From Gammaproteobacteria bacterium (GTDB lineage: Bacteria > Pseudomonadota > Gammaproteobacteria > RBG-16-57-12), in contig JAFLJP010000044.1 of the NCBI GenBank assembly GCA_022712945.1, forward strand, positions 22,939-86,938: a stretch of 64,000 nucleotides of DNA, in the 5' to 3' direction. Position 1 is the first letter of the stretch; the number at the start of each line of letters is the position of its first letter. Positions 1-64,000 of this stretch are shown here, one piece after another. Below the pieces are notes generated by a model. That model saw only the letters and a program-made list of their open reading frames with translations. It was not told the DNA's origin and did no database searches. A program made the position numbers and the translations under genes.

Positions 1-568
1 TGAGAATAATGGTCACGCCGCTGTCGCGCAGTTGCCGTACCATCTGCCACATATCCCGGCGCAGCTCCACATCGACCCCGGCGGTGGGTTCATCCAGAAA
101 AAGAATCTGTGGCTCGTGGCACAGCGCTTTGGCGATGAGCACTCGGCGCTTCATGCCACCGGAGAGGGTGATGATCATCGCGTTGCGTTTATCCCACAGG
201 GAGAGATCACGCAGCACCTTTTCGATATAGGCGGCATTGGGTGGCTTGCCAAACAGCCCCCGGCTGAAATTAAGGGTGCTTAATACCGTTTCGAATGCGG
301 CGGTGGAGAGCTCCTGCGGCACCAGACCGATCATTGCGCGTGCGGCACGAAATTCCTTTTGAATATCGTGTCCATCCACCGATACGCTCCCTTCATTTTG
401 GGTGACAAGACCACAAATAATGCCAATAAGCGTGGTTTTTCCCGCACCATTGGGGCCGAGTAAGGCAAAGATCTCACCCCGTTGTATCTCCAAGTTGATC
501 TCACTGAGCGCCTGTTGGCCAGAGGCGTAGGTTTTGGTGAGATTACTGATTGAGATGATCGGTTTCAC
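1..568 (-). CDS. ABC transporter ATP-binding protein (ABC-2 type); 3' end lies outside the window
   Basis: Not in the ORF track because it runs off the window. My minus-strand translation from GTG at 568 reads [21 protein letters not shown]...[11 protein letters not shown] (Walker A)...[15 protein letters not shown] (ABC signature)...[12 protein letters not shown] (Walker B). Confidence 0.85.
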
Positions 569-709
569 AAAAAATCCTTATCTAAAGGTGAAATGGAATC
601 TTATCTGATTTTTGAGTGGTTCGGCTACACGTAGGAGCAAGATAAACCCCTGGGGTATTTGTTTCGCCATCTGAAGATGGCTCCTACAATTTTTTATCAG
701 GCCTGATGG

Positions 710-1288
710 TCAAATGACAATCGTTTGGTATCGCTCAAAACGAAGGGTATCAGACCAGTAATCGACCGGTAGACCCGCCTTGAGTTTGAGTTGAGCGACA
801 AACTGCTGCTGCGTTGGTAGTGACTCCCATACCGAGGGCAGGAAGGTCGCCCGGTGGCGACCATCTTGCAAAATAAGCCCATCAATACCGGGGCGTAGTT
901 GGTGCAGTAGCTCCGTCTCATCTTTTACCGGCAAGGGTTCTGGAGGGGTAAGCAGTGAGATGTGGATCTGTAGTTCACTCAGCTCATCTGTTTGTAGTGG
1001 GGTAAAGCGGGGGTCACGAAATGCTGCGGCAAAGGCATTTTCCGCAATATCGACCACCAGTGGCCGGTAGGCTTCCAGCGTGCCGATACAGCCTCGCAGC
1101 CTGTTCTGTTTTTCCAGAGTCACAAAGCTGGCCCCGGCTTGTTGCAGCGCTTTCGGGTATTCAGCGGGTTTGATCGGGAGTGGTTGGCGGTAGTCCAAAC
1201 CATGTGTAATGGACTCTCTGGCCAGTGATAGCAGCAGCTTGTCATACTGTTTGTCTAACTCAAGCTTATTGTAAAGCATAGGCACCAT
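710..1288 (-). CDS. AMMECR1-domain protein (AmmeMemoRadiSam system protein A)
   Basis: ORF 710..1378 contains LRGCIGTLEAYRPLVVDIAENAFAAAFRDPRFTPL, typical of AMMECR1. The likely start is the internal Met at 1288 or 1279, which overlaps the stop of the upstream Memo-like gene at 1266-1268. Confidence 0.85.
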   Translation of the reverse strand: MVPMLYNKLELDKQYDKLLLSLARESITHGLDYRQPLPIKPAEYPKALQQAGASFVTLEKQNRLRGCIGTLEAYRPLVVDIAENAFAAAFRDPRFTPLQTDELSELQIHISLLTPPEPLPVKDETELLHQLRPGIDGLILQDGRHRATFLPSVWESLPTQQQFVAQLKLKAGLPVDYWSDTLRFERYQTIVI

Positions 1289-2051
1289 ATCCGACGACGC
1301 GATCTTTGCTACCAGCAGTATCGCCCGAATTACGTTGATCGAGAGTGACAGCATGCAGCCCGTGCTGCCTGGCCGCATTTAACAGGCCGATAATGGCTGC
1401 TCTTCCACAGGCTTGTCGCGGCTCAATCTGTTGGCTATCCAGATCTTCAATCGCTTGGCTGGTGGCCAGGTCAAGTGCCTGCGCTTCCGAATAAGGGAGG
1501 TAGTGGCTCAGATCTGAACTAATCACGATCAATGTTTCATCACCGCCCCACAGCTGCTCTAAAACTTCACTCACCTCATCGGCACTGGCATCACCAACCA
1601 CCAGTGGCAGCAGGCTGAAGTGCCCCAGTGTGCGTTGTAAAAAAGGGATCTGCACTTCCAGGCTGTGTTCGTGTTGGTGGGCTTGCTCCAGATGGTTTAC
1701 CTGGGGGAGGTTTTTGATCAGTGCCAGATCCGTTTTGTTGAGTTTGACAGCACCCAATGGGGTGAGGAAGAAATTGGCCTCACTATACGCCAGTCCGTGA
1801 AATGCCACGTAGTGAGAGGGCCCCAGCAATATGACGCGACTGATCATATCGCTCATGCAGTGGAGGCTACTGTAAGCGATGGCGGCGACGGATCCTGAGT
1901 AAATGTAGCCTGCGTGGGGTGCGATCAAAGCCTTGGGTTGACCGAGATGAATGGGACTGAGGGCCAGGAATTCATCAACCATTAGTGCCAGCTTACGTGG
2001 ATCTTCGGGGTAGAATTTTCCCGCAACTGCCGGTTCTCTGTACATTTCCAT
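1266..2051 (-). CDS. MEMO1-family protein (AmmeMemoRadiSam system protein B)
   Basis: 261 aa with ALIAPHAGYIYSG and HEHSLEVQIPFL His-rich motifs of the Memo/dioxygenase-like family. It is translationally coupled to the AMMECR1 gene. Confidence 0.85.
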   Translation of the reverse strand: MEMYREPAVAGKFYPEDPRKLALMVDEFLALSPIHLGQPKALIAPHAGYIYSGSVAAIAYSSLHCMSDMISRVILLGPSHYVAFHGLAYSEANFFLTPLGAVKLNKTDLALIKNLPQVNHLEQAHQHEHSLEVQIPFLQRTLGHFSLLPLVVGDASADEVSEVLEQLWGGDETLIVISSDLSHYLPYSEAQALDLATSQAIEDLDSQQIEPRQACGRAAIIGLLNAARQHGLHAVTLDQRNSGDTAGSKDRVVGYGAYALQ

Positions 2052-2160
2052 ATTGTCATCCTTGTTATTACGACCATACTTAATCTTGTTTGAAGATTTT
2101 TTAAAACTTTCCTAAGCATAGCAGTGCTTGGCCGCTTTAAGGGCACCCTGGAGGTGTAAT

Positions 2161-5596
<3,436 letters not shown>

Positions 5597-5699
5597 CCCA
5601 GGTATTTCATGAATTTTCGCAAAAATCGCGCAGATATTGGTTTCACAGGGAAATTCATGAAAATGCCCCATTGCATGATTTTTTAGTGAGATAGCCCTT

Positions 5700-7484
5700 A
5701 TGTGCGGTATTTGTGGTGAGTTACGTTTAGATAGTCGCCAGCCTGATTTAGGGCTGCTAAACAACATGTTAGCCCAGATTGCACGGCGTGGGCCGGATCA
5801 CAGCGGCAGCTATTCGGATGGTCCTTTGGCGCTGGGGCATCGACGGCTTTCGGTTATTGATCTCTCTGAGCGTGCCAATCAGCCGATGGTTGATCCTGAG
5901 CTGGGTTTGGCGATGGTCTTTAACGGGGCAATTTACAACTATCCCGAGCTGCGTAAAGAGCTGCAAGGCAAGGGGTATCAGTTTTTCAGCAGCGGTGACA
6001 GTGAGGTGATTCTCAAAGCCTTCCATGCCTGGGGTGAACAGTGTGTTGCACGCCTGCATGGCATGTTCGCATTTGCGATTTGGGATCTACGCAAAAAAAC
6101 GCTGTTTCTGGCCCGTGACCGCATGGGGATTAAACCGCTCTATTTTACTCAAAACAGTCATACGTTCCGTTTTGCCTCTAATACGCAGGCACTGCTCTGT
6201 GCCCGTGATGTGGATACTTCAATTGATCCGCTTGCGCTACATAACCAGCTGACATTGCATGCGGTGGTGCCCGCGCCGCGCACTATTTTAACCGGTATTC
6301 GTAAACTGGAACCCGGCACCTCAATGACGATTAACCTCAAAGGTGAGGTGGTGAGACAGCATTATTGGCAGCTTAATGCCCAGCGCCCGGCATTGGTTCG
6401 CAGTGAGAGTGAGTGGATTGAAGCGATACATGATGCTTTGCGTTTAGCCGTAAAACGCCGGGTCGAGATTGCCGACGTGCCGGTGGGGGTGCTGCTCTCC
6501 GGTGGTCTGGACTCCAGCTTGCTGGTGGCGTTGCTGGCCGAGGCCGGGGTGAGTGACCTGAGAACCTTCTCGATCGGTTTTGATGATATTGGCGACGAAG
6601 CGGGTAGTGAATTTGAATATTCGGATCGAGTGGTTGAGCGCTATGGCACGCAACATCAAAAATACCATATCGCCAACAGTTCGGTGCTGCCACGCCTGTC
6701 TGAGGCAGTGGATTGTATGGCAGAGCCGATGGTCGGGCAGGATGCAGTTGCCTTTTATCTACTATCGGAGCAGGTTTCACAGGATGTGCGGGTGGTGCAG
6801 AGTGGCCAGGGGGCGGATGAACTGTTTGCCGGGTACTTTTGGTATCCCGAGATGCAAGCGGAGAAGGGCAGCCACCTTGAGCGGTTCCGAAAACACTACT
6901 TCGACCGCAGCCACGATGAGCTGATGGCGGCGGTTTGTCAGCAATACCAAGGAGCGGATCATACCAGTGAACTGGTGGCTGACCACCTTGCTTCACCCGG
7001 TGCCGATGAATTTTTGGATCAGGTACTGCGCTTTGATGTGAGCACCTTGATTGTGGATGACCCGGTGAAGCGGGTTGATAATATGACCATGGCCTGGGGC
7101 CTGGAGGCACGGGTTCCTTTTCTGGATCACGAGCTGGTTGAATTGGCGATGCAGATGCCGCCGCAGATGAAGTTGAAGTCCGGGGGCAAGCACCCCCTGA
7201 AAGAGATTGCACGGGCTATTCTGCCACGGGAAATTATTGATCGCCCCAAAGGTTACTTCCCGATGCCGGCACTGAAATATGTGCAGGGAGAATTTCTCGA
7301 CTTTATGCGCGACATCCTTAATTCACAGGCAAGCCGTGAACGGGGGCTGTTCAAACGGGTCTATATTGATAAGCTGCTGGCCTCGCCAGAGGCTCATTTT
7401 ACGCAGCTGCGTGGCAGCAAGCTATGGCACAGCGCGTTGCTGGAGTTTTGGTTGCAGCGCAATGTGGATAATGCTCGTCGATAG
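5700..7484 (+). CDS. Asparagine synthase family, glutamine-hydrolysing amidotransferase (AsnB/AsnO-like)
   Basis: N-terminal MCGICGE provides the class II GATase catalytic Cys2. The SGGLDSS PP-loop is in the synthetase domain. 594 aa. Confidence 0.9.
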   Translation: MCGICGELRLDSRQPDLGLLNNMLAQIARRGPDHSGSYSDGPLALGHRRLSVIDLSERANQPMVDPELGLAMVFNGAIYNYPELRKELQGKGYQFFSSGDSEVILKAFHAWGEQCVARLHGMFAFAIWDLRKKTLFLARDRMGIKPLYFTQNSHTFRFASNTQALLCARDVDTSIDPLALHNQLTLHAVVPAPRTILTGIRKLEPGTSMTINLKGEVVRQHYWQLNAQRPALVRSESEWIEAIHDALRLAVKRRVEIADVPVGVLLSGGLDSSLLVALLAEAGVSDLRTFSIGFDDIGDEAGSEFEYSDRVVERYGTQHQKYHIANSSVLPRLSEAVDCMAEPMVGQDAVAFYLLSEQVSQDVRVVQSGQGADELFAGYFWYPEMQAEKGSHLERFRKHYFDRSHDELMAAVCQQYQGADHTSELVADHLASPGADEFLDQVLRFDVSTLIVDDPVKRVDNMTMAWGLEARVPFLDHELVELAMQMPPQMKLKSGGKHPLKEIARAILPREIIDRPKGYFPMPALKYVQGEFLDFMRDILNSQASRERGLFKRVYIDKLLASPEAHFTQLRGSKLWHSALLEFWLQRNVDNARR

Positions 7485-7603
7485 AGATACCGCAAACAAT
7501 CAACTTGCTAATGGTGGCGGTTTTTTGCACAATAGCCGACTAAGATAGTAGGGAATAATTTGATTCTGCCTAGAATGGGCACTTATTTTGAGGATGTAAT
7601 TGA

Positions 7604-7936
7604 ATGACCGGTTTAGAGCGTATTGCAAAACAAGTGGCAGAAACCCCCGTTGTTATCTACATGAAAGGGTCGCCACAGCTCCCTTCTTGTGGTTTTTCAA
7701 GCCGTGCATCTCAGGCGCTGGCGGCGTGTGAACAGGAGTTTTCTTATGTGAACATCATCGAAGATATGGAAATTTATGAGGCGTTGCCCAAATTTGCCGA
7801 CTGGCCTACTTTTCCGCAGATCTATATTAATGGTGAGCTGATTGGTGGTTGTGATATCACCCTGGAGATGTTTGAAAGCGGTGAGCTGAAAACCATGATG
7901 GAGGCGGCTAACGCAAAATCACAGGTTGAGGCTTAA
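7604..7936 (+). CDS. grxD: Monothiol glutaredoxin (Grx4 family)
   Basis: 110 aa with a CGFS active site (PSCGFSSRA) and WPTFPQIYINGELIGGCDI. Confidence 0.93.
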   Translation: MTGLERIAKQVAETPVVIYMKGSPQLPSCGFSSRASQALAACEQEFSYVNIIEDMEIYEALPKFADWPTFPQIYINGELIGGCDITLEMFESGELKTMMEAANAKSQVEA

Positions 7937-8186
7937 TCCTGGCGGTTAATCTTTGTTGTAGTGACTCTCTCTAACGGGGGAGTTACTTTCCTCTCGTAGT
8001 ACCCATTTCTTAATTAAACACTACGCCCGTACTCTACGGGGTGTGTAACTTATTATTCAGCTCACCCCTGAAATTCACTATTTCAGATTATATTCCTTAA
8101 AGAAATTTCCTTTGATAACGATATTGTTGGCGCTCCTTAGTCTATTTTGGACTATGGTGTTATTGGCAGAAAAATAGGAGATTTAG

Positions 8187-9815
8187 GTGGGAATTAGGCG
8201 GGTAATTGCTGATTTAGGGTGGAAGAAAAAGACGCTTCTCTTCTCATCGTTTTTTATTCTGGGGATGATTGCGGTTGGCCTTGTTGGTTCATATACTATT
8301 TTGACCCAAAACAACACCATACAGCAGACACTAAAAACATCGGAATACCGAATTGATCAAGCGGTGGGTAGCCAGTTGATGTTGCTGGAGATGATGCGAT
8401 CTCAGGCACAGGTGATTGCTGAGGTAGATAAAAAAGCGATTCGTTTTGCCGCAAAAGATGCACTCCGTTCTCTCTCCCTTCTGGATGAAAGTTTTCAAAA
8501 TTTACAGGCTGTTTTAAAGGGCAATAAAAAGGTTGAACAGTTGCGCGAATCATTGGATCAGGTGCGTCCGGCACTGATCGAAGTGATTAAAGTAGCACGC
8601 AAAAATGATGATGCCCGTGCTATCGAGCAGAGCAAAGAGATGGGTTCACTAATGGAGCGGATTGAAGGGCTTTCGGCTGACATTGTTCAGGATGAGCGCG
8701 ATGGCATGGCGTTGAAGTTGGCAGAGCTACAACAGAAAGGACGTGACACCATCATGATGCTGGCTGTTGGTATTGGCCTGTTTGTGCTGTTGTCTCTGAT
8801 TGTCAGCCTGTTTGTTGCGACACAGGTCACGACACCACTTAAGCGTTTGCAGGCTTCTATGCTCGCAATGTCTGAAGGAGATCTTCAGGTGAAGCTGCTG
8901 GGGGAGAGTAAGGATGAGATTGGCCTGACGGTGAGCGCGATGCTAAAAATGAGTGAAAAGCTACATGAAACCATCAGCCAGATTGAACGAGCCGCTAATC
9001 GTGTCAGTGATGAGTCTGTCAGTATTAACCAGACGGCTGAAGGGTGCGGTCAGGCGATGGCTGAACGTCTTTCTGAGTGTGTGGAGCGGGTGCGTGAGCA
9101 GAGTGAAAATGCGATCAATCACAGTGACCTTGTGGTTGAGCATATTTCGCAGGCTGAAGAGGCGGTTACTCACTCGGCAACCACCTCTCAACACGTTAGC
9201 TCGCTGGTCAGCGATAGCATGAAAGGCTTTGAAACGTTTCAAGATGATATGCGTGATGCGGTGCAGATGACGGCTAATCTCTCTCAAGCGACAACCAAAA
9301 TATCGACGATCACTGAGTCCATCCAACACATTTCAGGGCAGACCAATCTACTGGCACTGAATGCGGCTATTGAAGCGGCTCGCGCCGGAGAGCATGGCCG
9401 TGGTTTTGCGGTGGTGGCCGATGAGGTACGAAACCTGGCTAATGATACTGAAGAGTTTGCTCGGGAGATTGCCAGCTTGGTGGATGGTGTCTCCAGTAAC
9501 GTGGAGCAGACCAATAAAAAGCTCCTGAGTGTGGAGCAAGAGGCGCTAACCAACATCGCCAGCCTGCAAGAGGTGGTCACTGAAACAGAATCAAGCCACA
9601 CTCAAATATCATCGGTTCACACAACAATGCAGCAGATGTTTGATGTTATTAATCAGCAGCGGGCGGTATTGAACGGGTTTGATGATTCGGTACAGCAGCT
9701 TGAGTCGCTTAGCCTTGATGGTAAACAACAGACCGAGAGCTTGCGCCTAACCGCCAACGCAATGATGAGTGCGGCAGATGAGCTGCGAAATATTGTTCGT
9801 ACGTTTAAGTTATAA
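8187..9815 (+). CDS. Methyl-accepting chemotaxis protein
   Basis: Two TM segments flank a helical periplasmic region of about 160 aa. A HAMP-like segment follows, then the conserved hairpin tip [37 protein letters not shown] start follows GGAG. Confidence 0.9.
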
Positions 9816-9848
9816 ATAGTCAGTGATTTACAGAGTGAGGATAAACAA

Positions 9849-10850
9849 ATGGTATCAATGAAAAATCTGTTTTGTATTGCAATAATGGCGATGCTGGGCG
9901 TGAGTAGTAGTGCAGTGGCGGATAAATCTGATTATTTAATGCCGGAAATGGCACCTGCGCCCAAGGATAATCAAACCACCACTGAGCGTGTTCAGTTGGG
10001 TAAAGCGCTGTTTTTTGACCCCAGGCTTTCGAGTTCTAACTGGATAAGCTGTGCAACCTGTCACAACCCCGCGCTGGGCTGGTCGGATGGTTTGGCGACC
10101 GCGATCGGTCATGGTATGCATGAGCTAGCTCGTGCCACCCCAACCATACTGAATACCGGATTTAACAAATTTCAATTCTGGGATGGTCGTGCACGGACAC
10201 TGGAAGAGCAAGCGGTCGGCCCCATTCAGGACGCAGGCGAAATGAATCAGAATATGGGTGAACTGATTGGTGAGCTAAGTGCAATTGATGGTTACAAGCT
10301 GTTGTTTGAGGCGGCTTATCCGGGTGAGGGCATTAGTGAAGAGACAATTGGCAAAGCACTGGCCGCTTTTCAGCGAACGGTTGTCACCACCGAAAGTACT
10401 TTTGATCTATGGGTCAAAGGGGATGAGGGGGCAATCAGTACCGCTGCAAAACGGGGTTTTGAGCTCTTTGAGGGCAAAGGGCGCTGTGTGATCTGCCATT
10501 CGGGATTCAATTTTAATGATAATGGCTTTCATAACCTCGGTTTGAAGGAAGAGGTGCCCGATATGGGGCGTTACAACGTGCGTAAGGTTGCGGTGTTGCG
10601 TGGAGCCTTCAAGACCCCGACACTGCGGGACGTTACTCTCACCGCCCCTTATATGCACAACGGCATGTATGCCACGTTGGAAGAGGTGATTGAACACTAT
10701 GATCGGGGGGGTGATGTTGAGGAGCACCTCTCTCCAAATATGGAGTCTCTTAATCTGACCAAACAAGAGAAAATTGATCTGCTGGCGTTCATGAGGAGCC
10801 TTGATAGTATCAAGCCTCTTGAGACGATAATCCCCCATCTTCCGCAATGA
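9849..10850 (+). CDS. Dihaem cytochrome c peroxidase (CcpA/MauG family)
   Basis: Signal peptide plus two haem motifs, CATCHNP and CVICHSG. FKTPTLRDV and PYMHNG are typical of the family. Confidence 0.9.
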   Translation: MVSMKNLFCIAIMAMLGVSSSAVADKSDYLMPEMAPAPKDNQTTTERVQLGKALFFDPRLSSSNWISCATCHNPALGWSDGLATAIGHGMHELARATPTILNTGFNKFQFWDGRARTLEEQAVGPIQDAGEMNQNMGELIGELSAIDGYKLLFEAAYPGEGISEETIGKALAAFQRTVVTTESTFDLWVKGDEGAISTAAKRGFELFEGKGRCVICHSGFNFNDNGFHNLGLKEEVPDMGRYNVRKVAVLRGAFKTPTLRDVTLTAPYMHNGMYATLEEVIEHYDRGGDVEEHLSPNMESLNLTKQEKIDLLAFMRSLDSIKPLETIIPHLPQ

Positions 10851-10867
10851 TTTAGGAGCAATATATT

Positions 10868-11194
10868 ATGAAAAAACTGACTTTATTACTGAGCCTGCTG
10901 TTGATTTCGACTTCGGTTATGGCGGCTGAACACGTGGTGTTACAGAAGGGTAAGGCGTTTGTTGAAAATGACAGTGTTGTTGAATCACTCACCCTTGCGG
11001 TGGGTGACAGCATCCGTTTTGTTAATGAAGACCCCTTTTTCCACAACATATTCTCACTCTCAGACCTGAGCACATTTGATCTGGGTTCATTCCCGCAGGG
11101 GGATTCCCGCACCGTTACTTTTGATGAGGCGGGCAGCATGGAGATTGAGTGTGCCATTCACCCTGAAATGTACATGGAGGTGACGATACAGTGA
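10868..11194 (+). CDS. Small secreted cupredoxin, amicyanin/plastocyanin-like
   Basis: Signal peptide present. Candidate type-1 Cu ligands are FFHNIF (His) and a C-terminal CAIHPEM loop (C-x2-H-x2-M, the amicyanin spacing). Confidence 0.7.
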   Translation: MKKLTLLLSLLLISTSVMAAEHVVLQKGKAFVENDSVVESLTLAVGDSIRFVNEDPFFHNIFSLSDLSTFDLGSFPQGDSRTVTFDEAGSMEIECAIHPEMYMEVTIQ

Positions 11195-11853
11195 TGAAAT
11201 CACGGATTAGATTTTCATTTTTAACCACGCTGGTGTTGGCCATTGTCTTGCTGGGTATCAGTAGCCCGGTGGTGGCAAGGGATGGAGCAACGGCGGTAAA
11301 AGAGGCGCGTTCACTGCCCCAGGTACGGGGTGGAATCGTCTTCAAATCCTACTGCATTCTCTGTCATGGTGAAATTGGTGATGGCATTGCCCGTGCTAGT
11401 AAATTGTATGCTCCTGAAAAGCTCATTATTGGGAAAATGGATGAAAAGGATTATGAATCGATTGTCCGCGAAGGCGGGGTTGGAGTGGGGCGCAGTGAGT
11501 ATATGCCACCTTGGGATGGTGAGCTTACTGAGGAGCAGATTGGTGATGTGGTGGCCTATCTTTCGATGTTGGGTGACGGTGTTGCCCGAGGTGAGGTGGT
11601 CTATAAAACCAACTGCGTGTTGTGTCACGGGGTGAATGCTGATGGTAAGGGACGTGTCTCGGTACTGTATGATCCAAAGCCCTCAAACCTGATTCTCTCA
11701 GATAAAAACACCCAGTACAAAATGCTGATTGTTACCAAGGGCGGTGAGTTTTTGGGGCGTTCAGCGGTGATGCCACCGTGGGGTTTGCAGTTGTCAGATC
11801 AGGAAATTAAGGATGTGGTGAGCTATATCGACACGCGGGTTGTCTCTGAGTAG
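11194..11853 (+). CDS. Dihaem c-type cytochrome
   Basis: Signal peptide plus two class-I domains, each with CxxCH (CILCHGE, CVLCHGV) and a distal MPPW Met. The start overlaps the cupredoxin stop (TGATG); an alternative GTG lies at 11191. Confidence 0.85.
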   Translation: MKSRIRFSFLTTLVLAIVLLGISSPVVARDGATAVKEARSLPQVRGGIVFKSYCILCHGEIGDGIARASKLYAPEKLIIGKMDEKDYESIVREGGVGVGRSEYMPPWDGELTEEQIGDVVAYLSMLGDGVARGEVVYKTNCVLCHGVNADGKGRVSVLYDPKPSNLILSDKNTQYKMLIVTKGGEFLGRSAVMPPWGLQLSDQEIKDVVSYIDTRVVSE

Positions 11854-11886
11854 ATGAATACGCTGTTTTGCCAACAGTGCCATGGG

Positions 11887-12528
11887 TTACCCCCCCATTC
11901 CCATGGAAAAATCTTCAAAGCTGCGTGATAGCGTATCCCAGCGATTAACAATGGTGCAGAACAGCTCTGCGGTGCGCTCGGTATCATAAAGCGCTCCGTG
12001 AGCTTGGCTGTCATCCCAGGAGAGGCCAGCAGCCTGAACCGCTTTGGCAAGCACCGTTTGACCATAAGCAAGTCCACCCAGCGTTGCGGTATCAAAGGTA
12101 CCAAAATCGTGGAATGGATTACGCTTTATGCCGTTACGAGCCACCGCTGCTCTGAGAAAATTGAGGTCAAAAGCGGGGTTGTGCCCCACCAAAATTGCCC
12201 GGCTACAGCCGGTGTTTTTTACCTCTTTACGCACCATGGTGAAGAGTTTTTCGATCGCATCCTTTTCATGAATGGCCCCCCGAAACGGGTGAAAAGGATC
12301 AATGCCGGTAACATCCAGCGAGGCTTGCTCAATATTGGCCCCTTCAAAAGGGTCGGTGTGGCAGTGAATACTCTCTTTCAGGTGAATATCACCCCCATCG
12401 TCCATATCCAGTGTGACCGCTGCAATCTCTAATAGCGCATCGGTGTGATGGTTGAAGCCACCGGTCTCCACGTCAACAACCACCGGTAAAAAACCACGAA
12501 AACGCTGTGTAATAGCTGATTTAGACAT
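11887..12528 (-). CDS. rnt: Ribonuclease T
   Basis: [30 protein letters not shown] (DEDDh exonuclease motif I), 213 aa, collinear with E. coli Rnt. Confidence 0.92.
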
Positions 12529-12537
12529 TCTATTCCT

Positions 12538-13569
12538 TTATACCACTTGCCAATTAACCATCTGTCCCGCCCGGAAGGGGATGATGGTGCTCTCTGCCAG
12601 AGGCAGTGTGTCGGCCATTTTCCAACTCTTTTTCTGTAGTGTGATAGTGTCACTGTTACGAGAAAGCCCGTAGAAGTCAGGGCCGTAATGGCTGGCAAAA
12701 CCTTCCAGTTGCTTGAGTGCACCGGCTTGCTCAAATATCTCTGCGTACCACTCAATGGCCGCAGGGGCGGTAAACATACCGGCACAGCCACAACCGTTCT
12801 CTTTATTCTCTTTGCTGTGGGGGGCGCTGTCGGTACCAAGAAAAAACTTACCCGAACCACCTATTGCCGCTTCAACCAGAGCCACCCGATGGCGTTCGCG
12901 CTTGAGCACCGGCAGGCAGTAGTGATGCGGTTTGATACCACCCACCAGAATGTCATTACGGTTTAGCAGCAAGTGCTGTACGGTGATGGTAGCGGCGATA
13001 TTATCACCTGTATGGCGTACAAAGTCGGCAGCATCGGCGGTGGTGATATGTTCAAAAACCACTTTAAGGGTGGGCATGCGGGCAACCAGTGGTTGCAATA
13101 TGTGATCAATGAAACGGGCTTCACGGTCAAAAATATCAATTTCGGCTGCCGTCATCTCACCGTGCACTAACAGCAGCATATCGCACTCGGCCATCGCTTC
13201 CAGTGCCGGGTAGATGTTGGCAATATCAGTAACACCACTATCTGAGTTGGTGGTTGCACCGGCAGGGTAGAGTTTGCAGGCCTGAATCAGTCCGCTCTGT
13301 TTCGCCTCAAGAATATCGGCAGCGGTTGTATTATCGGTGAGGTAAAGCACCATCAGAGGCTGAAACGGGCTGCCCTCAGGCGTGGCCTGCAAAATTCGCT
13401 GACGATAAGCCAGCGCTTGCTGGGTATGGGTTACCGGTGGCATCAGGTTCGGCATAATAATGGCGCGGCCAAAGGTGCGTGCGGTGTGGGGAACAATATC
13501 GTTGAGTAGAGCACCATCACGAACGTGCAAGTGCCAGTCATCCGGGCGGGTGATTGTTAATCTATCCAC
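12538..13569 (-). CDS. pyrC: Dihydroorotase (homodimeric type)
   Basis: N-terminus [19 protein letters not shown], 343 aa, with the metal-binding HxH motif. Confidence 0.93.
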
Positions 13570-13597
13570 AGAGTTCTCTTTGCGTTATTTGATTGGG

Positions 13598-13763
13598 CTA
13601 GGAACGATCACGAAATAACGTCTACATTTTGACGTGCTCTTTTACCCCAGTTCAAACGATCTCAATCGTTACGTAGGCCAGCTATGCGCCTCTTGAGATC
13701 GTTTGAACGGGAGCAAAATTTCTGCGTCATAATTGCATAAGTTATTCCGTGCTCGTTCCTTAG
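13598..13763. repeat. 166-bp imperfect long-hairpin intergenic element (copy R1)
   Basis: Termini CTAGGAACGATCACGAAATAAC / GTTATTCCGTGCTCGTTCCTTAG are inverted repeats. The inner 17-bp arms are CAGTTCAAACGATCTCAA / TTGAGATCGTTTGAACGG. It lies in the pyrC-rsmE divergent spacer. Confidence 0.8.
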
Positions 13764-13860
13764 TATGCCATTTTTTTACTGTTTATTCGTAATAATTGAG
13801 AATGACAGCCTCTATTCTCGTTATAATTTGCACTTCTAATTCTGTTAAGTGAAAAGAGTG

Positions 13861-14589
13861 ATGGCTACTCCTCGTTTTTATATTGATGTTCCGCTGCAAA
13901 CGGGTGTTGAAGTTGAGTTGCCCGCAGGGGTTGCCAGCCACTGCTCTCGGGTATTGCGCCTGAAAGAGAACGCACCGTTGATTCTCTTTAATGGGCAGGG
14001 TGGAGAGTTTCGTGCCCGCTTGCTATCAGTGGAGAAGCGGCGTGTGACCGCTCTTTTAGAGGAGTGGAGTGGGCGAGAGGCAGAATCCCCATTGCGAGTA
14101 CAAATTGCTCAGGGTGTCTCTAAAGGCGAGCGGATGGATTATACCGTGCAAAAGGCGGTGGAGCTGGGTGTTTATGGCATAACGCCGATTATCACCGAAC
14201 GCACGGTGGTTAACTTGAAGGGTGAGCGTGCTGAAAAACGCCGCATACATTGGCAGGGTGTTGTGGTGGCGGCTTGTGAGCAGTCGGGGCGAAATAAAGT
14301 ACCCGCAGTGGAGTCACTGGTTCACTTTAAACAGTGGATTAGCCAACCTCGGCAGGGGCTTAAATTAGTTTTGCACCACCGTGCAGCACAAGCGTTACAA
14401 ACCATGGCACCACCGGAAGAGGGGGTGACACTGCTGATTGGCCCTGAAGGGGGTTTGAGTGAGCAAGAGATTATGCTGGCTGAACAGGCGGGTTTTGTTT
14501 CGGTCTGCTTAGGACCAAGGGTGTTGCGCACCGAGACAGCGGCTTTAACAATATTGTCGCTATTACAGCTATTGTGGGGGGATTTTTAA
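13861..14589 (+). CDS. rsmE: 16S rRNA (uracil1498-N3)-methyltransferase
   Basis: MATPRFYIDVPL..., with a C-terminal LLIGPEGGLSEQE SPOUT motif. ATG at 13861 lies inside the longer GTG ORF. Confidence 0.9.
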   Translation: MATPRFYIDVPLQTGVEVELPAGVASHCSRVLRLKENAPLILFNGQGGEFRARLLSVEKRRVTALLEEWSGREAESPLRVQIAQGVSKGERMDYTVQKAVELGVYGITPIITERTVVNLKGERAEKRRIHWQGVVVAACEQSGRNKVPAVESLVHFKQWISQPRQGLKLVLHHRAAQALQTMAPPEEGVTLLIGPEGGLSEQEIMLAEQAGFVSVCLGPRVLRTETAALTILSLLQLLWGDF

Positions 14590-14665
14590 TTTAAAAATAG
14601 CTGCTGAATGGTCGACCTAACAGATAAGGTATTTGAAATGTGCTGTTCTACTCACTGGGGTAATA

Positions 14666-15880
14666 ATGATATTAAGCCGATTTTATAAAGGTGAAAACCG
14701 TGATACACGCCCCAAAAAAATCGGGCTGGTATTGGCCGGTGGTGGTGCACGAGCCGCTTATCAAGTGGGTGTATTAAAGGGCATTGCCGAGTTGGAGCCT
14801 GTTGGGGTACCTAACCCTTTTCCCATTATTAGTGGTACCTCTGCCGGGGCAATTAACGGTGCAGCGCTGGCCATTTATGCACCCCATTTTCAAGGGGCTG
14901 TCCGTCGTCTCTGCTCTGTGTGGGAGAATTTCCATGTCTCCCATGTTTTTCGCTCAGACCCATTGGGTATGCTGCAAAACAGTAGTTTATGGATGTTGGC
15001 GATGCTGCTGGGTGGATTGGGGAAACATAATCCTCAGGCGTTACTCAACCGTCAGCCACTTTATGAACTGCTGGCACAACGTCTGCCTTGTGAGCGTATT
15101 CAACAATCGATTGATGCGGGTTTTGTTGAGGCATTTGGTGTGAGTTGCTCTGGTTACAACAGTGGCCGGTCAGTCACTTTTTTTCAGGGACAAGAGGATA
15201 TTCAACCCTGGCAACGGGTCAGGCGAGTCGGTACACGTTCGGTTATTACCACTGAACACCTTATGGCCTCGTCGGCACTGCCGTTTATTTTTCGACCCGA
15301 AAAAATCCATCGTGAGTTTTATGGCGATGGCTCAATGCGTCAGATGGCACCCCTAAGCCCAGCATTACACATGGGTGCCGAGCGCTTGTTGGTGATTGGT
15401 GTGCGCTTGGATGATAGCGCTCAGCCCGAGCGGGTAGAAGATGCGGCTATGCCTTCGGTGGCACAAGTGGGTGGACATGCGCTTAATAGTATTTTTTTAG
15501 ATTCACTGGATGCTGATCTTGAACGGCTGCACCGTATCAATAAAACCGTTGACCTGATTCCCCGCCGTAAAGGGAGTGAAACGCCCCTGCGTCGGATCGA
15601 AAGCTTGGTTATTTCGCCCAGTCGTCACTTGAGTGAGGTGGCAGAAGAGTATGCGGGTCTGCTACCCAAATCGGTCGCCTTCTTCTTCCGTGGTATTGGG
15701 GTCTACAAAAAAGATGGCTCTGATTTTTTAAGTTATCTGCTTTTTGAGCGGGAGTATTGCCAGGCTTTAATTGAGCTGGGTTACCGTGATGCAATGGCGC
15801 AACAGGAGAATATTATCAGCTTTTTGAATGATAAGGATTACACAACGCCCGTTGAAGAGGCTGAAGATACTGACTTTTAG
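14666..15880 (+). CDS. Patatin-like phospholipase family protein
   Basis: GLVLAGGGARAAYQVGVL (oxyanion GGG), GTSAGAING (GxSxG nucleophile) and a later DGS (catalytic Asp). Confidence 0.88.
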   Translation: MILSRFYKGENRDTRPKKIGLVLAGGGARAAYQVGVLKGIAELEPVGVPNPFPIISGTSAGAINGAALAIYAPHFQGAVRRLCSVWENFHVSHVFRSDPLGMLQNSSLWMLAMLLGGLGKHNPQALLNRQPLYELLAQRLPCERIQQSIDAGFVEAFGVSCSGYNSGRSVTFFQGQEDIQPWQRVRRVGTRSVITTEHLMASSALPFIFRPEKIHREFYGDGSMRQMAPLSPALHMGAERLLVIGVRLDDSAQPERVEDAAMPSVAQVGGHALNSIFLDSLDADLERLHRINKTVDLIPRRKGSETPLRRIESLVISPSRHLSEVAEEYAGLLPKSVAFFFRGIGVYKKDGSDFLSYLLFEREYCQALIELGYRDAMAQQENIISFLNDKDYTTPVEEAEDTDF

Positions 15881-15887
15881 CTACCCT

Positions 15888-16247
15888 TTATACAATGCTT
15901 GGCAGTAGAGACAAAACGACACAATAGACAATTTTACAGATCAGGTGCAATGCTTGATCCTGATGAAAGCTTAACTTTCCTTCGCACTTTAGAAAATCGA
16001 TAATGGTATGTAACAACGTTTCAATAAAGCCCAGTAACAGGCTTTCCGTCACCAGCAGGACAACCCCACCGTGAATCAGTGTATGCGCCCCAAGCCAGTA
16101 TTGCCATGGCGGGAAGTTTTCCCCCTTGTTTTTATGAATCGCATTATGGCGGTTTTTAGCCGTAGCCATTACATCACTCTGCAACACAAAATCGGCTAGT
16201 GCGTGGCCTGCAATCAGTAAGAAAAAGAGTGTAAAAAATTCGGTCAT
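15888..16247 (-). CDS. Small integral membrane protein, DUF3307-like
   Basis: 119 aa with about 3-4 hydrophobic helices. GHALADFVLQSD is the motif I associate with DUF3307; the family assignment is from memory. Confidence 0.6.
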   Translation of the reverse strand: MTEFFTLFFLLIAGHALADFVLQSDVMATAKNRHNAIHKNKGENFPPWQYWLGAHTLIHGGVVLLVTESLLLGFIETLLHTIIDFLKCEGKLSFHQDQALHLICKIVYCVVLSLLPSIV

Positions 16248-16467
16248 GGGTTGTTTTTATGCTGGATGGATGTGGTAATTTTTTAGTGTACTAGCATGCC
16301 GCCTATTACGCTACAGGGTGAATTGAATCAGCTGTATCGCTTGAGCACCTTTCTGTTCTTAAATATCCAGTGATTTTTTGCTCATTATAAGTGAAAGATC
16401 CTGCATCTTTTTGTTCTGACTGTGTTGAATGTAACTTGATGCAGCGAATCCTCTGTGCAGTGGTAAG

Positions 16468-16527
16468 GTGATGTAACCGATTGAGTAAAAAAATAACCAA
16501 GAGTTGAGGTAAACGCTGAGTAGTTAC
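16468..16527. repeat. Half copy (inverted) of the R4-type hairpin element
   Basis: The reverse complement GTAACTACTCAGCGTTTACCTCAACTCTTGGTTATTTTTTTACTCAATCGGTTACATCAC aligns with 29151-29216 (GTAACGACTCAGCGT...TTACCTCAACTCTTCGTTATTTTCGTACTCAATCGGTCACAT). Confidence 0.75.
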
Positions 16528-16578
16528 CCCCAAAGAAAGGTATAATCCCCGGCTTATTTTTAGTAAAGCAGTGTTGTA

Positions 16579-18588
16579 ATGGAAGGCCTTAACCCTCGTC
16601 AAAAAGAAGCGGTACTCTATATTGATAGCCCCTGCCTAGTGCTGGCGGGAGCTGGAAGTGGCAAGACGCGGGTGATTACCGAAAAAATTGCCTATCTAAT
16701 TCAACAATGCGGCTACAAGCCTAACACTGTTGCCGCTGTCACCTTTACCAACAAAGCGGCCCGTGAGATGAAGAGCCGGGTGGGTAAATTGTTGCAGGGC
16801 AAGGAGGCCCGTGGGCTGAAAGTATCCACTTTTCACACCCTCGGCTTAAATATTTTGAAGCGCGAGCACAAAACCCTTGGCTATAAAGCGGGTTTTACCA
16901 TCTTTGATGCCGCAGACAGTGCCGCGCTGATTAAAGAGCTGATGCACAAGTCGTTCGATTGTGACGGTGATATGGTGCAACAGGTGCAGTGGCAGATATC
17001 CAGCTGGAAAAATGCCATGATCACCCCCGATCTAGCACTGAACCTGACCGAAGATGACGCACTGAAAGTGGCAGCTGCCACCATTTATGAAAAATATCAA
17101 CGTAACCTCAAAGCCTACAATGCGGTCGATTTTGATGATCTGATCCTGATGCCCACGCTGCTGTTTGCTCAGTATCCCGAGATATTGGCCCGCTGGCAGG
17201 CACGCATCCGCTACCTGTTGGTTGATGAATATCAGGATACCAATGGTTGCCAATATACCCTGGTGAAACAGATTGTCGGCCTGCGCGGCAGCCTCACCGT
17301 GGTGGGGGATGATGACCAGTCGATCTACGCCTGGCGCGGTGCGCAACCTGAAAATATGGCACTGCTGAAAGAAGACTTTCCCAGTCTCAAGCTCATCAAG
17401 CTGGAACAAAATTATCGCTCCATGGGGCGAATCCTCAAAGCGGCCAATGAGCTGATCGCCAACAACCCGCATCTGTTTGAAAAGAAGCTGTGGTCTGACA
17501 AGGGTTATGGTGATCCACTGCGAGTACTACATTGCCGCAATGAGGAGCATGAAGCCGAGCGGGTGGTCTCAGAGATGCTGCACCACAAGTTCCAAAATCG
17601 TACCCAGGATCAGGATTACGCCATCCTCTATCGCAGCAATCATCAATCACGACTGCTCGAACGTATGCTGCGGGAGCATCGCATTCCCTATCACCTCAGC
17701 GGAGGCACCTCCTTTTTCGCAAAAACTGAAATTAAAGACATCATGGCCTATCTGCGCCTGCTGGTGAATCAGGATGATGACAACGCCTTCCTGCGGATTG
17801 TTAATGTACCCCGCCGTGAACTGGGGCCATCGACCCTAGAAAAGTTGGGCAGTTACGCCACCATGCGTGGCATCAGCCTGTTTACTGCCAGCTTCGAACT
17901 GGGCCTGGGTGAACACCTTAACGAACGTCAGCTGGAGCGCCTGCAACGCTTCACCCACTGGATCAACCTGCAAGCCGACAATACCAAACGGGGTGATACG
18001 CTGGCGGTTATTAAAGGCATGGTGACTGATATTGGTTATTCAGATTGGTTGATGGAGAGCAGTAAAAATGAAACACAGGCAGAAAAACGCCTGCAAAATG
18101 TTTACGACCTTATCGAGTGGTTGGGGCGCATGATACAGGAGGGCGATAAAGACCTTGCAGAGGCGGTGGCCAGTATGGCGCTACTCGACATACTCGATCG
18201 CCAAAACGAGGAGGAGAGCACGGATGCTGTCACCCTGATGACCCTGCACGCGGCAAAGGGGCTGGAGTTTCCCCACGTTTTTCTGATGGGGGTTGAAGAG
18301 GAGATATTGCCACACCGCAACAGCATTGAAAATGACGACGTTGAAGAGGAGCGCCGCCTAGCTTATGTGGGGATCACCCGCGCACAAAAGACCCTGACTA
18401 TGAGCTACGCCGCCAGACGCAAACAGTATGGTGAACTCACCGCATGTGAACCCAGTCGCTTTCTCTATGAACTGCCCCAGGATGACCTTGAGTGGGAAGG
18501 GCGGGGCGGTGAAACCTGCCCTGAGAAGAAGAAAGAGCGCGGCAAAGCCAACCTTGCCAATCTCAAGAGCATTTTAGGGCAGGGATAG
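16579..18588 (+). CDS. rep: ATP-dependent DNA helicase Rep
   Basis: 669 aa UvrD/Rep superfamily-1 helicase. Has AGAGSGKTRVIT (Walker A), LLVDEYQDTN and the correct length for Rep. Confidence 0.9.
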   Translation: MEGLNPRQKEAVLYIDSPCLVLAGAGSGKTRVITEKIAYLIQQCGYKPNTVAAVTFTNKAAREMKSRVGKLLQGKEARGLKVSTFHTLGLNILKREHKTLGYKAGFTIFDAADSAALIKELMHKSFDCDGDMVQQVQWQISSWKNAMITPDLALNLTEDDALKVAAATIYEKYQRNLKAYNAVDFDDLILMPTLLFAQYPEILARWQARIRYLLVDEYQDTNGCQYTLVKQIVGLRGSLTVVGDDDQSIYAWRGAQPENMALLKEDFPSLKLIKLEQNYRSMGRILKAANELIANNPHLFEKKLWSDKGYGDPLRVLHCRNEEHEAERVVSEMLHHKFQNRTQDQDYAILYRSNHQSRLLERMLREHRIPYHLSGGTSFFAKTEIKDIMAYLRLLVNQDDDNAFLRIVNVPRRELGPSTLEKLGSYATMRGISLFTASFELGLGEHLNERQLERLQRFTHWINLQADNTKRGDTLAVIKGMVTDIGYSDWLMESSKNETQAEKRLQNVYDLIEWLGRMIQEGDKDLAEAVASMALLDILDRQNEEESTDAVTLMTLHAAKGLEFPHVFLMGVEEEILPHRNSIENDDVEEERRLAYVGITRAQKTLTMSYAARRKQYGELTACEPSRFLYELPQDDLEWEGRGGETCPEKKKERGKANLANLKSILGQG

Positions 18589-18652
18589 TTGAAGTTGAGA
18601 TTTCTGCGGGTTGATAATAGGGTTATACACAACAGTTGAATGAGGTTTACCG

Positions 18653-19690
18653 ATGGAAATGATGGCGGCGCTGGTTAAAAAAGAGGCCAGAGAGGGGTTG
18701 TGGCTGGAGAGTGTGCCGGTGCCCGCAGTAGGCAATAATGATGTATTGGTCAAAATTCAGAAAACCGCGATTTGTGGTACCGATATCCATATCTACAACT
18801 GGGATGCATGGGCACAAAAAACCATCCCGGTACCGATGACCATTGGCCATGAGTTCGCCGGTGTGGTGGTTGAGGCCGGTGCCAATGTTGAAGGCATTCA
18901 GATTGGTGACGTCGTTTCGGGAGAGGGACATATTGTGTGCGAGCGATGCCGCAACTGCCTGGCAGGTCGCCGTCATCTCTGCCCCAATACCATCGGCATC
19001 GGTGTTAACCGTACCGGCTGTTTTGCTGAATACCTCGCCATTCCGGCAAAAAATGTGTTCAGGCCCAATATTGAAATACCGACCGAGGTTCTGGCCTGTT
19101 TTGACCCTTATGGAAACGCGGTTCATACCGCACTCTCTTTTAATATGGTGGGTGAGGATGTCTTGATCACTGGCGCCGGCCCGATCGGCATTATGGCGGC
19201 GATGGTTGCCAGCCATTGTGGTGCACGAAATATTGTGATTACCGACCTCAATCAATACCGACTGGATCTGGCGAAAAAAATTGTACCAAAAGCGATCCCC
19301 CTGAATGTGAAAGAACAGGTTATCAGCAGCGAATTTATGCGCAGCCTCGGTATTCTCGAAGGGTTTGATGTGGGGTTGGAGATGTCCGGCTCACCCCACG
19401 CATTTAAAGAGATGCTGAGTAAAACAATTAATGGCGGTCACATTGCCATGCTAGCGATCATGCCTAATGGAACCGGCATTGATTGGGATCAGGTGGTATT
19501 TAAAGGGCTGCACATCAAAGGCATCTACGGGCGTGAAATATTTGAGACCTGGTACAAAGGAACCATGATGGTACAGAGTGGCGTGCCGCTGGAGAAAATT
19601 ATCACCCACCGTTTTCACTACCGTGATTTCCAAAAAGGGTTTGATGTGATGCGTTCGGGCCACTCCGGCAAGGTGATTCTAGAGTGGTAG
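18653..19690 (+). CDS. tdh: L-threonine 3-dehydrogenase
   Basis: Zn-ADH fold. [37 protein letters not shown] is collinear with E. coli Tdh. 345 aa. Confidence 0.93.
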
Positions 19691-19710
19691 CTGCTTTCTA
19701 TAACCGGTCG

Positions 19711-19772
19711 AGACTTTTGCACGAAAAATAGTTTGTTTTCCAGCAAGGAAAATATGAATCGTGCAAAGGTCT
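19711..19772. repeat. 62-nt hairpin in the tdh-kbl spacer
   Basis: Arms AGACTTTTGCACGA / TCGTGCAAAGGTCT give 14 bp with 1 mismatch. An inner TTTTCC/GGAAAA stem is also present. Confidence 0.6.
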
Positions 19773-19796
19773 TTGATTGATAATTGGATAATAACG

Positions 19797-20987
19797 ATGA
19801 GCTTTAAAAGTACCAAAGAGAGTTTGACAACAGAGCTGGCTGAGATCAAAGCCGCTGGATTGTGGAAAACGGAGCGCGTTATCGCCTCTGAACAGAGAAA
19901 TGACATCACACTGACCGACGGCCAACACGTGATCAACATGTGTGCCAATAACTATCTGGGGCTAGCTAATAACCCGGAGGTCATTCAGGCTGCCAAAGAG
20001 AGCTATGATCAGTGGGGGTTTGGCCTCTCTTCGGTGCGTTTTATTTGCGGCACCCAACGCATTCACAAAGAGCTTGAAGAGAAAGTGAGTCAATTCCTTG
20101 GCATGGAAAATACCATTCTCTATGCCGCCTGCTTCGATGCCAATACCGGCCTTTTTGAAACCATTTTAACCCGTGAAGATGCCGTTATTTCTGATGAATT
20201 AAATCACGCCTCGATTATTGACGGGGTTCGTCTGTGCAAGGCGGCCCGCTACCGCTACAAAAATAGTGACATGGATGACCTTGAACTAAAGCTGAAAGAG
20301 GCCAAAGCAGCCGGCGCCCGACGGATTCTGATTACCACCGATGGGGTCTTTTCAATGGATGGCACCATTGCAAAGCTGGATGAAATTTGTGACCTCGCTG
20401 ATGAATACGATGCGATGGTCCATCATGACGACTGCCATGCGGTTGGCTTTATGGGCAAACAAGGGCGCGGGGTTCACGAATATTGTGGCGTGATGGATCG
20501 GGTCGACATTATCACCGGCACCTTTGGTAAAGCACTGGGCGGCGCCTCTGGCGGCTACACCTCAGGGCGTAAAGAAATTATTGATATGCTGCGCCAGCGC
20601 TCACGCCCCTATCTGTTTTCAAATACCGTGGCACCAGCGATCTGTGCCGCATCACTCAAAGTGTTAGAGATGTTGTCAGATTCCACCGCATTGCGAGACC
20701 GCCTGGAAGAGAATACCCGCTACTTCAGAAAAGGAATGCAGGCAGCAGGTCTTGCAGTTGCCGATGGCGATCACCCCATCATCCCCGTGATGCTGGGTGA
20801 TGCGGTGCTGGCACAAAAAATGTCACAACGGCTACTGGAAAAAGGAATTTACGCCATCGGCTTCTTCTTTCCGGTAGTGCCCAAAGGTAAGGCGCGAATA
20901 CGCACACAAATTTCGGCCGCTCACACTAAAAGTGATTTAGACAAGGCAATTGCTGCGTTTGCAGAAACCTACAGAGAGCTGGTGTAG
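19797..20987 (+). CDS. kbl: Glycine C-acetyltransferase (2-amino-3-ketobutyrate CoA ligase)
   Basis: Alpha-oxoamine synthase family with the PLP-lysine region [13 protein letters not shown]. About 396 aa from ATG 19797, immediately downstream of tdh. Confidence 0.93.
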
Positions 20988-21009
20988 TGTCTCTACCGCT
21001 TGCTGACCC

Positions 21010-21019
21010 GGGGGGGGGG
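21010..21019. repeat. Homopolymeric G10 tract
   Basis: Read directly as cccGGGGGGGGGGtg, 23 nt downstream of the kbl stop. Confidence 0.95.
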
Positions 21020-21130
21020 TGAAAGTCCTCTGTAGGAAGCTTACCCCACAAGGAGGTACCTAGGTCTGGGGAGATCTGCTTACGGGGGCTGAGGGTTAAA
21101 GACCCTTGGCTACCCGATTAGCTCTTTTCT

Positions 21131-21297
21131 CTAGGAGGCTGTCCGAGAATGAGAGTCGTCGCGAGGGAAAGCCATTTTGAGTCATATTTTTCGTAAATTT
21201 GAGGGGAATAGTCGTTCTATTCAACAAGAATTTACGGAGAATATGGCCAAAATGGATTTTCCGCAGTAGGCTTTTCATTCTCGGACAGCCTCCTAGG
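21131..21297. repeat. 167-bp long-hairpin element, CTAGG type (copy R2)
   Basis: CTAGGAGGCTGTCCGAGAATGA...TCATTCTCGGACAGCCTCCTAGG. Pairing is nearly continuous, including TCGTAAATT/GAATTTACG and GAATAG/CTATTC. It shares conserved blocks with copy R3 at 34632-34799. Confidence 0.9.
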
Positions 21298-21352
21298 AGC
21301 CTGTCTGAGAATAGAGGTCGTAGCGAGAGAGTGTGAATGTTTAATCAGAACC
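21293..21352. repeat. Partial second CTAGG-type copy abutting R2
   Basis: CTAGGAGCCTGTCTGAGAATAGAGGTCGTAGCGAGAGAGTGTGAATGTTTAATCAGAACC. The left arm resembles R2/R3, and the 3' part matches the reverse complement of 33604-33660. Confidence 0.75.
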
Positions 21353-21479
21353 GGACACCGATATGTGAAGGGAGCAACCATTCCCTGCGAATGCACCTTA
21401 CCAGGAAGACCGGCAGAGCAACTGATCCGCCAATATAAAGTGGTTGCTGTACTAGGCTCAAATCACTGAGGGTTCTATT

Positions 21480-21499
21480 CCCCGCAGCTTGCTGCGGGG
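21480..21499 (-). terminator. GC-rich stem-loop just downstream of fabI
   Basis: CCCCGCAGCTTGCTGCGGGG forms an 8-9 bp stem 15 nt past the fabI stop. There is no clear U-tract on the minus strand, so it may act as a stabiliser or a Rho-assisted stop. Confidence 0.45.
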
Positions 21500-21514
21500 T
21501 AGTTTATTGACCGT

Positions 21515-22300
21515 TTAGATCTTATGCGGCATCGCAACGGTGTGGTAACCACTATCTACATGGATCACTTCACCAGTAACACCCATCGCCAGATCAGAGG
21601 CGAGGAAGGCGGTGACATTGCCCACATCTTCGATGGTGACGTTGCGGCGCATGGGAGAGTTCTCTTCCGAGTAGTCGAGCATACGGCGGAAGCCGCTGAT
21701 TCCGGCGGCAGCCAGGGTGCGAATAGGGCCGGCAGAGACCGCATTAACACGAATGCCTTCCGGGCCAACCGCATTGGCCATGTAGCGTACATTGGCCTCC
21801 AGACTTGCCTTGGCGATACCCATTACGTTGTAGTTGGGAATGAAGCGTTCTGCACCGAGGTAGCTCATGGTAATCAGTGAGCCGTTACGCCCCTGCATCA
21901 TGTTGCGGGCCGCTTTGGCCAGTGCGGCAAAGGAGTAGGAGCTGATGTCGTGAGCCATTTTAAAGCCGTCACGGGTAACGCACTCCAGGTAGTCGCCCTC
22001 CAGCTCTTCGCGGGGGGCAAAGGCGACCGAGTGAATGATAATGTCGACGTGGTCCCAATAGTCATCCAGGTGCTCGAATACTTTTTCAATCTCTTCATCG
22101 CTGCTGACATCGCAAGGGATGAAAATTTCCGAGCCACACTCGGCACCGATTTTTTCCACACGACCGCGCAGACGTTCGTTCTGATAGGTGAAGGCCAGTT
22201 CGGCCCCTTCACGTTGCATCGCCTTGGCAATGCCGTAAGCGATGGATTTATTGCTGGCAAGGCCAACAATGAGTGCGTTTTTACCGGAAAGAATGCCCAT
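21515..22300 (-). CDS. fabI: Enoyl-ACP reductase (NADH), FabI
   Basis: [28 protein letters not shown]... SDR family, with the Tyr/Lys catalytic region ([23 protein letters not shown]). Start at internal Met 22300. Confidence 0.93.
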
Positions 22301-22493
22301 AGTGCGAACCTTTTCTATCGTTAAATCGTTGTGCGTTTCAGCCCACTGGCGAAAAGCGGTTGCTGGCATTATAGAGCGGCTGGCGGGGATTTTACAGCGC
22401 TTTTATGGATCTTGCGAGATAAGGTTTAACTTGGCTTGTTTTTCAGCAGCTTGCCCGGTATAACAGTGCAATATTGAAAACAATAGGCCCGTG

Positions 22494-24626
22494 ATGCGGA
22501 TTTTTACTCTTCTTCTTTTGCTGATGGTTATCTTCCTTGTGGGCTGTGATGGTGCTTGGAATAACCCGTATCCCGCTGAAGAGAGCGAGCAAAACATTCT
22601 TTACAGCTCATTTCAAGAGCGCCCTAAACACCTCGACCCGGCAATCTCCTATGCTTCAAACGAGATTGTTTTTACCGGGCAGATCTATGAGCCGGTAGTG
22701 CAGTACCACTACCTGAAACGCCCCTATGAGTTGATTCCACTAGCCGGTGCCGCCATGCCGACAGTCAGTTATTTTGATGCGACGGGTAATGAACTGGCGG
22801 GTGCCGGTGAGGCGGTGGCTTACACCCTTTATGAGATAACCATTCAACCGGGTATTCAATATCAGCCTCACCCTGCGTTTGTCCGTGACGGTGATGATTA
22901 TCTTTATCACAACTTGTCAGAGAGTGAGCAGGCACAGGTATATACGCTCGATGATTTGCCGCAGAACGATAGCCGTGAGCTGGTTGCCGATGACTATATC
23001 TACCAGATAAAACGCCTTGCGCATCCCGCCCTGCACTCGCCTATTCTCGGTTTGATGAGCGGCTACATCGATGGTTTGGCCGAATACAGCAAGGAGTTGC
23101 AGCAGGCACACAAGTCGGGCGAGTGGCTTGATCTGCGTGACTACTCGCTAAGCGGGGTAGAGCGGGTTGATCGTTACACCTACCGCATCAAAATAGAGGG
23201 CAGTTATCCGCAGTTTGTCTACTGGCTGGCAATGCCGTTTTTTGCCCCGGTCCCCTGGGAAGCTGATCGCCTCTACAGTCAGCCAGGGCTAATTGAAAAA
23301 AATATCACCCTGGATTGGTACCCGGTGGGTACCGGGCCGTTTATGTTAACGGTTAACAATCCTAACTTGCAGATGGTGATGGAGCGCAACCCCAATTTCC
23401 ACGGTGAAAGCTACCCCACCGAGGGTGAGCCGGGTGATAAGGTCGCCGGAATGTTGGTGGATGCGGGCAAGCCGCTACCCTTTATCGACAAGGTGGTGTT
23501 TAGTCTGGAGAAGGAGAGCATCCCCTACTGGAATAAGTTTTTACAGGGTTACTACGATGCATCAGGCATCAGCTCCGACAGTTTTGATCAGGCGATCAGC
23601 TTTGATATGAGCGGTCAGATGGGCCTCGGTGAATCAATGCAGGCTCAGGGCATTCAACTGAAGACCACCCCCGCCGGCTCTATCTTTTACATGGGGTTTA
23701 ATATGTTGGACCCGGTGGTGGGTGGGGAGAGCGAGCGGGCACGGTTGCTGCGTCAGGCGATTTCGATTGCGGTCGATTATGAAGAGTTCATCTCGATCTT
23801 TGCTAATGGGCGTGGCCTCGCGGCACAAGGGCCGCTGCCGCCCGGAATCTTCGGTTATCTGAAGGGAGAGCAGGGGATGAATCCCTACGTTTATGACTGG
23901 GTTGATGGTCAGGTACAGCGCAAATCGATTGATGAGGCCAAACAACTGTTGGCAGATGCAGGCTACCCCGGTGGCCGTGATGCTGAAACCGGCAAGCCGC
24001 TGACCATCCACTTCGATGTCACCGCATCCGGCCCAGATGACAAAGCGTGGCTTAACTGGTATCGCAAACAGTTTGAAAAACTGGGCATTCAACTGATGGT
24101 GCGCAATACTGACTACAACCGTTTCCGTGAAAAAATGACCAACGGCAATGCGCAGCTGTTCCGCTGGGGCTGGAATGCCGATTATCCTGATCCTGAAAAC
24201 TTTCTGTTTCTCCTCTACGGCCCTAATGGCAAAGTCAACCACAGTGGTGTCAATGCGGCTAACTATGCCAGTGTTGAATTTGATGCGCTGTTTGAAAAAC
24301 TCAAAAACATGCCGAATGGCCCCGCCAGGCAGGCAGTTATTGATGAGACAGTTAAGCTGCTGCGCCATGATGCCCCCTGGATTTGGGGCATGTACTCGGT
24401 CAGCTTTGCGCTTTACCACGAGTGGTATCAAAACTTGAAACGAAACATGATGGCCAACAACACCCTGAAATATGCCCGCATCGATACCGAGCTGCGTGAG
24501 CAACGTCGAGCTGAGTGGAATCCACCGGTGGTATGGCCGATTGCCTTGATCGTTTTGGCAATCCTGCTGTTAATCGCTCCGGCATTCATCGCCTATCGAC
24601 AGCGTGAAAAGAGAGTGGTTTCATGA
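22494..24626 (+). CDS. ABC transporter substrate-binding protein, family 5 (peptide/YejA-like), with lipobox and C-terminal TM helix
   Basis: N-terminus MRIFTLLLLLMVIFLVGCDG contains lipobox LVGC. The body is SBP_bac_5-like. The C-terminus VVWPIALIVLAILLLIAPAFIAYRQREKR is a hydrophobic helix followed by basic residues. Confidence 0.8.
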   Translation: MRIFTLLLLLMVIFLVGCDGAWNNPYPAEESEQNILYSSFQERPKHLDPAISYASNEIVFTGQIYEPVVQYHYLKRPYELIPLAGAAMPTVSYFDATGNELAGAGEAVAYTLYEITIQPGIQYQPHPAFVRDGDDYLYHNLSESEQAQVYTLDDLPQNDSRELVADDYIYQIKRLAHPALHSPILGLMSGYIDGLAEYSKELQQAHKSGEWLDLRDYSLSGVERVDRYTYRIKIEGSYPQFVYWLAMPFFAPVPWEADRLYSQPGLIEKNITLDWYPVGTGPFMLTVNNPNLQMVMERNPNFHGESYPTEGEPGDKVAGMLVDAGKPLPFIDKVVFSLEKESIPYWNKFLQGYYDASGISSDSFDQAISFDMSGQMGLGESMQAQGIQLKTTPAGSIFYMGFNMLDPVVGGESERARLLRQAISIAVDYEEFISIFANGRGLAAQGPLPPGIFGYLKGEQGMNPYVYDWVDGQVQRKSIDEAKQLLADAGYPGGRDAETGKPLTIHFDVTASGPDDKAWLNWYRKQFEKLGIQLMVRNTDYNRFREKMTNGNAQLFRWGWNADYPDPENFLFLLYGPNGKVNHSGVNAANYASVEFDALFEKLKNMPNGPARQAVIDETVKLLRHDAPWIWGMYSVSFALYHEWYQNLKRNMMANNTLKYARIDTELREQRRAEWNPPVVWPIALIVLAILLLIAPAFIAYRQREKRVVS

Positions 24627-25600
24627 TCGCCTACATCATCCGCCGCCTGATGTATGTGTTGCCGATTCTGGTCGGGGTTAACATCCTCACCTTTGCGCTG
24701 TTTTTTGTGGTGAATACCCCGGACGATATGGCGCACATGCAGCTGGGCATGAAGCATGTGACCGAAGAGGCGGTCGATAACTGGAAGGCGGAGCGCGGCT
24801 ATGATCGGCCACTCTTCTACAACGGAGAGCAGGCGGGATTAACCACCCTGACCGACACCATTTTTTTTGACAATTCAGTGCGGCTGTTTGTTTTTGATTT
24901 TGGTCAGTCAGATGATGGTCGGGATATTGGCCACGATATTTCAGAGCGGATGTGGCCCTCACTGGCACTGGCGATTCCGACGCTGATTATCGGCCTACTG
25001 GTGAATCTCACCTTCGCCATGTTGATGGCTTTTTTCCGTGGCAGCTATGTTGATTTGAGCGGGGTGATTCTCTGCGTGGTATTGATGTCTATCTCCGGGC
25101 TGTTCTACATTATTGGCGGCCAGTGGCTGGTGAGTAAAATATTGCACCTGGTACCAATTTCCGGTTATCAACCGGGGCTGGATGCCTGGAAATTTTTAAT
25201 CCTACCAGTCATTATCGGCGTGATTGGTGGCATCGGCTCCGGTGCAAGGTGGTATCGCACCATCTTCCTCGAAGAGATCGCCCGTGATTATGTGCGCACC
25301 GCCCGCGCCAAAGGGCTAGGGGAGCAGATGGTGCTGTTCCGCCATGTATTGAGAAATGCGCTGGTGCCGATCCTCACCGGGGTGGTGGTGGTGATACCGC
25401 TGCTGTTTATGGGCAGCTTGGTGATGGAGTCCTTTTTTGGCATTCCCGGTCTGGGAAGCTACACCATTGATGCGATTCACAAACAGGATTTTGCGATTGT
25501 TCGCTCAATGGTCTTTCTTGGTTCGGTGCTCTACATCGTCGGCCTGATTTTGACCGATATTTCCTACACCTTGGTTGATCCACGGATAAGGCTTAACTGA
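24623..25600 (+). CDS. ABC transporter permease (YejB/DppB-like)
   Basis: 325 aa, multi-TM, with the binding-protein-dependent transport EAA-like loop EEIARDYVRTARAKGL. ATGA overlap with the SBP gene. Confidence 0.88.
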   Translation: MIAYIIRRLMYVLPILVGVNILTFALFFVVNTPDDMAHMQLGMKHVTEEAVDNWKAERGYDRPLFYNGEQAGLTTLTDTIFFDNSVRLFVFDFGQSDDGRDIGHDISERMWPSLALAIPTLIIGLLVNLTFAMLMAFFRGSYVDLSGVILCVVLMSISGLFYIIGGQWLVSKILHLVPISGYQPGLDAWKFLILPVIIGVIGGIGSGARWYRTIFLEEIARDYVRTARAKGLGEQMVLFRHVLRNALVPILTGVVVVIPLLFMGSLVMESFFGIPGLGSYTIDAIHKQDFAIVRSMVFLGSVLYIVGLILTDISYTLVDPRIRLN

Positions 25601-27084
25601 TGGCACTACTCGCAAATAACCGAGCATTTATCCTGTTCAGTGGTCTACTGCTTGTGGCGGTAATAGTGGCCATCAGCGTACCGGTGAAGTGGGTGGTGCT
25701 GTGGACAGATGCACTGATTTTTGCGCTGATAACGGTTATTCTCGGCAGTGGCTGGCTGGTGAGAAACAAGCCTTACCTGCTGGCTCCTTGGCGCAGGGTG
25801 TTGAAGCGGCGGCTCGCCTCGGCTGCGCTGGTGGTGCTGCTCAGCTATGTGCTGATCGGCCTGCTCGATTCGGTTCATTTTCGTGAAGCACTGCCGCCCC
25901 AGGTGGGCAGCAGCGAGGTACATTACTCGCCCCACACACTGAGCGTGCTGGATAAACTGCTGACACCGATCCGTATTCAGGAAGAGAAAAGTTATTCGGC
26001 TCCCTTTGCGATTCACCTCTTCTCCAAAGAGAGCACCCAGCGTGAAGATGGCACCACCGTGCGTGAATACCCGCGACTGCAATATGGCGGTGCACACCTG
26101 GAGGATATTCAGCAGCGGCAAACAGATATTACTCACACTCTCTTGATGGCATCTAGTTATTCGTTGCTGGCGTGGTTGCTGTTGTCGGCACTGATCATAT
26201 GGATTATGGCCCAGCGCTATAGTTTGAGTTACCGGCAGCAAGTTGAACGGCTGGTTCGTGGCGAAATGGAACTGCCGTGGCGCACCCTGCTGTTGACCCT
26301 GCTGGCGGTAATGTTGTTCGCCTTTGTCGCCATGATGCTGGGGGTGAAATATCATGTTTTTGGTACCGACAAAGTGGGGCAGGATGTGCTCTACCAGACC
26401 CTGAAAAGCATTCGCACCGGCCTAGTGATTGGCACCTTAACGACACTGATCATGCTCCCCTTTGCGGTGGTGTTGGGTGTCGCCGCCGGTTATTTTCGGG
26501 GCTGGATCGATGATACCATTCAATATATTTACACCACCCTTAACTCGATTCCGGGGGTGTTGCTGATCGCCGCTGCGGTGTTGATTATGCAGGCCTACAT
26601 CGCCGGTAACCCCGAGCTGTTTGAAACCATGGAAGAGCGCGCCGATGCGCGGCTGTTTTTTCTCTGTCTGATTCTCGGCATCACCTCTTGGACCGGCCTC
26701 TGTCGCCTGTTGCGAGGTGAGGCACTGAAACTGCGTGAGCTGGATTATGTCCAAGCCGCCCACGCTTTTGGTGTGCCGCAACACAAAATCCTCTCCAGCC
26801 ATATCTTTCCCAACGTGCTGCACATCGTGCTGATCACACTGGTATTGGACTTCAGCGGTCTGGTGCTGGCGGAGGCGGTGCTCTCCTACGTCGGTATTGG
26901 TGTCGATCCAACCATGCACAGTTGGGGCAATATGATTAACGGCGCACGGCTGGAGATGGCCCGAGAGCCGATGGTATGGTGGTCGCTGATGGCCGCCTTT
27001 ATCTTCATGTTTATTCTGGTACTGGCGGCCAATCTGTTTGCCGATGCAGTACGTGATGCGTTTGACCCACGCGCCCAGCATTAG
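25600..27084 (+). CDS. ABC transporter permease (YejE/DppC-like) with long N-terminal extension
   Basis: 494 aa. The permease core starts near QDVLYQTLKSIRTGLVIG and has the EAA loop LRELDYVQAAHAFGV. The first roughly 250 aa are an extra TM/periplasmic region. Confidence 0.85.
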   Translation: MALLANNRAFILFSGLLLVAVIVAISVPVKWVVLWTDALIFALITVILGSGWLVRNKPYLLAPWRRVLKRRLASAALVVLLSYVLIGLLDSVHFREALPPQVGSSEVHYSPHTLSVLDKLLTPIRIQEEKSYSAPFAIHLFSKESTQREDGTTVREYPRLQYGGAHLEDIQQRQTDITHTLLMASSYSLLAWLLLSALIIWIMAQRYSLSYRQQVERLVRGEMELPWRTLLLTLLAVMLFAFVAMMLGVKYHVFGTDKVGQDVLYQTLKSIRTGLVIGTLTTLIMLPFAVVLGVAAGYFRGWIDDTIQYIYTTLNSIPGVLLIAAAVLIMQAYIAGNPELFETMEERADARLFFLCLILGITSWTGLCRLLRGEALKLRELDYVQAAHAFGVPQHKILSSHIFPNVLHIVLITLVLDFSGLVLAEAVLSYVGIGVDPTMHSWGNMINGARLEMAREPMVWWSLMAAFIFMFILVLAANLFADAVRDAFDPRAQH

Positions 27085-27091
27085 GAAAGTG

Positions 27092-29098
27092 ATGAACGAC
27101 GTTCTACTACAAGTTAACGACCTGAAAACCTGGTTCGAAGGGAGCAGTGGCACCGCCCGGGCGGTAGACGGCGTGAGCTTTGAGATTCGCCGGGGTGAGA
27201 CCTTTGCACTACTGGGCGAATCCGGCTGTGGCAAATCGATGACCGCACTCTCACTGATGCGCTTGGTACCAGAGCCAGCGGGGCGGATTGTCGCCGGTTC
27301 GGTACTGCTGGATGGGGTCGACCTGCTGACACTGCCGGAACATCAGATGCGCAATATACGCGGTGGCCGGGTGGGGATGATCTTCCAGGAGCCGATGACC
27401 AGCCTCAACCCGGTGATGAGGGTAGGGCGACAGATTCAGGAGTCAGTGGAATGTCACCTCGGGCTGCGCAACCGTGCCGCCAAAGCGCGGGTGCTGGAGC
27501 TACTGGACGCGGTGGGTATTCCCGACCCACAACAGCGTTACGACGAATACCCCCATCAACTCTCGGGGGGCATGAAACAGCGGGTGATGATCGCCATCGC
27601 CCTGGCCGGTGAACCGGAACTTCTGATTGCCGACGAGCCCACCACCGCACTGGATGTGACCATTCAGGCGCAAGTGCTGGAGCTGATGGCCGAGCTGCAA
27701 AAACAGACCGGCATGGCGATGCTGCTGATTACCCACGACCTGGGCGTGGTCGCCGAAGTGGCCGACCGGGTGGCGGTCATGTACGCCGGGCAGATTGTCG
27801 AACAGGCCAGCCGCGAGCAGTTTTTCAGTGACCCGCAACACCCCTACTCAAAAAAGCTGTTCGCCTCGATGCCTGACATTGAAAAACGGGGTGAAAAACT
27901 GGCAGTCATCCGTGGCAGTGTGCCGCCACTCACCACCGAATTCAGTGGCTGTCGCTTTGAAGCCCGTTGTGATTACAGCTGGGAGTTATGTCAAAATAGC
28001 GTGCCACAGTGGCATCAACAGGCCAGCGGTCACGGTATTCGCTGTCACTTGATGGATGAAGTGCATCATGGACGTGGCATCACCCACCACGAAGAGCCGG
28101 AAGCCGATACCCCCCAAACCACCGAGATTCCCGATCAGCCGATTCTTAAGGTAGATGGCCTCAAAGTACACTTCCCGATTCACAAAGGGCTGTTCAAGCG
28201 GGTGGTCGGCCACGTGCACGCGGTTGATGGGATTGATATTGACCTAAAACCCGGCCAAACCCTGGCGCTGGTGGGTGAATCGGGTTGCGGTAAAACCACC
28301 GTTGGTAAAGGCATCCTGCAACTGATTCGCCCCACCGCTGGCGACGTGAATTTTGAAAATATCGACCTCACCCAATTGAGCAACAAACAGCTGCGGCCGA
28401 TGCGCGGTGATATTCAAATTATCTTTCAAGACCCCTTCTCATCCCTCAACCCACGCATGCGGGTCGCCGACATTATCGAAGAGGGGATGATTGCGCAAGG
28501 GAAGGGCGGCAGTGCCAGCCAGTGCCAGCAGCGCATCGACGAACTGTTACAACAGGTGGGGCTGTCACCCGAACACAAACAGCGCTACCCCCATGAATTT
28601 TCCGGTGGCCAACGCCAGCGAGTCTGCATCGCCCGGGCACTAGCAGTGGAGCCCAAACTGATCATTTGTGACGAACCCACCAGTGCACTGGATGTATCGG
28701 TACAGGCGCAAATCCTGAACCTACTAAAAAAACTGCAGCAAGAGCTGGGGCTCGCCTACCTCTTCATCACCCACGACATCTCAGTAGTGGAGTACCTCGC
28801 CCACCAAGTGGCAGTAATGTATCTGGGGCGTATTGTCGAACAGGGAGAAGTCGAAGAAGTGCTGAATCAACCACGCCACCCCTACACCCAAGCACTGCTA
28901 TCGGCGGTACCCTCGATACGGGAGAGCAAACGTGAAAAACAACGCCTCAGCGGAGAACTGCCATCGCCGATCAACCCACCCCAAGGCTGCCACTTCAACC
29001 CACGCTGCCCGAAAGTAATGGCGAACTGCAAGGAAAACTACCCAGATAGCACCCTGCTAACAGAGAGCCACTTTGTGCGTTGTTTTCTCTATGACTAA
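27092..29098 (+). CDS. ABC transporter ATP-binding protein with two fused ATPase cassettes (YejF-like)
   Basis: Two Walker A motifs ([16 protein letters not shown]), two signatures ([16 protein letters not shown]) and two Walker B motifs ([24 protein letters not shown]). Confidence 0.92.
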
Positions 29099-29135
29099 CT
29101 CCGTGAATCATGGTGCAAATGCCACGAACGGTGTA

Positions 29136-29305
29136 TTAAGGAAGTTAATTCGTAACGACTCAGCGTATTCATCTTTTACCTCAACTCTTCGTTATTTTCG
29201 TACTCAATCGGTCACATATGTCCTATATGCTCCCTCTTTCCGTGCGAAAATGCCTCGATTTGAGGCAAAATCTAAACACGCTGAGTAGTTACGTTAATTC
29301 AATAT
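29136..29305. repeat. Long-hairpin element of about 170 bp, TTAAGG type (copy R4)
   Basis: Arms GTTAATTCGTAACGACTCAGCGT / ACGCTGAGTAGTTACGTTAATTC. Inner pairs are TTTTACCTCAA / TTGAGGCAAAA. The element starts with TTAAGGAAG. Confidence 0.8.
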
Positions 29306-29313
29306 TTGCCAGT

Positions 29314-29574
29314 TCACTGTGGTGCGCGGGCGTTAATGCTGAGTGCGTGAATATCGCTTTCAATCAATTCTGCTAAGGTTGCATGAATCATTCGATGACG
29401 CTGAATGAGGGGTTTTTCACGGAAGGCATCGGCAATGATTTTAACGGTGAAATGCCCTTTCCCTCCGGCACTGGCGTGACCTGCATGCTGGTGGCTGTCA
29501 TCAATCACTTCGAGTGATTTGGGGTTGTAGGCTGCTGTTAGTGTATCGGTGATGCGCTCGACTCGACTGCTCAT
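29314..29574 (-). CDS. BolA family protein
   Basis: 86 aa. [10 protein letters not shown]...[24 protein letters not shown] is typical of BolA/IbaG. Confidence 0.88.
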
Positions 29575-29873
29575 TTTGGAAATACCTTTTTAAACGGTTT
29601 CACGGTGACGTTGTTATACACGCCCGCTGCGACATAGGGGTCGGCTGCGGCCCATCTTTTCGCCTCCTCTAAGGAGGTGAATTCAGCAATAATCAAACTG
29701 CCACTGAAACCGGCATCACCTGGATCATTGCTATCTACAGCGGGGTGAGGGCCGGCGATAATCAGTGCCCCTTTCTCTTGTAATATTTGCAGGCGCTTCA
29801 GGTGAGCAGGGCGTGCGGATTGACGCTGTTGCAAGCTGTTGGGGTGATCTTCAGCGATGATCGCATATAGCAT
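29571..29873 (-). CDS. yciI: YciI family protein
   Basis: 100 aa, [28 protein letters not shown]. 4-nt overlap with bolA, and conserved yciB-yciI neighbourhood. Confidence 0.85.
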
Positions 29874-29875
29874 CG

Positions 29876-30427
29876 CTACTCTTCGCTTTTGAAGGGTTGT
29901 GTGTTGTTGAGGTAACGGGTGAGATATATGCCCTGTGCAACCATGAAGACGACGGTTATCCCCAGCAGTCCGAACAGTTTGAAGTTGACCCAGGTGTCGG
30001 TGTCATAGTTAAACGCAACATAGATGTTGAGTGCACCGGAGAGCAGGAAGAACAGTACCCAGCTGATGTTGAGCCTGTTCCAGATTGCCTGGGGCAGGGT
30101 GAGGCTATTACCCATGATGCGTTGGATGATATTTTTTTCACCAATGAAGTGGCTGCCTAAAAGAACGACTGCAAACAACCAGTTAATCACGGTGGTTTTC
30201 CACATGATGAAGGCTTCATTTTGAAACAGCAGCGTTGCCCCGCCGAATAGGGTCAACAGGCCCACATTGATCAGGTGCATCTTTTCCAGTTTGCGGTGTT
30301 TGCCGTAAAAAAGAGCCGCTTGAATAATGGCGGCGGCAATCGCTACGGCTGTTGCAACGTAGATGTCGTACATCTTGTAGGCAACAAAAAAGAGAATAAT
30401 GGGTAAAAAGTCATTAAATAATTTCAT
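29876..30427 (-). CDS. yciB: Intracellular septation protein A
   Basis: 183 aa with 5 hydrophobic helices. N-terminus [26 protein letters not shown] is typical of YciB/IspZ. Confidence 0.88.
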
Positions 30428-30490
30428 CTGTAGCCTATTTTTTAGGTGTATAAAATGACCGCTGTCTGTTTGATGCCGTATTCACTTTGA

Positions 30491-33310
30491 TTAACCGGTA
30501 TTACGCATACCGGTTGCAACCGCATTGATCGAGCGAAGCAGCGGGCTGAGCCAGCGGTTACGCTCTTCATCTGTGGTTGATTCATCACGGTAACGCTTGA
30601 TCAAAACCACCTGAATATTATTCAGTGGATCAAGGTAGGGGTTGCGCCGTGATAATGAGACGGCAAGGAACGGGTTCTCTTCCATTAAAAACTCATTGCC
30701 TGTGACTTTCAGCACGCTGTCGGTGGTGAGTTTTAGCTCGTCACGTATCAGGGCGTAAATTTTCTCACCGGTCGCCGGGTCAACGCAGAGCTCTGAATAT
30801 TTTTTGGCAATGGTGGCATCGGCTTTGAAAAGTGCCATTTGGGTGTTGCTCATCAGGGCACGGAAGAAAGGCCAGTTTTGGTACATTTCATGTAGTTTGG
30901 CCATGCGGGCTTCATCACCCTGGGACCAATTTTCGAGTGCACTGCCTATGCCGAGCCAAGCGGGCAAGGTTTGGCGTGATTGTGACCAGCCAAATACCCA
31001 GGCGATTGCCCGTACTGAACCTTTTGATCGATCACCTTTTTTGCGATGTGATGGGCGTGAGCCGATATTCATCAGGGCGATTTCACTCAGCGGGGTTGCT
31101 TCGTAGAAGTAGTCAAGGAAGCCCGGTGTGCGATCGGTTATCTCACGGTAAGCATCCTCTCCTTTGGTGGCAATTTCACCCAATATTTCAATGTACTCTT
31201 GATTGTCGTCGGCAGGCTTTTCGATCAGGCTGCGACTGGCCTTCATTAAACCGGTGACACCCATGGTCAGCTCATAGACAGCGGTCTCAACATTACTGTA
31301 TTTGGAGGATAAGACCTCACCCTGTTCAGTGAATTTTATCTCACCACCCACCGTGCCATTGGGTTGTGACAGAATCGCTTCATGAGTGGGGCCGCCGCCA
31401 CGGCCAACGGTACCACCACGACCATGGAACAGGCGGACCTGAATACCCCGTGTGGCGGCCAGTGCCGTGATCTGTTTCTGGGCTTCGTAGAGACTCCAGG
31501 CGGAGGAGAGAATGCCGCCATCTTTACATGAATCAGAGTAGCCCAGCATCACCTCTTGCAAGTTGCCCGATGTTTTTAGCAGCTCGGCATAGGTGCTGTT
31601 ATTGAGCAGTTTGGTCATTACAGGCTTGATATGCCTAAGGTCTTCGATGGTCTCAAACAGTGGGCCGATTTGTAGTTCACAGAAGGGGTTACCCTGTCGG
31701 TAACCGGCCAGACCGGCTAAATGAGCCAGATACATCACCTCCATGATATGGGAGGCTTGATGGGTCATTGAGATAACGTAAGTACCAAACGCTTGGGGAC
31801 TGACTTCGCTGCGCATATTCTGCATCACTTCAAAAACACGCAGGGTCTCTTGGGTGGGTTCGCTGTAGCCGGTAAGGCCAAGGTCTGAGATTTTCCGGGG
31901 TGTCTCTCTCTCTTCGGCTATCAACTTGGCAAGCACATCAAGTCGCTCATCTTCAGAGAGTGTGTCGTAGGCCAGTTTCCCTTTAAGTACTTCGGCAACT
32001 GTGTCGGTGTGACGGGTTGACTCCTGGCGGATGTCGAGTTTCAACAGGTAGAAACCAAAGGTCTCTACCAAGTGAACCAGATCCTTTAGCTTGCCTTCGG
32101 CTATCGCTTGATCACCATTGGCAATTAGTGAGTCACGAATCAGATAGAGATCACTCAGAAATTCGCTCTCTGAAGGGTAACGATTATTTTCATTGGCATC
32201 GCAAAGGTTACCCGCAAGCTTCGCTTTAACCGCTGAAAGATTACAGCTCAAGCGATAGCGCATCAGCTCGATTTTACGACGATAGGGTTCTACTTTGAAG
32301 CGGTTGGGTTGGCTGCCAAAGGCGCGCTCTGCATAACGTGATTCGTCATCTGTAATACTGCTTAACAGTTGCTCGGAGAAGTGGCACAGGCTACTTGAGT
32401 GAGTCAGCAGATGAATCAGTTCACCAACACGGGGAATATACTCTTCTAAAACCTGGCGAGTCTGCATGCGCAGTGCCATTTCGGTGGTTTCCGGTTTTAC
32501 GTTGGGGTTGCCATCGCGGTCTCCACCAATCCAGGAGCCGAATTTGATGATGCTTGGAATCTCAAGAGGCTTGCCGATCAGTTCACTGCTGTAGTGGCGC
32601 TTAATGGCATTTTCTAAATGACGGTAACTTTGTGGAATGGCATCAAACAGGCTTTCGCGGAAGAAGTAGAGGCCATTTTTAATTTCATCGGCAACCTGGG
32701 GGCGAGTGGCACGCACTTCATCGGTTAACCAGAGTTGGCGAATACCGGTCTCAACCTCGTTAACCACCTCATCGCGCTGGTATTTATTCAGGCGTGGATC
32801 ATCCAACTGTTTAATGGTGACGAAGATGCGGCGCTGGGTCTCTAAAATGGTGCGGCGTTTTGCTTCAGTCGGGTGGGCGGTGATCACCGGAATATAGGCG
32901 AGGCCGTTTAACAGGGTTTCCAGCTGCTCAAGCTTGACACCTTGTTGATACAGGGTACGAATCGTGTCATCGAAGGAGCCGGTCCAGAGTGGGGCGGCCG
33001 ATTTCACGGTCTTACGCCGCTGGATGTGTTGAAACTCCTCTTCTGCAATATTAACCAGACTGAAGTAGATGCTGAATGCCCTGACCACATGGGTGACCGT
33101 TTCAGGATCCAGCTCCTCAATCAGCTTGTTCATGCGATTGCGGGTATTGATGCTCTCTTTTTTGCGCAAATTAAGGTACCCCTTGCGCAGGGTCTCTACC
33201 GCATTGAAAGCACGCTCTCCAGCCTGGCTGCGAATAACATGACCAAGGAGGGTGCCAAGGAGCTTCACTCGGGTGCGGAGTACTTTGTCGCTATTCTTCT
33301 GTTTTGCCAT
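30491..33310 (-). CDS. ppc: Phosphoenolpyruvate carboxylase
   Basis: 939 aa with VMLGYSDSCKDGG, FHGRGGTVGRGGGP and C-terminal MRNTG. Confidence 0.95.
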   Translation of the reverse strand: MAKQKNSDKVLRTRVKLLGTLLGHVIRSQAGERAFNAVETLRKGYLNLRKKESINTRNRMNKLIEELDPETVTHVVRAFSIYFSLVNIAEEEFQHIQRRKTVKSAAPLWTGSFDDTIRTLYQQGVKLEQLETLLNGLAYIPVITAHPTEAKRRTILETQRRIFVTIKQLDDPRLNKYQRDEVVNEVETGIRQLWLTDEVRATRPQVADEIKNGLYFFRESLFDAIPQSYRHLENAIKRHYSSELIGKPLEIPSIIKFGSWIGGDRDGNPNVKPETTEMALRMQTRQVLEEYIPRVGELIHLLTHSSSLCHFSEQLLSSITDDESRYAERAFGSQPNRFKVEPYRRKIELMRYRLSCNLSAVKAKLAGNLCDANENNRYPSESEFLSDLYLIRDSLIANGDQAIAEGKLKDLVHLVETFGFYLLKLDIRQESTRHTDTVAEVLKGKLAYDTLSEDERLDVLAKLIAEERETPRKISDLGLTGYSEPTQETLRVFEVMQNMRSEVSPQAFGTYVISMTHQASHIMEVMYLAHLAGLAGYRQGNPFCELQIGPLFETIEDLRHIKPVMTKLLNNSTYAELLKTSGNLQEVMLGYSDSCKDGGILSSAWSLYEAQKQITALAATRGIQVRLFHGRGGTVGRGGGPTHEAILSQPNGTVGGEIKFTEQGEVLSSKYSNVETAVYELTMGVTGLMKASRSLIEKPADDNQEYIEILGEIATKGEDAYREITDRTPGFLDYFYEATPLSEIALMNIGSRPSHRKKGDRSKGSVRAIAWVFGWSQSRQTLPAWLGIGSALENWSQGDEARMAKLHEMYQNWPFFRALMSNTQMALFKADATIAKKYSELCVDPATGEKIYALIRDELKLTTDSVLKVTGNEFLMEENPFLAVSLSRRNPYLDPLNNIQVVLIKRYRDESTTDEERNRWLSPLLRSINAVATGMRNTG

Positions 33311-33339
33311 AATTACAACTTGCTTCTTTAGGTTGTAGT

Positions 33340-33455
33340 TTAAGGCATCTCTAAAAGTTGATATTTTCCCTGTGAGAGTGTTGGGAATGGCCTCAATTCG
33401 AACATTTCCGCCTACTCACAAAATAAAATCTCTAATTTTTAGAGATACCCTTTAA
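33340..33455. repeat. 116-bp short hairpin element, TTAAGG type (copy R6)
   Basis: TTAAGGCATCTCTAAAAG...CTAATTTTTAGAGATACCCTTTAA. The interior aligns with copy R7 (TTCCCT..GTGTTGG.AAT..CCTC). Confidence 0.8.
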
Positions 33456-33485
33456 TAAGAGCATCAATTTATTGCTGGCTACTCC

Positions 33486-33532
33486 GGAAGCTTGTGCTGG
33501 CAGAAATCTAACCAGACTTATTTGCGGCTCCC
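33486..33532. repeat. Half copy of the R5-type element
   Basis: GGAAGCTTGTGCTGGCAGAAATCTAACCAGACTTATTTGCGGCTCCC matches CATGCAGGCATCAGCCTAATTCTAACCAGACTTATTCAGAGCTTCCC at 42785-42830. Confidence 0.7.
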
Positions 33533-33603
33533 TTCATAATTGGGTCACGAAGCGGCGCATTATAACTTCAATCAGGGTTTTTTCATACCAAAGGTATCGA
33601 TCC

Positions 33604-33660
33604 GGTCCTGATTAAACATTCACACTCAAAGCGAGCGATTGCCAGGCAGAGACAGGCTAC
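33604..33660. repeat. Partial CTAGG-type copy (inverted)
   Basis: The reverse complement GTAGCCTGTCT...GAGTGTGAATGTTTAATCAGGACC matches 21296-21352, including a near-perfect 24-nt block. Confidence 0.75.
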
Positions 33661-33750
33661 ACACAACGAACTCGGCATGTAAGACTGTAATCGATTTTCT
33701 TTGTCTAATAGATCACTTGGCAAATAGGCGGTATCCATGTGAGAACTTCC

Positions 33751-34575
33751 TCAAGAATCACTCTCCATTCTGTGCGCAGCCCGTTGGGCTGCTTTGTCAA
33801 TGCTGTCAATAACCGCTTTGGTCAGCAGGGCGTTACTTCGCATGTTGGTTTTCGATTCACTGAGTTCAACATAGCGGCTTAACTCGGTATCATCCAAGGT
33901 GCGAAAGGCGTATAGGTATGAGAACTGTACGTGCTGTTTGATGTCTTGTGAGATGGTTTTTCGCACTTCGTCCTGCATTGTTCCCAGCTCCTCCTCATCA
34001 ATTTTCATATCGGCATCAAGCACCGGGTTGATGGCGCTGAATACCGAGCGGAAAAAGGCCAGTTGCAGGTTGGTGCTGAACTCACTGGTACGGTTGGCTT
34101 GATCCAGCCGTTCAATCAGTGCCATACGTGGTGCAGGAGCCGCTTGCTGTTTGAGTGCTTCTGCAAACCGCATCATCTCCTCTCTATTTTTTGGGTCACT
34201 GCTGGCACGTTCCATTTTGGCTGGCTTTATCCATTCCGGTTTGGAGAGCAGCACCAGATAGTGATCAGCAAGTGATTGTGTCATGTTTTGAGTGAGCTGG
34301 TTGCGGATGTCTCGTTCTATATTTTCTGTGGTGAAGGCGTTACTGAAAGCACCATTGAGTTGCGAGTTGACCTTGGGTTCATCTACCGCAAAGGCACTCT
34401 GTTTTAGTGCCGCGAGGGCCAAACGGGGGGTGGCGGCAATCAGGCGGTTAATGCCGGTCTCTTCTACTATTTTGTCGATAGTCGCTGGGTTGGTTTGTGC
34501 TTGTGCCGGTAGTGCGATAAGCAACAGTGCGGCAGATACAATCAATAAGCAGTTTCTTTTAGCGGTGTAGAGCAT
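33751..34575 (-). CDS. Hypothetical secreted/periplasmic helical protein
   Basis: 274 aa. Signal peptide LLIVSAALLLIALPAQAQT. Rich in charged and helical residues, and I recognise no catalytic motif. Confidence 0.65.
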   Translation of the reverse strand: MLYTAKRNCLLIVSAALLLIALPAQAQTNPATIDKIVEETGINRLIAATPRLALAALKQSAFAVDEPKVNSQLNGAFSNAFTTENIERDIRNQLTQNMTQSLADHYLVLLSKPEWIKPAKMERASSDPKNREEMMRFAEALKQQAAPAPRMALIERLDQANRTSEFSTNLQLAFFRSVFSAINPVLDADMKIDEEELGTMQDEVRKTISQDIKQHVQFSYLYAFRTLDDTELSRYVELSESKTNMRSNALLTKAVIDSIDKAAQRAAHRMESDS

Positions 34576-34631
34576 CTTTTGTCCTGTATCCGTTAATAAT
34601 AATTCTGATGGGTGCGGGAGCCGACAGTGTA

Positions 34632-34799
34632 CTAGCAGGCTGTCGGACTTGGGGAGTCGTAGCGAGAGAAAGCCATTTTGAGTCCATTTATTTGATCATT
34701 TGGGGCGAATATTGAGCATATTCAACGAAAAGGATCAGAGAAATGGGCCAAAATAGATTTTTCGCAGTCGATTCTTCCTAAGTCCGACAGCCTGCTAGG
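34632..34799. repeat. 168-bp long-hairpin element, CTAGG type (copy R3)
   Basis: CTAGCAGGCTGTCGGACTT...AAGTCCGACAGCCTGCTAGG. It shares GAGTCGT.GCGAG.GAAAGCCATTTTGAGTC and GGCCAAAAT.GATTTT.CGCAGT blocks with R2. Its last 5 nt overlap the final codon and TAG stop of the adjacent gene. Confidence 0.9.
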
Positions 34800-35487
34800 C
34801 AACGGTAAGGGAGAGTTCATCCAGCTTGCCTAGCTTAAATTTAATCTGGTCGCCCAGTTTGACCGGAATAGGCGTTGTTGCCGCACCGGTGATAATCCAG
34901 TCGCCGGTTTGAAGCTGTTCACCTTGTTCTTCTAAAATTTTTGCAATCTGGCAGAGTAGCGGGCCAAAGGCATTCGGTACACGGCTGCTATCGAGAGTTC
35001 GAACGGTTTCTCCATTCACGGTGAGAGTAGCGCTCAGTTGTTTAAGTTCCAGAGTGGTGGCTTTTTTCTTACCCAGCACTACCGCTTCATGGACTAAATT
35101 GCTCGCCAGTAGTGTGGTGATATTGTCGCCTTTGTTGCGGCTGGCATTGATTAGCTCTAGCGCAGTTGCATAGCAGCCAATCGCCATTTCTGCCTCTTCA
35201 ACGGTGCTGTTTGCAGTGAGTGTCTGGCTGAGTTGAATGGCAATTTCACCCTCAACTAGCAGTGAATCACTACTGTTGCAGCGATGCTCGCCTTGCTGTT
35301 GATAACAGCGCTCTGCTAGCAGGTAGCCGATTTGTGGTGTCGGCACTCCTACCGATTGCTGGTCACACTCGCGGTTAAAGCCTACTTTCCAGCCGATTCG
35401 CTGTGAGCCGTTATCCAGTGCATCACGCCACTGTTGCAGTTGTTGCTGCATCCCTTGTTGAATCTGATTTTTGATTGAATTGTTCAT
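34795..35487 (-). CDS. Fumarylacetoacetate-hydrolase-fold hydratase/decarboxylase family protein (2-keto-4-pentenoate hydratase-like)
   Basis: About 230 aa from MNNSIKNQ. Has RIGWKVGF and a C-terminal GDWIITGAATTPIPVKLGD, as in MhpD/HpcG-type enzymes. The ORF-track start at 35640 is an extension. Confidence 0.7.
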   Translation of the reverse strand: MNNSIKNQIQQGMQQQLQQWRDALDNGSQRIGWKVGFNRECDQQSVGVPTPQIGYLLAERCYQQQGEHRCNSSDSLLVEGEIAIQLSQTLTANSTVEEAEMAIGCYATALELINASRNKGDNITTLLASNLVHEAVVLGKKKATTLELKQLSATLTVNGETVRTLDSSRVPNAFGPLLCQIAKILEEQGEQLQTGDWIITGAATTPIPVKLGDQIKFKLGKLDELSLTVA

Positions 35488-35690
35488 GGTTAATCTGCTA
35501 GCACATTGATGATTTCGGCCATCATAGAGGGAAATGGTCAGGGGAGCCAGAGCTGCTCTGAAAGTGATTTTTTGCCGAGTGTTAAATTTGCAACTATTCA
35601 ATATGTTTTTAGCATCTATCACTGGATGAACAGGGGGCAATTGCCGTAGAATAACCCACCTTTCCGATGCCTTTCAATTTAAAGAGATAG

Positions 35691-38600
35691 ATGATGTTGC
35701 AATTACGTGGTTGCTCAGCCCTTTCCACCTTTCGTCTTGATAAACTGCTTGCTGCGATTCAGGTTCAATTACCTGGAATTAGCGCAATTTCAGCGGAGTT
35801 TGTTCACTTTGTCGCGGTTGACCGCACTTTGAGCAGCGAAGAGTTACAAACCTTAAATGAAGTTTTAAGCTACGGGCCAGAGACGAACCAGGATGAGCGT
35901 GAAGGCCATATGCTGGTGGTGATTCCACGTATCGGTACTATCGCTCCTTGGGCAACCAAAGCTTCTGATATTGCTAATAATTGTGGTTTGGGGGCGATTA
36001 AACGCATCGAGCGCGGCAGTTGTTTCAGCTTTGTTAAAGTCGATGGCAGCGCCCTTGACAGTACTGAAATAGAAATTATCGAACCCTTAATTCACGACCG
36101 CATGACCGAGACGGTGATTGAAGAGTTTGCCGATGCCGAGGCGCTGTTTACGGTGGCGGAGCCGCAACCGATGAGTTCGGTGGATATTTTGGGCGCAGGG
36201 CGTGATGCGCTGGTGGTTGCCAATCGGGAGCTGGGTCTGGCGCTGGCGGAAGATGAAATTGACTATCTGGTGGAGAACTTCACCGTACTCAATCGCAACC
36301 CCAATGACATCGAGCTGATGATGTTTGCTCAGGCAAATTCGGAACATTGTCGCCACAAGATCTTCAATGCTGACTGGATTATTGATGGTGAGGCGCAAGA
36401 TAAGTCACTGTTTTCCATGATCCGCAATACCCATGAAAACTATTCGACCGATGTGCTTTCGGCTTACAGCGATAATTCATCGGTGATTCGTGGCAACCAC
36501 GCCGGGCGTTTTTACCCCAATACAAGTGATCAAACCTACCACTACAATCAGCAGGCGATGCACATTCTGATGAAGGTGGAGACCCATAATCACCCTACCG
36601 CCATCTCACCATTCTCAGGGGCGGCAACCGGCTCGGGTGGTGAAATTCGTGATGAGGGGGCGACCGGACGCGGCTCCAAGCCCAAGGCGGGTATGACCGG
36701 CTTTAGTGTCTCCAACTTGCGTATTCCCGGTGCTGAGCAGCCGTGGGAGGAGAATTTTGGCAAGCCGGAGCGTATTGTCAGTGCGCTGGATATTATGGTC
36801 GATGGCCCACTGGGTGGCGCGGCTTACAATAATGAGTTTGGTCGCCCTAATTTGTGTGGCTATTTTCGTACCTATGAAGAGCGGGTGCCTGGCCCTCAAG
36901 GTGATGAGGTGCGGGGGTATCACAAGCCGATTATGCTGGCGGGTGGTTTTGGTAATATTCGCGATGATCATGTTGAAAAACAGCTTATTCCGGCGGGCTC
37001 TCAACTGGTGGTGCTGGGTGGCCCGGCGATGTTGATTGGTCTGGGCGGTGGTGCTGCCTCCTCGGTGGCCAGTGGTGAGTCATCTGAAAATCTGGATTTT
37101 GCCTCAGTACAGCGAGCCAACCCGGAGATTGAGCGCCGTTGTCAGGAGGTGATTGATCGCTGCTGGCAGATGGAGGCGAATAATCCGATTATCTCGATTC
37201 ACGATGTGGGTGCTGGTGGCATCTCCAATGCGATGCCAGAGCTGGTGAATGATGCCGGACGTGGGGCTAAATTTGAGCTGCGAGCGGTACCCAATGATGA
37301 ACCGGGCATGCCGCCGATGGCGATCTGGTGCAATGAGTCTCAAGAGCGCTACGTGCTGGCAATTGATGAGAGAGATATGCCGGTTTTCAAAGCGATCTGT
37401 GAGCGTGAACGCTGCCCTTATGCGGTGATTGGCGAGGCGACCGAGGCGCGCCACCTGACAGTGGGTGATGCTCACTTTGATAATACCCCGATTGATATGC
37501 CGCTGGAGGTGCTGCTGGGTAAACCGCCAAAGATGTTGCGTGATGTCAAGCATGCACCTTTCCAGAAGGTCGATTTTGATACCGGCAAGATCGATATCAA
37601 AGAAGCGGCTTATCGAGTGTTGCGCCTGCCTGCGGTGGCGGATAAAAGCTTTTTAATCACCATTGGTGATCGCTCGATTACCGGTCTGGTGGCCCGTGAT
37701 CAGATGGTAGGTCCTTGGCAGGTGCCGGTGGCTGATGTGGCGGTTACTGCTGCCAGTTATGATGTTTACAGTGGTGAGGCGATGGCGATAGGGGAGCGCA
37801 CCCCGGCGGCGATTCTACACCACGCCGCCTCCGCACGCATGGCGGTGGGTGAGGCGATTACTAATGTGGCAGCGGCTAATATCAATAAACTGAACGATAT
37901 TAAACTCTCGGCTAACTGGATGGCAGCAGCCGGGCACCCCGGTGAAGATGCGGGCTTGTATGAGGCAGTAAAAGCGGTGGGTATGGCGCTGTGTGCCGAA
38001 CTTGAGTTAACCATTCCGGTGGGTAAAGACTCGATGTCGATGAAGACAGTATGGGAGCAGGGCGGTGAAACCCGTTCAGTCACCTCGCCCCTGTCGCTGG
38101 TGATATCGGCCTTTGCGCCGGTGAGTGATGTACGTAAAACCCTGACCCCACAGTTACGAACCGATCAGGGTGATAGCGATTTGATTTTGATTGATCTGGG
38201 CAAGGGTAAAAATCGCATGGGTGCCACGGCGCTAGCTCAGGTCTATCGGCAAATTGGCCACCACCCAGCTGATCTGGACGATGCACAGTCGTTAAAGCAT
38301 TTTTTCGATGCGATTCAAACACTGAATGGTGATGGTAAATTACTGGCCTACCACGACCGCTCCGATGGTGGGCTGTTTGCTACCGTCACCGAGATGGCTT
38401 TTGCCGGTCATACTGGGGTGCAGATACTGCTGAATGATCTGGGTGATGATGCGGTTGCCGCGCTGTTTAGCGAAGAGCTGGGGGCCGTGGTTCAGGTGCG
38501 TCACCACGATACCGATGAGGCGCTGAAAGTGCTGCATGATGCAGGTCTTGGCCGATACAGCAGTGTGATTGGCAGTGTGGCAGAAAATGACAAAATAGAG

Positions 38601-39593
38601 TTTTTCCACAATGGCAAAGCGGTGTTGAGCGAGAGCCGTGTTGATCTCTATCGGGCTTGGTCTGAAACCACCTATAACATGCAGAAACTGCGTGATAACC
38701 CGGAGTGCGCCCAGCAGGAGTATGACCGCTTGCTGGATGTTAACGATCCGGGGCTGCACGCCAGCCTGAGCTTTGGCCTTGATGACAATATCGCCGCACC
38801 TTATATATCCACCGGCCTTAAACCGCGTATTGCAGTGCTGCGGGAGCAGGGGGTTAATGGGCAGATTGAGATGGCAGCGGCGTTTGATCGTGCCGGTTTC
38901 TCATCGGTTGATGTGCATATGAGTGATATTATCGAAGGGCGGGTTTCACTGGATGAATTCAAGGGGCTGGTGGCGTGTGGCGGTTTCTCTTACGGTGATG
39001 TATTGGGTGCCGGTGGTGGCTGGGCCAAGTCGATACTGCATAACAGCCGTGCCCGTGATCAATTTGCAGCCTTTTTCCAGCGTGACGACAGCTTTGGCCT
39101 CGGTGTCTGTAACGGCTGCCAGATGATCTCTAATCTGCACTCGTTAATTCACGGTGCGGATTTGTGGCCGCATCTGGTACGTAATGAATCAGAGCAGTTT
39201 GAAGCGCGTCTCACCATGGTCGAAATTATGGAGAATAACTCGGTATTTCTACAAGGTATGGCCGGTTCACGGATGCCGATTGCCGTCGCACACGGTGAGG
39301 GGCGGGTGCAATTCCGTGCCGGTACCAGCGCAGAGCAGGCGATGAGCGCTGGTGTGGTTGGTCTGCGTTATGTGGATAATCGCGGACAGGCGACCGAAAA
39401 CTACCCCATGAACCCCAACGGTTCACCACTGGGCATTGCCGGTGTCACCTCCCGCGATGGCCGCTTTACCATTATGATGCCGCACCCTGAGCGGGTATTT
39501 CGTGCCGTGCAACACTCATGGCATCCGGATGAGTGGGGTGAAGATGGCCCATGGATGCGGATGTTCCGCAACGCCCGGGTTTGGGTGGGTTGA
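35691..39593 (+). CDS. purL: Phosphoribosylformylglycinamidine synthase (single-chain large PurL)
   Basis: 1300 aa, [20 protein letters not shown] as in E. coli PurL. The C-terminal GATase has GVCNGCQM and HPER. Confidence 0.96.
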
Positions 39594-39598
39594 TTGTT

Positions 39599-39626
39599 TT
39601 GAAGTGTGGTTTTAATCACACTTCAA
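39599..39626. other. Perfect 10-bp stem-loop 5 nt after the purL stop
   Basis: TTGAAGTGTG-gttttaat-CACACTTCAA, followed by an A-rich run rather than a T-rich one, so it is not a canonical intrinsic terminator on the plus strand. Confidence 0.6.
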
Positions 39627-39748
39627 GCAAACAAAAAAATAAATAAAAGAAGTAGTAAATATAATTTTGCGTATGACGATGTATACTCATAGCTGAAAAG
39701 GCTGTTTTCAGTGGACTTATAATAGTGCAGGCGGGTAATAAGAACAAA

Positions 39749-40024
39749 ATGAGCGAGCAGGCAAAGAAAATCGTAATTAAAGGTGTTACCCAGGAAGGGG
39801 GAAAGTTTCGTCCAAGTGATTGGGCAACTCGTCTTACCAATGCCGTCTCTAAGCCTGGTCGTGGTGGCCGTTTGATTTATAATCCCAAGGTTAAAATGGC
39901 GATAATTGATGGCATTAACTGTGTTGTGATTGACCCGAGCCTGGAGAGTGAAGAGGCAATGCTCTATGCTTTTTTGATCAACTTTGCGACTAGCAATAAT
40001 CTGCAGGTAGATATTCCGGAATAA
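39749..40024 (+). CDS. DUF3579-like small protein
   Basis: VIKGVTQEGGKFRPSDWATRL...INCVVIDPSLESEEAMLYAFLINFATSNNLQV matches my memory of the DUF3579 pattern. ATG 39749; an alternative GTG lies at 39725. Confidence 0.65.
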   Translation: MSEQAKKIVIKGVTQEGGKFRPSDWATRLTNAVSKPGRGGRLIYNPKVKMAIIDGINCVVIDPSLESEEAMLYAFLINFATSNNLQVDIPE

Positions 40025-40048
40025 TCTCTTGTGGCTGATAAATTAGAA

Positions 40049-40081
40049 GGCCAGAGTGGGTTCCCCGCTCTGGCCTTTTTT
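40049..40081. terminator. Bidirectional Rho-independent terminator
   Basis: GGCCAGAGTGGG-ttcc-CCGCTCTGGCC followed by TTTTTT, with an A-rich run upstream. It sits between the convergent DUF3579 and anti-sigma genes. Confidence 0.8.
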
Positions 40082-40109
40082 GTGGGCATGTCTAATGTTA
40101 AACCCCCTC

Positions 40110-40352
40110 TTATTTTGTCTGGTTCTGAGTGTAATGATCAAACAGGTTATCAACGATCTGTTTTGCTTTTTCATCGCTAATTGTGTTTGGTGTCATCTTG
40201 ACCATGTAAATCGTTGTGCGCAATTGTTTCAGGTAGCGACGACAGTGGCGGCAGAGGAGTAGGTGCATTTTTAACTGTAGTGTTTTAGAGAGGGGGAGTT
40301 GTTTTCCCAGATAGTCACCCGCCTGCTCTGTCAGCTCTTTACAACTTAGCAC
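40110..40352 (-). CDS. Zinc-finger (ZAS, zf-HC2) anti-sigma factor, short soluble form
   Basis: 80 aa. HLLLCRHC gives the H-x3-C-x2-C motif, and no TM segment is present. 7-nt overlap with the upstream ECF sigma gene. Confidence 0.75.
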   Translation of the reverse strand: MLSCKELTEQAGDYLGKQLPLSKTLQLKMHLLLCRHCRRYLKQLRTTIYMVKMTPNTISDEKAKQIVDNLFDHYTQNQTK

Positions 40353-40969
40353 GTGCCCTCCTGATGAAATATTTCAATCATGTTGCGTATCCGGTTTCGT
40401 GCACGGTGAAGCAGCACCCTTAAATTAGACTCACTAATATCGAGTAAATTACAGATCTCCTGGCTGGGTAACTCTTGTTGCTCGTACATATCGAGTGCTG
40501 TTCGTTGTTGGTGGGGTAGCTTTTCGATGGTTTTTTCGAGGCAGTCACCCAGCTGCTGACTTGAGAGTAGCGTTTCCGGGTCGTCACTCTCCCAGCGGCT
40601 GGGTGGGCTCTGCCAGTGGCCTTGTGAATTAAAACGTTGGGGATTGATTAGGGGCGAGTCATCCAGGGTATATTCACCCAAGTGCAGCTGGCGTGACTCC
40701 CGGCGCAGTCGGGATTTTGCTGCATTGGCTACAATGCGCATCAACCAGGTTTTGAAGCTGGAGCGACGCTCAAATTTATCAAGCCCTTTGGCCATCGATA
40801 ACCATGACTCTTGTACCACCTCTTCTGCAAAAGCATCACCGATGATCGAGCGTGCCAGATTAACCATGATGTACTGATAGTGTTTGACGACAATGATGTA
40901 GGTGGCCTGGTCTTTTTTTAATAACCCGCTGATTAACTGCTCGTCATCGGGTAGTGGCTTGTGGCTCAA
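40346..40969 (-). CDS. ECF-type RNA polymerase sigma-70 family factor
   Basis: 207 aa. Region 2 is AEEVVQESWLSMAKGLDKFERRSSFKTWLMRIVAN and region 4 is LPSQEICNLLDISESNLRVLLHRAR. TTG start at 40969 lies 6 nt after GGAG. Confidence 0.85.
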   Translation of the reverse strand: MSHKPLPDDEQLISGLLKKDQATYIIVVKHYQYIMVNLARSIIGDAFAEEVVQESWLSMAKGLDKFERRSSFKTWLMRIVANAAKSRLRRESRQLHLGEYTLDDSPLINPQRFNSQGHWQSPPSRWESDDPETLLSSQQLGDCLEKTIEKLPHQQRTALDMYEQQELPSQEICNLLDISESNLRVLLHRARNRIRNMIEIFHQEGTC

Positions 40970-41088
40970 GGTGAACTCCGATTGTCATTTGAAAAATCTT
41001 GCTGTTGTAACAATTTAACAGTAGATGAATCTGAATAACAATATTGTCATAAAATAGGGAGCGATTGTGCTCTCAGTGGGGGATTTTG

Positions 41089-42054
41089 ATGTTAGAGACA
41101 TTACCGTTGTTGGATCAGCGTGCTTTTCCGGCTATTCAGCGGACTACGTTACAGACCTTGCAAGTGAATCTGGGTTATCGCTGCAATTTGCAGTGTTTGC
41201 ACTGCCATGTCAATGCGGGGCCAAAGCGGACGGAGGAGATGGTGCGTGAGACTATTGAGCAGGTATTAACCTTTATCGATAAACAGAGTATCAAAACACT
41301 CGATTTGACAGGTGGTGCCCCAGAGCTGAATAGCGATTTTTGCTATCTGGTGAGCGAGGCGCGACGGAGGGGGGTGACGGTAATTGACCGTTGTAATCTC
41401 ACCATACTGCAAGAGCCGGGTATGGAATCACTGGCAGAGTTTTTGGCACAGCAGCAGGTCGAGGTGGTGGCCTCTCTTCCCTGTTATCTGGAGGAAAATG
41501 TGGATTCTCAGCGGGGTGATGGGGCATTTGATGGGAGTATTCAGGGGCTGCTTAAGCTAAATGGGTTGGGTTATGGGGTTGAAGGTTCCGGGCTGCAACT
41601 TAACCTGGTTTACAATCCGCAGGGTGTTGCACTGCCACCGCCACAGGATACGCTGGAGACGGCTTATAAAACGGCACTTTTTGAGCGTTACGGTATTGTA
41701 TTTAATCAACTGTTTACCATTACCAATGTACCGATCAAGCGGTTTGGCAGCATGCTGCTCTCCAGGGGAGAGTTTGAGCCTTACATGGATTTGTTACAAC
41801 AGTCGTATAGCAAAGACAATCTTGAATCCGTTATGTGTCGCACCTTGTTGAGTGTTGATTGGCAAGGGTATCTCTACGACTGTGATTTTAACCAAATGCT
41901 TGATCTGTCGTTGGGATGTGGTGACGGCAAGTCGATACATCTATCCCAGCTAACCCAGGCCAGTTTGGAAGGTGAATCCATTGTGGTGCGTGACCACTGT
42001 TATGCCTGTACCGCAGGGCAGGGGAGTAGCTGTGGTGGTGCGTTGAGCGAATGA
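41089..42054 (+). CDS. Radical SAM/Cys-rich domain protein (ArsS-like, arsenosugar-type radical SAM family)
   Basis: CNLQCLHC (CxxxCxxC) near the N-terminus. The C-terminal Cys-rich tail is CDFN...CGDG...CYACTAGQGSSCGG. About 321 aa from ATG 41089, with no in-frame TGA (the Cys rather than Sec form). Confidence 0.85.
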   Translation: MLETLPLLDQRAFPAIQRTTLQTLQVNLGYRCNLQCLHCHVNAGPKRTEEMVRETIEQVLTFIDKQSIKTLDLTGGAPELNSDFCYLVSEARRRGVTVIDRCNLTILQEPGMESLAEFLAQQQVEVVASLPCYLEENVDSQRGDGAFDGSIQGLLKLNGLGYGVEGSGLQLNLVYNPQGVALPPPQDTLETAYKTALFERYGIVFNQLFTITNVPIKRFGSMLLSRGEFEPYMDLLQQSYSKDNLESVMCRTLLSVDWQGYLYDCDFNQMLDLSLGCGDGKSIHLSQLTQASLEGESIVVRDHCYACTAGQGSSCGGALSE

Positions 42055-42728
42055 GTCAGCGTATTTCGATTATTATCCCCGCTCTAAATGAGGGTGACGG
42101 TATCACCTCAACATTGGCGCGATTGACTCCCTGCCGTGCCGATGGCCATGAGGTGATTGTGGTTGATGGTGGTAGCTGTGATGAGACTATGGCACTGGCC
42201 AGGCCACTTTCTGACCAGGTGATCAGCAGTGAGTGTGGTCGAGCACGCCAGATGAACCGTGGTGCCGCCCTCGCCTCGGGCGATATTTTACTTTTTCTGC
42301 ATGCGGATACCCAATTGCCAGAAAATGGCTTGCTTCTTATTCAGTCAGCACTCTCTGCTAAGAAAACCTGGGGGCGCTTTGATGTGCGATTGTCGGGTCA
42401 GCATCCTCTATTTCGCGTTATCGAAAAGATGATGAACTGGCGCTCCTCTTTCAGCGGAATATCAACGGGAGATCAAGCCATTTTTGTGCTGCGTGACCAG
42501 TTTGAGCGTATTGGTGGTTTTCCCGAACAGCTCTTGATGGAAGATGTTGAGTTGAGCAGACGGCTCAAAAAAATAGTGCCGCCATTTTGTATTCGAACCC
42601 CATTGACCACCTCCAGCCGCCGTTGGGAGCAGCGGGGTATTTTTACCACCATCCTGTTGATGTGGCGGTTGCGCTTTCTCTATTGGTTAGGTGTTGATGC
42701 CAGAAAACTGGCCAAGATGTATCGTTAA
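42051..42728 (+). CDS. GT-A fold (family 2-like) glycosyltransferase, rSAM-associated transferase type
   Basis: ISIIIPALNEGD, VIVVDGGSCDET and LFLHADTQLP. ATGA overlap with the radical SAM gene. Confidence 0.8.
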   Translation: MSQRISIIIPALNEGDGITSTLARLTPCRADGHEVIVVDGGSCDETMALARPLSDQVISSECGRARQMNRGAALASGDILLFLHADTQLPENGLLLIQSALSAKKTWGRFDVRLSGQHPLFRVIEKMMNWRSSFSGISTGDQAIFVLRDQFERIGGFPEQLLMEDVELSRRLKKIVPPFCIRTPLTTSSRRWEQRGIFTTILLMWRLRFLYWLGVDARKLAKMYR

Positions 42729-42833
42729 GGAAGCTCTGAACAAGTCATGATTATTTTACGTTGGCGAAAATTTCTTCTACATCCATGCAGGCATCAGCCT
42801 AATTCTAACCAGACTTATTCAGAGCTTCCCTAA
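42725..42833. repeat. 109-bp short hairpin element, TTAAGG type (copy R5)
   Basis: TTAAGGAAGCTCTGAACAAGTC...GACTTATTCAGAGCTTCCCTAA. Its first nucleotides include the TAA stop of the upstream gene, and its last A is the A of the downstream ATG. Confidence 0.85.
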
Positions 42834-43477
42834 TGATCTATCCAGAGGCAAAAATTCTCCTGTTTGCAAAAGCACCCATCTCCGGAACGGTTAAAACCAG
42901 GCTGATCCCCGATATTGGCGAGTACGCGGCAACGGAACTGCATAAAGAGCTGGTACTCAATGCCCTGAACACCATCACTGAAGGGGCACTATCTCCTGTT
43001 GAGTTATGGTGTGCACCGAATACCCAACACCCCTTTTTTACTGAGTGCCAGCATCGCTTTTCAGCCTCACTTCATTGTCAGCAAGGGGTTGGTCTGGGGG
43101 CGCGAATGCACCATGCCCTGAACCAAAATCGTGGCACACCGACGTTATTGATCGGTAGTGACATTCCAACAATAGATGCCAGTTATCTAAAGCAGGGAAT
43201 TGAGGCGCTGTTGTGCGGTGAATCGTGGGTTATCGGCCCCGCAGAGGATGGAGGCTATGTTTTAATCGGTTGTCGCAACAGTGATGAGCGATTGTTCAGC
43301 GGTGTAACATGGGGCCGGAACCGGGTATTGGCACAGACGATAAAAAAGGCGGAGCAGTGTGGTGTGACGCCACGTCTGCTGGAGCCGTTGTGGGATCTGG
43401 ATAATGTTGCTGATTTAGCGCGTTGGCAGGAGATTAAACGTGCTACGCTTCACCCAGGCTGCCGCCACTCTGTTTGA
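42833..43477 (+). CDS. DUF2064 family nucleotidyl/glycosyl-transferase-like protein (rSAM-associated transferase type)
   Basis: ILLFAKAPISGTVKTRL, LIGSDIPTI and GPAEDGGYVLIG are typical of DUF2064 (CofC/MobA-like fold). Confidence 0.8.
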   Translation: MIYPEAKILLFAKAPISGTVKTRLIPDIGEYAATELHKELVLNALNTITEGALSPVELWCAPNTQHPFFTECQHRFSASLHCQQGVGLGARMHHALNQNRGTPTLLIGSDIPTIDASYLKQGIEALLCGESWVIGPAEDGGYVLIGCRNSDERLFSGVTWGRNRVLAQTIKKAEQCGVTPRLLEPLWDLDNVADLARWQEIKRATLHPGCRHSV

Positions 43478-43919
43478 TGGTTTTCCCGCTGGCACCATAG
43501 ACTGAGTGCCTATCTCTTTTTAGAAGCACATCAAGGGTCTGTTCTGTCTGATTTTGGCAGCCGTCGACTATCTGACTGTTAATCAGGTTTTCATTTTTAC
43601 ATTCAGCGGCTAAATCCCGTGCTTTTTTCAGTAGTGACAACAAGTTGTACTTGTTTTTGGGATCAAGTTTGTGGATCGTTGTTTCCGGTTGTTCGTTGCT
43701 GTTGTCACCCAGTGTCTGTTTAAAACAAGAGAGTATTTCAATTTCTGTTTGGGCTAGAACTTCAATCAGTTTTAACTTGTTTTGGGTCAGTTCGGGTAAT
43801 TTGTCGATCAGATTTTGTGCGATAATTTCACGCTCTTGCTGTAGCAGGCGCAAAAAACCCTCAGATGCTGAGATCTGACTGATCAGGGATTGTTGCAGTT
43901 GTTGAGCGGTGCTGCTCAT
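43443..43919 (-). CDS. flgN: Flagellar export chaperone FlgN
   Basis: 158 aa helical protein directly downstream of flgM. N-terminus QQLQQSLISQISASEGFLRLLQQEREIIAQN resembles FlgN. Confidence 0.75.
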   Translation of the reverse strand: MSSTAQQLQQSLISQISASEGFLRLLQQEREIIAQNLIDKLPELTQNKLKLIEVLAQTEIEILSCFKQTLGDNSNEQPETTIHKLDPKNKYNLLSLLKKARDLAAECKNENLINSQIVDGCQNQTEQTLDVLLKRDRHSVYGASGKTIKQSGGSLGEA

Positions 43920-43925
43920 TTTGAG

Positions 43926-44249
43926 TTACGACACATTGTTAAGTGCGGTCTCCATGCCCAGCATTTTTTCAGCTGTGACTCTGTTATCCACATGAAATGT
44001 CCCCTCATTAAGCGCCTGTTTGATGCTCTCAACACGTGCGGTATCCGCAACCGGCAGTGCTGCCAGAGTATTCTCCAGTTTTTGCAACTGTGCTGCGGTG
44101 TCTGTCAGGCTAACGGTATCGGCGGTGGATGAGCCACCGGTCTCCTCCTGGGCCACCGTCGGCTCGCTACGCGCAACACTTACCTGAGAGTTTTCGTTGT
44201 TTGCCTGAACCCGGTGGCCCGCACCGAGTCCGTTGATATCAATCGCCAT
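43926..44249 (-). CDS. flgM: Anti-sigma-28 factor FlgM
   Basis: 107 aa. The C-terminus ARVESIKQALNEGTFHVDNRVTAEKML is the conserved FlgM sigma28-binding region. Confidence 0.88.
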   Translation of the reverse strand: MAIDINGLGAGHRVQANNENSQVSVARSEPTVAQEETGGSSTADTVSLTDTAAQLQKLENTLAALPVADTARVESIKQALNEGTFHVDNRVTAEKMLGMETALNNVS

Positions 44250-44280
44250 TACAGATACTCCTTTTTTCTTTCACAGGTTG

Positions 44281-44308
44281 TTAGCGTCCAGCAGATGAAA
44301 TTCCTTTA
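44281..44308 (-). promoter_or_regulatory. Candidate sigma28 (FliA) promoter for flgMN
   Basis: The minus strand reads TAAA-N16-GACGCTAA (consensus TAAA-N15-GCCGATAA; 6/8 in the -10). It overlaps the flgA stop and lies about 32 nt upstream of the flgM ATG. Confidence 0.3.
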
Positions 44309-45016
44309 ATTAAGTATTTCAACTATGCCGGGAGCAACAATAGTGCCTTCTACTATGCGCTCTGATTTGCTGTTTTGTACGCGGATAATATCACCCAGTG
44401 TACCATTGTTGAGTGCTTTTCCCGAGGTGATCACTTTAAATCGACTACTGCCTGAGCGAAGTGTGATCAACTGCCCTTTTTTAATTATTTTTTCAGCATT
44501 AGTCGCATTTTTCTGGATGATGCTGCCCAGGCGAATCGGTTGACGCACTTCACGGCCAATGACATCGTCGATGGTGGTGAAGTAACCACCGAGGTGGTTG
44601 GCTATCTGGCGACGATCCAGCACCACGTCATCGGTGGTGATGGTGGTGCCGCGACTGAGTGGGTTCGTGGCCACCGCCACTGTTGAGTAAAACTTAATGG
44701 TAACGGGAATGAATATTTTCCAAAATCGCGGAGTATGACATCGCACGCCGATATTGTTACGTCCTGCGGGGTTGAATTTGCTGAGTGAAAAGATCTCTAA
44801 CGGTTCGGCACACTGTGACAGTTTGAGTCGGCTGTTAAGTCTGCCTAAGGTCATTTCACTGTTTGGGTTGGCGAGCTTGTTGAGCTCTTTCTCCACATAG
44901 TCGCGAACGGCCTGCTCAATGTGTGAGTGTGGCTGGTACCCCTCTTGTGCAACGGCATTGCCAAAGAGTGAAAGCAGCACAAATAAAGCTATTTTTATCA
45001 TCTGTCGTGGTGTCAT
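44306..45016 (-). CDS. flgA: Flagellar basal-body P-ring formation chaperone FlgA
   Basis: Signal peptide MIKIALFVLLSLFGNAVAQ. The C-terminal SAF-like region is GQLITLRSGSSRFKVITSGKALNNGTLGDIIRVQN. Start at internal Met 45016. Confidence 0.88.
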   Translation of the reverse strand: MTPRQMIKIALFVLLSLFGNAVAQEGYQPHSHIEQAVRDYVEKELNKLANPNSEMTLGRLNSRLKLSQCAEPLEIFSLSKFNPAGRNNIGVRCHTPRFWKIFIPVTIKFYSTVAVATNPLSRGTTITTDDVVLDRRQIANHLGGYFTTIDDVIGREVRQPIRLGSIIQKNATNAEKIIKKGQLITLRSGSSRFKVITSGKALNNGTLGDIIRVQNSKSERIVEGTIVAPGIVEILN

Positions 45017-45087
45017 GATTCTGCCGGTTATTATCGACCTGTTTAAAATAAGCAAAATATATGCCGCCTGATAAGGTTTCGGCATGG

Positions 45088-45114
45088 TTAAGTAATAGGA
45101 GCGTGCGCCGATTA
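45088..45114 (+). promoter_or_regulatory. Candidate sigma28 (FliA) promoter for cheV-cheR
   Basis: TTAA-N15-GCCGATTA versus consensus TAAA-N15-GCCGATAA (7/8 in the -10), 37 nt upstream of the cheV ATG. Confidence 0.4.
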
Positions 45115-45150
45115 GTATGCTATGAATTTTTTAGGATCAATGGGGGAAGT

Positions 45151-46092
45151 ATGGCTGGCATAATGGATGGTGTGGATGCACGCACACAAATGGTGGGTGA
45201 AAACCGTCTGGAGCTGCTTCTTTTTCACCTGGGTGGCAAGCAGCGTTATGGCATTAATGTTTTTAAGGTGCAGGAGGTGATTCAATGCCCCCCCTTAACC
45301 CACATGCCAAATTCAGCCAGTGCTGTGCGAGGGATCGTTAATATGCGCGGCAATACGATCAGTGTTATTGACCTTGGTATGGCCATGGGTGAGCCGCCGG
45401 TGGCAGTTCCTGAAAAAGGTTATGTGATTATCACTGAATTTAATCGCAAGGTTCAGGGAATGCTGGTTAATAGTGTTGATCGTATTATCAATATGAACTG
45501 GAAAGATATTATGCCGCCGCCAACCGGGATGGGCAAAAATATCTATATGACGGCGGTGACCAAAATTGATGATGAGTTGATAGAAATCATTGATGTGGAG
45601 AAGGTGCTTTCTGAAATTGTTGGGCAAAAAACAGTGGTTTCAGATGAACTTGTCGAAAAAGGTGCCGACACTGAGCAGTACCATGTTTTGGTGGTGGATG
45701 ATTCGTCGGTTGCCCGTAACCAGGTTAAGCGGACGCTTGATCAGCTGGGTATCAGTTCGGTATCTTGTAATGATGGTGCTGAGGCATTGGCGCTGCTGAA
45801 ATCGATGTTAGAGGAGCACGGGGATATTTCAAAGAAAATATCGATGATCATTTCAGATGTTGAGATGCCGAAGATGGATGGCTATACGCTGACGAAAGAG
45901 ATTCGCAGTGATCCGCTACTGCGTGATCTGTACATTGCGCTACACACTTCGTTAAGTGGTGTTTTTAATAAAACGATGGTACGAAAAGTGGGTGCAGATC
46001 AGTTTCTACCCAAATTCAACCCTGATGAATTGGCCAGAATGGTACTGGAAGCACTGGAAAATGAAAAAGTACACGCTATTGAATCTGATTGA
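45151..46092 (+). CDS. cheV: Chemotaxis protein CheV (CheW domain plus receiver)
   Basis: The N-terminal CheW-like region contains GINVFKVQEV...VRGIVNMRGNTISVIDL. The C-terminal REC domain has VLVVDDSSVARN and DVEMPKMDGY. Confidence 0.9.
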   Translation: MAGIMDGVDARTQMVGENRLELLLFHLGGKQRYGINVFKVQEVIQCPPLTHMPNSASAVRGIVNMRGNTISVIDLGMAMGEPPVAVPEKGYVIITEFNRKVQGMLVNSVDRIINMNWKDIMPPPTGMGKNIYMTAVTKIDDELIEIIDVEKVLSEIVGQKTVVSDELVEKGADTEQYHVLVVDDSSVARNQVKRTLDQLGISSVSCNDGAEALALLKSMLEEHGDISKKISMIISDVEMPKMDGYTLTKEIRSDPLLRDLYIALHTSLSGVFNKTMVRKVGADQFLPKFNPDELARMVLEALENEKVHAIESD

Positions 46093-46143
46093 ATTTGATT
46101 GATAATGGCGACATATTAATACTTGTTTTCTAAATATTAAAGA

Positions 46144-46989
46144 TTGGATCTAACTTTGGCTGCTCGACAAATATCTGCTACCGAATACAATGATTTTCGT
46201 GTTTTTTTAGAAAAAGCATGTGGAATTGTTCTGGGTGACAATAAGCAATACCTGCTTACCAGTCGTCTAAACCGTCTGATGAATGATGAAGGTATTGACA
46301 GCTTTGACCTTTTGATCAAGAAAGTAAAGGTTAACCGACAGCTTCGGGATCAAATTCTTGATGCCATGACAACCAACGAAACATCATGGTTTCGTGACCG
46401 TTACCCCTTTGAAATTTTGAAACAAAATGTTTTTCCCGATATCACCTCTCAACGTGCCAGCCAGATGAAAATCTGGTCAGCGGCCAGCTCAACCGGGCAA
46501 GAGGCCTACTCAATCAGCATGACGATACAGGAGTATCTGATGTCGCGGCCCGGAGCATTGCCCAGCCGTATTGAAATTGTTGGAACCGATATATCCGCAA
46601 CGGTAGTGGCCGAGGCAAAAAAAGGGCGTTACGACAGTTTGTCGATGGCCAGAGGGTTGTCGCCAGAGCGTAAAAACCGTTTTTTCAAGCCACTGTCGGG
46701 AGGTGAGGCTTGGGAGCTACGCGAAGACCTACGCAAACGTGTTGTCTTTCGTGAGCTGAATTTGATGTCTAGCTATACCCTGTTGGGTAAGTTTGATGTG
46801 GTGTTTTGTCGCAATGTGTTGATCTATTTTTCGGCAGAGCTCAAGCGTGAAATCCTGGAAAAAATTGCCGGGGTATTAAAACCGGATGGTTACCTGTTTC
46901 TCGGTGGTTCGGAGTCAACGGCTAACTATACAGATCGCTTTAAAATGGTAAAACTACCTGCAGGTGTGGTTTACAAACTGCGTTCATAA
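46144..46989 (+). CDS. cheR: Chemotaxis protein methyltransferase CheR
   Basis: TNETSWFRD, IWSAASSTGQEAYSISM and VFCRNVLIYF. Apparent TTG start at 46144, with no nearby in-frame ATG. Confidence 0.9.
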   Translation: MDLTLAARQISATEYNDFRVFLEKACGIVLGDNKQYLLTSRLNRLMNDEGIDSFDLLIKKVKVNRQLRDQILDAMTTNETSWFRDRYPFEILKQNVFPDITSQRASQMKIWSAASSTGQEAYSISMTIQEYLMSRPGALPSRIEIVGTDISATVVAEAKKGRYDSLSMARGLSPERKNRFFKPLSGGEAWELREDLRKRVVFRELNLMSSYTLLGKFDVVFCRNVLIYFSAELKREILEKIAGVLKPDGYLFLGGSESTANYTDRFKMVKLPAGVVYKLRS

Positions 46990-47150
46990 TGTCCTAATTC
47001 CTCTCCCGCCTTCTTGGTGAATTCACTCTCAAACTAAGCATTTTATTGGAAACCCTGTCGGGTGGGGCAGGGGGTAAACTCTTGCCGCTTTTGCCACTCT
47101 CCGCTCTCTTTTCTCTTCTACAGTTCACTGTTTATCCCGATTCTTCATTC

Positions 47151-47166
47151 TGGCACATTGATTGCT
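47151..47166 (+). promoter_or_regulatory. Sigma54 (-24/-12) promoter upstream of flgB
   Basis: TGGCAC-attga-TTGCT is an exact match to TGGCAC-N5-TTGCW with the correct GG-to-GC spacing of 12. It lies 37 nt upstream of the flgB ATG. Confidence 0.75.
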
Positions 47167-47202
47167 CTGTACCTTGCAGGTGATTAGTTCAGGAAGTCTG
47201 TG

Positions 47203-47601
47203 ATGGGGATTAGTATCGATAATGTGCTGGGTTTGCATGAGAATGCGGTCAAGCTGCGCGCTCGACGTATTGAGATGCTGGCAACCAATATCGCCAATGC
47301 TGACACGCCAGGTTACAAAGCACGTGATTTCAATTTCAGGCAGGCGTTATCTGATGCACAGTCATCTGGCCGTTCTTCATTTAGTCTACAGGCGACACAG
47401 CCGGGACACTTTTCAAGTGGAAAAAGCAGGGGTTTTGAGATGATGTACAGCACGCCACTACAGCCCTCTATTGATGGAAATACGGTTGATCTACACCGGG
47501 AAAAAGCGAAGTTCACTCAAAATGCCATGGAGCAACAGGTGAGCCTGACTTTTCTGGATAGGAAGTTAAAAGGGTTGGTTAAAGCGATTCGGGGAGAGTG
47601 A
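47203..47601 (+). CDS. flgB: Flagellar basal-body rod protein FlgB
   Basis: LATNIANADTPGYKARD is the rod N-terminal motif. About 132 aa, first gene of the flgB-L run. Confidence 0.92.
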   Translation: MGISIDNVLGLHENAVKLRARRIEMLATNIANADTPGYKARDFNFRQALSDAQSSGRSSFSLQATQPGHFSSGKSRGFEMMYSTPLQPSIDGNTVDLHREKAKFTQNAMEQQVSLTFLDRKLKGLVKAIRGE

Positions 47602-47604
47602 TAG

Positions 47605-48015
47605 ATGAGTCTGTTTAACATTTTTGATATTGCCGGTTCTGGCATGAGTGCACAGATGGTGCGCTTGAATACTACCGCGAGCAATATATCAAATGCCGAT
47701 ACGGCAAGCAGTAGTGTTGACCGGACGTATCGTGCCCGCTATCCGCTCTTCTCAACGGTTATGACGGGTGAGATGGGGCGGCAGGCTGCCGGGGTTGAAG
47801 TTAAAGGTATTGTGGAGAGCAATGCGCCGTTGCGGCCGCAATACAGTCCAAATCACCCGATGGCCGATGAACAGGGTTATGTCTATTACCCAAATGTGAA
47901 TGTGGTTGAGGAGATGGCCAATATGATGTCGGCTTCCCGTTCGTACGAAACCAATGTGCAGGTGATTAACACCTCTAAGCAGTTGATGACGAAGACACTG
48001 CAGTTGGGTAGCTAA
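47605..48015 (+). CDS. flgC: Flagellar basal-body rod protein FlgC
   Basis: MSLFNIFDIAGSGMSAQ...NISNADT with C-terminal SYETNVQVI. 136 aa. Confidence 0.93.
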   Translation: MSLFNIFDIAGSGMSAQMVRLNTTASNISNADTASSSVDRTYRARYPLFSTVMTGEMGRQAAGVEVKGIVESNAPLRPQYSPNHPMADEQGYVYYPNVNVVEEMANMMSASRSYETNVQVINTSKQLMTKTLQLGS

Positions 48016-48028
48016 GTAGGAGATAGTG

Positions 48029-48703
48029 ATGGAAAGTGTAACGAGCAGTAGCGCATATTTGGAAAGCCTGGGGTTGGGAGTAAAGACGAAAACGGAGGAG
48101 CCCGCATCAAAATCGGATGAGTTTCTTACCCTGATGCTGGCGCAGATTGAGAATCAGGATCCTCTTGAGCCGATGGATAATGGAGAGTTTCTCACACAAT
48201 TGGCTCAAATCGAAACCGCGGGTGGCATTGCCGATTTACAGAAATCCTCTAACGATGTGGTTAATGCGCTTCAATCAAGCCAGGCACTTCAAGCGTCAAG
48301 CATGGTGGGACGCAGTGTGGTGGTGCCCTCTGATGTGTCGAGTTTAAGCAATGGTCGTTTAGGTGGTTCAGTGGCGGTTGCTGAAGAAGCTGATCGAGTG
48401 AATGTGAGAGTCTATAACGAGTCGGGCAGTTTGGTTAAAACAATTGATTTGGGAGCACTGCCGAGAGGAATTGCTGACTTTAGTTGGGATGGTACGGATG
48501 AGAGTGGCAACAGTTTGCCGGATGGCCAGTATGAAATAAAGTCAACTGCTTGGTATAGCAGTGGTTCAACAGAGGCGTTGTCAACGATGGCGATTGCTAG
48601 AGTCGAGAGCGTTACGATTGGCGGTGGTAGTCAGGGTATCGCATTAAATCTGGATGGATTGGGTAGTTGGCGTATGGCTGATGTGCTTCAAATCCACCAA
48701 TAA
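48029..48703 (+). CDS. flgD: Flagellar hook capping/assembly protein FlgD
   Basis: FLTLMLAQIENQDPLEPMDNGEFLTQLAQ is the FlgD N-terminal motif. A FLgD-Ig-like C-terminus contains DFSWDGTDESGNSLPDGQY. Confidence 0.92.
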   Translation: MESVTSSSAYLESLGLGVKTKTEEPASKSDEFLTLMLAQIENQDPLEPMDNGEFLTQLAQIETAGGIADLQKSSNDVVNALQSSQALQASSMVGRSVVVPSDVSSLSNGRLGGSVAVAEEADRVNVRVYNESGSLVKTIDLGALPRGIADFSWDGTDESGNSLPDGQYEIKSTAWYSSGSTEALSTMAIARVESVTIGGGSQGIALNLDGLGSWRMADVLQIHQ

Positions 48704-48718
48704 ACGGGGATAAAAATT

Positions 48719-49996
48719 ATGCCTTTTAGTATCGCACTGAGTGGTTTAAATGCGGCATCTGCTGATTTGGCGGTGACCGGTAACAATATTGCAAATGCCG
48801 AAACAACGGGTTTTAAAGAGTCACGTACCGAGTTTGTTGATGTCTACGCCATTGCCTACCAGGGTATAACCGCTACCACACCCGGCAGTGGGGTAAGGCT
48901 GGCCGGCATTACCCAGGAATTTTCCCAGGGGGATAGCTCTTATACCGGAAACAGTCTTGATTTGATGATCAATGGTCAGGGTTTCTTTCAGGTGCAGGGG
49001 TTGAATGGTGATGTTAATTTGACTCGTTCAGGTGCCTTTCATCTGGATCGTACCAGTACGATGGTGAATGGTGGAAACCAAGCCCTTTTGGCGTATAACT
49101 ACAATGCAACCACCGATTCATATAATCTCGAAAGTCCGCAGCCGATCCGGGTGAATGTGGATATTGGTATGCCTGCGGCGACCAGCACCATCAATGGCCA
49201 ATTTAATCTGCCGGCCAATGAGACGCCGATTGACCCCGCCGTGGTGCCATTCCTTGCCACTGATCAGGCAACCTATCACCATGCGACCGCTTCCACGGTT
49301 TACGATAGCTTGGGCAATGCACATACCGCGACCGTCTATTTTCGCAAAGTAATTCCTGATGCGGCCAATACTTGGGAAAATTACACCTATGTTAATGGTA
49401 ACGAGGTGGTGCCTACGGGTTTGGCACCAGGGAATCCGGCCGTCATTACGTTTGACAGTGCGGGCCAGCTAGCGTCGGTTGTGCCGAGCCTGCCTGGTAT
49501 ACCTAATGTAATTTCTTACCAAGGGTTGACGCTTCCCGGCCCCAATGCGGACCCTTTGACACTCTCCCTCGATCTCACCGACAGCACGCAGTACGGCTCT
49601 GCATTTGCGACTAACGATTTGACTCAAGATGGTTACGGTACCGGGCGTTTGAGCGGTATCGATATTGATGACAGTGGGGTGATTTTTGCCCGCTATACCA
49701 ACGGTGTCTCCGATATCCTTGGCAAGGTGGCGCTGGCTTCGGTGAATAATCCATCCGGCCTGCGTCAAGCCGGTGATAGCAATTGGGCTGAAACCTACGA
49801 GTCGGGTAACGCCATTAATGGTGAAGCTCTGAACGGTGATTATGGCTCGATTTCGGCGGGTACTCTGGAGTCATCTAATGTGGACATTGCTAAACAGCTG
49901 GTTAACTTGATTATTGCACAACGTAATTATCAGGCGAATGCTCAGGTGATCTCCACTGCGAATACAGTGACTCAAACCATTATTAACATGCGTTAA
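48719..49996 (+). CDS. flgE: Flagellar hook protein FlgE
   Basis: MPFSIALSGLNAASADLAVTGNNIANAETTGFK with C-terminal LESSNVDIAKQLVNLIIAQRNYQANAQVIST. 425 aa. Confidence 0.93.
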   Translation: MPFSIALSGLNAASADLAVTGNNIANAETTGFKESRTEFVDVYAIAYQGITATTPGSGVRLAGITQEFSQGDSSYTGNSLDLMINGQGFFQVQGLNGDVNLTRSGAFHLDRTSTMVNGGNQALLAYNYNATTDSYNLESPQPIRVNVDIGMPAATSTINGQFNLPANETPIDPAVVPFLATDQATYHHATASTVYDSLGNAHTATVYFRKVIPDAANTWENYTYVNGNEVVPTGLAPGNPAVITFDSAGQLASVVPSLPGIPNVISYQGLTLPGPNADPLTLSLDLTDSTQYGSAFATNDLTQDGYGTGRLSGIDIDDSGVIFARYTNGVSDILGKVALASVNNPSGLRQAGDSNWAETYESGNAINGEALNGDYGSISAGTLESSNVDIAKQLVNLIIAQRNYQANAQVISTANTVTQTIINMR

Positions 49997-50019
49997 CGGG
50001 TTATTTCAGGAGATTTGTT

Positions 50020-50763
50020 ATGGATCGCATGCTCTATATTTCGATGTCTGGTGCCAAACAGACGATGCTGGCTCAAACGGTCAATAGCAATAATTTAGCC
50101 AATGTGTCGACCCATGGCTTTCGGGAAGACTTTTTTCAGCAGCGTAGTCAGCCTGTTTTTGGTGACGGCTATGCCAGTCGTGTTTACGCGATGACTGAAA
50201 ACCCGGCTTTTAAATCCCAAGCGGGTATGTTGGATACCACGGGTCGACAACTGGATGTTGCCATTAATGGTGATGGCTGGTTTGCGGTTCAGGCTGATCC
50301 ACAAACCGGTGAAGAGGCGTTGACTCGTGCCGGTAATTTCAAGGTGGATGGGGCGGGTTTTCTGGTCACCCCGGATGGTCATCAGGTACTTGGCGATGGT
50401 GGCCCGATTAATCTTCCCCCCTTTGAGCAGATTGAGATTGGCACGGATGGCACCTTAAGCATTTTGCCGGTAGGGCAAGATGCAGCCGCTTTAGCGGTGG
50501 TGGATCGGATCAGGTTAGTTAATCCACCGATCGAAGATCTCTTTAAAGGAAAAGATGGCCTGATTCATCTCAAAAACGGGGCGGGTGCAGATGTTGATCC
50601 AGGAGTGAGAATTGTTTCTGGTGCCCTGGAGAGTAGTAATGTCAGTGCGGTTGAGTCGTTAGTACAAATGATCGACCTCTCCCGTCGTTACGAGATGCAG
50701 GTGAAAATGATGAAAACAGCGGATAGAGCGGCTGAAGTCACCACGCAAATGATGCGTTTGTAG
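50020..50763 (+). CDS. flgF: Flagellar basal-body rod protein FlgF
   Basis: MDRMLYISMSGAKQ...NNLANVSTHGF with C-terminal LESSNVSAVESLVQMIDLSRRYEMQVK. Confidence 0.92.
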   Translation: MDRMLYISMSGAKQTMLAQTVNSNNLANVSTHGFREDFFQQRSQPVFGDGYASRVYAMTENPAFKSQAGMLDTTGRQLDVAINGDGWFAVQADPQTGEEALTRAGNFKVDGAGFLVTPDGHQVLGDGGPINLPPFEQIEIGTDGTLSILPVGQDAAALAVVDRIRLVNPPIEDLFKGKDGLIHLKNGAGADVDPGVRIVSGALESSNVSAVESLVQMIDLSRRYEMQVKMMKTADRAAEVTTQMMRL

Positions 50764-50809
50764 TCAACAGGCTCTGATTTGCCACAAATATGAGAAAGCG
50801 AGGTAGCAT

Positions 50810-51595
50810 ATGAATCCGGCACTTTGGGTATCGAAAACGGGGTTGGAAGCACAGCAGAATCGTCTGACTGTCATTTCCAATAATCTGGCCAATGTAGGCA
50901 CAACCGGTTTTAAACGGAACCGGGCAGTTTTTGAAGATCTGCTCTATCAAAATGTTCGCCAGGTTGGGGCGCAGACTTCTCAGGATACTACGCTGCCCTC
51001 GGGCCTCTCCTATGGTACCGGTGTGCGCACGGTAGCCACTGAAAAGCTGCACACTCAGGGGAATATTCTCCAGACTAATATTGATCTGGATATTGCTGTT
51101 AGTGGTCGTGGTTATTTTCAAATCAGCATGCCGGATGGCTCTATTTCCTATAGCCGTGATGGTTCGTTTCGTCTGGATGCGGAAGGGCAGGTGGTCACCT
51201 CCAATGGCTACCCGCTCTCTCCAGCCATTAATGTACCGGCTGATGCACAAACCATCAGTATTGGTCGTGATGGAACGGTCTCGGTTCAACAGCAGGGGGT
51301 GGTCGGTAGCACGCAAGTCGGCTCGATTCAGCTGGCTGATTTTGTTAATCCAACTGGTTTGCAGGCAAAGGGTGAAAACCTCTATGTGGAGACCGGTGCC
51401 AGCGGCGCGGCGCAGACCGGTAACCCGGATGCCAATGGGCTGGGCTCGCTACTGCAAGGTTCTCTGGAGTCGTCCAATGTCAATGTGGTTGAAGAGCTAG
51501 TGGGGATGATTGAGGCGCAACGGGCTTATGAGATGAATACCAAGGCGATTACCACCGCTGATCAGATGCTGCAATTTATCACCAATAATGTTTAA
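50810..51595 (+). CDS. flgG: Flagellar basal-body distal rod protein FlgG
   Basis: [35 protein letters not shown] with C-terminal [27 protein letters not shown]. 261 aa. Confidence 0.94.
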
Positions 51596-51608
51596 TTGAG
51601 GTGATGTG

Positions 51609-52283
51609 ATGAGGCTTATTATTGTGCTGTTGGTACTCTCTTCGCTGGTGGGTTGTGCATCCAATGCCACAAAAGCACGCAACCACCCTGAGTTTGCCAT
51701 TACCTATCCGGCAATGGCCAAGCCGTTGCCGAACAACTCGGGCTCTATTTTTCAGTCCAGCCAGGGGCTGGCGCTGTTTCAGGATGAAAAAGCCCGTCAA
51801 ATAGGTGACATTATTCTCGTTCAATTGAGTGAGCGTACCAACGCCAGTACCAGTGCCAGCAGCTCAACCAATAAAGCCTCCTCGGTCTCCTCCTCAGTTG
51901 GTTTGTTGATGGGGTATGACCCAACGCGGGGGCAAATACCGTTGTTGAATACGACCCTCTCTTCAGAGAAGGATTTTGCGGGTGATGGTAATAGCCGACA
52001 GAGCAACAGCTTGACCGGTACTATTGCGGTGACTGTTTCTGAGGTGCTTACCAATGGCTATCTGGTGGTTCGTGGCGAAAAGCTGATCAGTATTAATCAG
52101 GGCGATGAGTATGTGCGCCTCTCCGGTATTATTCGCCCACGGGATATTGACTCTGAAAATATGGTCGCCTCCAGCCAAGTGGCTAACGCTCAGATTGTTT
52201 ATGGCGGCAAAGGGGTGATTGGTAATGCCAATGAAATGGGCTGGTTGGATCGCTTCTTGCAGAGTTCCTGGTGGCCACTGTAA
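51609..52283 (+). CDS. flgH: Flagellar L-ring lipoprotein FlgH
   Basis: Lipobox LVGCAS, plus DIILVQLSERTNAS and LVVRGEKLISINQGDEYVRLSGIIRPRDI. Confidence 0.93.
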   Translation: MRLIIVLLVLSSLVGCASNATKARNHPEFAITYPAMAKPLPNNSGSIFQSSQGLALFQDEKARQIGDIILVQLSERTNASTSASSSTNKASSVSSSVGLLMGYDPTRGQIPLLNTTLSSEKDFAGDGNSRQSNSLTGTIAVTVSEVLTNGYLVVRGEKLISINQGDEYVRLSGIIRPRDIDSENMVASSQVANAQIVYGGKGVIGNANEMGWLDRFLQSSWWPL

Positions 52284-52301
52284 TGATGCTGGAGTGTTGA
52301 A

Positions 52302-53408
52302 ATGAAACGGTTACCGAATCTATTGATTGTATTGAGCAGCCTGTTCTTGATGGGGGTTGCCCAAGCTGAGCGGATTAAGGATATCGCCTCGGTTGCCGGA
52401 GTGCGCTCTAATCAATTGATCGGTTACGGTATTGTGGTTGGCCTTGATGGTACCGGTGATAAAACCAGTCAGACACCCTTTACCATTCAAAGTGTCAAGA
52501 GCATGCTCTCAAAATTTGGGGTGACGTTACCGGCCAATGTTAACCCCCAGTTGAAAAATGTTGCCGCTGTTTCTGTCAGTGCCACACTGCCTCCTTTTGC
52601 AAAACCCGGTCAAAATATTGATGTCACCGTCTCCTCCATTGGTAACTCCACCAGCCTGCGCGGTGGGGCGTTGATCATGACCCCGCTCAAGGGGGCGGAT
52701 GGTGAAGTGTATGCCATCGCCCAGGGTAACCTGGTGGTGGGTGGTTTTGGTGTTTCAGGCAGTGATGGCTCACGCCTTTCAGTGAATGTACCCAGTGTCG
52801 GGCGCATTCCAAACGGTGCCTCTATTGAGCGCGGTGTGCCGATGAAGATGGGGGGGGATCGTTTTGTCGATCTGAACCTGCATCGGGCCGATTTCACCAC
52901 CGCCAATAATGTCGCAGCAGAGATTAACAAGCTGCTGGGCGAAGGAACAGCAGTGCCGCTGGATGCCGCTTCCATTCAAGTGGCTGCACCAGTTGATCAA
53001 CGACAGCGGGTCGCCTTTCTTTCCATTCTCGAAAACCTGGAAGTTCAATCAGGCCAGGCCCCGGCACGGGTCATTATTAACTCCAGAACCGGCACCGTTG
53101 TCATCGGTAGTAATGTAAAAGTTGATGCCGTCGCCGTGAGTCACGGCTCGTTGACGGTCACCATTGTTGAACGACCGGCTATCTCCCAGCCCGGGGCATT
53201 GTCCGGTGGTGAAACGGTGGTGGTGGGTACCACAGATATTGAAGTGAAATCGGAAGGGAATCGTATGTTTGTCTTTGATCCGGGTGTCAGTCTGGATGAG
53301 CTGGTGCGGGCGGTTAATAATGTGGGTACCGCACCGGGTGATCTGGTGGCGATTCTGGAGGCATTGAAAGAGGCGGGGGCTTTGCGTGCGGAGCTGGTGG
53401 TGATTTAA
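52302..53408 (+). CDS. flgI: Flagellar P-ring protein FlgI
   Basis: Signal peptide, [31 protein letters not shown], and C-terminus [21 protein letters not shown]. Confidence 0.94.
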
Positions 53409-53496
53409 GGGGTACCCCTGAAAATTGATTTCCCTCTATGAAGGTGTTGGAAATAACCTCGAAATGCTCATTTATACCCATTTTTAGAGCTACCCC
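53405..53496. repeat. 92-bp short hairpin element, TTAAGG type (copy R7), between flgI and flgJ
   Basis: TTAAGGGGTACCCCTGAAAATTG...CATTTTTAGAGCTACCCC. The interior aligns with R6. The flgI TAA stop lies in the element terminus. Confidence 0.8.
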
Positions 53497-53514
53497 AGAT
53501 AGATAGGTTTAGTG

Positions 53515-54384
53515 ATGAACACACCCATTCAGCAACCACAAAGCTATACCGATTTTCAATCCCTGGCCAAGCTACGGATCCAGGCCCGGGATGATTCCCA
53601 AGGTGCCCTGCGTGCCGTTGCACAGCAGTTTGAATCGCTCTTCCTGGGGATGATGGTTAAATCGATGCGTGACGCCAGTATTGGTGATCAACTGTTTAAC
53701 TCCAATGCCCAGAATACCTATCTGGAAATGTATGATAAAGAGCTTTCACTGAGCCTCTCATCTCAGGGTGGCATTGGCCTGGCTGATACGATTGTTCGCC
53801 AGTTGAGTCATAATTTATCCAATGATGCAGAATCTCCGGCGATGATTCAATCTACCCGTCCTCTCTCTTCTGCTTCAACCCCGATAGTTAAAAAAACCGA
53901 ATCAGCCGAACGTTTTGAAACAGCGGAACAGTTTGTAAAGGCGCTATGGCCATTGGCTCAGCAGGCGGCGGATAAGCTGGGGGTGGAGCCTAAGGTGCTG
54001 ATCTCCCAGGCGGCCTTGGAGACCGGCTGGGGTAAGCGAATCATCGATATTTCCGACGGCCAGAGCAGCTATAATCTTTTTAATATCAAGGCAGACCGCC
54101 GTTGGTCGGGGGAGAGGGCAACGGTGGCAACTCTGGAATATAAGGACGGTATAGCGGTGCAGCAACAGGCCAGTTTTAGGTCCTATGGTTCTTATGCCGA
54201 GAGCTTTCAGGATTATGTGGATTTTGTTACTCATTCACCCCGCTACAGTGAAGCCCTCAATAAGGCAGCTGATGCGGTGGGCTACATTGATGCGTTACAC
54301 AAAGGTGGCTATGCAACAGACCCCGATTATGCGGCTAAAATAAAAGCGATTATGGGACAAGTGTTACTGGCTGACGAAGTGTAA
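53515..54384 (+). CDS. flgJ: Flagellar rod assembly protein/muramidase FlgJ
   Basis: The N-terminal rod-binding region is VAQQFESLFLGMMVKSMR. The C-terminal glucosaminidase has ISQAALETGWGK and YATDPDYAAKI. Confidence 0.92.
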   Translation: MNTPIQQPQSYTDFQSLAKLRIQARDDSQGALRAVAQQFESLFLGMMVKSMRDASIGDQLFNSNAQNTYLEMYDKELSLSLSSQGGIGLADTIVRQLSHNLSNDAESPAMIQSTRPLSSASTPIVKKTESAERFETAEQFVKALWPLAQQAADKLGVEPKVLISQAALETGWGKRIIDISDGQSSYNLFNIKADRRWSGERATVATLEYKDGIAVQQQASFRSYGSYAESFQDYVDFVTHSPRYSEALNKAADAVGYIDALHKGGYATDPDYAAKIKAIMGQVLLADEV

Positions 54385-54466
54385 AGGTTATGCTGTTAAT
54401 GGACGATAGAGCAGTGAAAGAGACAGATGGCGGGTGATTGCCATCGAAGCAATTTAGGGGATTGAT

Positions 54467-56380
54467 ATGTCGGGTTCGGGTGATGTTTTTGGTACCGCCA
54501 TTTCGGGGCTAATGGCCTTTCAACGTGCGTTGCATACCACGTCACAAAATATCTCAAATGCGGCAACTGAAGGTTATAGCCGTCAAACCACAGAGTTTAT
54601 GACCCGCGCACCCACGCGGGTGGGCACCAATAGCATTGGTGCCGGTGTGGAGGTAGCCTCTGTTCGTCGGCAGTTTGATGGTGTGGTTGAGAGCCGCCTG
54701 AATGGTTATTCGAGTACCTATAATTATCAGGATGCCATCAATGAATATGCCACGCAGCTCGATGAGTTGCTGGCTAACGCCAGCGCCAGTTTGGGTAACA
54801 GCGTGCAAAACTTTTTTGACTCGGCACAAACCGTGGCCAATACCCCTACCTCTATTGCAGGGAGAGAGGTGATGGTTTCCGAAGGGGATGAGCTGGTCAA
54901 CCGCTTCTCCATGCTCTCAGGTCAACTCAGCTCCTATAAAGAACAGATTAATAACGATATCCGACTTGCGGTGGGCGAGTTGAATGGCTACGCGCAATCC
55001 ATTGCTGAGTTAAATGATCAAATTAGCCAGGCGGGTGGTGTTCATGGCCAGTTTCCACCCAATGACCTGATGGACAAGCGGGATCTGTTAGTCGGTAAAA
55101 TGTCCGAATTGGCTAATATTAATACCCTGACCAAAGATGATGGCTCAATGGATGTCTTCATTGGTAAAGGCCAGCCATTAGTTTTGAATACCAATGCAAA
55201 TAACATTGTGACCCAGGGTAATCGTTACAATAGCTATGATCTGGAAGTCGCTTTTGATAATGGTAATGGCAATGTATTTGACATTACCAATACCCTCAAT
55301 GGCGGAAAAATCGGTGGTTTACTCCAGGTGCGGAGTGACCTTATCACCCAGGCTGAAAATACTATGGGTCGCATGGCAGTGGGCCTTGCTGATAGTTTCA
55401 ACGCACAACATCGCCAGGGAATGGATCTGGATGGGGATATTAATAACGGTTTTTTTAGCACCCCAACGGCGGAAGTCTATGTCAGTCGTCTGAATACCGG
55501 CAGTGCCAATACATCCGCCACGATTACCGATGTCTCCCAGTTAACAACGTCTGATTACGAACTTAAATTCAATGGCACAAACTACACTCTACGCGACATG
55601 GAGACGGGTGTCAGTTCCACCATTCCGGGGGTTGGCACATACGATACCGGCTTTGGTTTCGAGCTGAATATATCCGCAGGCGCGGTGGCGGGTGATAGTT
55701 TTTATATTCGCCCTACGGGAACTGCGGCGGGGCAGATATCCAGTACCATCACCGATGGAAAAGATATTGCGGCGGCATCTGCTGTTGCTACCGAGAGTCG
55801 CTGGGATAATCAGGGTGATGGGGTGCCAAGTGCTCTTAATGTTCAGGATATCTCCAATGCCGCGCTATTGAATGACGTCACCATTGCCTTTACTGCTGGC
55901 AATCAGTTTGATGTGCTCGATAATACGACCGGTACCGTATTGGCATCCAATGTCGCCTATAATAGTGGTGATAGCGTGGCTTATAATGGTTGGGAGCTGG
56001 TGTTGAGTGGCACACCGGCAACGGGTGATACCTTCACGGTTGCCAGTAATTTTGGTGCATCAGGTGACAATACCAATATGCTGGCACTGGCCGGTATTCA
56101 ACAACAAAATGTGTTGGCAAACGGCAGTGAAAGTTTGCAGGATAGTTATTCACGCCTGGTATCCGACATTGGGGTTGCAGCGGCACGCTCAGATCAAACC
56201 CGCCAGGCGCAAGGCATTATGTTACAACAGGCTGAAATGCAGAAATCGTCTGTGTCAGGGGTTAATCTTGATGAAGAGGCAGCCAACCTGATGCGTTACC
56301 AGCAGGCGTATGCGGCGGCGGCAAAAGTGATGAGCACAGCAAATACGGTATTCGAAACACTGCTGAATGCAGTGCGATAA
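54467..56380 (+). CDS. flgK: Flagellar hook-associated protein 1, FlgK
   Basis: 637 aa. TTSQNISNAATEGYSRQ at the N-terminus and VNLDEEAANLMRYQQAYAAAAKVMS at the C-terminus. Confidence 0.92.
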   Translation: MSGSGDVFGTAISGLMAFQRALHTTSQNISNAATEGYSRQTTEFMTRAPTRVGTNSIGAGVEVASVRRQFDGVVESRLNGYSSTYNYQDAINEYATQLDELLANASASLGNSVQNFFDSAQTVANTPTSIAGREVMVSEGDELVNRFSMLSGQLSSYKEQINNDIRLAVGELNGYAQSIAELNDQISQAGGVHGQFPPNDLMDKRDLLVGKMSELANINTLTKDDGSMDVFIGKGQPLVLNTNANNIVTQGNRYNSYDLEVAFDNGNGNVFDITNTLNGGKIGGLLQVRSDLITQAENTMGRMAVGLADSFNAQHRQGMDLDGDINNGFFSTPTAEVYVSRLNTGSANTSATITDVSQLTTSDYELKFNGTNYTLRDMETGVSSTIPGVGTYDTGFGFELNISAGAVAGDSFYIRPTGTAAGQISSTITDGKDIAAASAVATESRWDNQGDGVPSALNVQDISNAALLNDVTIAFTAGNQFDVLDNTTGTVLASNVAYNSGDSVAYNGWELVLSGTPATGDTFTVASNFGASGDNTNMLALAGIQQQNVLANGSESLQDSYSRLVSDIGVAAARSDQTRQAQGIMLQQAEMQKSSVSGVNLDEEAANLMRYQQAYAAAAKVMSTANTVFETLLNAVR

Positions 56381-56395
56381 TAGAGAGGTAATCTC

Positions 56396-57598
56396 ATGAC
56401 GGTTCGACTTTCTACCAGCATGATGTTTCAAAACAGCATGAAGACCATGATGGAGAGCCAGAGCGAAATTAATCGCCTGCAACAGCAAATTTCCACTGGC
56501 AAGCGCCTGTTGAGTGCGGCAGATGATCCCGCAGCCTCCGCCGCTGTTTTTCAGTTGCGCGAAGCAAAACAACAGATGGAACAGTACCAGGTCAATGCCG
56601 ATGCGGCGGAAGCCCAGGTAGGTTATCAAGAGTCTGTTTATGGCGATATAACCAATATCCTTCAGCGGGTACGGGATCTGACCTTGCAGGGTAACAGCGA
56701 CACCACCAATCGAAGTGATCGGGCCATTCTTGCCGAGGAGATTGATGGTTTAAGGCGCAGTTTAATCTCGATTGCAAATAGCACGGATGTGAACGGTGAT
56801 TATATGTTTGCCGGTAATAAAGCCGGCAGTGTGCCTTTTGTGGAAACAGGCATGGTGGTGAGCTATCAGGGTGATGAGGGAGTTCGTGAGTTAAAAGTCG
56901 GTGCCAGCCGACTGGTGGCGTTAAACGATAATGGCAAAGATGTTTTTATGAAAATACCGACAGGTAATGGGGTGATTGCCGCTTCTGCCAGTGCATCGAA
57001 TACCGGTAGCGGTATCATTGATCTAGGGAATGAGGTGGGTACCTTTGTTAATGACACTTACGATATTCAGTTTACTGCAACAAATCCAACGACTTATGAG
57101 GTGTATGATAGCTCATCTACGTTAGTTGCCGGGCCAAGCTCTTTTTCAAGTGGTGATACGCTGAGTTTTGCCGGTATTAATGTCTCTATTTCAGGTGAAC
57201 CCAATGCGGGTGATGCATTTACACTTGAACCCAGCGGTAACCGTGATATTTTTTCTTCCCTGCAGGTGATTGTGGATGTCTTCAATACCACGGGGAATGA
57301 CTCAGCCTCTTCAGCCTATCGTCATAATGAAGTGAGTCGAGCATTTAGTCACTTGGACAACACCATGGAAAGCATTGGCGTACAACGTAGTCAGGCGGGT
57401 AATCGCCTGAATGCTATTGAGCAACAGAGAGTGGTTAATGACAACCTCATTTTCCAGGGCACAGTGAATATTTCACGGTTAGAAGATGTCGATATGACGG
57501 AAGCAATTATGCATTTTGAGCTGCAACTACAGGCACTTGAAGCCTCTCAACAATCTTTCTCGATCGCACAACGTCAAAGTCTTTTTGATTTTATGTAA
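56396..57598 (+). CDS. flgL: Flagellar hook-associated protein 3, FlgL
   Basis: 400 aa with flagellin-like N-terminus (MTVRLSTSMMFQNS...) and C-terminus (RLEDVDMTEAIMHFELQLQALEASQQSFS). Confidence 0.9.
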   Translation: MTVRLSTSMMFQNSMKTMMESQSEINRLQQQISTGKRLLSAADDPAASAAVFQLREAKQQMEQYQVNADAAEAQVGYQESVYGDITNILQRVRDLTLQGNSDTTNRSDRAILAEEIDGLRRSLISIANSTDVNGDYMFAGNKAGSVPFVETGMVVSYQGDEGVRELKVGASRLVALNDNGKDVFMKIPTGNGVIAASASASNTGSGIIDLGNEVGTFVNDTYDIQFTATNPTTYEVYDSSSTLVAGPSSFSSGDTLSFAGINVSISGEPNAGDAFTLEPSGNRDIFSSLQVIVDVFNTTGNDSASSAYRHNEVSRAFSHLDNTMESIGVQRSQAGNRLNAIEQQRVVNDNLIFQGTVNISRLEDVDMTEAIMHFELQLQALEASQQSFSIAQRQSLFDFM

Positions 57599-57619
57599 TC
57601 GTGCGCTGATAATAGCGGT

Positions 57620-58408
57620 ATGAATGAGATAATCCGCTTGCAAAAAATCATGGCACAACTGCGCGATCCCGAGTGCGGTTGTCCGTGGGATCTCAAACAA
57701 ACCTTCGAAACCATCATTCCCCATACCCTTGAAGAGGCTTATGAAGTGGCTTATGCCATTGAACAGGGTGATTATGACGAATTAAAGGATGAACTCGGGG
57801 ATTTGTTGTTCCAGGTGATCTTTTATAGTCAGCTGGCCAAAGAGCAGGCACTGTTTGAATTTAAGGATGTGGTTGAGGCTATTTGCGAAAAAATGCTTCG
57901 TCGTCACCCCCATGTTTTTGATCAGCAATTTATCGGAGAGGATGATGATCAGAGTATTCATCGTCGTTGGGAGGAGATTAAGGCGCAAGAGACAGCACAC
58001 GCAGCATCACACAGCGTGCTTGATGGACTGACCCGCGCACTGCCGGCGATGACCTTGGCGAATAAAATCCAGAAAAAAGTGGCCAAGGTGGGGTTCGACT
58101 GGGAAAGCAGCCAACAGGTTATTGATAAAATTGAAGAGGAGTTGGAGGAGGTCAAGGTTGAGCTTGCCAAGGCAGATAATTCAGTACGCCAGCATGAAGA
58201 GATTGGCGATTTGCTGTTTGCCTGTGTCAATCTGGCGCGTAAATCCAATGCAGACCCGGAGCAACTACTGCGTAAAGCCAACCAAAAATTTGAAACACGC
58301 TTCCGTGACCTGGAGTCACAAATTGCAGCACAGCAATTAAATATTACCGAATTACCCCTCGAAATACTTGAACAGTACTGGCAGCAGGCAAAAAAACGTG
58401 TCGGATAA
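57620..58408 (+). CDS. mazG: Nucleoside triphosphate pyrophosphohydrolase MazG
   Basis: CPWDLKQTFETIIPHTLEEAYEV plus tandem MazG domains (ELGDLLFQV and EIGDLLFACVNLAR). 262 aa. Confidence 0.93.
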   Translation: MNEIIRLQKIMAQLRDPECGCPWDLKQTFETIIPHTLEEAYEVAYAIEQGDYDELKDELGDLLFQVIFYSQLAKEQALFEFKDVVEAICEKMLRRHPHVFDQQFIGEDDDQSIHRRWEEIKAQETAHAASHSVLDGLTRALPAMTLANKIQKKVAKVGFDWESSQQVIDKIEEELEEVKVELAKADNSVRQHEEIGDLLFACVNLARKSNADPEQLLRKANQKFETRFRDLESQIAAQQLNITELPLEILEQYWQQAKKRVG

Positions 58409-58411
58409 AGT

Positions 58412-59263
58412 CTAATTTACATGGCAAGTGAAACAGAGCTCACTATTTTCATTGCTCATGCGTAAAAAGCTAGCAATAAAGGTACTGCCGTTTGGATTCA
58501 TCACTCCATGGGGGTCATGGCAGCTGGCGCACTCCACCTTATAACCACCAGATTCATAGAGCCTGATCTCATCGGGATCCGCTTTATTGTCACCGTCCTT
58601 ATCAAAGAACCTCATCTCCCCGGTTACCTCTCCGGTAAGGATTCTGAAGTCTGAGGTGTTGGGCAGGGTAACGCCAATGGGGTGGTCATTTGAAAGATCC
58701 GGGCCAACAGTATAGAAACCGAGGTCAGGTATGCTCCAACCATTGCCGGTGAAGTGACATTGGGTGCATCCGAGCATGGTCTGATGTTGAATATCACCTG
58801 ACCAAGAGTCAAGAAATGCCTCGTCCAGCTGGTGTGTTGGGTCGTATTTTCCGGGGCCGGGCATATTGATAATGGCGTCGATGGCGATAGTGCCATCATG
58901 GCAAGAGAGACAGGTGACTGAGTTGGGGCCTGGCCCCGCGACCGGCTGATTAACCTGCTCGTAGAGTGTGTATGTCGCGGTTGATGCGGTTCGATTCCAC
59001 AGTGGTGCACCCTGAACTGAGGTGTTGGCAGCATGGGGCGTGTGGCAATAGACGCAGACTTCGCCGTAATTATTGAAATAGGGGTTCATAAATGCCCGCC
59101 AAGTGGCAAAGTCGAGTGACAAATTGTGGCGTGTATTACGTACTCCACCAACATTTGAGGCGGCAGTTGGTCCCCAGCCATCACCTTGGTCGGGGTTAAA
59201 GGCGTGGCTAACGACAGGTAGTGAAAGCCCAACTAGTAATAAAAAAATACCGGTGTATTTCAT
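58412..59263 (-). CDS. Secreted pentahaem c-type cytochrome
   Basis: Signal peptide MKYTGIFLLLVGLSLPVVSHA. Five CxxCH motifs: CVYCH, CLSCH, CTQCH, CASCH and CFTCH (2 residues from the C-terminus). The RHNLS motif is typical of multihaem families. Confidence 0.85.
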   Translation of the reverse strand: MKYTGIFLLLVGLSLPVVSHAFNPDQGDGWGPTAASNVGGVRNTRHNLSLDFATWRAFMNPYFNNYGEVCVYCHTPHAANTSVQGAPLWNRTASTATYTLYEQVNQPVAGPGPNSVTCLSCHDGTIAIDAIINMPGPGKYDPTHQLDEAFLDSWSGDIQHQTMLGCTQCHFTGNGWSIPDLGFYTVGPDLSNDHPIGVTLPNTSDFRILTGEVTGEMRFFDKDGDNKADPDEIRLYESGGYKVECASCHDPHGVMNPNGSTFIASFLRMSNENSELCFTCHVN

Positions 59264-59518
59264 TTATTCTGCATCTCTGTGTTGTTAGGTAATATCGTCA
59301 TAATTCAGCGTCTCTGTCACTGTGCGAAAAAGCGCCCCCGACTTGAGATGAATATAAATTTCCGACCTTCTTCTTATCGACTATTCTAAACAATTATTTA
59401 ACATGGTTACAATTGGTTTTCTATTAATTAAAATAAATGACGTTAATTCCTCTGCTTGTGAATCTCCTTTCTTTTTACACTACACTAGAGCCTCAATAAT
59501 CTCTGGGAGTGGCTACTT

Positions 59519-61075
59519 GTGACTGAGTTTGTGATGTGGGGGTGGGTGGCCGCTGCAATAGTAATGGGCGTGCTGCTGGGTGCCTTTCTGATGTGGCAAA
59601 AAATGAGTGCCACAGCCAAGCGGCAGTTACATCAACAATCAGAGCAGATGATTGGGGTGCAAGGCCAGTTGCAACAACAACAGACGGCACTGGCAGTTGC
59701 AACTGAACGAGTGACCAGCTTGGAACAGCGGTTAACTCAGGAGCAGTCGCAGGTCGCGGAATCAACACAGCAGCGGCAAGATGTGCAAGATGAGCTGAGT
59801 GATGCACGTCAACAGCTAGAAGGCACACGCCGTGCTGAGCAAGCACTGCTTGAGCAGTGTCAGCAGTTTAAGCAGCAGCAGGCTGAACAGCGCCTGCAGT
59901 GGGATCAACTGCAACAGCGTAATAGTACTTTGCAGAGTGAAAATACCGAGCTGCGCACTCGGCAGCAGGAGAAAGAGCTGCATTATGCTTCGCAATTAGC
60001 CCAGTTTGATCAACAGAAGCTTGAACTCACCAAGTCGTTTGAAAATCTGGCTAACCGTATTTTTGAGGCCAAAGCTAAATCCTTTTCTGAAAATAGTCGC
60101 CAATCGCTGGATGACCTGCTCAAACCGTTTCGCCAGCAGATTGGCGATTTTCGCCAGAAGGTTGAGGATATTCACCACAAAGAGACCGAGCAGCAGGCCC
60201 AACTGCGAACGGAACTGGGTCACCTTAAAGAGCTTAACCAACAGATTACCGAAGAGGCCCATCAGCTTGCGACCGCTCTCAAGGGAGAAAAAAAGACCCA
60301 AGGTAATTGGGGTGAATTGATTTTGGAAAATGTGCTAGACCGGTGTGGCTTACAAGTTGATAAAGACTATAAGCGCGAGGTGAGCTTTAACACAGACAAT
60401 GGTCGCCAGCGCCCTGATGTGATCGTCTATCTACCTGAAAATAAGCATTTGGTCATTGATGCAAAGGTCTCATTGAATGCCTATACCCGTTATATCAATA
60501 GTGAGGATGACGCTGAGAGAGGGCAGGCACTGAAAGAGCATGTGGCTGCGGTTGCAGACCGTATCAAAGAGCTATCTGATCGCCACTATTTCGAACTGCC
60601 AGGGCTGAACTCACCAGAAATTGTGTTTATGTTTATTCCCATCGAATCGGCCTTTGTTGAGGCGTTGCGTGCCGATGAGAGCCTGTTTCAGAAAGCACTG
60701 GAGCAAAATGTGCTGGTTGCCACCCCGACCACCTTATTGACCAGCCTGAATATTGTTCGCCAGCTATGGCGCTTTGAGAATCAAAACCGTCATACCGCTG
60801 AGTTGGCTGAAAAAGCGGGCAAAATGTATGACAAACTCAACACTTTTTTAGGTTCCATGGAGAAGGTGGGTCGCTCGCTGGATAGTGCCAAAGATAGTTA
60901 TGAGAAGGCATTTGGCCAGCTCTATAGCGGCCGTGGCAATCTGATCAAACAGGCCAATGAGTTCAAAAAACTGGGTGTCTCTGTTAAGGCTGAACTACCC
61001 GAGGGGCTGGTTGATCGTGCTGAACTGGAGCTGGATCATTCGGTGGCGGATCTATCGAATGGTACTGAAAAATAA
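59519..61075 (+). CDS. rmuC: DNA recombination protein RmuC
   Basis: N-terminal TM helix, a Q-rich coiled coil, then the conserved GNWGELILENVLDRCGL and PDVIVYLPENKHLVIDAKVSL nuclease-like core. GTG 59519; an alternative ATG lies at 59534. Confidence 0.9.
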   Translation: MTEFVMWGWVAAAIVMGVLLGAFLMWQKMSATAKRQLHQQSEQMIGVQGQLQQQQTALAVATERVTSLEQRLTQEQSQVAESTQQRQDVQDELSDARQQLEGTRRAEQALLEQCQQFKQQQAEQRLQWDQLQQRNSTLQSENTELRTRQQEKELHYASQLAQFDQQKLELTKSFENLANRIFEAKAKSFSENSRQSLDDLLKPFRQQIGDFRQKVEDIHHKETEQQAQLRTELGHLKELNQQITEEAHQLATALKGEKKTQGNWGELILENVLDRCGLQVDKDYKREVSFNTDNGRQRPDVIVYLPENKHLVIDAKVSLNAYTRYINSEDDAERGQALKEHVAAVADRIKELSDRHYFELPGLNSPEIVFMFIPIESAFVEALRADESLFQKALEQNVLVATPTTLLTSLNIVRQLWRFENQNRHTAELAEKAGKMYDKLNTFLGSMEKVGRSLDSAKDSYEKAFGQLYSGRGNLIKQANEFKKLGVSVKAELPEGLVDRAELELDHSVADLSNGTEK

Positions 61076-61135
61076 TCTGCATCGATTCCTGTTTTTTGTT
61101 TTTCTGGCATAATATTTGACCAAACGGGAGTGAGT

Positions 61136-61924
61136 ATGGCCACAGAATATTATCAACGCCGCTTTGCCGGTATTCAACGTTTGTACGGTGATCAGGGGGC
61201 TGATGTACTTGCTCAGGCACATTTTTGTGTGGTCGGTATCGGTGGTGTTGGTTCCTGGGCGGTGGAGGCGTTGGCGCGCAGTGGTATCGGCAAGGTGACC
61301 TTGATTGACTTTGATACGGTAAGCGAGAGCAATATTAATCGTCAATTGCCGGCAATGAGTGATACGATCGAGCACAAAAAGTGCCAAGTGATGGCGGAGC
61401 GTATTCACCTGATTAACGCCGATTGTCAGGTTGAGGTGATTGACGACTTTATCACGGTAAAAAACCACCAAACGTACCTAAACCGTGATTATGACTATGT
61501 GATTGATGCGATTGACAGCATTAAATTCAAATCGTTGATGATCAACTATTGCAAACGAAATAAGGTTCCGATTATTGTGACAGGCGGTGCCGGTGGTATG
61601 ACGGATCCCACTAAAATTCAAGTGGCCGATGTGAGCCGTACCTTCAATGATCCGCTAATTGCAAAAGTGCGCTCACAGTTGCGAAAAGAGTTTGGGTTTA
61701 ATAAAAAAAGTCAGCGCAAGTTTGGTGTCGATTGTGTGTTTTCATCTCAGCAGCCGGTCTACCCAAAGGCGGATGGTACGGTTGGTTATGAAAAACCGGG
61801 TATTCACGGGGTTTCACTGGACTGCCGTTTCGGTTATGGTGCAGCCAGTCATATTACTGCCAGTTTTGGTTTTATGGCGGTCGGTTATGCCATCAACAAA
61901 TTGGTGGAAAAGAGTGGCGCTTAA
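61136..61924 (+). CDS. tcdA: tRNA threonylcarbamoyladenosine dehydratase (ThiF/E1-like)
   Basis: FAGIQRLYGDQGADVLAQAHFCVVGIGGVGSWAVEALARSGIG is collinear with TcdA/CsdL. Confidence 0.88.
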   Translation: MATEYYQRRFAGIQRLYGDQGADVLAQAHFCVVGIGGVGSWAVEALARSGIGKVTLIDFDTVSESNINRQLPAMSDTIEHKKCQVMAERIHLINADCQVEVIDDFITVKNHQTYLNRDYDYVIDAIDSIKFKSLMINYCKRNKVPIIVTGGAGGMTDPTKIQVADVSRTFNDPLIAKVRSQLRKEFGFNKKSQRKFGVDCVFSSQQPVYPKADGTVGYEKPGIHGVSLDCRFGYGAASHITASFGFMAVGYAINKLVEKSGA

Positions 61925-61976
61925 ATTTGGCTGGCTGGTCGAATAACTATAAATCATAGTTTTGAGGAGAGATGAA

Positions 61977-62348
61977 ATGCATTTTTTGCCGTTGATGGTG
62001 CTGTTGCTGGTTGTTATAACAACTGGCTGTAGTCGGGAAGCAGGTGATACTCTTACGACGATTAATGCTGAAGACCGTGCGCTAGGAAAGGTGAAATCTA
62101 TTATCATCCGGGGTGGCTGTTTTGGTTGTCACGATATTAATGAACACCGCTTTGGCCCTTCGTGGATTGAGGTGAGTGCGCGTTATAAAAATGATCCTGA
62201 GGCGACACAAAAATTGATCGAAAGCGTGACGCATGGTAGTGGTGGTAAATGGTCGGCAGTGGTGGGGAGTAATGTGATGGCACCGAACAGTGCCAAGGTG
62301 AATGATACCGAAATAGCCGCAGTAGTTGAGTATATTCTTTCGTTGTAG
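61977..62348 (+). CDS. Small class-I c-type cytochrome (c551/c552-like), lipoprotein
   Basis: Lipobox ITTGCS and a single CFGCH haem motif followed by FGPSW...GSGGKWS..MAPN, a layout like Pseudomonas c551. Confidence 0.8.
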   Translation: MHFLPLMVLLLVVITTGCSREAGDTLTTINAEDRALGKVKSIIIRGGCFGCHDINEHRFGPSWIEVSARYKNDPEATQKLIESVTHGSGGKWSAVVGSNVMAPNSAKVNDTEIAAVVEYILSL

Positions 62349-62400
62349 CTCTTTGGTTTTTTTCAGGTAAGTCATGTTTTTGATGTTGCATGAGAATCGT

Positions 62401-62853
62401 ATGAAATATTGGTGGTTATGGGTCGTTGTCGCTCTGCTCTTGTCTGGATGTGAGACGACCTCTCAATGGAAAGGGGTGGGGCTGGTATCTGCATTTGAAA
62501 CGCAGATGCTTAATCAAGGGCTTGAAAATAAAGCGATTTCCAGTCGCCTATCGCTGGAAGCAGATAACGCTGCTGTGGCAGGCAATACCCATTTAGCTAT
62601 TGATTATGCAGAGCGAGCCAAACACTACGCGCCAACCCATCCGATGGTCTGGTATCAACTGGCACGGCTTTATCTGCAACAAGAACGCTATAAAGAGGCG
62701 GAAGCAAGTGCATTGCGAACAATTAGTCTCTCTAAAGACAGTACCCGATTACAAGCAAAGGGGTGGCGCTTGATTGAGCAGTCCCGGCTGCTGTTGGGGG
62801 GAGAGTCCCACTCTCAGTATGCTGGGCACCGTGCCGCCAAGCTTGAGCGTTAA
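62401..62853 (+). CDS. Putative lipoprotein with TPR-like helical repeat
   Basis: MKYWWLWVVVALLLSGCETT contains a lipobox. The helical A/Y/L-rich segment AIDYAERAKHYAPTHPMVWYQLARLYLQQERYKEAEASA is TPR-like. Confidence 0.6.
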   Translation: MKYWWLWVVVALLLSGCETTSQWKGVGLVSAFETQMLNQGLENKAISSRLSLEADNAAVAGNTHLAIDYAERAKHYAPTHPMVWYQLARLYLQQERYKEAEASALRTISLSKDSTRLQAKGWRLIEQSRLLLGGESHSQYAGHRAAKLER

Positions 62854-62979
62854 ACCGGTTTTTTTGACGTTACCTGAGCGATTCAGATCCCCTAGGAAAC
62901 TGAAAGATATTTCCATCTTCTGTGGAATTGGTTTATAAGATCCAGTTATCGATGAGCTTTAGCAGTGAGAAATGGTTGA

Positions 62980-63483
62980 GTGAGCGTCTACGCGGTTGAT
63001 AAGTTGATGAAAGAGGCACGTACCCTAGCGGCAGAATACCGCAAGGCGATGGGTAAGCCTTTGGGTATCAGTAGCGAGATCGCTGAACATGATGCTGCAC
63101 GTTTATTGAATCTCGAACTCTGCTCAGACCGTACCCATGGGTTTGATGCAATAGGCACAGGTCAACGGCAAGGTAAGCGTATCCAGATCAAGGGGCGCAC
63201 GATCTTTGATGAGAGCAAATCGGGACATCGGATTGGCCAGCTGAAATTGGATAAAACCTGGGATAGTGTTGTTTTGGTGATCATGAATTCAGAGTACGAT
63301 TCCATCGAAATTTATGAGGCCGACCGCCCTGTTATTAATGAGGCGATGGCCGGTAGTCAGAGTAAACGTGCGGGACGTGGTGCCATGACGGTGGCTAAAT
63401 TCAAAGTGATCAGTCAGCTGGTCTGGTGTGCTGAAAAGGGTATTATAACCGATGAAGTTTGGGATAATCGCAGTGGTGACTGA
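62980..63483 (+). CDS. Hypothetical protein with PD-(D/E)xK-like nuclease motif pattern
   Basis: 167 aa, GTG start. The pattern is SSEIAEHDAARLL (helix Glu) ... GFDAIG (Asp) ... RIQIKGR (QxK), in the order expected for restriction-endonuclease-fold proteins. No family assignment is possible without a search. Confidence 0.55.
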   Translation: MSVYAVDKLMKEARTLAAEYRKAMGKPLGISSEIAEHDAARLLNLELCSDRTHGFDAIGTGQRQGKRIQIKGRTIFDESKSGHRIGQLKLDKTWDSVVLVIMNSEYDSIEIYEADRPVINEAMAGSQSKRAGRGAMTVAKFKVISQLVWCAEKGIITDEVWDNRSGD

Positions 63484-63518
63484 TTTCCTCCTTCCCCGTG
63501 CCGATCACTGAAAAAACC

Positions 63519-64000
63519 ATGCAGAACTGTGCTGACATACTGGGCCATGATGGCCCTTTTTCACATCACCTCACTGGTTTTGCGCCACGCAAACAACAGC
63601 AGGAGATGGCGCTGCAGGTTGAAAAGGCGATTAGTGAGCATTCGACCTTGGTGGCTGAGGCGGGTACCGGAACAGGTAAGACCTTTGCTTACTTGGTACC
63701 CGCACTGCTCTCCACCGAGAAGGTGATTGTTTCAACCGGCACCAAAAACCTTCAAGATCAACTTTTCTACCGGGATCTTCCTCTGGTACGCAAGGCATTA
63801 CAGCAACCGGGCCGGGTGGCTCTGCTGAAGGGGCGCTCTAATTATCTGTGTCACTATCGCCTAGCTCTGTACCAACATAGCCCACGGGTTCAGAACCCGG
63901 CACTACATAAAACGTTAATCAAAATACAGCGCTGGGCTGAAAGCACCAAGAGCGGCGATACCGGCGAGTTGACCGACGTGGCGGAGGACTCACCTCTGTG
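63519..64000 (+). CDS. ATP-dependent DNA helicase, YoaA/DinG family; 3' end lies outside the window
   Basis: Not in the ORF track because there is no stop in the window. My translation reads MQNCADILGHDGPFSHHLTGFAPRKQQQEMALQVEKAISEHSTLVAEAGTGTGKTFAYLVPALLSTEKVIVSTGTKNLQDQLFYRDLPLVRKAL...LLKGRSNYLC, collinear with the E. coli YoaA N-terminus. Confidence 0.85.
   Translation, partial: MQNCADILGHDGPFSHHLTGFAPRKQQQEMALQVEKAISEHSTLVAEAGTGTGKTFAYLVPALLSTEKVIVSTGTKNLQDQLFYRDLPLVRKALQQPGRVALLKGRSNYLCHYRLALYQHSPRVQNPALHKTLIKIQRWAESTKSGDTGELTDVAEDSPL

Follow-up and report, generated by a model that had tools for sequence, protein, structure and literature searches.

Two repeats of about 167 bp within the analysed stretch of DNA (the window: 64,000 nucleotides from contig C128; the assembly comprises 162 contigs and 3.24 Mb at 48.7% G+C) fold back on themselves over their whole length, and a sequence-only reading had claimed that where the two differ, both arms change together. 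This locus raises the question of what the repeats are, how they were spread and what their fold serves. The two repeats, R2 and R3, lay where they had been placed, except that their true CTAG...CTAG bounds, 21131-21296 and 34632-34798, exclude one G that had been included at the end of each. The relevant features of the window are the following.

21131..21296, + strand: R2, a full-length 166-bp MITE copy of subfamily D, in the spacer between the convergent genes kbl and fabI
21131..21153, + strand: left terminus of R2, CTAG plus the terminal inverted repeat GAGGCTGTCCGAGAATGAG
21274..21296, + strand: right terminus of R2, the inverted copy of the terminal repeat, then CTAG
21293..21336, + strand: truncated 5' fragment (first 44 nt) of a subfamily-A copy, abutting R2 at a common CTAG
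21364..21458, + strand: right arm of a separate, CTAG-bounded palindromic MITE family of ~275 bp, "Z", ending in ...AAAGTGGTTGCTGTACTAG
33604..33660, - strand: claimed fourth copy, a 27-nt match plus weak resemblance to a terminus; no recognisable family member
34632..34798, + strand: R3, a full-length 167-bp MITE copy of subfamily C, with terminal repeat CAGGCTGTCGGACTTGGGG

R2 is followed by the end of fabI (minus strand) at 21515 and preceded by the end of kbl at 20987, and the right CTAG of R3 (34795-34798) includes the TAG stop codon of a minus-strand ORF at 34795-35640. As had been proposed, each repeat folded into one long, nearly continuous stem, with an RNA MFE of -101.4 kcal/mol for R2 and -88.3 kcal/mol for R3 (z of -14.9 and -12.4, respectively, against 200 dinucleotide shuffles), and for both the better-folding strand is the + strand of the window. 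The blocks described as common to the two, GAGTCGT.GCGAG.GAAAGCCATTTTGAGTC and GGCCAAAAT.GATTTT.CGCAGT, were present in the alignment. The third copy reported at 21293 is genuine, though short; it is at most 97.7% identical to full subfamily-A copies and has the CTAG at the right end of R2 in common with it. The inverted fourth copy at 33604-33660 gave no match to the family HMM and shares only 27 nt (96%) with 21329-21355, sequence downstream of the truncated subfamily-A fragment. The "Z" arm is part of the same cluster of element remnants and lies outside the 167-bp family.

Iterative nhmmer searches identified 91 non-overlapping loci in the genome, 52 of which cover at least 150 of the 166 model positions. 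The loci are spread over many contigs and therefore do not represent the merely local duplication that had been considered as the alternative; the suggestion of a dispersed, MITE-like mobile family was borne out by these 91 loci, by their CTAG bounds and by copies in other genomes. Many of the loci are located at contig ends, which explains many of the contig breaks in the assembly. From this genome, 48 full copies were extracted, nearly all of them 166-168 bp long with CTAG on both sides, and tandem copies have a single CTAG in common. The elements are non-coding (overlapping ORFs were spurious only) and end in terminal inverted repeats of 19-21 bp. They fall into subfamilies A (22 copies, 95% mean pairwise identity), B (9 copies), C (8 full copies, R3 among them) and D (3 full copies, R2 among them), whose consensus sequences are merely 65-77% alike. 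Five chimeras (C41:15234-15400, C156:4338-4504, C112:7159-7314, C68:16772-16924 and C111:10356-10522) combine the end of one subfamily with the body and other terminus of another, and likely arose by recombination or deletion between adjacent tandem copies. In the chimeric copies the two ends no longer pair.

The palindromic tetranucleotide CTAG flanks both sides of nearly all copies, and 131 genomic CTAG sites lie at edges of the family. CTAG is depleted in this genome, as had been surmised (3422 observed versus 4907 expected under a Markov model and 12631 at zero order). Complete insertion sequences of 1588-1852 bp in other genomes (L133, L134, L142, L135 and L124) carry the same termini and CTA|G flanks. 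CTAG is probably the insertion target or its duplication, common to the parent insertion sequences, and no structural feature of the repeat. ISPse1 of Paracoccus, a member of the IS1182 family that was trapped experimentally, has a 4-bp direct repeat (PMC3281130), which fits CTAG on both sides; for the 167-bp family, the duplication is putative (4 bp, 2 bp or none). In its other properties the family qualifies as a MITE family, ordinary as a category. The literature yielded nothing specific on an IS1182-derived MITE or on CTAG as a target of IS1182, and no published description of the 167-bp family was found.

The ORFs of the complete insertion sequences scored 351-415 bits against the NCBIfam model for the IS1182 family (NF033551, cut-off of 270 bits) and contain the Pfam domains DUF772 and DDE_Tnp_1_6. 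Their terminal repeats correspond to those of the 167-bp family as follows.

Full element of a Desulfocapsa MAG: terminal repeat GGAGCTTGTCCGAGAAYAG, subfamily A/B type
Full element of E. numazuensis: terminal repeat GGAGGCTGACCGAGAATAG, R2 type
Full element of E. acroporae: terminal repeat GGAGCYTGTCGGACTTAG, R3 type
Full element of a congener: terminal repeat GCAGCCTGTCGGRCTT, R3 type

The left-end repeat of R2 matches the ends of the IS1182-family insertion sequences in Endozoicomonas numazuensis, and the two end types, CCGAGAAT in R2 and CGGACTT in R3, match two IS1182 lineages. Judged by sequence, the 167-bp family is tied to IS1182-family elements by identical termini. This assembly holds no intact cognate transposase, only two stop-interrupted IS1182-family gene fragments on contig C34, so mobilisation by IS1182 rests on the identity of the termini in other genomes. 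The copies in this genome probably no longer move. Outside the terminal repeats, the interiors of the MITEs showed no similarity to those of the insertion sequences.

CTAG flanks with their central TA would also be expected of a MITE of the IS630/Tc1-mariner type that inserts at CTAG and duplicates TA, since this is the classical IS630 target. The likeness consists in insertion at a palindromic tetranucleotide; the transposase link of the 167-bp family differs, its termini being of the IS1182 type, and every full-length element with these termini encodes an IS1182-family protein. No match to the DDE_3 transposase domain (PF13358) was found in the genome, which rules out an IS630-type partner, and we regard this origin as extremely improbable.

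One terminal repeat of the 167-bp family, GGAGCYTGTCCGAGAATAG, also encloses hairpin bodies that are unrelated to it, in Desulfobulbales and in other Gammaproteobacteria, with lengths of 147 bp (L012, L025, L041 and L087), 116 bp (L026, L044 and L100) and 127 bp (L069). Therefore, ends and body behave as separate modules, and several MITE families have one end type in common. Solo termini in other genomes, when checked for an adjacent transposase, proved to be fragments or to belong to other MITE bodies.

The identity of the termini bears directly on the claim of compensatory change, which stood for the interior of the stem and fell at its ends. The most striking differences between the arms of R2 and R3, GTCCGAGAATGA/TCATTCTCGGAC versus GTCGGACTT/AAGTCCGAC, are inside the terminal inverted repeats, and the conspicuous "compensatory" pair CCGAGAATGA/TCATTCTCGG versus CGGACTT/AAGTCCG represents the two terminal-repeat types. 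Since a single transposase recognises the two ends, each type has to occur at both; the end differences between R2 and R3 are therefore uninformative about maintenance of the stem.

Covariation in the interior was assessed in an alignment of 103 distinct full-length copies, of which this genome contributed 45 and ~35 other genomes the remaining 58. At 51 consensus pairs, 94.6% of the cells were standard pairs, and 42 of the 51 pairs had changes on both sides in at least two sequences, compared with 16-28 pairs when the partner was slid by 1-3 columns and 29 +/- 2 in column shuffles. Double-change cells numbered 877 versus 144-263 in the slid registers and 228 +/- 21 in the shuffles. RNAalifold, run on an independent 60-sequence alignment, gave 56 pairs, 46 of them with compensatory changes. 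Conservation was mosaic: the terminal repeats and two asymmetric unpaired motifs (CGTAGCGAG opposite CGCAGTAG, and the apex TTTGAGGCGAATA...TATTTAACGAAAA) were kept, and the intervening stems varied with compensation. In one Endozoicomonas lineage, the loop motifs were replaced.

Both strands were folded, as the sequence-only reading had recommended, with the top strand defined by the asymmetric motifs. The top strand folded better than its complement in 101 of the 103 copies, with a mean MFE of -87 versus -70 kcal/mol under RNA parameters and -44.7 versus -38.3 kcal/mol under DNA parameters. Paired columns contained 395 G:T-type and 65 A:C-type states, a ratio explainable by inheritance alone, and the states were therefore split by the number of sequences sharing each. 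Among singleton states, which are private and post-insertion, 20 G:T-type and 16 A:C-type states did not differ significantly, and 68 other, pair-breaking states dominated. Conversely, states found in at least five sequences were overwhelmingly pair-preserving (21 G:T-type versus 3 A:C-type, p = 0.0003); being present in five or more dispersed copies, they must predate amplification and have existed in the source element. Wobble positions varied between lineages among 36 sequence clusters, and the consensus sequences of the multi-copy clusters contained 45 G:T-type versus 6 A:C-type pairs in total. In a cruciform formed by double-stranded DNA, G:T and A:C would be equally costly; the species that matters would therefore be single-stranded. 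These data indicate that the interior covariation is genuine and strand-specific. In principle, mutation that favoured one strand in a few source copies could also have produced the strand bias. Relative to GC skew, the top strand fell on the C-rich strand in 32 cases and on the G-rich strand in 18, which amounts to a trend only (p = 0.065).

Could such covariation be a by-product of DNA mechanics, through repeated fold-back duplication of an arm or homogenisation of the arms by repair or template switching? The element is palindromic over its whole length, the chimeric copies show recombination between copies, and one terminal repeat surrounds several unrelated hairpin bodies, all of which would suit such a process. 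However, homogenisation would erase the asymmetric, non-complementary loops, which are kept across lineages, and although mismatch repair acts most efficiently on G:T mismatches, these persist in amplified lineages while A:C mismatches do not. We therefore consider a purely mechanical origin unlikely.

The fold might instead be kept for a function in host RNA, as a co-transcribed terminator, an mRNA stabiliser or an RNase III site; such functions have been proposed for ERIC, YPAL and Correia elements and were among the roles offered for R2 and R3. All copies examined in this and other genomes were intergenic, about one-quarter of them abut a stop codon, and the hairpins are very stable. In addition, RNA-seq contigs containing the E. 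acroporae copy (L054) span from the flanks into the element in unstranded data; neither the window nor the E. numazuensis copies were found in any RNA run. On the other hand, adjacency to stop codons follows from the CTAG target, and there was no U-tract at the elements. Copies were situated between divergent genes (11 in this genome and 15 in others), between convergent genes (7 and 6) and between tandem genes with the top strand running along the genes (6 and 11) or against them (14 and 15). Tandem sites thus showed 17 copies in the same and 29 in the opposite orientation, which is not significant, and the 11 and 15 copies between divergent genes also argue against a role in the transcript. 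Private mutations were mostly pair-breaking, with no preference for G:U. Taken together, the unbiased orientation, the copies at divergent promoters and the private mutations make a host RNA role improbable, slightly more so than the mechanical origin. A search of the window with Rfam 15 covariance models gave no match at the gathering score. Rfam matches at E <= 10 were generic, plant miRNA-like hairpins only and scored far below threshold.

A strand-specific fold is also what would be expected if the hairpin body were handled as ssDNA by an HUH/Y1 transposase, either RAYT or IS200/IS605-like, the IS1182-type tips being secondary. Two GTAG-containing motifs lie in unpaired loops on the same strand, and the genome encodes five Y1_Tnp (HUH tyrosine transposase) proteins above the Pfam cut-off (C81:20480-20839, C49:3076-3417, C134:19456-19779, C149:4507-4833 and C112:16240-16485). 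These Y1 genes adjoin elements no more often than chance, however, and the boundaries of the copies coincide with IS1182-type repeats flanked by CTAG, just as in the full insertion sequences; palindromic CTAG is the sole specific tetranucleotide 5' of the element. The GTAG motifs and the strand-specific hairpin are the likeness to REP/RAYT systems, but REPs are 20-40 bp long, have no long terminal inverted repeats and flank a RAYT gene, none of which was seen for the 167-bp family. The RAYT search that had been suggested gave no link to the family; a REP/RAYT system was ruled out by the element size of 167 bp and by the five Y1_Tnp loci not being flanked beyond chance. Handling by an HUH/Y1 enzyme is thus very unlikely.

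We consider it likely that R2 and R3 are members of a non-autonomous MITE family of ~167 bp that was spread by IS1182 elements and is now immobile, with a fold that serves propagation. According to this model, an IS1182-type transposase supplied in trans would have spread the copies by inserting them at CTAG, duplicating the 4 bp (as ISPse1 does) or the central TA. Only sources whose top strand is able to form a single-strand hairpin, as ssDNA or RNA, would amplify, so that the hairpin would serve propagation of the element and not a host function. Resident copies would decay neutrally after insertion, and those in this genome would now be immobile fossils. The motifs CGTAGCGAG/CGCAGTAG and the apex TTTGAGGCGAATA...TATTTAACGAAAA may be recognition sites on the folded strand. 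DDE transposases are not known to depend on a single-stranded hairpin, which counts against this part of the model.

A bolder proposition, which we hold to be possible though rather doubtful, is that the ~125-nt interior is itself a module, a nucleic acid structured on one strand, whose stems covary and whose asymmetric loops are conserved, riding on interchangeable IS1182-type ends and spreading horizontally across phyla, whose single-stranded fold (replication-fork ssDNA, or RNA) is required for, or strongly boosts, mobilisation by a DDE transposase. A single-stranded fold is a known requirement of HUH/IS200-type elements; we know of no such requirement for IS1182/IS5-type enzymes. Independently of that proposition, one data set here separates neutral decay of resident copies from one-strand pairing kept through amplification. 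Tolerance of G:T and not of A:C suggests that a folded single-stranded intermediate or cofactor takes part in spreading a DDE-ended element, a point relevant to the long-standing problem of how MITEs amplify beyond the elements they derive from. MITEs are common, and the reason that many bacterial ones are full-length palindromes is usually unclear; the 167-bp family is a useful model for why bacterial MITEs form hairpins.

Among the congeners, G001 and G002 carry the family and G003 has no copy; the family is also present in one more distant genome of the same class. At three orthologous loci (on C141, C102 and C105), the congeners are without the element. No exact empty site could be aligned in them because the congeners are only ~72% identical in the flanking genes, with unalignable intergenic DNA, and contigs from metagenomes of the source samples, being interrupted at the repeats, gave no reliable empty allele. 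Family members occur in many marine Gammaproteobacteria, Desulfobulbales and Bacteroidota, and mark a repeat common to these groups. In a scan of one genome per species, the terminus GGAGCYTGTCCGAGAATAG was found, among the matches listed, in more than 114 stretches from several phyla; nearly all of these matches form inverted pairs with a spacing of 141-163 bp, i.e. MITEs. The hosts among these matches include Endozoicomonas, Ca. Sororendozoicomonas, Sedimenticola, Thiotrichaceae, Methylococcales, Alcanivoracaceae and Arenicellales, as well as Desulfobulbales, Polaribacter, Eudoraea and a Fermentibacteria MAG. An unannotated full-length copy, 73% identical (L172), is present on plasmid pMPC6-328K of Pseudomonas sp. 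MPC6 at 140983-141149, downstream of a LuxR-type regulator gene; the plasmid is conjugative and the strain is an Antarctic isolate. A conjugative plasmid such as this is a possible vehicle for spread between hosts.

The closest known systems are the IS1182-family insertion sequences (e.g. ISPse1) and MITEs from IS5/IS1182-type elements. Compared with the IS1182 elements of Endozoicomonas, the Desulfocapsa MAG and the congener, which have identical terminal repeats and likewise CTAG flanks, the 167-bp family has no transposase, an unrelated interior, a whole-length hairpin and strand-specific covariation. Like the 167-bp family, YPAL/RU-2 of Yersinia is 167-168 bp long and intergenic, forms a long hairpin and is often near gene 3' ends. 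The proposed kinship to YPAL did not extend beyond length, there being no sequence similarity; BLASTN with the published RU-2 found nothing in the 103 copies or the genome. YPAL has no TA-containing termini, and it has internal inverted repeats and duplications that vary from 3 to 26 bp (PMC2229807). Correia/NEMIS of Neisseria and ERIC/IRU of enterobacteria are, like the present elements, small, palindromic and MITE-like with TA at their termini, and differ from them in sequence, size and hosts. Transcripts of both fold into hairpins with proposed roles at the mRNA level; in contrast to Correia/ERIC, the 167-bp family shows neither orientation bias nor purifying selection on resident copies.

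Several additional observations concern the flanks and the neighbouring repeats. In other genomes, CCAG on the left and/or CTGG on the right replaced CTAG at L017, L019, L061, L068, L104, L106, L113 and L114. The CCAG...CTGG flanks are inverted and not direct, which simple duplication does not predict, and the change is invariably at the outer T/A of CTAGG/CCTAG. Very-short-patch repair, which turns CTWGG into CCWGG, would produce just this change. The genome of Ca. Sororendozoicomonas, where the majority of these variants occur, encodes Vsr, and the genome of the window, where none occur, does not; in the remaining genomes with variants, no Vsr gene was detected. Flanks also recur beside the elements, e.g. 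...TTACTTGTCTTTTTGCCCACCTTAT directly before CTAG and GCCGGTATTSGKTGCRTAGYKMRCT directly after it, suggesting further repeat families for which CTAG is either the end or the target.

The "Z" family (~275 bp, terminal repeat TACAGCAACCACTTTATATTGACGG) has at least 12 copies, e.g. C139:11715-11982 and C62:32283-32552, with a two-armed fold and an MFE of about -160 to -180 kcal/mol, and 167-bp elements often adjoin it precisely at its terminal CTAG. The kbl-fabI spacer contains a run of 10 G at ~21011-21020 and two short repeats at window positions 21017-21045 and 21084-21121. One spacer repeat, GTGAAAGTCCTCTGTAGGAAGCTTACCC, has ~5 copies; the other, GGGGGCTGAGGGTTAAAGACCCTTGGCTACCCGATTAG, has ~10 copies, and two congeners contain it at many sites with 93-97% conservation. 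The spacer repeats on contigs C49 and C134 are 1-2 kb away from Y1_Tnp genes and could therefore represent the ends, or guide-RNA remnants, of IS200/IS605-type elements.

Follow-up and report, generated by a model that had tools for sequence, protein, structure and literature searches.

We favour, with moderate confidence, a reading in which five genes of the window (the whole 64-kb stretch of DNA analysed here) form one regulatory unit, where an ECF sigma factor released by a thiol signal would drive an ArsM-less, ArsS-type operon. The first-pass annotation had placed all five genes, their two overlaps, the 119-bp spacer and the promoter motif correctly (Table 1), and the public contig yields gene calls identical to those of the window at this locus. 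The stop of the sigma gene and the start of the anti-sigma gene overlap by 7 nt (GTGCTAA), the gene for the glycosyltransferase-like protein (GT2) is coupled to the radical SAM (rSAM) gene through an ATGA overlap, and the DUF2064 gene converges on flgN, their 3' ends overlapping by 35 nt.

Table 1. Features of the sigma/anti-sigma pair and the divergent rSAM operon (positions in the window).
Feature	Position	Strand	Remarks
Anti-sigma factor	40110-40352	-	80 aa, GTG start
ECF (group 4) sigma factor	40346-40969	-	207 aa, TTG start
Candidate internal promoter TGTAAT-N18-TCTAAT	40424-40453	-	inside sigma gene
Divergent control region, sigma gene/rSAM gene	40970-41088	.	119 bp
ECF-type promoter TGTAAC-N18-TCTGA	41006-41034	+	faces rSAM operon
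Radical SAM enzyme, ArsS family	41089-42054	+	321 aa from ATG
GT-A fold family 2 glycosyltransferase-like protein (GT2)	42051-42728	+	TIGR04283
DUF2064 / TIGR04282 protein	42833-43477	+	last gene of the operon; PF09837

Profile searches of the sigma factor returned Sigma70_r2 and Sigma70_r4_2 as well as TIGR02937 (92 bits; cut-off 42.9), and none of the equivalog models was reached at its cut-off. Orthologues in loci of the same architecture are 42-52% identical to it. Its partner matches NF052368 (52.8 bits; cut-off 50) and falls slightly below the cut-off of Pfam zf-HC2 (20.2 vs. 22.2); a class I anti-sigma domain makes up the whole protein, which carries C4 and H30-x3-C34-x2-C37, and these four residues are invariant across 11 homologues linked to rSAM clusters. 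We found no membrane segment in the protein: on the Kyte-Doolittle scale, no 19-residue stretch exceeds a mean of 0.43. The proposed pairing of an ECF sigma factor with a short soluble anti-sigma factor is thus borne out, with a complete C-H-C-C zinc-type site. The RsrA-like architecture suggested for it also stood, but the protein is no RsrA orthologue (TIGR03988: 18 bits vs. a cut-off of 62.5), so that the likeness is one of architecture only. Redox sensing is absent from many anti-sigma domains that bind zinc (PMC7406223).

Facing the rSAM gene, TGTAAC (41006-41011) is followed after an 18-nt gap by TCTGA (41030-41034), with a predicted transcription start at about 41041 and hence a leader of about 47 nt. 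The first-pass annotation had pointed to GTAAC-N18-TCTGA here, and the motif is conserved at exactly that site; closer relatives (L253, L251 and L250) retain the 119-bp control region. By count alone the motif is not above chance, as TGTAAC-N18-TC occurs once in the 64 kb against 1.19 expected, and a weak sigma-70-like site (TTAACA-16-AACAAT, 9/12) overlaps it at 41015-41042. Both observations would suit a coincidental adjacency, in which an ordinary sigma-70 promoter serves the operon and the ECF motif has arisen by chance. We regard this explanation as already disfavoured and extremely improbable, because the placement of the motif and the degree to which related loci conserve it go far beyond chance expectation. 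A matrix built from the other loci only, with the window excluded, gave 41004-41038 the top score in the whole 64 kb (both strands, ~128,000 positions). The a-priori pattern GTAAC-N18-TC lies shortly upstream of the rSAM gene in 12 of 80 loci; 12 of its 68 matches fall within 1.4% of positions (P = 3e-10), a 12-fold enrichment in the 450 nt upstream of rSAM genes that persists with near-duplicates removed (P = 4e-8).

The linkage of the regulatory pair to the rSAM cluster also recurs in independent gene orders, which speaks against coincidence as well. Among 80 rSAM-centred loci, at least 11 carry the sigma gene together with a short anti-sigma gene and 14 have a related sigma gene within 5 kb, in at least five gene orders overall: the divergent order of the window (L018, L023, L048, L049, L057, L062, L105), sigma followed by anti-sigma and, further on, rSAM (L007, L008, L017, L072), the pair inside the cluster (L078, L174), and the pair after ArsM or DUF2064 (L232, L205, L033). 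In closer relatives, whose anti-sigma factors are 63-88% identical, the five-gene module is kept and the flanks differ. Shared flagellar flanks in the six loci arranged divergently like the window could mean that these represent a single ancestral event. Neither an adjacent ECF pair nor the motif is present at about 80% of related rSAM loci, suggesting that this regulation is lineage-specific.

Away from rSAM clusters, the orthologous sigma family is linked to DoxX and oxidoreductase genes. The motif accompanies the family across orders: it stands upstream of DoxX-sigma-anti-sigma operons (L090, L091, L106, L100) and between divergently transcribed sigma and target genes (L105, L125), in the Marinobacter locus L125 facing divergent DedA-oxidoreductase and DUF3179 genes beside an orthologous sigma gene. 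Since it precedes operons encoding orthologous sigma genes elsewhere, it appears to be the promoter of this sigma family. Judged from the sequences, the ECF pair very probably switches on the rSAM operon. The connection drawn earlier between the pair and the divergent trio thus gains support from synteny in many genomes, in varied arrangements, and from the conserved promoter motif. Absence of such synteny from every other genome, which the first-pass annotation had said would refute the link, is contradicted by these loci. No report of an ECF sigma factor linked to an ArsS-type cluster was found in the literature searched. The regulatory design is a standard one with a new conserved target, and the ECF pair offers a handle for inducing a widespread ArsS-type gene set in proteobacteria.

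The same motif might be read by a general envelope-stress sigma factor of the RpoE/AlgU type, with the ECF pair controlling other genes and its adjacency a matter of genome organisation. In its favour, the AAC-N18-TC geometry and TCTGA coincide with those of the E. coli sigma-E consensus (GGAACTT-N16-TCAAA), and among solved structures E. coli RpoE is the nearest to the sigma factor (1or7, E = 4e-19). A matrix scan of the window also found no own-strand motif copy upstream of the sigma gene, so that the usual positive autoregulation is not evident. We nevertheless consider this very unlikely: the -35 element is (T/G)GTAA(C/T) in 17 of 17 aligned instances and never GGAACTT, the motif travels with the sigma family across orders (L090, L091 and L106, and the spacers of L105 and L125), and the window sigma factor fails the RpoE equivalog model TIGR02939 (76 bits vs. 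a cut-off of 236). As the spacing and the -10 element are of RpoE type, housekeeping sigma-E could contribute.

A second copy of the motif, within the sigma gene (matrix score 9.5), lies some 70 nt before the anti-sigma start and is encoded by the region 4.2 codons I-C-N-L-L-D-I-S-E-S-N. Fourteen orthologous sigma genes have the same in-frame motif about 490 nt into the gene. Codon choice here (second Ser as TCN in 20/20 genes, first Ser in 7/19, Cys as TGT in 20/20) points to a constraint on the DNA.

All three operon products pass family models. The rSAM protein matches TIGR04167 (ArsS) at 462 bits (cut-off 300) together with PF04055 and PF12345 (DUF3641), and it contains the CNLQCLHC cluster motif and a Cys-rich DUF3641 C-terminal domain; homologues in 80 genomes are 60-67% identical and align from residue 1. 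GT2 scores 279 bits against TIGR04283 (cut-off 182), its nearest solved structure being dolichol-phosphate mannose synthase (5mlz, E = 2e-6). The DUF2064 protein scores 182 bits against TIGR04282 (cut-off 134), also matches PF09837, and is of the CofC/MobA-like nucleotide-diphospho-sugar transferase fold (PDB 3cgx, E = 3e-16).

The first-pass annotation had reported no ars genes in the 64 kb and this was confirmed: tblastn of the 64 kb with ArsM-like and other cluster proteins gave no match, and ArsR, ArsC, ArsB/Acr3 and ArsM are absent from the Pfam labels of every gene called across contig positions 14,117-95,704 (81.6 kb). It went on to infer that the system may be unrelated to arsenic. A rival explanation along these lines keeps the regulatory link but has the ECF pair sense oxidative or thiol stress, and has the trio, like its frequent neighbours the DedA-disulfide-reductase, DUF547 and DUF3047 genes, make or repair a metabolite that contains sulfur or selenium or is linked to the envelope. 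Besides the lack of ars genes, several observations fit that proposal. No ArsM-like gene is adjacent in 73 of the 80 closest rSAM loci, the frequent neighbours there (a VTT/DedA domain fused to a pyridine-nucleotide disulfide oxidoreductase in 28/80 loci, DUF547 and DUF3047) include no known arsenic gene, DoxX and oxidoreductase genes are the targets of related sigma factors elsewhere, and some TIGR04167 members are selenoproteins (PMC13188914). We nonetheless judge non-arsenic chemistry unlikely. In many gammaproteobacteria an ArsM-like gene sits between the rSAM and GT2 genes, the conserved cluster comprising DedA-oxidoreductase, DedA, rSAM, ArsM-like methyltransferase, GT2 and DUF2064, and methyltransferase genes of this subfamily come after rSAM in 60 of 80 ArsM-centred loci, that is, loci found using the methyltransferase subfamily itself. 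The cluster of L007 also includes a PHO4/PiT phosphate transporter. In L048, a sister locus that shares the divergent ECF pair and the flagellar flank of the window, an ArsM-family methyltransferase comes directly after rSAM; it has all four ArsM-type cysteine motifs, as do the methyltransferases found between rSAM and GT2 in many gammaproteobacteria. ArsM-linked and ArsM-less rSAMs are interleaved in the tree and similarly identical to the window rSAM (58-65% and 60-67%, respectively). Adenosylation of dimethylarsenite, DMAs(III) to DDMAA by ArsS (PMC13598754), is the only reaction demonstrated for the rSAM family. The claim of a system unrelated to arsenic is therefore unsupported. Because of the ArsM-like gene of L048, the 60/80 linkage and the interleaved rSAM tree, the window trio is, as far as gene content and phylogeny tell, an ArsM-less form of the ArsS/ArsM-type cluster and no separate system.

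In the arsenic-type unit that we favour, the cytoplasmic anti-sigma factor with its Cys-His-Cys-Cys zinc site would bind the ECF sigma factor and keep it inactive in the unstressed cell. An intracellular thiol-reactive signal, by first choice a soft metalloid (for example arsenite or methylarsenite) and alternatively an oxidant or electrophile, would attack or replace the zinc-thiolate site, and the freed sigma factor would bring RNA polymerase to TGTAAC-N18-TCTGA, from which rSAM, GT2 and DUF2064 would be transcribed as an operon. By analogy with ArsS and dimethylarsenite, the rSAM enzyme would most likely attach 5'-deoxyadenosyl to a methylated metalloid in the trivalent state, and the nucleoside or ribose conjugate so formed may be processed further by both transferases. 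The internal motif may drive the anti-sigma gene alone, which would create a negative feedback loop.

Compared with the ArsS/ArsM arsenosugar pathway of Synechocystis, the window shares an rSAM that passes the ArsS equivalog, transferases that pass models NCBI names arsenosugar biosynthesis glycosyltransferases, and relatives with an ArsM-like gene between rSAM and GT2. It differs in that its contig has 81.6 kb without ArsM or any other ars gene, and the ArsM-like neighbours of its relatives form a separate subfamily below every curated ArsM cut-off (350 vs. 500, 193 vs. 263). Control of this pathway by an ECF sigma factor in place of an ArsR-type repressor was not found in the literature searched. 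E. coli RpoE, the closest solved relative of the window sigma factor, shares its promoter geometry and TCTGA-like -10, but differs in its -35 (GGAACTT, not TGTAAC), in the failed equivalog match and in its partner, the membrane protein RseA, where the window has a soluble zinc-type anti-sigma factor. The ECF16 systems (SigF/EcfF/BcrS) have an identical -35, TGTAAC, within (T/C)GTAAC-N16/17-CGAA, whereas the window-type -10 has TC(T/C)(A/G)A in place of their CGAA. Their anti-sigma factors, of the NrsF/DUF1109 type, pass through the membrane several times, unlike the 80-aa soluble zinc-type domain of the window. Oxidants, among them H2O2 and HOCl, trigger the ECF16 systems (PMC8315932, PMC3420878). 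RsiW of the Bacillus subtilis SigW-RsiW pair (5wuq_C) provides the only solved anti-sigma domain that the profile of the homologues finds, pairing C4/H30/C34/C37 with its C3/H30/C34/C37; the match is weak (E = 0.02), and RsiW is a membrane protein inactivated by regulated proteolysis whereas the window protein is soluble. SigR-RsrA of Streptomyces coelicolor (ECF12; a thiol-disulfide switch) belongs to another host phylum with a mycothiol context that the window lacks, and its anti-sigma factor is no orthologue. The SigR promoter is GGAAT-N18-GTT, in contrast to TGTAAC-N18-TCTGA, and SigR commands a thiol-homeostasis regulon, in contrast to one biosynthetic operon in the window, where redox sensing is hypothetical. 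Common to both systems is the co-transcription of an ECF sigma gene with the gene for a small soluble anti-sigma factor, which has a sigma-binding domain only and a Cys...His-x3-Cys-x2-Cys zinc site.

Our own gene calls and the public calls on the source contig concurred with the first-pass annotation on the positions of all five genes of the locus, and profile searches confirmed the family memberships it had proposed, with curated cut-offs passed by all five proteins. Three genes (the trio) code for an ArsS-type radical SAM enzyme (rSAM), a transferase (GT2) and a DUF2064 protein, labeled by Pfam as Radical_SAM plus DUF3641, Glycos_transf_2, and DUF2064, respectively; divergent from them lie the genes for an ECF sigma factor and a short anti-sigma factor (the ECF pair). 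The rSAM protein scored 462 bits against TIGR04167 (ArsS; equivalog cut-off 300), contains the CX3CX2C motif as CNLQCLHC and matched PF12345 (DUF3641, the Cys-rich C-terminal domain) at 3e-56, while GT2 scored 279 bits against TIGR04283 (cut-off 182) and the DUF2064 protein 182 bits against TIGR04282 (cut-off 134). By these scores, rSAM and both transferases are members of curated families. Searched against the PDB, the rSAM sequence matched YydG through the generic radical SAM core and nothing more specific; the ArsS family has no solved structure. The five-gene module abuts the flagellar cluster flgN-flgM-flgA / cheV-cheR-flgB, as it does in the related loci L010, L018, L020, L023, L048, L049, and L057. 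An Rfam scan of 39400-44000 gave a sole, sub-threshold match (TwoAYGGAY, E = 0.75), and a riboswitch or attenuator in the predicted 5' leader was rejected, as folding was not better than that of shuffled sequence (z = -0.43). The window also holds a second radical SAM system, the AmmeMemoRadiSam triad, which is unrelated to the trio.

Features of the window and of related loci (L001-L080, centered on rSAM; L088-L164, on sigma; L165-L244, on an ArsM-like methyltransferase)
Feature	Locus	Position	Strand	Remarks
AMMECR1 gene	window	710-1279	-	AmmeMemoRadiSam triad
Memo gene	window	1266-2051	-	AmmeMemoRadiSam triad
Radical SAM gene	window	2161-3267	+	AmmeMemoRadiSam triad
Second-ranked matrix match	window	16573-16607	+	GTTGTAAT-N17-TCAAA, score 12.6
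UvrD/Rep-type helicase gene	window	16579-18588		
Anti-sigma gene	window	40110-40352	-	GTG start inside GGCACGTGCTAA at sigma gene end, 7-nt overlap
ECF sigma gene	window	40346-40969	-	TTG start, 207 aa; 3' end ...GGCACGTGCTAA
Internal motif TGTAAT-N18-TCTAAT	window	40453-40424	-	~70 nt before anti-sigma start; matrix search
Spacer, sigma gene/rSAM gene	window	40970-41088		119 bp
Top-ranked matrix match	window	41004-41038		score 13.8
Motif TGTAAC-N18-TCTGA	window	41006-41034	+	faces rSAM operon
TTGTTA-17-TTAAAT	window	41041-41013	-	weak, sigma-70-like, found by eye
Predicted 5' leader	window	41042-41095		
rSAM gene	window	41089-42054	+	ATG start preferred; GGGGGA Shine-Dalgarno; homologues align from residue 1
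GT2 gene	window	42051-42728	+	ATGA overlap with rSAM gene
DUF2064 gene	window	42833-43477	+	104 nt after GT2 gene
Overlap of 3' ends, DUF2064 (+) and convergent flgN (-)	window	43443-43477		35 nt
PHO4/PiT-type phosphate transporter gene	L007	4819-5910		between DedA and rSAM genes of a sigma-containing cluster
DedA-oxidoreductase fusion gene	L013	11614-13755		~713 aa; in 27 further loci of L001-L080
ArsM-like gene	L048	11036-12160		
ArsM-like gene	L050	10983-12101		
DoxX entry	L090	9314-9964		precedes orthologous ECF pair
DedA-oxidoreductase gene (Marinobacter)	L125	3654-5879		predicted divergent target of orthologous sigma
Internal motif	sigma orthologues	L088 10500, L089 1908, L092 10488, L093 3926, L094 2422, L095 10491, L096 3914, L097 10497, L099 7071, L103 5576, L112 10512, L117 10491, L125 6552, L140 797		
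Gene order	L007, L008, L017			sigma>anti-sigma>(DUF3179, DedA, PiT)>rSAM>GT2>DUF2064
Gene order	L072 (Methylomicrobium)			sigma>anti-sigma>rSAM
Gene order	L078 (Stutzerimonas stutzeri)			rSAM>DedA-oxidoreductase>sigma>anti-sigma
Gene order	L174			DedA-oxidoreductase>sigma>anti-sigma>DedA>rSAM>ArsM>GT2>DUF2064
Gene order	L232, L205, L033			ECF pair 3' of ArsM or DUF2064

The sigma protein matched PF04542 (Sigma70_r2, 4.7e-14), PF08281 (Sigma70_r4_2, 2.4e-12), and TIGR02937 (92 bits; cut-off 42.9) and is, by this domain content, an ECF (group 4) factor with sigma-70 regions 2 and 4 only; assignment to RpoE was rejected (TIGR02939, 75.9 bits vs. an equivalog cut-off of 236). As in the window, the sigma gene lies directly upstream of the anti-sigma gene in about 60 of the 77 new sigma-centered loci. 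The anti-sigma protein scored 52.8 bits against NF052368 (cut-off 50) and fell just under the threshold of Pfam zf-HC2 (20.2 vs. 22.2). Its residues C4, H30, C34, and C37 are invariant among 11 homologues, and the absence of any hydrophobic stretch from its 80 residues predicts a soluble protein. Judged by the H-x3-C-x2-C motif and the upstream cysteine, it is a putative class I anti-sigma domain of the zinc-binding (ZAS) type; the sole structural hint of zinc or sigma binding was a weak profile alignment to RsiW, and a PDB sequence search with the anti-sigma alone gave only spurious leucine-rich-repeat matches. The likeness to RsrA suggested by the first-pass annotation holds for the soluble C-H-C-C architecture and fails for membership of the RsrA family (TIGR03988).

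Next, we scanned one genome per species with the window rSAM, which matched more than 590 species-level genomes, and analyzed the closest 80 loci (rSAM 60-67% identical). A sigma of the same family together with a short anti-sigma was present in 11 of these 80 loci, in several gene orders, in agreement with the proposed link between ECF pair and trio, and 14 had a related sigma no more than 5 kb away from the rSAM gene. The exact divergent order of the window was seen in six loci (L018, L023, L048, L049, L057, and L062); because all six have ycgR/flgN/flgM/flgA/cheV/cheR as their flagellar flank, they may reflect a single ancestral event. The remaining arrangements (see the gene orders in the table) are clearly independent of this type. 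Metagenome relatives with anti-sigma proteins 88, 81, and 63% identical to that of the window kept the five-gene module, the most distant one having a GST-like gene, a Crp-type regulator, and fliS/fliD beyond the anti-sigma gene instead of DUF3579 and purL. Sigmas of two subtypes, sharing about 30% identity, occur in ArsS-type clusters and have one type of anti-sigma in common (length 66-91 aa; N-terminus M-x-S-C-K/R-E/D; C4/H30/C34/C37 invariant). The subtype other than the window's ("B") was found in L007, L008, L017, L072, L174, L202, L205, L232, and L233, and a search of L007, L008, L017, L072, L174, and others found no common TGTAA-type promoter motif for it.

The pattern GTAAC-N18-TC, taken from the first-pass annotation as an a priori hypothesis, was searched in the 80 rSAM loci. 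Twelve of 68 matches were located in the 450 nt preceding the rSAM gene and in the orientation of that gene, a region that represents 1.4% of the positions searched (0.98 expected; binomial P = 3e-10, or 4e-8 without two near-duplicate loci). Matches were also present in loci of Pseudomonas, Halopseudomonas, and Stutzerimonas with no sigma gene nearby, and in these genera (L032, L039, L051, L061, L067, L068, and L078) the consensus was cTGTAACA-N17-TCTAA. A position matrix built from 12 instances, with the window left out, ranked the spacer motif first among all positions of the 64 kb, both strands included. The second-ranked match overlaps the start codon of a helicase gene and is probably due to chance. 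In a reverse search from the sigma side, based on an alignment of seven sigma proteins, the motif was found 25-60 nt upstream of a DoxX-like gene heading DoxX>sigma>anti-sigma operons (L090, L091, L106, and L100), in the spacer of L105 oriented to a divergent rSAM gene, and in Marinobacter (L125) facing a divergent DedA-oxidoreductase operon and a DUF3179 gene. Since the motif precedes both sigma-encoding operons and divergent targets of orthologous sigmas, we conclude that it is this sigma family's own, and the window rSAM operon carries this predicted promoter motif. Orthologous pairs preceded by a gene for a DoxX-family membrane protein (L090, L091, L097, L100, L106, and L088) belong to Cellvibrio, Kangiellaceae, Spongiibacter, and Zhongshania and have no rSAM cluster gene within 10 kb, suggesting that the regulon of the sigma family differs between lineages.

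ECF sigma promoters are bipartite, with an AAC-containing -35 and a short -10, and the sigmas are usually autoregulated, with their promoter also present before their own operon. Copies in such an autoregulatory position were found in the orthologous loci L090, L091, and L106. The matrix search found no copy of the motif in the own-strand upstream region of the window sigma gene, where inspection by eye suggests a weak sigma-70-like element as a possible promoter. Between the -35 element of the ECF motif and the start codon of sigma there are 37 nt in the window, and in L049, L057, and L062 the element abuts that codon; given so compact a control region, the promoter from which sigma itself is transcribed would be expected to overlap the ECF promoter on the opposite strand, and the two could interfere with each other. 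A further copy of the motif lies in frame inside the sigma genes, formed by the region 4.2 codons for I-C-N-x-L-x-V/I-S-x-S-N, and was found in 14 sigma orthologues of several orders, about 100 nt upstream of the anti-sigma start. The serine supplying the "TC" is encoded by TCN in 20 of 20 genes compared to 7 of 19 for the neighboring serine (Fisher P = 1e-5), and the cysteine codon is TGT in 20 of 20, although the sigma genes are related to one another and these counts therefore overstate independence. This synonymous codon bias suggests that the DNA sequence is constrained in addition to the protein, and the internal motif may be a sigma-dependent promoter for the anti-sigma gene alone. If real, it would provide negative feedback without positive autoregulation.

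We clustered the neighbors of the 80 rSAM genes to find the recurring gene set. GT2 directly follows the rSAM gene in 31 loci, and the GT2 and DUF2064 genes are present together in 45. The most common neighbor, in 28 loci, codes for a VTT/DedA protein fused to a pyridine-nucleotide disulfide oxidoreductase, whose oxidoreductase part is MerA/Lpd-like; a free DedA protein, a sodium:solute symporter-like protein, a 342-aa protein of no family, DUF547, DUF3047, and DUF3179 also recur. In seven loci the gene directly 3' of rSAM codes for a 372-aa methyltransferase of the ArsM family, with each score under the curated cut-off (NF040538, 350 bits; NF008823, 193; NF038099, 125) and with motifs CC, GCG, SNCV, and W..GC, corresponding to the four cysteines conserved among ArsM proteins. 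Among the seven is L048, a locus that resembles the window in its divergent ECF pair and its flagellar flank but carries this ArsM-like gene at the position of GT2. With the L048 methyltransferase as query we obtained 192 matches; among the best 80 of these, the gene lies 3' of rSAM in 60, and about 25 show the order (DedA-oxidoreductase, DedA,) rSAM, ArsM-like, GT2, DUF2064. The ArsM-like proteins (L165-L244, L048, and L050) form a distinct subfamily of about 372 aa with the four cysteine motifs; their genes are almost always the next one 3' of an ArsS-type rSAM gene, mainly in Methylococcales, Methylophaga, and Piscirickettsiaceae. In a neighbor-joining tree of 136 rSAM proteins, ArsM-linked and ArsM-less members were interleaved, and their identities to the window rSAM overlapped (58-65% vs. 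60-67%). Together with L048, this indicates that the window trio belongs to one orthologous cluster, of which it is the form lacking ArsM.

The first-pass annotation had reported no arsenic genes around the trio and had proposed chemistry unrelated to arsenic. The absence is true of the window and about 18 kb beyond: Pfam labels of the genes called at contig positions 14,117-95,704 (81.6 kb of the 121-kb metagenome contig ENA ERZ14212212 NODE_5) include no ArsR, ArsC, ArsB/Acr3, or ArsM family, and the 64 kb hold no homologue of the ArsM-like, DedA-oxidoreductase, DUF547, DUF3047, or symporter proteins of related clusters. The ArsM/arsS pair is incomplete at the window, with no ArsM gene beside rSAM or within the 81.6 kb of contig, and the incomplete MAGs of L018, L023, L049, L057, and L062 gave no ArsM-like match among the best 80 of 192. 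Chemistry unrelated to arsenic would also fit the lack of an adjacent ArsM-like gene in most of the nearest relatives and the frequency of partners (DedA-disulfide reductase, DUF547, and DUF3047) that are not known arsenic genes. This reading is nevertheless the less economical one, because the orthologous cluster elsewhere includes an ArsM-like gene and the only reaction shown for the ArsS family converts dimethylarsenite to 5'-deoxy-5'-dimethylarsinoyl-adenosine (DDMAA), this DMAs(III) adenosylation being established for the cyanobacterial ArsS enzyme (PMC13598754). The window rSAM is, by profile score, a member of this family (TIGR04167), and DMAs(III) adenosylation is its putative activity.

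The analysis directly established the gene identities, the recurrent linkage, where the motif lies and that it goes with the sigma family, and that the trio belongs to the ArsS-type cluster; beyond this, we propose that the anti-sigma would bind and inactivate sigma, as class I anti-sigma domains do. It has no sensor domain beyond the C-H-C-C site and no membrane anchor, so the signal would act there or on the stability of the cytoplasmic protein; from the context, a thiol-reactive species seems plausible. An oxidant is one alternative, with sigma released upon thiol oxidation or alkylation in an RsrA-like redox switch; the soluble C-H-C-C architecture is what suggests it, yet redox sensing is absent from many anti-sigma domains that bind zinc (PMC7406223). 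Our first candidate would instead be a trivalent metalloid, since the same pair is predicted to control clusters with ArsM-like genes and, in one case, a PiT-type phosphate/arsenate carrier. Carriers of the PHO4/PiT type import arsenate as well as phosphate. At its most specific, and here we consider it improbable, the metalloid reading would have the anti-sigma sense trivalent (methyl)arsenic or a comparable soft metalloid directly, with the metalloid taking the three zinc-site cysteines, freeing sigma, and so controlling the synthesis of organoarsenicals of the arsenosugar type in chemolithotrophic and methylotrophic proteobacteria, and with negative feedback from a promoter in the codons of sigma's own DNA-recognition helix. 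If true, arsenic sensing by a sigma/anti-sigma switch would be a first, and a metalloid signal would place a new class of arsenic sensor next to ArsR.

The ArsS-type rSAM and the two transferases are very widespread, and their names rest largely on co-occurrence. A dedicated ECF pair with a defined promoter offers a practical switch for this orphan gene set: overexpression of sigma or deletion of the anti-sigma should turn on the operon, so that the product can be sought. More broadly, the analysis defines a predicted promoter specificity, TGTAAC-N18-TCnA, for a broad ECF family with short soluble zinc-type anti-sigmas, ties this family to a gene set (rSAM, ArsM-like methyltransferase, DedA-disulfide reductase, DUF547, DUF3047, DUF3179, and DoxX), and raises the possibility of an anti-sigma factor that senses a metalloid. 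In the searchable literature we found nothing linking an ECF sigma to an arsenosugar, ArsS, DUF3641, DUF2064, DUF3047, or DUF547 cluster and no description of this family's promoter, and nothing relevant to this context in the text of the 2021 ECF reclassification paper.

An ECF sigma, a co-transcribed soluble zinc-type anti-sigma, and a divergent target operon together make up a standard design. The window pair would share its working principle with SigR-RsrA but lies outside the RsrA family (18.4 vs. 62.5 bits). ECF16 (SigF-like) promoters, TGTAAC-N16/17-CGAA, share the -35 of the window motif and differ in the -10, which is CGAA there and TCTGA/TCTAA here; ECF16 has a multi-pass membrane anti-sigma, whereas that of the window is small and soluble, and assignment to ECF16 was rejected on both counts. 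With E. coli sigma-E promoters, the resemblance noted at first pass extends to the AAC-N18-TC geometry and a TCTGA-like -10, but the sigma-E -35 is GGAACTT, while 17 of 17 instances of the present motif have (T/G)GTAA(C/T) and never GGAACTT.
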